Source: Blastopirellula sp.
GTDB taxonomy: Bacteria; Planctomycetota; Planctomycetia; Pirellulales; Pirellulaceae
NCBI GenBank assembly: GCA_002733575.1
Contig: NVWB01000116.1
Location: forward strand, 1 to 12,345
DNA: 12,345 bases
Direction: 5' to 3'
The notes below the pieces were generated by a model. The model was not told where the DNA came from, searched no databases, and worked only from the letters and a program-made list of their open reading frames with translations. This document shows, piece by piece, positions 1-12,345 of this stretch. Both the position numbers and the translations under genes were made by a program. Numbering within the stretch: position 1 is the first letter of the stretch; the number at the start of each line of letters is the position of its first letter.

Positions 1-80
1 CGTGCGTTCATTTACTCGTGGTAACATAAGGACACCCATCGCGCTAGCCCATTCTCCAGTTTTTTTACCGGACACTATTG

Positions 81-100
81 GGCACAGCCTGACCTACAAA
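81..100. repeat. Solo copy of the short intergenic repeat GGCACAGCCTGACCTACAAA; the same 17-mer core forms an inverted pair at 11935-12037
   Basis: Direct string match of ggcacagcctgacctac to 12021-12037 and, as its reverse complement, to 11935-11956. It lies in the intergenic leader upstream of the nfeD-like gene. Confidence 0.5.
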
Positions 101-298
101 AGTTGAAGATATTGAAGGAAGATTCCATCGATTTTGGGTCTTCCTTCGTTTTTAACTCGAAATGATTTGACAGCCACGAGCTAGGGCCTCATCATACCGT
201 GTAGTAGACACTTTGGATTTTGCGCAATAATTGCCCTTTTGCGGCGAATACCATTGTAGAACTACCCTGTACTATGTCTTTTTTTGAGGTCTCGTCCG

Positions 299-895
299 AT
301 GTTAAACACCTTGTTTCTAGTTTGTGCCATAGGCGCAGGTTCTGTCTTTGTCATGCAGTTTGTCATGGCATTGGTTGGATTTGGGGCTGACGACCTAGAC
401 TTTGGCGATGATATCCCCGATGACATTCCTGACGAGATGCCCGATATGGACCAAGGCTCTGTCATAGATCATGGGTCAACCTGGCTGTTCGGTGTGATCT
501 CATTTCGCACGGTGATTGCCGCGTTTACCTTCTTTGGGCTCACTGGATTGGCCGCTGATACGGCTGATTTAGGGACTCCTGTTTCACTGACGATTGCGAT
601 TGTCTTTGGAATTGCGGCCATGTACTCAGTGCATTGGCTAATGCAGATCCTCTATCGCTTAGGGCACGATGGCACCGTCAGAATTGAAAACTCAATTGGG
701 AAGACCGGCACGGTCTATATACCTATTCCTGCTGATAACTCAGGCAAGGGCAAAATCCAAATGCAGCTGCAAAGCCGAATTGTGGAATACGCCGCGATGA
801 CTGCGAATACTGAAAAGCTGGCAACTGGCACTCCGATTCGCATTGTTAAAGTGGTGAGCCCTACCACGCTTGAAGTTGAAAAAATTGTGCTTTGA
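299..895 (+). CDS. NfeD-like membrane protein (flotillin-associated). N-terminal TM helices, an acidic D/P-rich linker, more TM helices and a C-terminal OB-fold beta domain.
   Basis: The ORF in frame from TTG 284 more likely starts at ATG 299, which has GAGG 8 nt upstream. Hydrophobic segments LFLVCAIGAGSVFVMQFVMALVGF and WLFGVISFRTVIAAFTFFGLTGLAA flank the linker DDLDFGDDIPDDIPDEMPDMDQ. The C-terminal G-rich beta region (GTVRIENSIGKTGTVYIPIP...GKGKIQMQ...GTPIRIV) is typical of NfeD/YuaF proteins. It sits immediately upstream of a flotillin gene, as in the yuaF-floT operon. Confidence 0.7.
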   Translation: MLNTLFLVCAIGAGSVFVMQFVMALVGFGADDLDFGDDIPDDIPDEMPDMDQGSVIDHGSTWLFGVISFRTVIAAFTFFGLTGLAADTADLGTPVSLTIAIVFGIAAMYSVHWLMQILYRLGHDGTVRIENSIGKTGTVYIPIPADNSGKGKIQMQLQSRIVEYAAMTANTEKLATGTPIRIVKVVSPTTLEVEKIVL

Positions 896-1067
896 TATAC
901 ACCACTGTTACGACACCTGTTACCTGCATAATCGGAAGCAGCAGCTAGAAGAAGCCGAGAAACCAGAGAGTTCCTCTACTCCTAGCGATTCGCAATGAGC
1001 TACATGTATGTAGAAAAATCTCTGCGAAACCCTCGCTCCCGACTTGCGTATTATTGGAGAAAAAAGA

Positions 1068-2732
1068 ATGAGTATGCCTCCCCTGTTGTTAGGTTCGTTG
1101 ATGGATGGACCTTGGTTTTGGATTGCCGTGACAGTTGTTGCGGGTGTCATGATCCTTTTTGGATTTTTGATTCTATTGGCCAAGCAATACAAACGTTGTC
1201 CTAGCAACCGTTTGCTAGTGATCTACGGTCGAACCGGAAAAGGTCACGCCTCACGAACCATTCATGGTGGTGCGGCATTCATCGTTCCATTGCTTCAAGA
1301 CTATGCCTATCTCAGTTTGGAACCGATTCAGATCGAGATTCCGCTGCGAGGTGCCTTGTCTTCGGAAAATATCCGCGTCAATGTTCCTAGTGTGTTTACC
1401 GTGGCCATTGGTACAAGTTCTGGCGTTATGGATAACGCCGCGATTCGTTTACTAGGGCTCAGCACGGGCGAGATTCGCAAACAAGCGGAAGAGTTGATCT
1501 TTGGCCAATTGCGTCAAGTGATTGCTTCGATGCGTATCGAACAAATCAACCGTGATCGTGACACATTTTTGAATCACGTACAGTCTTCGCTGGAACCAGA
1601 ATTAAGCAAGATTGGTCTGATATTAATCAATGTGAACATCACCGATATCACCGATGAATCTGGCTACATCGACGCCATCGGGCAAAAAGCAGCATCGCTT
1701 GCCATTCAGGTGGCTCGTGGTGATGTGGCCGATAATGAAAAGATGGGTGAAACTCGCGTTGCGGAAGCTCAACGAGATCAGGCCGTTCAAGTGGCAAACG
1801 CCAACAAAGAGCAATTGATTGGTACCAGGGCTGCCGAACGTGATCAGGCCATTAAAGTGGCTGACATGAAAAAAGAGCAAACCATTGGAGAACGCCAAGC
1901 TGAGTTCGAACGTGAAGCTCAAGTGAAAAACGCCGAGCGAGACAAACGTGTGCGGATCGCGGAAGCCGATGCAGCCGCGATTGAAGGTGAAAACGAATCG
2001 CAAGCCAAAGTGGCCGCTTCGCAGGCCGAACTTGCAGTGAAACGTGCGGAAGCTTACGAAGTGGGTGAAACCCGCAAGAAGGAAGCAGAAGCTGCCGTTC
2101 TGGAAGCGCAAAACCGGGCGATGGCCAAAGCGGCGTTAGCCGAAGCCGAACGTGTGGAAGCCGAACAGCGTGCCTTGTTAGAAGCCCCTGCGAAAGCGGA
2201 TAAAGCCAGGGTCGAAGTCGACGCCTCGGCAGAAGCTTCGAAACGACGTATCTTGGCTCAAGCTGAAGCCGATGCCAATTTCGCCAAGTTAGATGCCGAA
2301 GCCCGAGGTCAATATGAAATTCTGGCCAAAAAGGGTGCAGGTCTTCGGGAAATCGTCAATGCTTGTGGTGGCTCGAAAGAAGCGTTCCAATTGTTACTGC
2401 TTGAACATTTAGACACCTTGGCCGAAACTTCCGCCAAAGCGATTTCGAATATCAAATTTGATAAAATCGTGGTCTGGGAAAATGGTAGCGGTAAAGATGG
2501 TCGCTCCAACACTGCCGACTTCCTGTCCGGCATGGCAAAAACTTTGCCTCCGATGATGCAAGTGATGAAGGACATCGGCGGTATCGAACTGCCCGAAGCC
2601 TTAATCAAATTCACCGAAGATGGCCCGGCTGCATTGGTCGATAGCAGTGAGCCTAGTGCATCTTCGGAAGATGATGAAACCATCGTCGCTGCTGAAACTG
2701 GCGACCAAGATGAAGCTCCAGAGTCAGCATAG
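1068..2732 (+). CDS. Flotillin-like SPFH/band-7 family protein (FloT/YqiK-like) with an N-terminal membrane anchor, a long E/A/K/R-rich coiled coil and an acidic C-terminal tail
   Basis: The long ORF in frame from 1044 probably starts at ATG 1068, with GGAGAA upstream. The N-terminal TM helix is WFWIAVTVVAGVMILFGFLILLA. The SPFH core includes KRCPSNRLLVIYGRTGKG...RVNVPSVFTVAIG. About 250 aa of EA-repeat coiled coil (AEAQRDQAVQVANANKEQ, AEADAAAIEGENESQAKV...) follows. A rho-independent terminator lies downstream. Confidence 0.85.
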   Translation: MSMPPLLLGSLMDGPWFWIAVTVVAGVMILFGFLILLAKQYKRCPSNRLLVIYGRTGKGHASRTIHGGAAFIVPLLQDYAYLSLEPIQIEIPLRGALSSENIRVNVPSVFTVAIGTSSGVMDNAAIRLLGLSTGEIRKQAEELIFGQLRQVIASMRIEQINRDRDTFLNHVQSSLEPELSKIGLILINVNITDITDESGYIDAIGQKAASLAIQVARGDVADNEKMGETRVAEAQRDQAVQVANANKEQLIGTRAAERDQAIKVADMKKEQTIGERQAEFEREAQVKNAERDKRVRIAEADAAAIEGENESQAKVAASQAELAVKRAEAYEVGETRKKEAEAAVLEAQNRAMAKAALAEAERVEAEQRALLEAPAKADKARVEVDASAEASKRRILAQAEADANFAKLDAEARGQYEILAKKGAGLREIVNACGGSKEAFQLLLLEHLDTLAETSAKAISNIKFDKIVVWENGSGKDGRSNTADFLSGMAKTLPPMMQVMKDIGGIELPEALIKFTEDGPAALVDSSEPSASSEDDETIVAAETGDQDEAPESA

Positions 2733-2770
2733 TCTGAATTTAGGGCACGATTCTTTAATTTCAAAAACTC

Positions 2771-2806
2771 AAAAGGCGGGTGAATTAGTTCATCCGCCTT
2801 TTTTTG
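2771..2806 (+). terminator. Rho-independent terminator of the nfeD-flotillin operon
   Basis: Stem GGCGGGTGAA/TTCATCCGCC (10 bp, one G-U wobble) with loop TTAG, followed by TTTTTTT. It lies 39 nt after the flotillin stop. Confidence 0.75.
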
Positions 2807-2852
2807 TGCCTGCTGTGCATTTTTAAAATCGATATTCTGATATAAGTTTTCT

Positions 2853-2945
2853 GTTGTCCCGGAGGGACAATAGCATGTAGCCAGGGGATTCATCCCCTGG
2901 AATCAAATTACTCAAAGTTCCAAAAGCCCCAGCGGGGCGATATCG
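2853..2945. repeat. Left arm of a ~95-bp imperfect terminal inverted repeat containing three hairpins (GTCCCggaGGGAC, CCAGGGGAttcaTCCCCTGG, GCCCCagcGGGGC)
   Basis: Reverse-complementing 3488-3582 and aligning it to 2853-2945 gives the same three hairpins in the same order with about 70% identity. An example is gtcccggagggacaatagcatgtagccaggggattcatcccctggaa against gtcccgatagggacgacatcgtgtagctaggggatttatcccctggaag. Confidence 0.6.
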
Positions 2946-3118
2946 AGAAAATTGAGTAGTTTTGCCGTCGGAGAACAAATTTCATCAGAGAATAATCTTT
3001 GATTGGTGATACTTCTCGGTGAACTCCACCACTTTCAACTTTCTACCCGATAATAATGTCGTCATCAAAACCTACATCGAACTTCAAAGCATCATCATAA
3101 ACCCCTTCAAAAGATGTC

Positions 3119-3300
3119 TCACGCAAAGCCGCAAAGGCGCCAAGGAAGGAAAGAAGAAGTTTTTAACACAGAGGCACAGAGAGAGCAGAGGATTGGGTTT
3201 CAGACTTCATCTTGTCAAAAAAAAGATTCTCACGCGAAGCCTCGAAGTCGCGAAGAGGTTTTGCTTCAAACTTTCTTGGCGCCTTTGCGTCTTTGCGTGA
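3119..3300. repeat. Nested 23-bp inverted repeat (3119-3141 and 3278-3300, 22/23 complementary) enclosing an AG-rich core of about 137 nt; also a 14-bp direct repeat tctcacgcaaagcc/tctcacgcgaagcc
   Basis: tcacgcaaagccgcaaaggcgcc at 3119-3141 against ggcgcctttgcgtctttgcgtga at 3278-3300, which is its reverse complement with one mismatch. The direct repeat copies are at 3116-3130 and 3227-3240. Confidence 0.55.
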
Positions 3301-3487
3301 TTTATTTTTCATTTACTTAAGGAGTATTTATGACACACAAGAATCAACGACCGGCCCTAAGTAGAATATGTCATTAGGACAAGAAAACACGGTGCTTATA
3401 CATTTCCAGAGACCGTAGCAAGAAGTGTTTGCGGTGGAGTTCAGCGAGAAGTGTTGATTTGTAGCCTTATCAACGGCTCATCAAGCA

Positions 3488-3582
3488 ATGTCGCCCCTGG
3501 CCGGGGCTTAGACGATTTAGGGCATTCACTTCCAGGGGATAAATCCCCTAGCTACACGATGTCGTCCCTATCGGGACTGAAA
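3488..3582. repeat. Right arm of the ~95-bp imperfect terminal inverted repeat (GCCCCtggccGGGGC, CCAGGGGAtaaaTCCCCTAG, GTCCCtatcGGGAC), mirrored relative to 2853-2945
   Basis: See the left arm. The hairpins appear in reversed order and orientation, so the two arms are inverted copies about 540 bp apart. Together they bound a noncoding element of about 730 bp. Confidence 0.6.
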
Positions 3583-3719
3583 AAATGGCAGAAATAGTAA
3601 CGAGTAAAACCATATCCTTCGTGGATATTCGGCACACGTTATTTAAAAATGCTCTAGCTTCGCCCTAGAGTCCTTTCGAGAAAGGTAGGGTCTGTCTTAT
3701 AATCGAGGGTTCCTGATAC

Positions 3720-4355
3720 GTGCCAACATTGCCACGTGCAACCCTACAATTACCTAATAGAGATCAGTCTGTGCTGGAAATCATCCACTATCCGCATCCT
3801 ACACTGCGATATAAATCAAAACCGATCAAACGGGTCGACGCCAACTTGCGCCAGATGGTCGAAGAAATGTTTGACCTGATGTATGAGCACAAAGGCGTAG
3901 GGCTGGCCGCCAATCAAGTTGATTTGCCGCTTCGACTGTTCGTGGTCAACGAAACGGCCGATCCGGATCAAAGAGACCAAGAGCACGTCTTTATTAATCC
4001 GATCATTAGTCGGCCCAAAGGGAACGAAGAGGCCCAAGAGGGCTGTCTGAGTTTGCCAGAAGTGTATGCCGATGTAAAACGGCCTGCCGAGTTCCATTTC
4101 TCTGCTTACAATCTCAAAGGCGAGAAAATCGAAGGACAATTCGATGGGTTCTTTGGCCGTATCTTACAACACGAAACCGACCACTTAGATGGCATCATGT
4201 TTATCGATAAAGTGATGCCCAATGACTTGGTGGAAATCGAGCATGAGATCGAAGAATTTGAAGTCGATTTCAAAAGCAAGCGAGATGTCAACGCAATTCC
4301 ATCCGATGAAGAAATCGCCCAACGATTGTCCGAAATTGAAGCAACGTATTGTTAG
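3720..4355 (+). CDS. def: Peptide deformylase
   Basis: All three PDF motifs are present: GVGLAANQV (motif 1), EGCLS (motif 2) and QHETDHLDG (HExxH, motif 3). The start is ambiguous among GTG 3720, TTG 3729 and GTG 3771. The last gives an N-terminus MLEIIHYPHPTLR that is typical of PDF, so the true start is probably 3771. There is a C-terminal acidic extension of about 35 aa. Confidence 0.9.
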   Translation: MPTLPRATLQLPNRDQSVLEIIHYPHPTLRYKSKPIKRVDANLRQMVEEMFDLMYEHKGVGLAANQVDLPLRLFVVNETADPDQRDQEHVFINPIISRPKGNEEAQEGCLSLPEVYADVKRPAEFHFSAYNLKGEKIEGQFDGFFGRILQHETDHLDGIMFIDKVMPNDLVEIEHEIEEFEVDFKSKRDVNAIPSDEEIAQRLSEIEATYC

Positions 4356-4418
4356 CCTTGTTTCCTGAGCCACGACAATCAATTTTCCTTCACCGATGTT
4401 TTACCAAAGAGATCCAAT

Positions 4419-5396
4419 ATGCGAATCGTCATGATGGGGACCGGGCCATTTGCGGTTCCTACGTTTGAAAAATTGATTGCCAGTCAGCATGAAGTGTTGT
4501 GTTTGATCACACAACCAGATCGTCCTACGCGCGGCAAGCGGAAGCCGCCAGTGAATCCGATGCGACAAGCGGCAGAGAAAAACGGCATCACGGTTCACTC
4601 TCCGCAAAGCATCAACAACGAAGAAGCATCTCAGTTGTTGACCGCCTGCGAAGCTGACTTATATGTGGTCTGCGATTACGGACAGATTCTATCCAATGAC
4701 ATCTTGGCGTTGGCGAAGTACGGCGGTATCAACCTGCATGGGTCTCTGCTGCCCAAGTATCGCGGTTCGGCCCCAGTACAGTGGGCCATCTACAACGGCG
4801 ACGCCACCACCGGCGTGTCTGTGATTCACATGACACCCAAGCTCGATGCTGGCCCTTGCTTGAAAGTGGTTGAGACACCGATTGATGCAAATGAAAATCA
4901 ACTAGAACTCGAACATCGATTGTCCACACTCGGTGTCGCTGCCGTGTTCGATGCGATTGATCAGCTAGAACAATCCAACGCAGGTGAAGCACTTGGCGAA
5001 GTGCAAGATAAAGCATTGGCCACCAGGGCTCCTCGATTAAAAAAATCAGATGGCGAGATCGATTGGTCCAAATCAGCCAAACAAATCTACGATCAATTTC
5101 GGGCCTTTCAACCATGGCCAGGCTGCTTCACCCACTGGCTGCGTGAAGGCGAAGAACCGCTGCGACTGATCGTCAAACAGGTTCGATATGAGCAAATTGA
5201 GACCGAATTCCCAGACTCTGAGGTCGGTAAAACCGTGGCGGCAGATGATCAAGGAATTCAGATTACTTGCAAAACGGGGGTCATAATCCTCGAAGAAGTA
5301 CAGCCTGCCGGAAAACGGGCCATGAAAGTTGAAGAACTTCTGCGGGGCTATTCGATCTTGCCAGGCATGCCATTTGGACCGCAACCTGTTTCATAA
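4419..5396 (+). CDS. fmt: Methionyl-tRNA formyltransferase
   Basis: The N-terminus MRIVMMGTGPFAVPTFEKL is Fmt-like. The formyltransferase core HGSLLPKYRGSAPVQWAIYNGDATTGVSV is present. The gene lies immediately downstream of def, the classic def-fmt arrangement. Confidence 0.9.
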   Translation: MRIVMMGTGPFAVPTFEKLIASQHEVLCLITQPDRPTRGKRKPPVNPMRQAAEKNGITVHSPQSINNEEASQLLTACEADLYVVCDYGQILSNDILALAKYGGINLHGSLLPKYRGSAPVQWAIYNGDATTGVSVIHMTPKLDAGPCLKVVETPIDANENQLELEHRLSTLGVAAVFDAIDQLEQSNAGEALGEVQDKALATRAPRLKKSDGEIDWSKSAKQIYDQFRAFQPWPGCFTHWLREGEEPLRLIVKQVRYEQIETEFPDSEVGKTVAADDQGIQITCKTGVIILEEVQPAGKRAMKVEELLRGYSILPGMPFGPQPVS

Positions 5397-5552
5397 CAGC
5401 AGGTTGCGACTGATACTGGTCCACTCTTTGGTTCCTCCAGTTCTCAAAAAGCGGCCAAATGCTCATTAATACCTCTCGCCGAAACTCCCCATCATTTACT
5501 ACGATAAGGAGAACTGTATCTGAAGACCAAGGATGGTTTCAAGGAACACGGA

Positions 5553-5785
5553 TCATGGATGTCTGGAACATAATGCTTTTTGCTGCGGCCGTGTATGTGG
5601 CGGTCATTTCCCTCGTGCGAATGATGCGAGCTCGTCAAAAGGAATTGATTAAGCGATTTCGTAAAGAATTTGATCGAGAGCAGCAGGCCATCGCCGAGCG
5701 CATTACCCTGAAAAGACGTAAAGAACGTGAAGAAAAAAGAACCCAAATGTTTGATGATCTGGTGCAAAAGCGAGACGCCGCGTAA
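5553..5785 (+). CDS. Small hypothetical protein (~76 aa) with one TM helix and a highly charged K/R/E-rich C-terminal tail
   Basis: ATG 5553 has AAGGAA 8 nt upstream. The TM segment is IMLFAAAVYVAVISLV, followed by RMMRARQKELIKRFRKEFDREQQ...RRKEREEKR. The ORF is open from 5459, but nothing supports the earlier start. No recognisable family. Confidence 0.4.
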
Positions 5786-5891
5786 CGATCAACTGCTGAA
5801 TCAATCGACCTGATAAGCTCTTGGGATTCGTTTCTGAATCCACAAACACTGTGCCCCCAAACTCCCGCTGCTGTGAAAGTCTAAACTGCTG

Positions 5892-7316
5892 ATGCCGAAA
5901 CAATTGTATATCGAAACGGTTGGATGCCAAATGAACATGCTCGATAGCGAACTTGTCGTCGCAAGTTTGCGAAAGCAGGGCTATCAACTGACCGACTCTA
6001 TTGAAGAAGCCGACGCGTTACTCTTCAATACGTGCAGCGTGCGTGAGCAAGCCGAAAACAAAACCTACAGCCACCTGGGTAAATTACGTCAATTCAAAAT
6101 TGATAACCCCGAAAAAGTCATCGGCGTGATGGGCTGCATGGCCCAAAACCATCAAAAGAAAATCTTTCAGCGTGCCCCGTATGTTGACCTGATTGTTGGC
6201 CCTGGCCAGTTGCATCAGATCCCTGAATTGATCAAAAAAATTGAACAGGGTGAAGGGCGACAGATTGAAGTCTCGCTCGGTCGCCGCGATGGTGGTCGCG
6301 AAGAAATTATTCGCAGCCACGAAAGTTTTGATCCACTACGCGACCCTGAAATGCGACCGACCCCGTTCCAAGCTTTTATTCGCATTCAAATTGGTTGCGA
6401 CAAATTTTGCACCTATTGCATTGTCCCAAGTGTTCGCGGACCAGAACAAGGCCGCAACCCGCACGACATCATTGCCGAAGCCAAACATCTGGCATTGCAC
6501 GACACGGTCGAAATCACACTGATTGGTCAAACCGTCAACAGCTACAAAGCGGTTGATCAAGATGGCAAGCTGTGGAGAATGTCGGACCTGCTAGGCGAGC
6601 TGCAAGAGATCGATGGCATTCAACGTATCAAGTTTGTGACCAACTATCCGAACGACATGACCGATGACTTGCTGTGTGCCGTGCGCGATCTCAGCAAGGT
6701 TTCGCCCTATTTGCATGTGCCGGCCCAAAGTGGATCGGAGCGTATTCTCAAGCGGATGAAACGTGGCTACACAGTGGCCCAATATCGAGACATGATGCAC
6801 CGCATTCGAGAAACGGTTCCCGGTGCCGCAGTCAGCAGTGACTTTATCGTCGGCTTCTGTGGCGAGACCGACGAAGAGTTTCAAATGACTGTCGACTTGG
6901 TGGAAGAATGTCGCTTCAAAAACAGCTTCATCTTTAAGTACAGCGAACGCGAAGGAACCAAAGGGGCCGAGATGTACGATGATGACATCCCCCATCATGT
7001 TAAAAAGGAAAGAAACAATCGGCTGCTGGAAATTCAAAATCAAATTAGCCTCGAAGACAATCAGGACATGATAGGGCACACCGTTGATGTGTTGATTGAG
7101 GGCATCAGCAAAACGGCCATCAGAAAAGGGGAAGACACCGGCCCCAGCGTCCAATTAACTGGAAGAACCCATTGCGACCGCATCGTGGTTTGCGAAGGAA
7201 ACCCCCGCCAAATTGGGCATATTCTACCGATGACCATCTACGAAACATCGCCCCATACGCTGTTTGGTGAAGTGGTGACCGAAGCCTGTGGACCGGAGCT
7301 ATTTGGCTTGGGTTAA
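5892..7316 (+). CDS. miaB: tRNA (i6A37) methylthiotransferase, MiaB-type radical SAM MTTase
   Basis: The N-terminal MTTase cysteine triad is present (TVGCQMN, NTCSVREQAE, VMGCMAQ). The radical-SAM motif is GCDKFCTYC. A C-terminal TRAM-like region follows. The GCQMN and NTCxVRE signature fits MiaB better than RimO or MtaB. Confidence 0.8.
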   Translation: MPKQLYIETVGCQMNMLDSELVVASLRKQGYQLTDSIEEADALLFNTCSVREQAENKTYSHLGKLRQFKIDNPEKVIGVMGCMAQNHQKKIFQRAPYVDLIVGPGQLHQIPELIKKIEQGEGRQIEVSLGRRDGGREEIIRSHESFDPLRDPEMRPTPFQAFIRIQIGCDKFCTYCIVPSVRGPEQGRNPHDIIAEAKHLALHDTVEITLIGQTVNSYKAVDQDGKLWRMSDLLGELQEIDGIQRIKFVTNYPNDMTDDLLCAVRDLSKVSPYLHVPAQSGSERILKRMKRGYTVAQYRDMMHRIRETVPGAAVSSDFIVGFCGETDEEFQMTVDLVEECRFKNSFIFKYSEREGTKGAEMYDDDIPHHVKKERNNRLLEIQNQISLEDNQDMIGHTVDVLIEGISKTAIRKGEDTGPSVQLTGRTHCDRIVVCEGNPRQIGHILPMTIYETSPHTLFGEVVTEACGPELFGLG

Positions 7317-7452
7317 TAGCCAATCCTGCAATTTTGACTGGCCTGATTGGACTCTTTCGCCCCGGCATGCTATTCTCAATACATTGAAAAGACCCTCACC
7401 TTTGTGTGCGAATGCTCGCACCTCACCATGTTATCTATAGGAGATTCTATTT

Positions 7453-8079
7453 ATGCGAACTGTAATTAGCAGTTGCCTGTTGCTCTTGGTTTTGATTTCT
7501 TCCAACGCACTGGCTGCCGAAAAAGGTTGGAAAAAACTGACCGATGGTAAAACCTATGACGGTTGGAAAATCAACGAGAACAAAGAAACTTGGTCGATCC
7601 AAGATGGTGCGTTTGTTGCCAAAGGCGACCGCAGCCACTTGTTCTATGTCGGCGATGATAGACCGTTTGTGAACTTTGAGTTCAAAGCCCAAGTCATGAC
7701 CCGCAAAAACAGCAACGGCGGAATTTACTTCCACACCAAATATCAAGACGCCGGCTGGCCCAAACACGGTTTTGAAGCCCAAGTCAACAACACCCACCAT
7801 GACCGTAAAAAAACGGCCAGTGTTTATGCCGTCAAAGACGTAATGGATGATGCACCTGCCAAAGATGACGTTTGGTTTGAGTACTACATCAAAGTGGTTG
7901 GCAAAACCGTAGTGATCAAAATCGACGGCAAAGTGGCCAACAAATACACCGAACCCGAAGGCACCAAAGCCGGCAAAGATTTCACCCGAGTCTTCAACAA
8001 AGGCACCTTCGCCCTCCAAGGCCACGATCCTGGAAGTGTTGTGTACTTCAAAGACATCGAAGTCAAACGCTTGCCGTAA
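7453..8079 (+). CDS. Secreted DUF1080 (3-keto-disaccharide hydrolase-like, LamG-type beta-sandwich) domain protein
   Basis: AGGAGA RBS. The signal peptide is MRTVISSCLLLLVLISSNALAA. The sequence then reads GWKKLTDGKTYDGWK...WSIQDGAF...GGIYFH...EAQV...ALQGHDPGSVVYFKDIEVK, a typical DUF1080 pattern. A terminator hairpin follows 28 nt after the stop. Confidence 0.85.
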   Translation: MRTVISSCLLLLVLISSNALAAEKGWKKLTDGKTYDGWKINENKETWSIQDGAFVAKGDRSHLFYVGDDRPFVNFEFKAQVMTRKNSNGGIYFHTKYQDAGWPKHGFEAQVNNTHHDRKKTASVYAVKDVMDDAPAKDDVWFEYYIKVVGKTVVIKIDGKVANKYTEPEGTKAGKDFTRVFNKGTFALQGHDPGSVVYFKDIEVKRLP

Positions 8080-8106
8080 GCAAATAGCCAATGGCAACCA
8101 ATTAAT

Positions 8107-8147
8107 ATAAAAGAGCCCGCTCTGAATCAGAGCGGGCTCTTTTTTTG
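8107..8147. terminator. Bidirectional rho-independent terminator, copy 1 of 3
   Basis: ATAAAAGAGCCCGCTCTGA/atc/AGAGCGGGCTCTTTTTTT. A perfect GC-rich stem of about 13 bp is flanked by an A-tract upstream and a T-tract downstream. Confidence 0.85.
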
Positions 8148-8193
8148 TTATCTTGTTTTTAGTAAAGGTCGCTTTATATTTCGTCAGTGTCAC
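8107..8193. repeat. Direct-repeat block 1: the terminator plus about 45 bp ending in GTCAGTGTCAC. Block 2 at 8783-8869 is in register exactly 676 bp away. A shorter copy (terminator plus TATC...GGTCGCTT) sits at 10691-10758.
   Basis: Ungapped alignment of 8107-8193 to 8783-8869 gives about 95% identity over the hairpin and about 74% over the 53 bp that follow. The shared ends are ttttgtcagtgtcac and tttcgtcagtgtcac. The block-1 segment tatcttg...ggtcgcttt resembles tatcatc...ggtcgctta after the third terminator. Confidence 0.7.
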
Positions 8194-8283
8194 TCATCGC
8201 GTGTGGTCAAAATACTCATCTGGAAGCCACGTAGGGTAGATAAATCCATATTCATCCACCTTGGAATCACGATTCAACCAAAA

Positions 8284-8298
8284 TTAACCATTGGTTAA
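8284..8298. promoter_or_regulatory. Perfect 15-bp palindrome TTAACCATTGGTTAA (copy 1), candidate dimeric-protein binding site
   Basis: The sequence is exactly its own reverse complement. It recurs identically at 8331-8345 and in degenerate form at 8470-8482. Confidence 0.5.
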
Positions 8299-8330
8299 AT
8301 TTCCCGAAAAACCCCTCTACTGCGGCGGAC

Positions 8331-8345
8331 TTAACCATTGGTTAA
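8331..8345. promoter_or_regulatory. Perfect 15-bp palindrome TTAACCATTGGTTAA (copy 2)
   Basis: Identical to copy 1, centre-to-centre spacing 47 bp. A T-tract follows. Confidence 0.5.
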
Positions 8346-8469
8346 TTTTTGATGACCGTTTTTATCGGTTACCCCGTTGTTGGTCGAATTTTTGTGTTGT
8401 TGTAACTCCCCGTCTCAAACGACTTATGGCAAGTGAAAATCCTTGCTTTCTTGGATTCAACCAAAACAT

Positions 8470-8482
8470 AACCTTTGGTTAA
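8470..8482. promoter_or_regulatory. Degenerate third copy (AACCTTTGGTTAA) of the TTAACCATTGGTTAA palindrome
   Basis: Matches the palindrome with one central substitution. A GGTTAA half-site repeats 14 nt downstream. Confidence 0.35.
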
Positions 8483-8782
8483 ATATATGACCGCGGTTAA
8501 ATCGCATCTTCACACATTTCAAACCGGTCAAAACACTCAGCTTTCCCCCCGTTGGAAATCAAATCTCGGGTAGCCCAAGTTGCAAGCAACTGGCGGCATG
8601 ATTTGTCATAAATCGGTTCCATAGCTCTGGTCCAATTTACAAAACATCTGTAAGGCACGCCGGATATTCTGTAGGGTACGCTATTGCGTACCAGCCATTA
8701 TAAAACCGCATTATAATCTCACGCCCAGGCCCAATTTCAAACCCCAATTGCACTTCACACTGGCGAAGCCAGTGGCACCCAA

Positions 8783-8822
8783 ATAAAAGAGCCCGCTCTG
8801 ATACAGAGCGGGCTCTTTTTTT
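8783..8822. terminator. Bidirectional rho-independent terminator, copy 2 of 3
   Basis: ATAAAAGAGCCCGCTCTG/ata/CAGAGCGGGCTCTTTTTTT. The stem is the same as copy 1 and only the loop differs. Confidence 0.8.
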
Positions 8823-8869
8823 GTAATCTGATTTGAAGTATCGATTGTGTTAAATTTTGTCAGTGTCAC
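8783..8869. repeat. Direct-repeat block 2 (terminator plus ~45 bp ending GTCAGTGTCAC). The motif recurs inverted at 8929-8942 (GTGAACACTGACAA).
   Basis: See block 1. The inverted third copy of TGTCAGTGT(C/T)CAC, together with 8859-8870, flanks a roughly 58-bp AT-rich stretch immediately upstream of the DUF262 gene. Confidence 0.65.
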
Positions 8870-9024
8870 CAGTCAACTTAAATAATTTGCTATTATTCTA
8901 TCTACACCTCTGTTATTATTCTTGCTCCGTGAACACTGACAAGGTAGTATTCAATATCCCCTCCTAGACTTAATGGAATTGCTAGATAGATATTTCATAA
9001 ATAATCCATAACATAAAGAATCAC

Positions 9025-10113
9025 ATGGCAACTAGTTTAAAATCAATCCGTGACGACGAAGAAGAATTACTGTACGAGGCAGATGAGTCGGAACTGCCTC
9101 CTTCCGATATCGTTGCTTTTAATGAGCAGAGGTCATGTGCTGATTTATTGCGAATGTACCAGTCAGAACAACTCATCATTCAGCCCGATTTTCAACGTGA
9201 TATTGTTTGGCCTAATCCTGCACAAACGCGGTTTATAGATTCGTTAGTGAAGGAATTGCCGATCCCAAGTATGTGCATCAGTTTTGATTACAACACAACA
9301 GAAAGACTTGTAATTGATGGGCTACAACGTATGTCAACAATCATCAAATTCCTCTCTGATGACACTTGGAAATTATCTACAGTTTCTGATGTTGACAAAC
9401 GAATATCAGGCAGGACTAATGATTACATCAAGAAGAATCACAGTTCAATTTATGATCGAATTCAAAACCTTACTATTCCTGTAACAGTACTTCGATGTGA
9501 CTATAAAAAGGAATCTCACATGAGGTATTTGTTTACAATATTTCACCGGCTCAATACTGGTGGAAGCAAGTTATCAAATCAGGAGATTCGAAATTGCATC
9601 TACAGTGGAAGTCTAAATGATTTGTTAAAAGAGTGTGTTGAAAATAAAGATTATCGTCACCTACTCAATCTCTCAGCCAAAGGAACATATCGATTTTCTC
9701 ACGAAGAGCTAGTGTTAAGGTTCTTTGCATTTACGGATAAGTTTTCGGATTATGATGGAAAGTTGTCCTCATACTTAAACGACTATATGAATCATCATCG
9801 CCATGCCGATTCGAAATTCCTCAGGAAGAAGAAAAAACAATTTTTAGAGATGATCAAAATATGCTATGAAAAACTGACTGAAGGTGCAGCTCTTCCTAAG
9901 GGAAGTAAAGCAACTACTGAAGCTATCATGGTAGGGATAGGTAGAAATTTAAGTACATTAAGGTCTACTAGGTCGGCTACAGTTCAGAAACGCATGAAAG
10001 AATTGCTTAATACTGATGAGTTTCACCCAGACAACCTAAAAAATGCTTTGACGTCAAAAGATAAAATGATATCTAGGCTGAGGAGTGCTGTAAAGGTTTT
10101 AGGTGGCAAATGA
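9025..10113 (+). CDS. DUF262 domain protein (ParB/Srx-fold, GmrSD N-terminal-like nuclease/NTPase domain), 362 aa
   Basis: DUF262 signature blocks in the expected order: IQPDFQRDIVW (FQRxxVW), QTRFIDSLVKELPIP (LIDSI...PIP), VIDGLQRMSTI (DGQQR box) and IFHRLNTGGSKLSNQEIRN (FxRLN.GG..L). The N-terminus is acidic. The gene is strongly AT-rich, with 30-40% GC in sampled 60-bp stretches against about 52% in a host-gene sample. Its stop overlaps the downstream start as ATGA. Confidence 0.85.
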   Translation: MATSLKSIRDDEEELLYEADESELPPSDIVAFNEQRSCADLLRMYQSEQLIIQPDFQRDIVWPNPAQTRFIDSLVKELPIPSMCISFDYNTTERLVIDGLQRMSTIIKFLSDDTWKLSTVSDVDKRISGRTNDYIKKNHSSIYDRIQNLTIPVTVLRCDYKKESHMRYLFTIFHRLNTGGSKLSNQEIRNCIYSGSLNDLLKECVENKDYRHLLNLSAKGTYRFSHEELVLRFFAFTDKFSDYDGKLSSYLNDYMNHHRHADSKFLRKKKKQFLEMIKICYEKLTEGAALPKGSKATTEAIMVGIGRNLSTLRSTRSATVQKRMKELLNTDEFHPDNLKNALTSKDKMISRLRSAVKVLGGK

Positions 10114-10607
10114 TAAGCAAACAAGAAATCGAACGCGATCTAATTAAATTAAAAAGGCTATATGAAAAAGCACCAGATACTCATACTAGTGTGTTCTATT
10201 CGAAGCTTGCAATTCTTGAACTGAGTAGTTGGATCGAATTAAGTTTTGATAAAATAGTAAAACGGTCCATTAATAACAAACTGACATTATGTAAGTATCA
10301 AGCCCTAGTTGAATCGAGTATTAAGAGGAACAACAGTTTTTCGTACAAAAACCATTTTATTCCGATGTTACAAAAAATATCAGGGTTGGTGGCTTGTGAA
10401 GACATCGAGACGAAAATCAAATCCAGCGGTAAGTTTGAACAGCTCACAAACGAATTAACGATCTTAGTAGAAGAACGAAATAAAGCCGCACATGTTGGAG
10501 TTCGACATACAACATACGATGCACCATCTGTTACGATACAAAGATTCAAAGATCTGTATCCGACGATCAAGGATATGTATACATGGTCAGTAAGGTACTG
10601 TTCCTAA
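10110..10607 (+). CDS. Small all-alpha protein with an Rx4H motif (EERNKAAH), candidate HEPN-like RNase partner of the DUF262 protein (MAE_28990/MAE_18760-like)
   Basis: The ATG overlaps the upstream stop by 4 bp (ATGA), implying translational coupling. The sequence is rich in helix-forming residues (L/E/K). The only catalytic-looking feature is the HEPN-type R-x4-H at residues ~123-128. AT-rich like its partner. The family assignment rests on the motif plus the known genomic association of DUF262 genes with MAE_28990/MAE_18760 HEPN genes and was not verified by search. Confidence 0.5.
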   Translation: MISKQEIERDLIKLKRLYEKAPDTHTSVFYSKLAILELSSWIELSFDKIVKRSINNKLTLCKYQALVESSIKRNNSFSYKNHFIPMLQKISGLVACEDIETKIKSSGKFEQLTNELTILVEERNKAAHVGVRHTTYDAPSVTIQRFKDLYPTIKDMYTWSVRYCS

Positions 10608-10690
10608 CTCCAGATTGGAGAGGCAAGATTTTGCAACACGGCTCATATGTCTCTACCGAAAACAATTCAACTATGATTCGTCGATGTGAC

Positions 10691-10733
10691 AAAATAAAAA
10701 GAGCCCACTCTGTAACAGAGCGGGCTCTTTTTT
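10691..10733. terminator. Bidirectional rho-independent terminator, copy 3 of 3, serving the HEPN-like gene (+) and the Gfo/Idh/MocA gene (-)
   Basis: AAAATAAAAAGAGCCCACTCTG/taa/CAGAGCGGGCTCTTTTTT. The stem has one mismatch (A opposite C) relative to copies 1 and 2. It lies 27 nt beyond the stop of the minus-strand oxidoreductase gene. Confidence 0.8.
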
Positions 10734-10759
10734 ATCATCTAATTTTCAACTTCGGTCGC

Positions 10760-11902
10760 TTACGCGATGTCGACCCATTTGCGTTCGGCGGCGCTTTCTA
10801 GTACGGCGTCGCAAACTTTGGCGGTTTCTAGTGCGGTTTTGAAACTTGGTTCGCATACGGTGCCATCTTCTAGACTCTTCAAGAAGTCGGCCACTTGATG
10901 GACGAAGCTGTGTTCATACCCGATGCTTAATCCTGGAACCCACCAGTGATCCATGTACGGCATGTCTCCATCGGAAACATGTACTTTGTGCCAACCACGG
11001 ACGAGCGAGTCGTCGCGGTGATCGAAGTACTCTAAGTGGTTCAAGTCGTGCAAGTCCCAGCGGATCGAACCATGTTCGCCGTTGATTTCTAGCGTGTACA
11101 ACGCCTTGTGTCCACGAGCATAACGCGTCGACTCAAACAAGCCCAACGATCCATTGGCAAAATGGCAATGGAATACACAAGCGTCATCGATGGTGACCTT
11201 CTCCATCTTGCCGGTCAATTGATGCATTCGCTCTTTGATGAAGGTCTCGGTCATGGCTGATACGTCAACGATGCCGCCGTTAAGCCACATGGCCGTGTCG
11301 ATACAATGGGCCAACAGGTCACCTGTTACGCCAGAGCCTGCGGCTTCCGCGTCTAACCGCCAGAGTGCTTCGCCACCTTGAGGCAAGTCAGCGTTGATCG
11401 TCCAGTCTTGCAGGAAGTTCGACCGGTAATGAAAGATGCGACCTAGGCGGCCTTCGTCAATCAATTTTTTGGCCAACGAGACGGCCGGAATTCGGCGGTA
11501 GTTGTACCACACGGTATTCGCAACGCCCGCTTCTTCAACCGCGGTAACCATTTCTGCGCCTTCGGCAGTGGTGCGTGCGATTGGCTTTTCGCACAACACC
11601 ATCTTGCCTGCTTTGGCAGCCGCGATGGCAATTTCGTTATGCGTGTTGTTCGGCGTGCAGATATCAATGGCGTCGATATCGTCGCGTGCGACCAGTGCTT
11701 TCCAATCGGTCTCGTAAGACTCGTAGCCCCACTTGGCAGCAAAGTCTTTCGTCTTCTCTTCGTTACGACCACAAACGGCCTTCAGCACTGGGGTGTATTC
11801 CAGTTCTGGAAAGAAGTCAGGGGCTCGCTTGTAACCGTTGGAATGCGTACGGCCCATGAAGCCGTAGCCAACCAGTCCAATGTTCAGCGGTTTTTTTGCC
11901 AT
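10760..11902 (-). CDS. Gfo/Idh/MocA family NAD(P)-dependent oxidoreductase
   Basis: The N-terminal Rossmann fold is [19 protein letters not shown], and the EKP motif appears in MVLCEKPIA. At 380 aa the length is typical. GGAG lies 11-14 nt upstream of the ATG on the minus strand. Confidence 0.9.
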
Positions 11903-11934
11903 GGTAATCTATCTCCAATGTTGAGTTTTTATTT

Positions 11935-12037
11935 GTAGGTCAGGCTGTGCCTGACGATGTGTAAATGACTGATGGTGTTCGATGCTAAAACTAATTCGAC
12001 GTGAATTAAGTTCGACGTCAGGCACAGCCTGACCTAC
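11935..12037. repeat. Perfect 22-bp inverted repeat (GTAGGTCAGGCTGTGCCTGACG at 11935-11956 and CGTCAGGCACAGCCTGACCTAC at 12016-12037) enclosing a 59-bp AT-rich loop; REP-like element or terminator between two minus-strand genes
   Basis: Exact reverse-complement match. The loop contains the internal direct repeat TTCGACGT twice. The same 17-mer also occurs at 81-97. The element starts 5 nt beyond the stop of the upstream minus-strand ORF (12043). Confidence 0.6.
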
Positions 12038-12042
12038 GGCTT

Positions 12043-12345
12043 TTAGTTCCAGCCGCAGTTATCACGAACTTTGATCATCGCGGCCAAGATGGTGTTTGCC
12101 GTGTTTGGATCTTCAATCACAGAGTTAGGAAACATACAGCCATCCCAGCAGATGTGTTTCATGCCACGGTCTGCTCCACCTTCAAGCCAGTATTTACTGC
12201 AAGCGGCAATGTCTAGTTTACCGTTGGGGTCATCGGCCAGACAGTGACGCCCGGTCTTATCGTGAGCCCCTGTTCCGTGAACGGAACCATCGTTTTGGGC
12301 CACGTGAAAATCGATGGTCCAAGGACGCAAGGCATCGGTCATGGT
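12043..12345 (-). CDS. C-terminal fragment (about 100 aa) of a Cys/Gly/Asp-rich hypothetical protein; the gene continues beyond the window edge
   Basis: The frame is open to the window end and the stop TAA is at 12043-12045. It contains NDGSVHG and several Cys residues and might be DUF1559-like, but the fragment is too short to assign. Confidence 0.45.

Follow-up and report, generated by a model that had tools for sequence, protein, structure and literature searches.

The spacer between a flotillin-like gene and def on a Blastopirellula sp. contig holds a degenerate palindrome of about 740 bp, and we consider it probable that its two arms represent a REP-type unit, filed by Rfam as Acido-Lenti-1, in two inverted copies, the whole being a gene-less relic of mobile DNA. 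Most likely it is a head-to-head doublet with its GTAG feet on the outside and with REPtron-like spacing, non-autonomous because it carries no gene, and to judge by a mismatch in the right arm this copy is probably decaying. In 10 independent loci elsewhere, units of the same kind, facing outward, flank a gene for an HUH-Y1 transposase of about 150 aa. Taken alone, the element is unremarkable; a modest novelty lies in tying Acido-Lenti-1 to Y1 transposases of subclass 1.2, and our search of the searchable literature returned no paper connecting the motif with a transposase.

Genomic Setting of the Element

The window, by which we mean the whole stretch of DNA analysed, is an entire contig of 12,345 bp from an NCBI metagenome-assembled genome (MAG) labelled Blastopirellula sp. 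The flotillin-like gene (protein PHS04553.1) ends at 2732, and def, whose product has its closest relatives among the Pirellulales (59-64% identity), starts at 3720. The element (2845-3587) sits between the intrinsic terminator of the flotillin gene, a hairpin followed by a T-run at 2771-2802, and a promoter-like site for def at 3676-3703 (TCGAGA-16-TATAAT, 10/12 matches). An attenuator acting on def-fmt, which the preliminary description had entertained, is unlikely because this good promoter-like site lies downstream of the element. Weak Rfam matches at 2701-2852 (L20_leader at 30 bits vs 58.7; sraA, STnc240 and P31) reflect the flotillin terminator only. No orthologous spacer for an empty-site comparison was found, the nearest def relatives being so distant and flotillin-def synteny being absent from Blastopirellula JC732.

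An assembly artefact or fold-back chimera is ruled out by the divergence of the two arms and by a second, independent assembly of that sample in ENA, whose contigs overlap over the centre. In that assembly, scaffold_12012 corresponds to window positions 45-3240 (99.84% identity) and scaffold_727 to 3223-12345 (100%), and the two share 18 identical nt across the palindrome centre. A Logan unitig ends immediately past the central hairpin, which may be an indirect sign of dispersed copies in this genome.

Inverted Repeat and Folding

The element, to which no strand is assigned, consists of nested inverted repeats that fold as a long DNA hairpin. A repeat search placed the outer arms at 2863-2902 and 3530-3569 (40 nt, 85% complementary, with 627 nt between them), and two further inverted repeats share their centre, one at 3011-3030 / 3433-3452 (95%) and one at 3110-3148 / 3271-3309 (85%). 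The best ungapped inverted-repeat score within 2700-3750 was 24, against 11.3 +/- 1.6 (maximum 16) in 200 dinucleotide shuffles. When the left half is set against the reverse complement of the right half, mean column identity is 72%, most of it contributed by the outer ~95 nt and by a single block further in; the imperfect inverted repeats of ~95 bp and about 70% identity claimed at the outset are present where they had been placed. As DNA, the whole element (746 nt) folds into a single long hairpin (MFE -134.5, z = -9.4). The folds also agree with the three GC-rich hairpins that had been read in each arm, at 2854-2870, 2881-2900 and 2926-2938 on the left (DNA MFE -20.8 kcal/mol, z = -5.0) and at 3493-3507, 3532-3551 and 3564-3577 on the right (z = -1.8), where a C.A mismatch in the central stem weakens the fold. 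A conserved A-rich tail past the outer hairpins (CAGAAAAC / CTGAAAAA) lengthens the unit by about 8 nt.

Long imperfect terminal inverted repeats, a non-coding interior and a MITE-like size would suit a classical MITE or decayed IS, in which a DDE-type transposase binds the terminal inverted repeats and insertion duplicates the target site. We nevertheless regard this reading as very improbable. Inspection of the sequence revealed no direct repeat at the element borders, in keeping with what the preliminary description had itself remarked, and the flanks (AGTTTTCTGTT / CTGAAAAAATG) are inverted relative to each other, carrying on the inverted repeat. No DDE transposase or other common gene was found near the 26 core loci described below, where all-against-all BLASTP returned no recurrent neighbour family except ORFs reading through the repeat itself. 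The only recurrently linked gene encodes a Y1 HUH enzyme, of a family that does not make such duplications, and the conserved part of the repeat is a hairpin with a tetranucleotide foot rather than a linear terminal sequence. Hence the original view of the element as a mobile-DNA-type repeat, and not ordinary spacer, stands, but its assignment to the MITEs or to decayed insertion sequences does not, since there is no target-site duplication and the arms appear to be GTAG-footed REP-type units. Terminal inverted repeats of the TIRYT type, with a GGGGWSAS motif (PMC3733652), were considered and rejected, their consensus being a misfit to the central hairpin.

The Two Arms as Candidate REP-Type Units

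The core of the left unit (2854..2900, minus strand) points outward, to the left, and was recognised both by the Rfam model RF01687 (Acido-Lenti-1) and by our own covariance model, R1. Its central hairpin at 2881-2900 on the minus strand, CCAGGGGA-TGAA-TCCCCTGG, has 8 bp, all paired, and a loop of 4; abutting the stem is the foot at 2877-2880, which reads GTAG on the plus strand and CTAC on the minus strand. The core includes the outer hairpin, hp3 (2854-2870), and on the inner side the fold adds an accessory hairpin, hp0, at 2926..2938 on the minus strand (GCCCC-AGC-GGGGC as read on the plus strand). The right unit repeats this plan on the plus strand. Its core (3532..3579), recognised by R1 and, below threshold, by RF01687, points outward to the right, with a central hairpin at 3532-3551, CCAGGGGA-TAAA-TCCCCTAG, whose 8 bp include one C.A mismatch at the second pair and are thus degenerate, a CTAC foot abutting it at 3552-3555, hp3 at 3564-3577 within the core, and hp0 at 3493..3507 (GCCCC-TGGCC-GGGGC; fold). 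The mismatch is C.A in the orientation used by Rfam and becomes a wobble on the opposite strand only.

Against RF01687, the left arm (2855-2900, minus strand) scores 37.2 bits (E = 1.6e-5), just reaching the gathering score of 37, and the right arm (3532-3578, plus strand) falls under it at 24.3 bits (E = 0.004). With R1 the corresponding values are 64.2 bits (E = 8e-15) and 40.8 bits (E = 1e-8). GTAG-type REPs are described in the literature (Di Nocera 2013; Quentin 2018) as having GT[AG]G 0-2 nt 5' of the foot of a hairpin whose basal stem of 7-20 nt is fully paired and G/C-rich at its base and whose loop has 2-5 nt; both arms agree with this description, the right one with a degenerate stem. 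The inverted orientation of the doublet fits a REPIN or BIME, but its spacer of 629 nt (2901-3531) does not: consecutive REPs in such doublets lie at most 150 nt apart (Quentin 2018, PMC6006769), and REP dimers span 20-100 bp (Di Nocera 2013, PMC3733652).

Conservation and Distribution of the Unit

The R1 model, built from 25 gap-free instances of the unit, gave 85 matches in 230 kb of fetched loci. Two of these fall in the window and are the arms themselves; the model matched nothing else in the window and nothing in an unrelated Blastopirellula control locus (L042). Across these matches the unit consists of a GC-rich hairpin of 8 bp with a TGAA or TAAA tetraloop, a CTAC foot (GTAG on the other strand) and two accessory hairpins at fixed distances. 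For the outer one, hp3, the distance to the start of the central hairpin is 30-34 nt in 55 of 71 instances (background 3%, a 23-fold enrichment); the inner one, hp0, is found 35-45 nt upstream in 44 of 71, where random positions give 7% (9-fold). What stays invariant is the CC...GG closure of the stem, the loop (TGAA in 43, TAAA in 17) and a CTA directly after the stem, seen in about 78 of the 85 matches and followed by C as fourth base in 56 of 80. The stems themselves vary widely, with 26 different central stems and about 20 outer ones.

Covariation among homologues had been named in the preliminary description as a check, and it is strong: 12 of the 13 pairs show compensatory changes on both sides, and the score of 0.535 compares with 0.132 after shuffling and with at most 0.10 (0.021-0.087) when the partners are slid, although covariation alone does not tell single-stranded DNA from RNA. 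Paired cells make up 98.8% over the 85 matches, a percentage inflated by an alignment that was fitted to the model, which does not inflate the variety of stems. Relaxed matching likewise recovered clusters with compensatory stem changes, such as GGGAAT/ATTCCC, GGGGTT/AACCCC and CAGAGG/CCTCTG. Only 3 of 968 paired cells are G-U, so that the stems are nearly all Watson-Crick, as would be expected if both DNA strands matter.

Scanning one genome per species, we found the exact 23-nt core, CCAGGGGATNNATCCCCTNGCTA, on 26 contigs, in MAGs of about 10 phyla. The sources include Planctomycetota, Lentisphaeria, Chloroflexota, Acidimicrobiia, Acidobacteria, Cytophagales, Flavobacteriaceae, Leptospiraceae, cyanobacteria and Parabeggiatoa, among others, and some genomes supply three or four contigs with the exact core. 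Between genes the unit is met in either orientation, singly, as inverted doublets or in arrays; outward-facing pairs recur in L015 and L023, and a Cytophagales MAG holds one array of at least six units in alternating orientation. A scan for the linker specific to the window drew in three metagenome contigs, with units scoring 47-52 bits on RF01687 in outward-facing doublets only about 105 nt apart. Gene-less doublets elsewhere measure 36-223 nt from centre to centre, far less than the spacer of the window doublet.

These data also bear on whether the arms act as structured RNAs, either as two divergent small RNAs or, within a read-through transcript, as a long-range helix regulating def-fmt. 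The left arm does reach the Rfam gathering score, covariation is strong, the whole region is able to form a long helix, and Acido-Lenti-1 was rated a likely RNA by Weinberg et al. (PMC2864571). We still think this reading unlikely. Within the element the copies sit on opposite strands; at other loci units face either way and also form arrays, their position bearing no fixed relation to genes. G-U pairing is hardly used, and the right-arm mismatch is C.A in the very orientation that Rfam models. Moreover, the unit is tightly linked to the gene of a transposase acting on single-stranded DNA, a strong terminator precedes the element and the def promoter-like site follows it, and we found no promoter-like site that would drive either arm outward. 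Of the structured-RNA alternative raised at the outset, the match of the left arm to RF01687 holds, but opposite strands, arrays, scarce G-U pairs and the transposase link favour an element that works as DNA.

Association with a Y1 Transposase Gene

Among the 26 core loci, three (L007, L023 and L025) have an ORF adjoining the unit that matches PF01797 (Y1_Tnp; E 2e-12 to 2e-6). A homologue search returned over 5600 proteins, each about 150 aa long, many of them named RayT or IS200/IS605 transposase in their sources, from Pirellulaceae and other Planctomycetes, Acidimicrobiia and Acidobacteria among others. Seven more independent gene loci (L032, L035, L036 and L038-L041) carry the three-hairpin unit on both sides of the gene, with lineage-specific stems. 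Among 9 loci, 8 have their nearest upstream unit, and 7 their nearest downstream unit, directed away from the gene. Over an intact gene the units are spaced 570, 604, 631 and 690 nt from centre to centre (loci L035, L039, L038 and L041); in the window they are spaced 632 nt. Truncated and frameshifted Y1 genes lie between or beside units in L023 and L025, which indicates that decay in situ does occur. A scan of viral contigs for the Y1 family gave 30 pattern matches, none of which was confirmed.

By its sequence signature, the linked enzyme is an IS200-like TnpA_Y1 of subclass 1.2. Twenty diverse members share an invariant Y115, Q119, H122 and H123 and a conserved DHVH, the HuH motif, and the resulting pattern Y---Q--HH is the published signature of that subclass (Quentin et al. 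2018, PMC6006769). Lengths range from 144 to 165 aa, and each protein occurs on one or two contigs. The NCBIfam model transpos_IS200 scores 78-85 bits against a cut-off of 55, and the nearest solved structures are the TnpA proteins of ISDra2 and IS608, not E. coli TnpA_REP. Identity as a class-2 RAYT (TnpA_REP) was rejected, the motif being Y---Q--HH and not Y---NP and the REP_Tyr_transpos model scoring 21.7 against a cut-off of 80. Transposases of subclass 1.2 have been described as being without recognisable flanking structures (PMC6006769).

Interior of the Element and Its Origin

The interior lacks a credible ORF, as had been stated: its ORFs of 93, 68, 50, 49, 48 and 51 aa, which overlap the repeats, gave no Pfam match. 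Nor did it yield a trace of a Y1 gene. A family HMM of 100+ members scored below 0 on the six-frame translation, three Y1 fragments and a chimera used as tblastn queries gave noise only, and in blastn against every fetched locus the interior matched a second repeat family only, with no similarity to any fetched Y1 gene. On these results we rejected a recognisable transposase pseudogene as the identity of the interior, and the window is without the Y1 gene that, in a REPtron, lies between or beside the REPs.

The interior carries two kinds of palindrome instead. The middle inverted repeat has its left arm at 3011..3030 (plus strand, ACTTCTCGGTGAACTCCACC) pairing over 20 nt, 95% complementary, with its right arm at 3433..3452 (plus strand, GGTGGAGTTCAGCGAGAAGT); neither this pair nor the rest of the interior outside the second repeat has a counterpart in any fetched locus. 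The second, unrelated small palindromic repeat (TCTCACGCAAAG-NCGCAAAGG) has three arms, at 3117+, 3228+ and 3299-, and accounts for about 200 nt. Arm A lies at 3117..3148 on the plus strand (TCTCACGCAAAGCCGCAAAGGCGCCAAGG), and arms B (3228-3258, plus) and C (3271-3301, minus) form a tight hairpin of 74 nt (3228..3301; -14.5 kcal/mol, z = -2.2). Look-alike hairpin elements were seen in a Planctomycetota MAG (L008, 4581-4702) and a high-GC metagenome contig (L031, 1580-1712). Weinberg's Rhodopirellula-1 motif was considered for the inner CACGCAAAG repeat and set aside, the sequences being unrelated.

The spacing of 632 nt, like that of the intact gene loci, suggests that the window holds either a former transposase locus minus its gene or a doublet whose centre has been filled by other palindromes. 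The spacing favours the former, and the second repeat and the palindromic interior favour the latter. The former is the variant of our explanation in which a degraded REPtron once held a subclass 1.2 Y1 gene between its units, since deleted or overwritten; we hold it possible but doubtful. The spacing lies inside the 570-690 nt of intact loci and well outside the 36-223 nt of gene-less doublets, and decayed Y1 genes do occur among the units of L023 and L025. However, no protein trace survives in any frame, the DNA bears no similarity to the fetched Y1 genes, and a palindromic interior is not expected of a gene remnant. With about 200 nt of that interior belonging to another repeat family, moreover, the spacing may be a coincidence.

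Proposed Mechanism and Significance

By analogy with TnpA of IS200/IS605 and with TnpA_REP, the three-hairpin unit is probably the substrate of the subclass 1.2 Y1 enzyme whose gene it flanks elsewhere. At the replication fork, where DNA is single-stranded, the Y1 enzyme would bind the hairpin and its foot, cut, and rejoin the DNA nearby without a target duplication, and gene-less units could thereby be mobilised in trans.

A broader proposal, which we rate at about even chances, is that Acido-Lenti-1 is no sRNA and instead serves as DNA substrate for another REP-like system, based on subclass 1.2 Y1 enzymes and a three-hairpin recognition module, distinct from that of the class-2 RAYTs and possibly of independent origin, with the window element as a decayed home locus of it in a Pirellulales genome. 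Under this proposal, the near-constancy of the 23-nt core and of the enzyme (60-72% identity) across about 10 bacterial phyla would point to frequent horizontal spread or to a host function under strong selection. On our reading, the oddly long flotillin-def spacer would be explained as inert or parasitic repeat DNA and not as a regulator of the essential def-fmt operon, and annotators would be well advised against placing an sRNA gene in it. An Rfam family that has been without an assigned function since 2010 would gain a concrete and testable one, and subclass 1.2 Y1 transposases would gain candidate DNA substrates. If this is confirmed, REP-like domestication among HUH transposases would be known for the IS200 class as well as for the class-2 RAYTs, with a near-identical core across about ten phyla that is unusual for REPs.

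Comparison with Known Systems

The closest established parallels are the REPs, REPINs and REPtrons of the RAYT enzymes in E. coli, Pseudomonas and Stenotrophomonas. GTAG-footed REPs, their HH dimers, clusters and REPtrons are well established, including in the PVC superphylum (PMC3733652), and TnpA_REP is known to require the foot together with a folded single-stranded DNA hairpin (PMC6006769, PMC8266576). Our unit resembles them in its GC-rich hairpin, short loop, GTAG foot and want of a target duplication, in an intergenic occurrence that ranges from single units through inverted dimers of the HH and TT kinds to clusters, and in flanking a small HUH-Y1 gene in inverted orientation. It differs in that the linked enzyme is IS200-like (Y---Q--HH) and not a class-2 RAYT (Y---NP), and in having two extra hairpins per unit. 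REPs have been described as lineage-specific, whereas about 10 phyla share an identical 23-nt core, and the window doublet has a far longer spacer than REP dimers do.

With RF01687 (Acido-Lenti-1; Weinberg et al. 2010), the unit shares the two-hairpin consensus and the conserved GGCUA linker. Rfam lists that family as an sRNA of unknown function from Acidobacteria and Lentisphaerae only, in contrast to the many more phyla, third hairpin, inverted pairs, arrays and flanking transposase gene found here; together these features point to a DNA element.

The linked enzyme matches the TnpA_Y1 of subclass 1.2 (PMC6006769) in its Y---Q--HH and HuH motifs, its length of ~150 aa, its closeness to IS200 transposases and its apparently low copy number. 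Unlike the subclass as described, it has three-hairpin units flanking its gene in 10 of the 10 loci studied here. Finally, IS200/IS605 elements and their gene-less derivatives (PATEs) share with our system the enzyme superfamily, the nearest solved structures (ISDra2 and IS608 TnpA), subterminal hairpins at whose foot lies a tetranucleotide guide, and, by analogy, a single-strand mechanism that creates no target duplication. In IS200/IS605, however, the end hairpins have the same orientation on one strand and the insertion sequence is multicopy as a whole, whereas the ends described here are inverted, and there are far more hairpin units than copies of the gene.

Repeated sequence within the element

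The element at 2845-3587, a degenerate palindrome lying between the flotillin gene and def, coincides with discontinuities in other assemblies. An independent re-assembly of the same sample deposited in ENA breaks exactly at the centre of the palindrome, where two contigs overlap by 18 nt (3223-3240), and a Logan unitig starts at 3555, directly after the central hairpin of the right-hand three-hairpin unit. Both are consistent with sequences of the element being repeated in the sample.

The interior carries a second, small palindromic repeat, whose arms (TCTCACGCAAAG-NCGCAAAGG) lie at 3117-3148, 3228-3258 and 3271-3301. The same repeat occurs in two comparison loci, L008 (4581-4702) and L031 (1580-1712), and is common to three unrelated contigs that are planctomycete-like or high in GC. 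It matched no family in Rfam, and Weinberg's Rhodopirellula-1 motif, considered as a possible identity, was rejected as unrelated.

The element also contains a strong Shine-Dalgarno sequence (AAGGAG, 3319-3324), located 5 nt upstream of an ATG at 3330 that opens a mini-ORF of 15 codons (MTHKNQRPALSRICH; stop at 3375-3377). This arrangement at 3319-3377 could be a chance occurrence.

Other regions of the window and comparison loci

Elsewhere in the window, a low-GC island spans 8100-10700 (GC 0.33-0.41 vs. ~0.48 elsewhere). Within it, the gene table of an identical ENA contig places two overlapping ORFs, one with a GmrSD_N domain (PF03235; 9025-10113) and one with a weak match to HEPN_RiboL-PSP (PF18735; 10110-10607), which together resemble a pair of defence genes gained by horizontal transfer. 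Among the comparison loci, L015 gave a partial, weak match on the reverse strand (4056-4212) to HEARO, the IscB-associated omega RNA (29 bits, where the gathering score is 83; E = 0.039). The match is cut short by the contig end and is probably noise.

Units and Y1 transposases across phyla

Two decayed copies of the gene for Y1, the HUH transposase that units flank in other genomes, are present in a single Acidimicrobiia MAG (L023, 234-766; L025, 1917-2590). One is truncated after ~60 codons and surrounded by two outward-facing units, and the other is frameshifted, which shows that genes within the flanks do decay.

In a Leptospiraceae MAG (L009, 1623-1648) and a Cytophagales MAG (L010, 5177-5202), the central hairpin has a foot on either side (TAGCCAGGGGATTAATCCCCTGGCTA) and is without accessory hairpins, resembling the double-foot REPs of subclass 2.4 described by Quentin et al. 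(PMC6006769).

The unit has exactly the same 23-nt core in MAGs from ~10 phyla (loci L003-L028), and the linked Y1 proteins across these phyla share 59-72% identity, with a mean column identity of 77% in their alignment (A3). This sameness suggests either horizontal spread or strong constraint, and it is unusual by comparison with REP/RAYT pairs, for which lineage specificity and vertical inheritance are described.

Follow-up and report, generated by a model that had tools for sequence, protein, structure and literature searches.

Three terminator-like hairpin repeats around a PD-T4-2 defence operon at a gene junction in Blastopirellula sp.

The window (the whole stretch of 12,345 nucleotides that was analysed) contains two blocks of host genes with a set of repeats and insertions between them. 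The left-hand block, which is colinear with a close relative, ends in a plus-strand DUF1080/3-keto-disaccharide hydrolase gene (7453–8079; Pfam PF06439, E = 6e-35). The right-hand syntenic block begins with a minus-strand Gfo/Idh/MocA oxidoreductase gene (10760–11902), identified through Pfam and having a B. marina orthologue at 82%, and continues with AP_endonuc_2 and DUF4432. Three terminator units, each containing a copy of the same hairpin, are found between these genes. Unit 1 (8080–8200) consists of a flank A (8080–8108), the hairpin (8109–8145), a tail B1 (8146–8176) that ends in GGTCGCTT, and a Q motif (8178–8200) made up of ATTTCGTCAGTGTCAC and approximately 7 nt more. Unit 2 (8754–8874) has a flank P (8754–8784), which holds a small hairpin of its own (CACTGGC..GCCAGTG), followed by the repeated hairpin (8785–8821), a tail B2, and Q in the form of ATTTTGTCAGTGTCACC (8854–8870). 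Unit 3 (10696–10762) comprises a hairpin (10696–10733), in which the plus strand has a single A-C mismatch, and a tail B3 (10734–10762); the latter terminates in TTA, which when read on the minus strand forms the stop codon of the oxidoreductase gene (10760–10762), as the first-pass annotation of this sequence had noted. A non-coding module, M, lies between units 1 and 2, the PD-T4-2 genes lie between units 2 and 3, and unit 3 abuts the oxidoreductase stop codon.

The presence of three near-identical hairpins had been claimed before, and all were recovered as a 37-nt repeat family at 8109–8145, 8785–8821 (95%) and 10697–10733 (92%). Copies 1 and 2 are in register with a spacing of 676, again as described; a repeat search paired 8107–8193 with 8783–8869 (87 nt, 83%). 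The expectation that their homology continues past the T-tract was met by a blastn match of 108 nt (8086–8193 versus 8767–8869; 79.6%, E = 8e-21), which also takes in about 20 nt upstream of the hairpin, and the downstream motif that they were said to share, GTCAGTGTCAC, has just two occurrences, at 8183 and 8859. The tail reportedly common to copies 1 and 3 was weaker than claimed: 21 of 31 positions are identical, including GGTCGCTT, but permutation returned p = 0.08 for this similarity alone. The 12-nt stem GAGCCCGCTCTG, allowing up to two mismatches, occurred six times in the window where 0.58 were expected, every time inside the three hairpins, and none of 200 shuffles reached this count. 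The hairpins are supported as homologous copies, rather than convergent look-alikes, because the homology reaches into non-functional tails. With three homologous copies in 2.6 kb, and similarity running on for about 20 nt before and 50 nt after the hairpin, the repeat is a duplicated intergenic unit and more than a convergent motif.

Each stem has 16–17 base pairs, 8–9 of which are GC, and is accompanied by A- and T-tracts, with T-runs of 4–7 following on each strand. Folding energies were between -24 and -31 kcal/mol on either strand (z = -7 to -9), and the four highest-scoring terminator-like sites in the window all belonged to these hairpins. Hairpin 1 begins 29 nt past the DUF1080 stop codon, while hairpin 3 is 26–27 nt from the oxidoreductase stop and 88 nt past that of the HEPN gene. 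With a GC-rich stem-loop, a T-tract on both strands and a position near stop codons, each hairpin is built like a strong intrinsic terminator of the bidirectional type, for which termination itself is predicted; hairpin 3 would serve as terminator for PD-T4-2 on the plus strand and for the oxidoreductase gene on the minus. The search for further stem copies (up to two mismatches) covered approximately 40 kb from two genomes, i.e., 12.3 kb and 7.8 kb of source scaffold and 20.6 kb of the relative. None was found in the rest of the window, 16.9 kb of the scaffold or 20.6 kb of the relative beyond the orthologous copy, and the flotillin gene is followed by another, different hairpin. For these reasons, the repeated hairpin is evidently not the generic terminator of this genome. 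Relatives possess terminators at the corresponding positions, with different sequences.

The DNA between the two gene blocks had been portrayed as a single AT-rich island of 2.6 kb and foreign origin; this description fits only part of it. The region 8870–10690 is clearly AT-rich (GC 0.37), while 8194–8753 has a host-like GC of 0.43, other non-coding host DNA ranging from 0.39 to 0.43. The foreign, AT-rich DNA amounts to about 1.8 kb, from 8875 to about 10680, and its GC3 is 0.35 against 0.48–0.62 in host genes. The trinucleotide distance of the cassette from host DNA was 0.405, compared with 0.109 ± 0.023 for host segments matched to it in length. Foreignness was therefore retained for the cassette, which is missing from the closest relative, has this low GC3 and carries a widely transferred defence system, but not for the 560-bp module and unit 2, the composition of which is not foreign.

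The cassette opens with an AT-rich 5' region (8875–9024, plus strand, GC 0.32), homology to the relative having stopped at 8874. Promoter-like sites occur here on both strands, with -35 hexamers at 8857–8862 (plus) and 8942–8937 (minus), and 8929–8942 holds a sequence nearly identical to the Q core in inverted orientation. Gene A (9025–10113, plus strand) specifies a DUF262/GmrSD_N (ParB-like) protein of 362 amino acids; it matched the PADLOC profile PD-T4-2_A (PDLC04027) over its full length (E = 2e-159; residues 5–359 against profile positions 7–361 of 363) and Pfam PF03235 (E = 7e-24), and its translation includes the DGLQR motif. Gene B (10110–10607, plus strand), whose start overlaps gene A by 4 bp, specifies a HEPN protein of 165 amino acids; it matched PD-T4-2_B (PDLC04028; E = 8e-50), reached Pfam HEPN_RiboL-PSP just above the cut-off (E = 1.5e-6; 28.7 bits against 28.4), and carries the Rx4H motif RNKAAH, so that gene A has an adjacent HEPN gene with Rx4-6H. 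A 3' flank (10608–10695, plus strand, GC 0.40) completes the cassette; its final 18 nt or so may represent what decay has left of an A-like flank belonging to unit 3, although the identity to flank A is weak (10 of 18).

Judged by these matches, the AT-rich insert is a horizontally acquired, two-gene anti-phage operon of type PD-T4-2 (DUF262/GmrSD_N plus HEPN), for which protection is predicted. It shares with PD-T4-2 the order of a DUF262/GmrSD_N gene and then a small HEPN gene with Rx4H, both PADLOC matches being full-length. Gene A is 48% identical over its full length to an E. coli protein in a P4-like satellite, and gene B is 39% identical to the E. coli partner protein; homologues at 55–71% identity were found across many phyla and contexts. 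Protection against phage has been demonstrated only for the PD-T4-2 system of E. coli ECOR65 (Vassallo et al. 2022, PMC9519451). While PADLOC-style annotation places the E. coli pair in a P4-like satellite hotspot, the host in this case is a planctomycete metagenome-assembled genome, and the operon sits between host terminator repeats with no satellite, prophage or integrase context. The cassette resembles phage 'morons' and hotspot defence cassettes in being a self-contained unit (promoter-like 5' region, genes and terminator) of low-GC cargo placed between resident genes (Hochhauser et al. 2023, PMC10121019). However, most E. coli defence systems sit inside a prophage, satellite, ICE or transposon (Hochhauser et al. 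2023, PMC10121019), and PD-T4-2 here is outside any such recognisable element.

Module M (8201–8753, minus strand) is 550–560 bp long, with a GC of 0.43, and is missing from the relative. It has three TTAACCATTGGTTAA palindromes (8284, 8331 and 8468); counting both strands, there were five occurrences of this palindrome against 0.04 expected. Folding gave z = -4.46 on the minus strand and z = -1.56 on the plus strand, and a promoter-like site is present at 8740–8713. The module may be a structured minus-strand RNA, running from this site to hairpin 1. No homology to M was found in the close relative, nor any match in Pfam, Rfam, or phage, plasmid and viral sequences, and its 53-aa ORF had no homologue among 1.8 billion proteins.

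The close relative is an 86%-identical Pirellulales genome, seen in three assemblies (L029–L031). Assembly L029 is colinear with the window at 85.6% nucleotide identity as far as 8146, that is, through hairpin 1; it retains the matching hairpin after DUF1080 (unit 1) and lacks both module M and the cassette. Downstream, it has a decayed unit 2, in which P and Q are separated by a 16-nt remnant of the 3' arm, GAGAAGGGGCTCTTGG. The flanks of copy 2 in the window correspond closely to those of this decayed unit, P at 26 of 27 positions (96%; L029 17122–17148) and Q at 27 of 30 (90%; L029 17165–17194). This bears on the earlier suggestion that copies 1 and 2 are attL/attR-like repeats created by insertion: given that a relative without the cassette has both units, the duplication is older than the cassette and the copies are not an integration-made pair. 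For copies 1 and 2, then, the relative does not present the single site of an integrative element, and by this comparison the ancestor shared with this closest available relative already had at least two such units following DUF1080, before any cassette was there.

Relationships among the individual parts are less simple. Flank A of copy 1 is orthologous to the 3' flank of DUF1080 in the relative (25 of 35 identical), while Q1 is identical to the Q of the relative's unit 2 (16 of 16); unit 1 thus appears to be a mosaic, its A-hairpin-B portion corresponding to unit 1 of the relative and its Q to unit 2. The unit 3 hairpin and tail matched the relative's DUF1080 terminator and tail (L029 16941–17004; 83% over 66 nt, E = 6e-11), and the tail of copy 3 was the best match to the tail of that terminator (22 of 25, p < 0.0002), which fits an ancestral DUF1080 terminator that has since been parted from its tail. 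The tails are only 25–31 nt long, too short for 81% as against 61% identity to be statistically decisive. An ancestral arrangement in which DUF1080 and the oxidoreductase converged on one terminator had also been proposed, and this was contradicted. In the relative, DUF1080 and an oxidoreductase orthologue of at least 90% are on separate contigs (53 kb and 136 kb), and DUF1080 is convergent with a DUF1579 gene; DUF1080 and the oxidoreductase each have other neighbours and different terminators in B. marina and strain J2-11.

On balance, the reading favoured here, with somewhat more confidence than doubt, is that the three hairpins are paralogues, all derived from an intergenic, bidirectional terminator unit of about 110 nt that is native to this Pirellulaceae lineage and underwent duplication and recombination at the junction of a rearrangement. 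The unit would consist of a gene-proximal flank, a GC-rich palindromic stem of 16–17 bp with A-tract and T-tract, a tail of about 30 nt, and the conserved ATTTCGTCAGTGTCAC. A repeat-rich, convergent intergenic region would have turned into a junction in the lineage of the window, presumably by homologous or short-homology crossovers among near-perfect palindromic copies of the unit, with illegitimate joins at the edges of the cassette. Recombination of this kind could have rearranged and duplicated the units, turned them into mosaics and left incoming DNA fixed between them, and would make an integrase acting on attL and attR unnecessary. Against this reading, the order of events has no unique reconstruction; also, the combination of flank A in copy 1 and tail B in copy 3 is the pattern that would arise from an ancestral single A-hairpin-B unit into whose hairpin DNA had been inserted, in line with the first-pass annotation.

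The junction could instead owe its form to integration at the terminator with duplication, the model of the first-pass annotation. DNA with its own copy of the hairpin would have entered through one crossover located within the hairpin of the chromosome, direct repeats of which would then border the insert, and a second event would have produced the third copy; the crossover would be either Campbell-type homologous or performed in trans by a host tyrosine recombinase, as for IMEX elements and the pdif modules of Acinetobacter. In favour of this, direct copies of the unit stand on either side of both module M and the cassette. Flank A from copy 1 and tail B from copy 3 best match the opposite sides of the one intact DUF1080 unit in the relative, in the manner of a split attB, and the hairpin can be read as perfect inverted arms of 11 bp enclosing a 7-bp centre, which varies from copy to copy. 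No ORF in the window contains an integrase, transposase or resolvase domain, in agreement with the first-pass annotation, no recombinase or transposase gene was among those called on about 17 kb of the source scaffold, and no tRNA or tmRNA target is present; the want of a local recombinase is compatible with action in trans, for which pdif modules, whose cargo is bounded by recombination sites and mobile without a recombinase gene of its own, offer a precedent (PMC6449649). Nevertheless, this integration is unlikely. The cassette did not cause at least the first duplication, given units 1 and 2 in the cassette-free relative, and the 'insert' would include P, unit 2 and Q, all of them native DUF1080-locus sequence. 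The flanking copies share just 61–68% identity in their tails, though the composition of the cassette is unameliorated, and no flanking hairpin repeats were found around the cassette at any other locus examined. Terminator function alone accounts for the A- and T-tracts and the position after stop codons, and the unit has no likeness to the attC or dif consensus. A bolder version, in which the terminator unit of about 110 nt is also a site of recombination where a chromosomal recombinase in trans (Xer-like or other) serially captures and stacks promoter-bearing modules, M and then PD-T4-2, is very unlikely. If true, it would represent a cassette platform based on terminators, without an integrase, at a convergent intergenic site in Pirellulales, comparable to pdif modules or attC-less integrons, and the decayed second unit of the relative would be the scar of a lost module. 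As in the integrase-less attC arrays of integrons (CALINs) and Acinetobacter pdif/dif modules (e.g., PMC6449649), the modules are parted by copies of one palindromic site in an array without a recombinase gene; unlike these, all copies of the unit are direct and have terminator T-tracts, one module is geneless, and units 1 and 2 are cargo-free in the relative. Where attC has a GTTRRRY core and an imperfect palindrome (R''/L''/L'/R') with extrahelical bases, the unit stems are perfect or have one mismatch, without bulges, and none of the three 3' sides (GTTATCT, GTAATCT and ATCATCT) fits GTTRRRY. Xer sites are 28 bp long with distinct XerC and XerD arms, a 6-bp centre and alternating orientation, while the arms here are identical inverted copies around a 3-nt loop, and all copies of the site are direct.

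It is rather doubtful that the unit belongs to a dispersed family, REP/REPIN- or MITE-like, whose copies came to lie after stop codons by chance or preference and through which recombination fused the DUF1080 and oxidoreductase loci. Like REP, REPIN, BIME and MITE repeats, the unit is short, palindromic, intergenic and a plausible terminator; it abuts the stop codons of DUF1080, DUF1579 (in the relative) and the oxidoreductase, and synteny with the relative is broken at the units. Other short, dispersed palindromic repeats do exist in this genome, including GGCACAGCCTGACCTAC, present three times at two loci, and a foldback insertion at 2813–3658. However, the stem search described above yielded no dispersed copies, and neither a RAYT or transposase, nor terminal inverted repeats with a target-site duplication, was seen in the sequence available. 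Exact-pattern scans returned only unrelated single hits (six in GTDB genomes, four in JGI metagenomes and none in IMG/VR), which is weak evidence as the source genome is apparently outside those collections. Logan contigs (k = 31) also cross all three hairpins without branching, and these contigs also bear on the highly improbable case of an assembly artefact, in which a chimeric contig joined unrelated loci, or co-occurring strains, via the shared hairpin. The window is a metagenome-assembled contig and joins two blocks that are on separate contigs in the relative; moreover, Logan contigs break at 8317 and 8754, the latter being the exact start of the block common to the relative, which may point to a co-occurring variant with differences inside M. 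Yet the longest exact match between hairpin copies is at most 21 nt, below assembly k-mers, and the NCBI contig equals the ENA-deposited scaffold base for base over 9.1 kb, although both derive from one BioSample and may not be independent assemblies. The junction is real, because one independent Logan contig (L004, k = 31) runs unbroken from P via unit 2, Q, the cassette and unit 3 to the oxidoreductase, and another (L002) connects DUF1080, hairpin 1 and the start of M; this third confirmation covers all but the interior of M (8318–8753).

Under the preferred reading of duplicated and recombined native terminator units, every module (DUF1080, M, PD-T4-2 and the oxidoreductase) is insulated by a predicted terminator, and this probably made the insertions tolerable. 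The locus would then reflect ordinary recombination at a repeat-rich gene junction, rather than a new kind of mobile element.

Three copies of one hairpin were found between the DUF1080 gene (7453-8079, plus strand) and the convergent gene for a Gfo/Idh/MocA oxidoreductase (10760-11902, minus strand), as the first-pass annotation had described. A repeat search of the window returned a 37-nt family at 8109-8145 (copy 1), 8785-8821 (copy 2; 95%) and 10697-10733 (copy 3; 92%), as well as an 87-nt pair (8107-8193 and 8783-8869; 83%) that placed copies 1 and 2 in register at a spacing of 676 bp. By blastn, the homology of these two copies ran to 108 nt (8086-8193 versus 8767-8869; 79.6%, E = 8e-21) and took in about 20 nt upstream of the hairpin; GTCAGTGTCAC, described as common to both, occurred exactly twice. 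The 12-nt stem occurred six times, always inside hairpins, against an expectation of 0.58, and six occurrences were reached in 0 of 200 shuffles. The terminator copies are homologous, as proposed. The tail that copies 1 and 3 were thought to share was identical at 21 of 31 positions, but taken alone this resemblance was weak (permutation p = 0.08). The hairpins were also the best terminator-like sites of the window, with folding energies of -24 to -31 kcal/mol on both strands; judged by sequence, they fit the definition of a bidirectional intrinsic terminator and presumably act as such. This hairpin is the native DUF1080 terminator of the lineage, and the repeat as a whole is a unit of about 110 nt, comprising a flank (A in unit 1, P in unit 2), the hairpin, a tail (B) and a motif (Q).

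An exact-sequence look-up of the NfeD-like protein of the window, which clustered at 90% or more with its counterpart in a Pirellulales MAG, provided a close relative, available as three assemblies (L029-L031) with 86% nucleotide identity to the window. These were colinear with window positions 103-2812 and 3659-8146, hairpin 1 included. Downstream of the DUF1080 stop codon, the relative carried the same hairpin (L029 16938-16978), followed by the tail CCTCTAATTTTGACATCGGTCGCTTA and an unrelated spacer of about 115 nt. Next came block P, which matched window 8754-8780 at 96%, then 16 nt (GAGAAGGGGCTCTTGG) resembling a remnant of a hairpin 3' arm, and block Q, which includes ATTTCGTCAGTGTCAC and matched window 8845-8874 at 90%; the series ended with the stop codon of a DUF1579 gene that converges on DUF1080. 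Homology to the window stopped at 8874. This arrangement showed that units 1 and 2 are native, and that two units already stood beside DUF1080 before window and relative diverged. The annotation's view of copies 1 and 2 as attL/attR repeats made by integration of a cassette is therefore wrong, since both units already stand in a genome without the cassette. The relative's DUF1080 site contained neither the cassette, nor the module M that separates units 1 and 2, nor the oxidoreductase; orthologues of the latter (MGY8767262.1) and of DUF4432 (90% identity or more) were on another contig (135,691 bp). In B. marina and strain J2-11 each of the two genes likewise had other neighbours and was followed, at the corresponding place, by a terminator of its own with a different sequence. 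Ancestral adjacency of DUF1080 and oxidoreductase must thus be abandoned; their juxtaposition was shown to belong to the window's lineage only. Other candidates for an empty site (B. marina, J2-11, a Pirellulaceae MAG and three DUF1080-bearing contigs) differed in neighbours and terminators and were too distant to inform. In Blastopirellula sp. J2-11 (L017 9494-9880), though not in B. marina DSM 3645, AP_endonuc_2 is separated from the oxidoreductase by a 23S_rRNA_IVP (four-helix-bundle) gene, which represents another small insertion beside the same oxidoreductase.

Besides NfeD-like, flotillin, def, fmt and MiaB-like genes in its left part, the window carries two genes between units 2 and 3, encoding DUF262/GmrSD_N (gene A; 9025-10113, plus strand) and HEPN (gene B; 10110-10607, plus strand) proteins. 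PADLOC matched both over their full length (PD-T4-2_A, E = 2e-159; PD-T4-2_B, E = 8e-50), and the HEPN protein contained the Rx4H motif RNKAAH; every sequence feature tested identifies the pair as a member of PD-T4-2, a validated anti-T4 system of E. coli ECOR65 (PMC9519451). The cassette was foreign by composition, and not host-like, with a GC3 of 0.35 versus 0.48-0.62 for host genes and a trinucleotide distance to the host of 0.405 (0.109 +/- 0.023 for equal-length host chunks). The first-pass annotation had thus made a real observation and read it correctly in part, that is, for the foreign cassette and the homologous terminators; apart from ancestral adjacency and its att-like reading of copies 1 and 2, it erred in the extent of the island (about 2.6 kb), as the truly foreign DNA amounts to about 1.8 kb and the relative's homology runs to 8874.

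Homologues of the cassette (55-71% identical) occurred in many phyla and many contexts. An E. coli pair, 48% and 39% identical, was situated in a P4-like satellite, adjoining an integrase at ssrA; in E. coli 2009C-3133 (chromosome 3553868-3555503) the DUF262 and HEPN genes fill the cargo slot of such a satellite, with psu/delta-like genes on one side and the integrase on the other. Of 5,426 complete E. coli genomes, 17 carried DNA 65% identical to gene A. The closest homologue (gene A 71%; L026 8001-9610, an ENA metagenome contig) lay between IS66-family transposase genes and near a large serine recombinase, a setting that may represent one of the vehicles that carry the cassette. In the window, which lacks a local recombinase, the cassette had no integrase, prophage or transposon around it, and IMG/VR held no phage-borne close relatives of gene A. 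Neither flanking hairpin repeats nor non-coding homology to the window were seen at four loci with cassette homologues (two planctomycete-like contigs, one IS66-rich contig and E. coli; L025-L028). Just upstream of gene A, the core of Q (TTGTCAGTGTCAC, 8857-8869) is followed 60 nt downstream by an inverted near-copy (GTGAACACTGACAA, 8929-8942), forming a 10-nt perfect inverted repeat around an AT-rich region; both arms give the TTGTCA -35 hexamer of promoter-like sites on opposite strands, facing inwards.

When the parts of each unit were compared with the relative, they proved to be mosaic. Flank A of copy 1 best matched the relative's unit 1 (25/35), while motif Q of the same copy best matched Q of its unit 2 (16/16). 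The tails of copy 3 (22/25, p < 0.0002) and copy 1 (61% of 31 aligned columns; permutation p = 0.008) both best matched the tail of unit 1. This mosaic points to recombination among the unit copies. Tandem duplication, unequal crossover, inversion and circle integration each fit part of it, and tails of 25-31 nt single out none of them as a single history. On balance, it is probable that a native bidirectional terminator unit was duplicated locally, that its copies recombined at a rearrangement junction, and that a foreign PD-T4-2 operon became established between units 2 and 3, where hairpin 3 would serve as terminator to both the operon and the convergent oxidoreductase, each module being insulated by terminators. 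Recombination among units would be the cause of this arrangement, and insulation the likely selective reason for it.

Integration within the hairpin itself, whether of Campbell type or through a trans-acting recombinase, would produce the observed pairing of flank A in copy 1 with tail B in copy 3; however, units 1 and 2 existed beforehand and native P and Q lie inside the supposed insert, and this explanation is distinctly improbable. Membership of a dispersed REP/MITE-like family is rather unlikely. No further stem copies occurred in the rest of the window or in 16.9 kb of the source scaffold, nor, apart from the orthologous copy, in 20.6 kb of the relative, and the flotillin terminator, which the relative retains, is a different hairpin. 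Scans for the exact pattern in collections that do not include the source genome gave only unrelated single matches (GTDB genomes, 6; JGI metagenomes, 4; IMG/VR, 0). The hairpin is not ubiquitous in the window, scaffold and relative sequence sampled, with which a low-copy dispersed family could be compatible.

An assembly chimera is very improbable. The window spans the whole of a 12,345-bp contig from the MAG of a Blastopirellula sp., whose proteins are PHS04552-PHS04561 and whose BioSample is SAMN07571235. It was matched at 100% by two Logan contigs and a 25-kb ENA scaffold, all derived from that sample. The hairpin copies share exact stretches of 21 nt at most; one Logan contig (L004, k = 31) runs from P, unit 2 and Q, which synteny with the relative places on the DUF1080 side, into the cassette, unit 3 and oxidoreductase, and the other (L002) connects DUF1080 with hairpin 1 and the first part of M. 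An artefact is therefore unlikely, this confirmation covering the junction region except the interior of M (8318-8753). The conservative Logan assembly of the same run (k = 31) breaks inside M at 8317, and L004 starts at 8754, precisely where block P begins; because homology to the relative resumes at this very base, a co-occurring strain with different sequence within M is suggested.

As far as can be judged, module M (8201-8753) is non-coding. It contains three TTAACCATTGGTTAA palindromes (8284, 8331 and 8468), two of them inside a longer repeat, GATTCAACCAAAA..TAACC.TTGGTTAAAT. The minus-strand fold (z = -4.46) was far stronger than the plus-strand fold (z = -1.56), and a promoter-like TTGAAA-16-GATTAT site (TG-extended; 8740-8713, minus strand) has hairpin 1 downstream; a structured RNA of about 600 nt may be transcribed from the minus strand. 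Searches of M with the relative's neighbouring proteins (tblastn) gave no match that would make it a decayed DUF1579 or other gene, its small ORFs had no Pfam match, and a 53-aa ORF had no homologue among 1.8 billion proteins. Rfam matches were sub-threshold and terminator-driven, leaving no known RNA, and phages, plasmids and viral contigs gave no match to suggest mobile DNA.

Other repeats were noted in the window. By comparison with the close relative, the window has an 846-bp insertion (2813-3658) immediately 3' of the flotillin terminator (2771-2808), which is conserved. The insertion is a degenerate foldback of about 700 bp with nested inverted repeats (2863-2902/3530-3569, 3011-3030/3433-3452 and 3110-3148/3271-3309). 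Its outer arm (2855-2900, minus strand) matched Acido-Lenti-1 RNA (RF01687) at 37.2 bits, against an Rfam gathering score of 37, and its ORF (3019-3300) had no Pfam match. The short dispersed repeat GGCACAGCCTGACCTAC forms a perfect 22-nt inverted pair around 59 nt in the oxidoreductase/AP_endonuc_2 intergenic region (11932-11956 and 12016-12037), with a third copy 11.8 kb away at the left contig end (81-100); it may represent a REP-like family in this genome.

Readings of the array as attC, dif or tRNA-att sites were ruled out on anatomy. Compared with attC/CALIN and dif/pdif sites (PMC6449649), it lacks both a GTTRRRY core and extrahelical bases, and its arms are symmetric; unlike integrative islands, which are defined by an integrase, it is without one. 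Most E. coli defence systems ride recognisable mobile elements (PMC10121019), whereas this cassette has none. What is new is the host and context of a known defence system; the local repeat structure is ordinary, though neat. Were the unit to recombine site-specifically, it would constitute a new cassette-capture platform, which present evidence does not favour. The locus is a clear example of a 'naked' defence cassette in a planctomycete chromosome, placed between duplicated host terminators at a junction beyond which the nearest relative is no longer syntenic. Since comparison with one close relative showed the repeats to be older than the cargo, repeats that flank an island need not be att sites.

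What the first reader, a model, noticed from the sequence alone, without database searches (positions are those of the whole stretch)
8197..8782. Gene-free 585-bp module carrying three copies of the perfect palindrome TTAACCATTGGTTAA, located between duplicated terminators upstream of a ParB-fold gene
Two exact 15-bp self-complementary sites 47 bp apart (8284-8298, 8331-8345) and a degenerate third (8470-8482) look like an operator array for a dimeric DNA-binding protein, yet no regulator gene is encoded in the module. The only ORF (8291-8482, TTG start) runs through the palindromes and is probably spurious. The module lies immediately upstream of a ParB/Srx-fold (DUF262) gene. It might therefore be a parS-like loading or recognition site for that protein, a regulatory region for the cassette, the remnant of a mobile-element control region, or the template of a small RNA. 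A TATAAT hexamer at 8712-8717 and a direct repeat CATTATAA x2 are also present. The whole module sits between direct repeats of about 87 bp, so it could itself be excisable.
Basis: seen in the sequence. Interest (0 to 1): 0.6.

Follow-up and report, generated by a model that had tools for sequence, protein, structure and literature searches.

The report
Orphan non-coding palindrome spacer, defence locus
A real but probably ordinary stretch of gene-free, repeat-built DNA sits next to a known anti-phage gene pair in a marine Blastopirellula genome. Its three palindromes show no link to that gene pair.

Summary
TTAACCATTGGTTAA occurs exactly at 8284-8298 and 8331-8345, with a 2-mismatch copy at 8468-8482. 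No coding signal was found in the segment. It lies between two 80-83% identical copies of a terminator-bearing repeat, and the same hairpin occurs a third time at 10697-10733.

The interpretation as a parS or operator site for the downstream ParB-fold gene is not supported. That gene and its HEPN partner are the known PD-T4-2 anti-phage system. They are low-GC and insulated from the module by a strong bidirectional terminator. The closest homologous cassettes (71, 70 and 59% identity) carry no such palindromes.

The palindromes are cores of a longer asymmetric unit. Two copies form a 25-nt-arm inverted doublet; the third is a decayed singlet. Other Planctomycetota genomes hold dispersed doublets and triplets of palindromes with the same TTAACC/GGTTAA arms at gene ends.

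My best reading (confidence about 0.4) is a cluster of REP/REPIN-like repeats in a non-coding islet at an insertion hotspot. The main rival is an orphan operator array: the identical 15-mer flanks repressor genes in Proteus and Christensenella.

A 16-nt box, ATTTYGTCAGTGTCAC, ends the terminator repeat and marks the left edge of three inserted segments on this contig. It is unexplained. Interest is low to moderate.

The parts
8086..8193 (+). T1 unit. Contains the bidirectional intrinsic terminator hairpin of the DUF1080 gene (8109-8145), a T-rich spacer, and the 16-nt box ATTTCGTCAGTGTCAC (8178-8193).
8194..8766 (.). Gene-free module core. GC is 41-46% and GC skew reaches -0.25. It has no homologue in any collection searched.
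8271..8300 (+). Repeat unit copy 1: GATTCAACCAAAA followed by the exact palindrome TTAACCATTGGTTAA (8284-8298).
8331..8355 (-). Repeat unit copy 2: the exact palindrome (8331-8345) followed by TTTTTGATGA. By its flank it is inverted relative to copy 1. It forms a 25-nt-arm inverted repeat with 8274-8298, 88% complementary, with a 32-nt spacer.
   Evidence: I7; I2.
8454..8484 (+). Repeat unit copy 3, a singlet. The 13-nt flank GATTCAACCAAAA is exact, but the palindrome ATAACCTTTGGTTAA (8468-8482) is degenerate and is separated from the flank by one extra base.
8671..8692 (+). GTAG followed by a 7-bp hairpin (GTAGGGTACGCTATTGCGTACC). It has the same form as other GTAG-hairpin elements in the window. 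Weak feature.
8757..8773 (+). Small hairpin CACTGGC-GAA-GCCAGTG, just upstream of the T2 terminator.
8767..8869 (+). T2 unit, the second copy of the terminator-bearing repeat. Hairpin at 8785-8821; box ATTTTGTCAGTGTCAC at 8854-8869.
8857..8886 (+). Promoter-like site, TTGTCA-18 nt-AATAAT. Its -35 hexamer lies in the T2 box. It is the candidate promoter of the PD-T4-2 cassette (inferred).
9025..10607 (+). PD-T4-2 anti-phage cassette: DUF262/GmrSD_N (9025-10113) and RiboL-PSP HEPN (10110-10607). GC is 33-40%. It is context for the module, not a functional partner of it.
10686..10733 (-). T3, the third copy of the hairpin (10697-10733). On the cassette side it is directly preceded by GTGACAAAAT, the reverse complement of ATTTTGTCAC, i.e. 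an inverted and shortened box.

Best explanation
**What the segment is.** 8194-8782 is a non-coding islet in a variable insertion site between a DUF1080 gene and a GFO/IDH/MocA gene of a Blastopirellula MAG. It is built from short repeats rather than from a decayed gene.

**What the palindromes are.** They are the cores of one asymmetric repeat unit of at least 25-31 nt: (GAT)TCAnCnAAAA followed by TTAACCAWTGGTTAA. Copies 1 and 2 form an inverted doublet that can fold into an 82-nt hairpin. Copy 3 is a decayed singlet. This is the anatomy of a REP/REPIN-type dispersed intergenic palindrome. Such elements are copied or kept for their own structure, or as a binding site for a trans-acting protein, and not for the neighbouring gene.

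**What bounds the islet.** It is bounded by copies of a second repeat of about 108 nt: terminator hairpin, T-rich spacer, then the box ATTTYGTCAGTGTCAC. The same repeat also bounds the adjoining PD-T4-2 defence cassette.

**Shown.**
- The anatomy of the repeats.
- No coding signal detected in any search run.
- No linkage between the palindromes and PD-T4-2 homologues.
- Palindromes with the same arms exist as dispersed doublets in other Planctomycetota.

**Inferred.**
- That the units here belong to a dispersed family in this particular genome.
- That they have no locus-specific function.
For: 1. **Repeat anatomy.**
- The conserved unit is longer than the dyad and is asymmetric. The 13-nt flank GATTCAACCAAAA is identical before copies 1 and 3, and the unit is 90% identical over 31 nt.
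- Copies 1 and 2 form a 25-nt-arm inverted repeat, 88% complementary.
- As single-stranded DNA the doublet folds at -15.8 and -17.8 kcal/mol on the two strands, with z-scores of -3.7 and -4.3.

2. **Doublet versus singlet.** The doublet is well conserved while the singlet's palindrome is degenerate although its flank is intact. REPINs show the same contrast between doublets and singlets (PMC3337134).

3. **Same arms elsewhere in the phylum.** A scan of 185,579 species genomes for paired TTAACC-N3-GGTTAA gave 22 stretches. Eleven come from three Planctomycetota MAGs, eight of them from one MAG. There the palindromes occur as doublets or triplets placed exactly at ORF ends, mostly between convergent ORFs.

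4. **No link to the downstream genes.** None of the closest PD-T4-2 homologues carries the site. A strong terminator separates the module from the cassette.

5. **No coding signal.**

6. **No promoter overlap.** No promoter-like site overlaps the palindromes.

7. **Repeat-rich setting.** The module also holds a GTAG-hairpin element. The terminator repeat and its box recur on this contig.
Against: - **No second locus seen.** No other locus with this exact unit was found. Only 21.9 kb of the source genome could be read, so copy number is unknown.
- **Collection scans.** The viral scan gave none.
- **Not the same sequence as the MAG elements.** Those have a CGC/GCG centre and TTAATTAA flanks, so homology with the unit here is not shown.
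- **No GTAG.** The TTAACC units lack the 5' GT[AG]G usual for RAYT-mobilised REPs.
- **Orientation is ambiguous.** Both exact palindromes have the same central base (T) on the + strand. By that criterion copies 1 and 2 are direct, not inverted.
- **The 15-mer can be an operator.** The identical 15-mer flanks repressor genes in unrelated bacteria.
- **Selection is possible.** The two 15-mers are identical while the surrounding terminator repeat has diverged by about 20%. That could reflect selection for protein binding.
Confidence: 0.4

Rival explanations
1. **Orphan operator array.** The 7-1-7 dyads are binding sites for a dimeric helix-turn-helix repressor of the XRE/CI type. The repressor is encoded elsewhere or has been lost. 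The module would be the surviving control region of a mobile element that once sat at this insertion site.
For: - **Proteus myxofaciens.** The identical 15-mer occurs twice between divergent genes. One encodes an unannotated 67-aa ORF; the other encodes a 245-aa protein with a Peptidase_S24 match, as in CI/LexA-type repressors (L005).
- **Christensenella.** The 15-mer, paired with a centre variant (TTAACCAACGGTTAA), lies just upstream of an 81-aa HTH_3 gene (L016).
- **Conservation here.** The two sites are identical over 15 nt although the flanking terminator repeat has diverged to 80%.
- **Position.** The module starts exactly after the box that also marks the edge of two low-GC islets.
Against: - No regulator gene lies in the module or in the 21.9 kb read.
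- No promoter-like site overlaps or adjoins the dyads.
- The centre-to-centre spacing of 47 bp is about 4.5 helical turns. That places the two sites on opposite faces, which is unfavourable for cooperative binding.
- In copy 3 the flank is conserved better than the dyad. Selection on an operator would give the opposite pattern.
- The Proteus and Christensenella cases are in other phyla and show only that such a site can be an operator.
Confidence: 0.25
2. **Non-coding RNA gene.** The module is transcribed and ended by one of the two bidirectional terminators. Transcription could run on the + strand from the T1 box region to T2. Alternatively it could run on the - strand from the promoter-like site at 8740-8713 to T1. 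The palindromes would then be RNA helices.
For: - The module is bracketed by strong bidirectional terminators.
- A promoter-like site with an extended -10 lies on the - strand at 8740-8713.
- Both strands fold better than shuffles, z about -5.3.
- The GC skew is strongly strand-asymmetric, down to -0.25.
Against: - The z-scores come mainly from the terminator hairpin and the inverted doublet.
- There is no Rfam match beyond terminator look-alikes.
- No homologue exists, so covariation cannot be tested.
- Promoter-like sites are no more frequent than in shuffles: 6 found against 8.0 expected.
Confidence: 0.1
3. **Recombination accessory sites.** The terminator units are attachment-type sites of a cassette insertion system that acts in trans. 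The palindromes would be arm-type or accessory binding sites for its recombinase or a directionality factor, left in a cargo-less cassette.
For: - Three homologous hairpins bracket two adjacent segments.
- The 16-nt box occurs three times in 21.9 kb, always at the left edge of an inserted segment. None of 200 shuffles gave three matches.
- The third box (T4, beside the Imm70 islet) keeps only sequence resembling the 3' arm of the hairpin. A hybrid attachment site with crossover in the hairpin could look like this.
- The PD-T4-2 cassette is flanked by inverted ATTTTGTCA.
Against: - No recombinase gene lies in the 21.9 kb.
- The PD-T4-2 and Imm70 segments carry no TTAACC palindromes next to their boxes.
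- T3's flanks are not significantly similar to those of T1 and T2.
- A 1-3-nt centre does not fit the core sites of tyrosine or serine recombinases (general knowledge).
- No empty site or alternative cargo was found, because relatives are not syntenic here.
Confidence: 0.1
4. **parS-like site.** The palindromes are a loading or recognition site for the downstream ParB-fold DUF262 protein.
For: - The site is close to the gene.
- The site has dyad symmetry.
- Some DUF262 proteins, such as DndB, are reported to bind DNA sequence-specifically. This is from my own knowledge and was not checked here.
Against: - The protein is PD-T4-2_A / GmrSD_N over its full length (E = 2e-159); the scan gave no match to any DNA-binding family.
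- The closest homologous cassettes lack the sites.
- A strong terminator lies between the sites and the gene.
Confidence: 0.03

Closest known systems
REP / REPIN elements (repetitive extragenic palindromes; Bertels & Rainey, PMC3116915, PMC3337134)
   Same: - Each unit has a short imperfect palindrome with a 5' flank.
- Two units in inverted orientation, separated by a non-conserved spacer, can form a hairpin.
- The doublet is better conserved than the singlet.
- The location is intergenic, next to a terminator.
   Different: - Copy number in this genome is unknown; only this locus was seen in 21.9 kb.
- No RAYT gene was seen.
- The 5' GT[AG]G is absent.
- The central bases of the two palindromes are the same on one strand.
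TTAATTAACC(CGC/GCG)GGTTAATTAA doublets and triplets in other Planctomycetota MAGs (CAZVVI01, CAZABE01, JACNLR01; found here)
   Same: - The 6-nt arms TTAACC/GGTTAA with a 3-nt centre are identical.
- The flanks are A/T-rich.
- They occur as doublets or triplets in intergenic DNA.
   Different: - The centre and flanks differ in sequence.
- The period is about 37 nt.
- They abut ORF stops, mostly between convergent ORFs.
- The source genomes are not close relatives.
- Homology with the unit here is unproven.
Operators of XRE/CI-type repressors (for example the Proteus prophage-like locus L005 and the Christensenella locus L016)
   Same: - The same 15-mer, TTAACCAWTGGTTAA, is used.
- The sites are arranged in pairs.
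   Different: - There the sites overlap the start region of the regulator gene or lie between divergent genes.
- Here there is no regulator, no promoter, and a terminator on each side.
Correia/NEMIS-type and other terminator- or promoter-bearing miniature repeats (from my own knowledge)
   Same: The roughly 108-nt terminator unit combines a terminator hairpin with a promoter-like -35 hexamer. It recurs at the borders of accessory genes.
   Different: - No clear terminal inverted repeats or target duplications were seen.
- Only four copies were seen.
- The comparison concerns the flanking repeat, not the palindromes.

Membership tests
REP/REPIN | Two palindrome-containing units in inverted orientation that can form one hairpin | tested here: met
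   - Arms 8274-8298 and 8331-8355 are 22/25 complementary, with a 32-nt spacer.
- The doublet folds at -15.8 and -17.8 kcal/mol, z -3.7 and -4.3.
- Caveat: the central base is T in both copies on the + strand.
REP/REPIN | Many dispersed copies in the same genome | tested here: inconclusive
   No other copy lies in the 21.9 kb of the source contig. The rest of the MAG could not be read. The species is not among the genome contigs representatives.
REP/REPIN | A cognate RAYT (Y1 transposase) gene and a 5' GT[AG]G on the repeat | tested here: not met
   The TTAACC units have no GT[AG]G. No Y1 transposase lies on the contig. The genome-wide presence of a RAYT gene is not testable here.
Repressor operator (XRE/CI type) | Dyad-symmetric site overlapping a promoter, with the regulator or regulated gene adjacent | tested here: not met
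   - The dyad symmetry is present.
- No promoter-like site lies at 8250-8500.
- No regulator gene is present.
- Terminators lie on both sides.
parS / ParB centromere | The site co-occurs with the ParB-fold gene in homologous loci, and the protein has a DNA-binding domain | tested here: not met
   The 71, 70 and 59% homologues have no such site. The protein matches only GmrSD_N / PD-T4-2_A.
Integron cassette / attC | Imperfect inverted repeat with RYYYAAC ... GTTRRRY core sites, and an intI integrase nearby | tested here: not met
   The hairpin is a perfect terminator stem flanked by an A-tract and a T-tract; read by eye, no core-site consensus is present. No integrase lies in the 21.9 kb.
Type III toxin-antitoxin (ToxI-like RNA repeats, terminator, RNase toxin) | Tandem head-to-tail repeats of about 34-40 nt directly upstream of the toxin gene | tested here: not met
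   Tandem Repeats Finder found no array in 8000-9100. The copies are 47 and 137 nt apart, and by their flanks in mixed orientation.
PD-T4-2 defence system (context genes) | Adjacent PD-T4-2_A (DUF262) and PD-T4-2_B (HEPN) genes | tested here: met
   PADLOC models match at E = 2e-159 and 8e-50, both full length. The system is described in PMC9519451.

The most novel reading that the evidence does not exclude
The terminator-plus-box units (hairpin, spacer, ATTTYGTCAGTGTCAC) could be the junction sites of an undescribed cassette-insertion system in Pirellulaceae. Such a system would target terminators and be driven in trans. It would stack small cargo segments: here a non-coding segment, PD-T4-2, and an Imm70 gene 8 kb away. 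On this reading the palindrome module is a cargo-less cassette whose dyads bind the system's own protein.
Probability: 0.1. Interest if true: 0.6.

Novelty: new member of a known kind. Interest (0 to 1): 0.25.

Why it matters
As it stands the finding matters little. It removes a tempting but unsupported link between a palindrome array and a ParB-fold defence gene, and it identifies that gene pair as PD-T4-2 in a planctomycete.

Two side results could be worth a genome-wide look:
- Palindromes with TTAACC/GGTTAA arms behave as dispersed gene-end elements in several Planctomycetota genomes.
- A terminator-plus-box repeat marks the borders of low-GC accessory segments on this contig. If that held genome-wide, it would point to a specific way in which small defence and immunity cassettes are inserted in this phylum.

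Tried and rejected
- **Pseudogene of the DUF1080 gene or any neighbouring gene.** tblastn and blastn found nothing beyond the terminator repeat.
- **Small protein gene.** The 53/41-aa ORF has no homologues and is found only on this contig. Stop-free segments have no Pfam or PHROG hits.
- **Known RNA family.** Only terminator look-alikes were found, for example Thr_leader at 37-39 bits against a gathering score of 55. There are no tRNA or tmRNA genes.
- **Homologues of the module.**
  - None in plasmids or phages.
  - None in the viral contigs scanned for the terminator hairpin and the repeat unit.
  - None in any fetched locus.
- **Metagenome scan for AAWTTAACCAWTGGTTAA.** All hits were unrelated single sites, many inside one conserved marine gene. 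It was uninformative.
- **Orthologous empty site.**
  - The nearest DUF1080 relatives (66-72% identity) lie in a different gene context.
  - MiaB relatives (78% identity) are not syntenic downstream of miaB.
- **Viral scan for the box.** It gave five hits, all inside what appear to be coding regions, and looks like chance.
- **dif/Xer, res/hix and integron attC resemblances.** I considered these by eye and rejected them because the centre length or the core consensus does not fit.
- **Tandem-repeat (ToxI-like) array.** Rejected.
- **Literature search for the 15-mer.** Nothing relevant was found.

Full report
**Source and gene content**

The window is a whole 12,345-nt contig of an NCBI MAG named Blastopirellula sp.. 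An overlapping ENA scaffold from sample TULL18-1 extends the readable sequence to 21.9 kb.

The genes are as follows:

| Coordinates | Strand | Gene or family |
|---|---|---|
| 1044-2732 | + | SPFH protein |
| 3720-4355 | + | def |
| 4419-5396 | + | fmt |
| 5892-7316 | + | miaB |
| 7453-8079 | + | DUF1080 / 3-keto-disaccharide hydrolase |
| 8194-8782 | . | the finding |
| 9025-10113 | + | GmrSD_N / DUF262 |
| 10110-10607 | + | RiboL-PSP HEPN |
| 10760-11902 | - | GFO/IDH/MocA oxidoreductase |

The DUF262/HEPN pair matches the PADLOC models PD-T4-2_A (E = 2e-159) and PD-T4-2_B (E = 8e-50) over their full length. PD-T4-2 is an experimentally found E. coli anti-phage system (PMC9519451). The pair has 33-40% GC against 45-55% in the flanking genes, so it looks horizontally acquired.

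**Checking the observation**

- **Palindromes.** TTAACCATTGGTTAA is exact at 8284-8298 and 8331-8345. ATAACCTTTGGTTAA at 8468-8482 has two mismatches. No shuffle of 200 reached the observed count. The site is a 7-1-7 dyad.
- **Flanking repeat.** The repeat is 87 nt at 83% identity. It extends to about 108 nt at 80% identity, 8086-8193 against 8767-8869. The flanks are similar well beyond shuffled controls: 48 against 19.6 +/- 3.9 on the right, and 28.5 against 14.8 +/- 4.0 on the left.
- **The hairpin.** Each copy contains a 16-20-bp hairpin with an A-tract before it and a T-tract after it, a bidirectional intrinsic terminator. A third copy of the hairpin, 92-95% identical, lies at 10697-10733 after the HEPN gene. 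Its flanks are not significantly similar to the other two.
- **Coding signal.**
  - The 53-aa ORF has no homologue among 1.84 billion representatives apart from itself.
  - The ten longest stop-free segments hit nothing in Pfam or PHROGs.
  - No window protein or fetched homologue aligns to the module.
- **RNA families.** Rfam gives only terminator look-alikes below threshold. There is no tRNA and no tandem array.

**Anatomy of the palindromes**

- The conserved unit is longer than the dyad and is asymmetric. GATTCAACCAAAA is identical before copies 1 and 3, and the 31-nt unit is 90% identical.
- Copy 2 carries the reverse complement of that flank (TTTTTGATGA). As a result 8274-8298 and 8331-8355 form a 25-nt-arm inverted repeat, 22/25 complementary, with a 32-nt spacer.
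- The doublet folds as one hairpin on either strand, at -15.8 and -17.8 kcal/mol as DNA, with z-scores of -3.7 and -4.3.
- In copy 3 the flank is intact but the dyad is degenerate.
- One feature cuts the other way. The central base is T on the + strand in both exact copies. By its centre the pair is direct, and by its flanks it is inverted.

**Link to the downstream defence genes**

- The three closest DUF262 homologues with usable context (71, 70 and 59% identity; L027, L028, L029) have no TTAACC...GGTTAA site even at two mismatches. Nothing in them is similar to the module.
- The family is spread across phyla at 53-60% identity, including Shewanella, Methylotenera, Cyanobacteria and Flavobacteria, as expected of a mobile defence cassette.
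- In this window the palindromes are separated from the cassette by the T2 terminator. The only promoter-like site for the cassette lies after it, at 8857-8886.
- The parS or operator-for-DUF262 reading is therefore not supported.

**Where else the motif occurs**

A scan of one genome per species (185,579 species) for two TTAACC-N3-GGTTAA sites 15-45 nt apart gave 22 stretches.

- **Planctomycetota.**
  - Eleven stretches are from three Planctomycetota MAGs, eight of them from one MAG.
  - There the motif is AATTAATTAACC(CGC/GCG)GGTTAATTAAT, in doublets or triplets with a period of about 37 nt.
  - It is placed exactly at ORF ends, mostly between convergent ORFs, so that the TAA triplets in its flanks coincide with the stop codons.
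  - Palindromes with these arms therefore do behave as dispersed gene-end repeats in the phylum.
- **Other phyla.**
  - In Proteus myxofaciens the identical 15-mer occurs twice between divergent genes. One encodes a 245-aa protein with a Peptidase_S24 match, as in CI/LexA-type repressors. The other is an unannotated 67-aa ORF.
  - In Christensenella it lies, paired with a centre variant, just upstream of an 81-aa HTH_3 gene.
  - The 15-mer can therefore also be a repressor operator.

Neither observation is from a close relative of the source. The source species is not in that collection, and its nearest sequenced relatives are 70-79% identical in protein and not syntenic here. A metagenome scan for a single extended site was truncated at 120 rows and gave only unrelated sites.

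**The flanking repeat and its box**

The right end of the terminator repeat is a 16-nt box.

| Location | Box sequence | What follows it |
|---|---|---|
| 8178-8193 | ATTTCGTCAGTGTCAC | the module |
| 8854-8869 | ATTTTGTCAGTGTCAC | the PD-T4-2 cassette |
| L001:13547-13562 (outside the window) | AATTTGTCAGTGTCAC | the Imm70 islet |

- No shuffle of 200 gave three matches.
- The third copy is 24 nt beyond the stop of an Imm70 gene, at the left edge of a 35-42% GC islet set in 50-55% GC DNA.
- It is preceded by a T-rich spacer and by GAGAGCGGCGCTC, which resembles only the 3' arm of the hairpin.
- All three boxes are on the + strand, and each is followed at once by a segment of lower GC: the module, PD-T4-2 and the Imm70 islet.
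- Read on the other strand, the T3 hairpin is directly followed by ATTTTGTCAC. The PD-T4-2 cassette is therefore flanked by inverted ATTTTGTCA.
- In T2 the box supplies the -35 hexamer of the promoter-like site.
- Two readings are open. The unit may be an attachment-type junction, or a miniature repeat that collects at permissive sites. No recombinase gene is on the 21.9 kb.

**Explanation**

I commit, at about 0.4, to the following reading. The module is a non-coding islet at an insertion-prone site. Its palindromes are copies of a REP/REPIN-like repeat unit: a conserved inverted doublet and a decaying singlet (compare PMC3337134). They have no functional tie to PD-T4-2.

- **Shown:** the repeat anatomy, the lack of any detectable coding signal, the lack of linkage to PD-T4-2 homologues, and the existence of dispersed palindromes with the same arms in the phylum.
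- **Inferred:** that the units here belong to a dispersed family in this genome.
- **Not met or untestable:** multiple copies in this genome, a RAYT gene, and the GT[AG]G hallmark.

Rivals:

| Reading | Confidence | Main point |
|---|---|---|
| Orphan operator array of a trans-encoded HTH repressor | 0.25 | Favoured by the Proteus and Christensenella cases and by the identity of the two 15-mers. Disfavoured by the lack of a promoter or regulator, the 4.5-turn spacing, and copy 3 keeping its flank better than its dyad. |
| Non-coding RNA bracketed by the terminators | 0.1 | No homologues and no Rfam match. Fold z-scores are explained by the hairpins. |
| Accessory sites of a cassette-insertion system | 0.1 | Supported by the box pattern. 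No recombinase, and no palindromes in the other two segments. |
| parS for DUF262 | 0.03 | See the section on linkage above. |

The remainder is left for explanations not considered.

**Verdict**

It is best filed as a new member of the known kind 'intergenic palindromic repeat cluster', with an unresolved alternative as an orphan operator array. The terminator-plus-box repeat at islet borders is the more promising loose end. Testing it needs only the full MAG and its reads.

Noticed in passing
window 8178-8193, 8854-8869; L001:13547-13562 (outside the window): The 16-nt box ATTTYGTCAGTGTCAC occurs three times in 21.9 kb, always on the + strand. Each copy is followed at once by a lower-GC segment: the module, PD-T4-2, and an Imm70 islet. 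None of 200 shuffles gave three matches. Its function is unknown; it could be a junction site, a promoter -35 element, or the end of a miniature repeat.
   Followed up: partly
window 9025-10607: The DUF262 and HEPN genes are a full-length PD-T4-2 anti-phage system (PADLOC E = 2e-159 and 8e-50) in a planctomycete. GC is 33-40% against about 50% in the flanks. Homologues at 53-71% identity are spread across many phyla.
   Followed up: yes
window 2855-2900 (-) and 3532-3578 (+): Two Acido-Lenti-1 RNA motif matches lie in inverted orientation: 37.2 bits, just above the gathering score of 37, and 24.3 bits. They form the outer arms of a set of nested inverted repeats (2863-2902/3530-3569, 3011-3030/3433-3452, 3110-3148/3271-3309). 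Together these make a foldback of about 700 nt in the 1-kb gap between the SPFH gene and def.
   Followed up: partly
window 81-100, 11932-11956, 12016-12037: Copies of GTAGGTCAGGCTGTGCCTGAC (GTAG followed by a hairpin, the classic REP form) lie near both ends of the contig. One pair is inverted, 59 nt apart, with 22/22 complementarity. GTAG-hairpins of other sequence lie at 2877, 3555 and 8671. The count is 8 against 3.2 +/- 1.9 in shuffles.
   Followed up: partly
L003, L004, L010, L013, L014, L017, L021, L022 (MAG CAZVVI01); L018, L019 (CAZABE01); L023 (JACNLR01): In other Planctomycetota MAGs, 27-nt palindromes AATTAATTAACC(CGC/GCG)GGTTAATTAAT occur as doublets or triplets exactly at ORF ends, mostly between convergent ORFs. 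The TAA triplets in their flanks coincide with the stop codons. I know of no description of this dispersed gene-end element family; I did not search the literature for it.
   Followed up: partly
L005:2253-2324; L016:7635-7680: The identical 15-mer TTAACCAWTGGTTAA occurs twice between divergent genes (a 245-aa Peptidase_S24 protein and a 67-aa ORF) in Proteus myxofaciens. Paired with a centre variant, it also lies upstream of an 81-aa HTH_3 gene in Christensenella. These look like operators.
   Followed up: partly
window 10583-10801 (+): A 72-aa ORF called as a gene in the ENA assembly runs through the T3 terminator and overlaps the 3' end of the GFO gene. It is almost certainly spurious.
   Followed up: no
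L002 (Logan contig from run SRR5988114), its end = window about 8312: An independent assembly of the same sample breaks inside the spacer between palindrome copies 1 and 2. The cause could be low coverage or a sequence variant at this point; it was not resolved.
   Followed up: no
window 8835-8856: The right arm of T2 holds a possible fourth, very degenerate palindrome: AAGTATCGATTGTGTTAAATTT against AATTAACCATTGGTTAAATTT. The local alignment score is 12.5 against 8.9 +/- 1.2 in shuffles, with a shuffle maximum of 13, so it is borderline.
   Followed up: partly

Follow-up and report, generated by a model that had tools for sequence, protein, structure and literature searches.

A DUF262-HEPN gene pair of the PD-T4-2 type in a marine Blastopirellula genome

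A pair of overlapping genes in a marine Blastopirellula (Planctomycetota) genome is best explained as an operon of two genes, about 1.9 kb long, that was acquired horizontally. Both genes are real, and together they form a phage-defence module. The pair is almost certainly an orthologue of PD-T4-2, a system that has already been validated, and is therefore not of an untested kind. The fullest explanation, a PD-T4-2 orthologue in which the first protein (A) acts as a sensor and switch and the second (B) as an RNase effector, is held with considerable confidence as a whole. The genes lie within a stretch of 12,345 nucleotides of contig NVWB01000116.1, which is referred to below as the window.

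Relationship of the pair to PD-T4-2

Gene A (ORF1) is located at 9025..10113 on the plus strand and encodes 362 aa. It is followed on the same strand by gene B (ORF2) at 10110..10607, which encodes 165 aa. In the context 'aaATGAtaa', the ORF2 start codon ATG (10110-10112) shares bases with the ORF1 stop codon TGA (10111-10113). This ATGA overlap (10110..10113, plus strand), read directly from the sequence, predicts that A and B are co-transcribed and, as the initial annotation had supposed, translationally coupled.

Both proteins match PD-T4-2 profiles of PADLOC over their full length. A matches PD-T4-2_A (PDLC04027) with an E-value of 2.1e-159 and 528 bits, residues 5-359 aligning with profile positions 7-361 of 363, and B matches PD-T4-2_B (PDLC04028) with an E-value of 8.3e-50, residues 1-159 aligning with positions 1-162 of 168. 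These matches bear out the earlier proposal of a two-gene phage-defence cassette. The corresponding bit scores of the E. coli pair are close to these, at 538 for A and 213 for B, as against 528 and 167 here; over the full length, A shares 48% identity with its E. coli counterpart and B 39%. The two pairs agree in gene order, orientation, and tight spacing, and H128 of B aligns with H127 of E. coli PD-T4-2B. The E. coli comparator, NZ_CP013025.1, probably corresponds to the ECOR65 prototype (protein RCO39066.1), to judge from PADLOC scores, HHpred coordinates, and the H127 numbering.

PD-T4-2, which is modelled in PADLOC as PD-T4-2_A/B and is also in DefenseFinder, has both of these proteins, encoded in this order and orientation with almost no gap between the genes. 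Its gene A encodes a DUF262 protein of ~360-375 aa without DUF1524, as does the 362-aa ORF1, and its gene B encodes an HEPN protein of ~165 aa with an R-x4-H motif, as does ORF2. The two pairs differ in their surroundings. The prototype host is an enterobacterium, whereas the host here is a marine planctomycete; the E. coli comparator pair is cargo of a P4-like satellite beside ssrA, whereas the pair here is a solo insertion with duplicated terminator hairpins; and the A-B junction is a 4-nt gap in E. coli but a 4-nt ATGA overlap here.

Cloned PD-T4-2 (described as 'DUF262, HEPN', from strain ECOR65) protects E. coli K-12 against T4, and its deletion in native ECOR65 restores T4 plaquing (Vassallo et al. 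2022). The initial annotation had supposed that no DUF262 + HEPN pair had been tested, and this validation against T4 shows otherwise. In addition, a PD-T4-2B H127A strain is listed in Table S6, and all four catalytic-residue mutants, H127A among them, are reported without protection (Vassallo et al. 2022); thus the H-to-A experiment has already been done on the prototype. A 2025 paper terms PD-T4-2 'largely uncharacterized'.

The profile searches also bring in the three-gene Menshen system (NsnABC), of which the pair could be a decayed or minimal form lacking the NsnB ATPase. A matches PADLOC NsnA (E 2.3e-55), and B matches NsnC only faintly and in part (E 0.0036, residues 7-83). NsnA, with a DUF262 domain and a C-terminal 'ParBDB' helical domain, is indeed related to A, and both systems are predicted to have an effector of RNase type. 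However, A scores 528 bits on PD-T4-2_A and just 186 on NsnA. Menshen carries the NsnB ABC ATPase and the inPIN-effector NsnC, whereas the pair here comprises two genes without either: an ABC-ATPase gene is absent from the window and from 17 kb of contig, and the gene after A encodes the 165-aa HEPN protein. Across 80 loci no ATPase is recurrent beside A-B, so that the presence of an NsnB-like gene in most loci, when tested, proved not to be so. The Menshen survey itself keeps PD-T4-2 as a separate DUF262 system. A Menshen origin is thus vanishingly improbable, and the PD-T4-2 assignment is retained.

Domain composition of the two proteins and a proposed mechanism

Gene A encodes an N-terminal DUF262/ParB-fold domain of NTPase type (about residues 40-193) followed by a C-terminal all-helical domain (about 196-359). 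The protein matches Pfam PF03235 (GmrSD_N) with an E-value of 6.8e-24. Neither protein of the pair has a DUF1524/HNH match in Pfam at E<=1, nor is there a DUF1524/HNH gene among the neighbours of the pair; the original description of ORF1 as a DUF262/ParB fold without DUF1524 therefore holds. Four motif blocks, namely F56-Q57-R58-D59..W62, F70-x-D72-S73-L74...L78-P79-I80-P81, D98-G99-L100-Q101-R102 (DGLQR), and F173-H174-R175-L176-N177-x-G179-G180, are invariant across 16-27 homologues. All of these had been recognised in the initial annotation, with the trivial slip that the second was written 'LIDSL' where the sequence has FIDSL. A sequence search of the PDB returned no homologue of A or B, and NCBIfam gave no meaningful match for either protein. 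A has the GmrSD/ParB fold with an invariant DGLQR, and its best structural matches are BrxU and SspE.

GmrSD, BrxU, and SspE share with A an N-terminal DUF262/ParB fold, which carries QRxxxW, DGxQR, and FxxxN motifs and precedes a helical domain. They are, however, proteins of ~560-580 aa with a DUF1524 His-Me/HNH domain, whereas A has 362 aa and lacks this domain, and its effector is a separate HEPN protein. NTPase activity of A is assumed by analogy, its motif being DGLQR where that of GmrSD is DGQQR.

B is a stand-alone single HEPN domain of the RiboL-PSP-HEPN family (Pfam PF18735; Anantharaman et al. 2013). Its match to PF18735 (HEPN_RiboL-PSP) has an E-value of 1.5e-6 and, at 28.7 bits, is barely over the 28.4 cut-off. 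B takes the helical-bundle HEPN fold, with a sequence identity of only 8-18% to solved HEPN structures. The family owes its name to Microcystis, where it is fused with or adjacent to endoribonuclease L-PSP; there is no L-PSP gene here, whereas in the Microcystis loci of our survey an L-PSP gene comes after B (seen as a neighbour cluster and confirmed by Pfam on one locus, L024). An 'operon with ParB' was already recorded for this family in the survey of Anantharaman et al. 2013. The initial annotation had placed ORF2 among HEPN proteins with an Rx4H motif, which is upheld, and had pointed to the MAE_28990/MAE_18760 families, for which RiboL-PSP-HEPN is the better fit, although MAE_28990 is the second-best HHpred match of the E. 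coli B protein. The R-x4-H motif is R123-N-K-A-A-H128. Both R123 and H128 are 100% conserved in 80 B proteins, and one G is likewise invariant in B. From this sequence pattern R123 and H128 are the predicted catalytic residues of B.

The helical fold and an Rx4-6H motif are common to B and to HepT of HEPN-MNT, HepS, DARNA/PD-T7-3, Csm6/Csx1, and RnlA/LsoA, which are RNA-cleaving effectors in defence and toxin-antitoxin systems. Their partners are an MNT, a CARF domain, or a fused sensor, whereas the partner of B is a DUF262 protein. No nucleotidyltransferase match was obtained in Pfam or among the contig neighbours, and the adjacent minimal nucleotidyltransferase antitoxin of HEPN-MNT modules is absent here. 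This bears on the view of the pair as primarily a type II toxin-antitoxin or addiction module. In that case the toxin would be B, acting as a HEPN RNase, and A would serve as its protein antitoxin, stabilising the island that carries them without any dedicated sensing of phage DNA. Toxin-antitoxin behaviour and defence can coexist. A, a 362-aa DUF262 protein with invariant nucleotide-pocket motifs, is neither an MNT nor a small antitoxin; phage protection by the E. coli prototype is seen in its native context; and the toxin-antitoxin-like systems listed by Vassallo et al. (PD-T4-5, -7, -9, -10, and PD-lambda-2) do not include PD-T4-2. An addiction module is accordingly an unlikely account of the pair.

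It is somewhat better than an even chance that the two proteins work as a sensor and an RNase. A may be the sensor and switch, as the DUF262 domains of GmrSD, BrxU, and SspE suggest; the sensor/NTPase role of these domains has been reviewed (PMC10952713, PMC12065111). A would recognise phage DNA, probably modified or otherwise non-self, and would bind or hydrolyse NTP via the pocket formed by QRxxxW, DGxQR, and FxxxN. Recognition of phage DNA together with use of NTP could then release or activate B; what A senses and its control over B are inferred in this way. B, which is probably dimeric, would use R123 and H128 as a metal-independent RNase site and may cut tRNA, mRNA, or rRNA, so that translation is halted and phage production blocked. 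The outcome would be either abortive infection or direct immunity.

The same features of A invite a different proposal, that of a split type IV restriction enzyme: A would play the part of GmrS by recognising modified phage DNA, which the two proteins would destroy directly, B standing in for DUF1524 as nuclease or accessory. The structural matches of A to BrxU and SspE agree with this proposal, as does the selection of the prototype on T4, whose DNA is glucosyl-hydroxymethylated, and GmrSD itself was first described as two genes. Against it, DUF1524/HNH is missing from A, from B, and from the vicinity; the HEPN enzymes characterised in the cited literature cleave RNA or cyclic oligoadenylates; and the fold and Rx4H motif of B are those of HEPN RNases. 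We consider a split restriction enzyme quite unlikely and prefer a sensor coupled to an RNase.

Linkage of A and B across homologous loci

The association of the two genes is obligatory. Of 80 species-representative genomes, 76 have B as the next gene after A on the same strand; in the remaining four, the locus reaches a contig end or A is truncated. In 74 loci the A-B spacing ranges from -23 to +11 nt, and it is <=10 nt in 73 of these. The divergence of A and that of B are correlated across loci (Spearman rho 0.48, p 1e-5). There is no conserved third gene: the largest neighbour cluster is found in 9 of 82 loci, the larger clusters come mostly from closely related Microcystis genomes, and among 125 immediate neighbours each Pfam or PADLOC family is represented 3 times at most.

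The family is spread over many bacterial phyla and also reaches some archaea; its loci are mostly solitary insertions that lie outside defence islands. The location in a dnd/ssp operon expected for Dnd/Ssp phosphorothioation systems (a DndB-like role) is absent here: the contig has no dnd/ssp genes, and none is recurrent among the 125 immediate neighbours or 562 flanking ORFs. None of the findings that the initial annotation had named as grounds for its refutation was made: the DUF262 match of ORF1 is significant, ORF2 takes the HEPN fold and both R and H are invariant in it, and dnd operons are not the setting of homologous pairs.

In the genomes surveyed, B is often overlooked by gene callers. 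As a result, annotation pipelines under-report the complete system.

Genomic setting and the flanking hairpins

Housekeeping genes flank the pair on both sides in the Blastopirellula MAG, where it is a solitary insertion. A 3-keto-disaccharide-hydrolase gene (7453-8079) lies upstream, and a Gfo/Idh/MocA gene (10760-11902, minus strand) is convergent with the pair on the other side. The GC content of the stretch that contains the pair is 0.37, compared with 0.49 in the rest of the window. Gene A has a GC of 0.376 and a GC3 of 0.350, and gene B a GC of 0.355 and a GC3 of 0.349, whereas six flanking genes have a GC of 0.47-0.53 and a GC3 of 0.47-0.62; the foreign composition claimed earlier is thus evident. 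Low GC and GC3, together with the patchy spread across phyla and archaea, fit horizontal acquisition. In the search for an empty site, the nearest miaB orthologues (Blastopirellula marina, B. sp. JC732, and a metagenomic contig) were just 78-79% identical and downstream gene order was not conserved, which made the comparison uninformative. Plasmid and phage collections held only distant DUF262 relatives (<32% identity) and no close copies of the PD-T4-2 type.

Some of these observations would also fit an inactive relic whose genes are intact by chance and have no function in the present host. There is no integrase or other mobile-element gene close to the solitary pair, the GC of the pair is still far from that of the host, and an exact copy is carried by one genome only. 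However, both ORFs are full length, all family-invariant residues are kept, and the ATGA coupling and flanking terminators are intact. We judge a relic very unlikely and take the pair to be a probably functional PD-T4-2 orthologue.

The low-GC stretch sits between two of three copies of a perfect terminator hairpin, whose stems are perfect palindromes of 16-17 bp followed by T runs and resemble intrinsic terminators. Copy 1 (8109-8145) lies just past the 3-keto-disaccharide-hydrolase gene, in the first copy of an 87-nt direct repeat (8107-8193). Copy 2 (8785-8821), a 16-bp GC-rich stem and T run inside the second copy of the repeat (8783-8869), is a terminator-like insulator upstream of the operon. 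Copy 3 (10697-10733) is terminator-like in both directions and lies 90 nt past the stop of B and 27 nt from the stop of the Gfo/Idh/MocA gene. The suggested insulation of the pair by its own terminators is supported by copies 2 and 3. Copies 1 and 2 bracket an ORF-poor segment of 590 bp. Terminator-like sites number 7 in 3 kb, compared with 2.6 +/- 1.3 expected, whereas promoter-like sites in the region (6 found, 8.2 in the shuffled expectation) are not enriched. A candidate sigma-70-like promoter, TTGTCA-18-AATAAT (8857..8886, plus strand), lies 139 nt upstream of the A start and is a consensus match only.

No further copy of the hairpin occurs in the ~21 kb of the 25-kb contig outside the three, and an exact-pattern scan of metagenome contigs found nothing; therefore, in the data searched, it is not a dispersed family of REP or MITE type. 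The duplicated flanking hairpins are also absent at three other Planctomycetota loci and at the locus of the closest homologue, and so are not general to PD-T4-2 insertions. In Rfam, the hairpins match leader/attenuator families containing terminators below threshold only, with no RNA family at threshold.

The triplicated hairpin bounding the insertion is a local curiosity. It may be that the repeats at 8107-8193, 8783-8869, and 10697-10733 bound two cargo segments, one of them the defence pair, and mark a small cassette-acquisition site without an integrase, where DNA would have been inserted repeatedly at a bidirectional terminator, each event duplicating the terminator; we regard this as improbable. 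No integrase is found within 21 kb. An integron attC/CALIN reading of the hairpins, for which imperfect, bulged stems and R''/R' cores (RYYYAAC ... GTTRRRY) would be expected, with or without a nearby IntI integrase, finds no support by eye: the stems are perfect, and no GTTRRRY core was seen beside the hairpins. If a cassette site did exist, it would be a minimal integron/CALIN-like defence hotspot in a planctomycete, with att sites doubling as terminators, and the pair itself would still be PD-T4-2.

What the pair adds is, for the most part, very little that is new: it extends PD-T4-2, a system that is validated but mechanistically uncharacterised, to a marine planctomycete. The features of the family described here, namely the adjacency of A and B, the lack of a third gene, and the invariant residues, could aid in working out the mechanism of PD-T4-2.

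Identity of the gene pair

The pair consists of two ORFs on the forward strand, ORF1 (the A gene; 9025..10113, 362 aa) and ORF2 (the B gene; 10110..10607, 165 aa). Both overlapping ORFs of the initial annotation appear in the mechanical ORF list, and at the junction aaATGAtaa the ATG of ORF2 (10110-10112) shares bases with the TGA of ORF1 (10111-10113). The motifs it had quoted are also present: FQRDIVW, FIDSL..LPIP, DGLQR, and FHRLNTGG in ORF1, and RNKAAH at residues 123-128 of ORF2. Its reading of the domains as DUF262 and HEPN was right. ORF1 matches Pfam PF03235 (GmrSD_N, formerly DUF262; E 6.8e-24), and ORF2 matches PF18735 (HEPN_RiboL-PSP) with 28.7 bits, barely over the 28.4-bit cut-off. 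The exact ORF1 sequence is recorded as COA78_16450, a 'hypothetical protein' of the Blastopirellula MAG.

The decisive result for the identity of the pair comes from the PADLOC profiles of PD-T4-2, a two-gene anti-phage system of E. coli. The match of ORF1 to PD-T4-2_A has an E of 2.1e-159 and takes in residues 5-359 (profile positions 7-361 of 363); that of ORF2 to PD-T4-2_B, with an E of 8.3e-50, covers residues 1-159 (profile positions 1-162 of 168). The pair is therefore almost certainly a member of the PD-T4-2 system. It is a defence cassette, as had been proposed from the sequence, and an ordinary further copy of an experimentally validated system. ORF1 has no Pfam match to DUF1524 or HNH even at E<=1; that the two genes represent a split type IV restriction enzyme is a minor alternative.

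Vassallo et al. 2022 (PMC9519451) recovered PD-T4-2 in a functional selection with T4; its source strain is E. coli ECOR65. Table S1 of that study enters it as 'DUF262, HEPN', validated. In the HHpred results of Table S3, A matches DUF262 (99.7%), with DndB and ParBc next, and B matches HEPN_RiboL-PSP (97.8%) and HEPN_MAE_28990 (96.9%). Table S6 lists strain ML3719 as PD-T4-2 (PD-T4-2B H127A), and the mutated residues in four systems 'were essential to phage protection' (PMC9519451). The prototype thus protects against T4 and requires its HEPN histidine (PMC9519451), and the earlier statement that no such pair had been tested was mistaken. Later papers group PD-T4-2 both with DUF262 systems without DUF1524 and with HEPN systems, and treat it as largely uncharacterised. 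An earlier record is found in Anantharaman et al. 2013, 'Ribo L-PSP-HEPN ... operon with ParB'.

In the E. coli chromosome NZ_CP013025.1, a 375-aa DUF262 protein is followed by a 167-aa 'HEPN domain-containing protein' after a 4-nt gap, in contrast to the ATGA overlap in the window. The E. coli pair lies within a P4-like satellite, adjoining an integrase and ssrA, and scores 538 and 213 bits on the PD-T4-2_A and PD-T4-2_B profiles. ORF1 is 48% identical to E. coli A over 360 residues (E 2e-124) and ORF2 is 39% identical to E. coli B over 157 residues (E 2e-31). RNKAAH stands opposite RNAAAH in the latter alignment, and H128 of ORF2 aligns with H127, the Rx4H histidine of E. coli B.

Spread of the family and linkage of A and B

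At E<=1e-10, the database contains >6,500 relatives of the A protein. With each species represented by a single genome, 374 genomes had a relative, and the best 80 of the 374 were analysed. These 80 loci are spread over many bacterial phyla and include two archaeal MAGs (Thermoplasmatales, Methanoperedens). The operon linkage is obligatory: a B homologue lies directly downstream of A on the same strand in 76 of the 80 loci; in the other four, the contig ends (three loci) or A is truncated (one locus). The A-B spacing ranges from -23 to +11 nt (74 loci) and is <=10 nt in 73 of the 74, and A divergence tracks B divergence across loci (rho 0.48, p 1e-5). A TA-type addiction module is a minor alternative reading of these linked genes.

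In the 80-locus survey, B proteins share 25-44% identity with ORF2 (median 34%). R123, H128, and G92 are invariant (ORF2 numbering), and K32, E37, E43, and D47 are kept in 99%. With the catalytic residues conserved in this manner, a dead relic is likewise a minor alternative to a working defence cassette. A B-profile search of 1.84 billion cluster representatives returned 659 B-family clusters, and stand-alone proteins of ~165 aa make up nearly all of the best 150 of them.

No conserved third gene accompanies the pair, the largest neighbour cluster occurring in 9 of 82 loci, and no Pfam or PADLOC family recurs in >3 of 125 immediate neighbours. That the pair is a reduced Menshen system is also a minor alternative. 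The neighbours are housekeeping genes mixed with scattered defence genes (JetA, methyltransferases, HNH, Vsr, PD-T4-6). Pairs residing in dnd operons would have spoken against the defence reading of the initial annotation; no dnd or ssp operons are found among the neighbours of the surveyed loci.

Several homologous loci have features of their own. The closest A homologue (71% identity; locus L004, 1845-13841) has an overlapping 163-aa B and has IS66 transposases, a TIR-domain gene, and a large serine recombinase around it; this context is clearly mobile and rich in defence genes, and differs from the solo insertion in the window. The archaeal loci L013 (Thermoplasmatales) and L025 (Ca. Methanoperedens) carry complete A-B pairs, and the 53-55% identity of their A proteins to planctomycete A points to the module having crossed between domains recently. 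A gammaproteobacterial MAG (L075) has a second, divergent DUF262 gene (1011-2102, minus strand; E 3.7e-29 to ORF1) ~4 kb from its PD-T4-2 pair; two different DUF262 systems may lie side by side there. In a Planctomycetaceae genome (L005, GCA_046349755.1), a 167-aa B ORF without a called gene (9110-9613) has the ATGA overlap with the A stop and carries RGNAAH. Five Microcystis genomes (L023, L024, L027, L046, L050) have the same ~138-aa gene, forming one neighbour cluster, directly after the pair (about 7660-8076). In L024 it encodes an endoribonuclease L-PSP/RidA (PF01042, 3.5e-44), which accounts for both the name RiboL-PSP-HEPN in Pfam and the 294-aa B model of PADLOC. The L-PSP gene may be a lineage-specific third component in Microcystis.

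Composition and boundaries of the insertion

GC is 0.376 in ORF1 and 0.355 in ORF2, with GC3 of 0.35 in both; the six genes flanking the pair have GC of 0.47-0.53 and GC3 of 0.47-0.62. Perfect GC-rich hairpins with 16-17-bp stems, each followed by a T run, lie at 8785-8821 and 10697-10733, the latter between two stop codons, 90 nt past that of ORF2 and 27 nt from that of a convergent Gfo/Idh/MocA gene. The 3 kb around the pair is enriched in terminator-like sites (7 vs 2.6 +/- 1.3 in shuffles). The pair looks acquired and has insulating terminators on both sides, in agreement with the initial annotation.

A terminator-like hairpin repeat, present in three direct copies (8107-8193, 8783-8869, and 10697-10733), bounds the low-GC block; its core is the perfect hairpin AAAAGAGCCCGCTCTG-NNN-CAGAGCGGGCTCTTTT. 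The first two copies match over 87 nt with 83% identity and share a further ~20 nt to the left; the third has the hairpin and ~30 nt to the right in common. Copies 2 and 3 enclose the defence operon. Copies 1 and 2 enclose a 590-bp ORF-poor segment (8194-8782, GC 0.43) in which the 15-nt palindrome TTAACCATTGGTTAA occurs three times (at 8284, 8331, and 8468); these palindromes look like operator sites. Neither of its two small ORFs (63 and 53 aa) matches Pfam, and the segment may be a regulatory region or what is left of another cassette. No further copy of the hairpin exists in ~21 kb of the 25-kb contig, and none in the metagenome collection; the other PD-T4-2 insertions examined have no such flanking repeats, and no informative empty site was found for the insertion. 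The repeats may have arisen when an insertion duplicated its target site or a terminator. Elsewhere in the window, three nested inverted-repeat pairs around one centre near 3215 (2863-2902/3530-3569, 40 nt; 3011-3030/3433-3452, 20 nt; 3110-3148/3271-3309, 39 nt) form a ~700-bp foldback element (2863-3569) in the low-GC spacer from the SPFH/flotillin gene to def.

Proposed action and detection of the system

For the pair in the window, the family membership, the folds of both proteins, the conservation of the catalytic residues, and the operon linkage are established. By analogy, we lean slightly towards a mechanism in which A would act as a sensor of phage DNA that switches with NTP, and B would be an RNase effector whose activation halts translation. 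The role of A is suggested by that established for DUF262 in GmrSD, BrxU, and SspE, and the role of B by the established HEPN nucleases. The B gene of the ECOR65 prototype is entered as 'No ID' for GenBank (Vassallo et al. Table S2). Because the B gene is often left unannotated, complete PD-T4-2 systems are probably under-counted by annotation-based tools.
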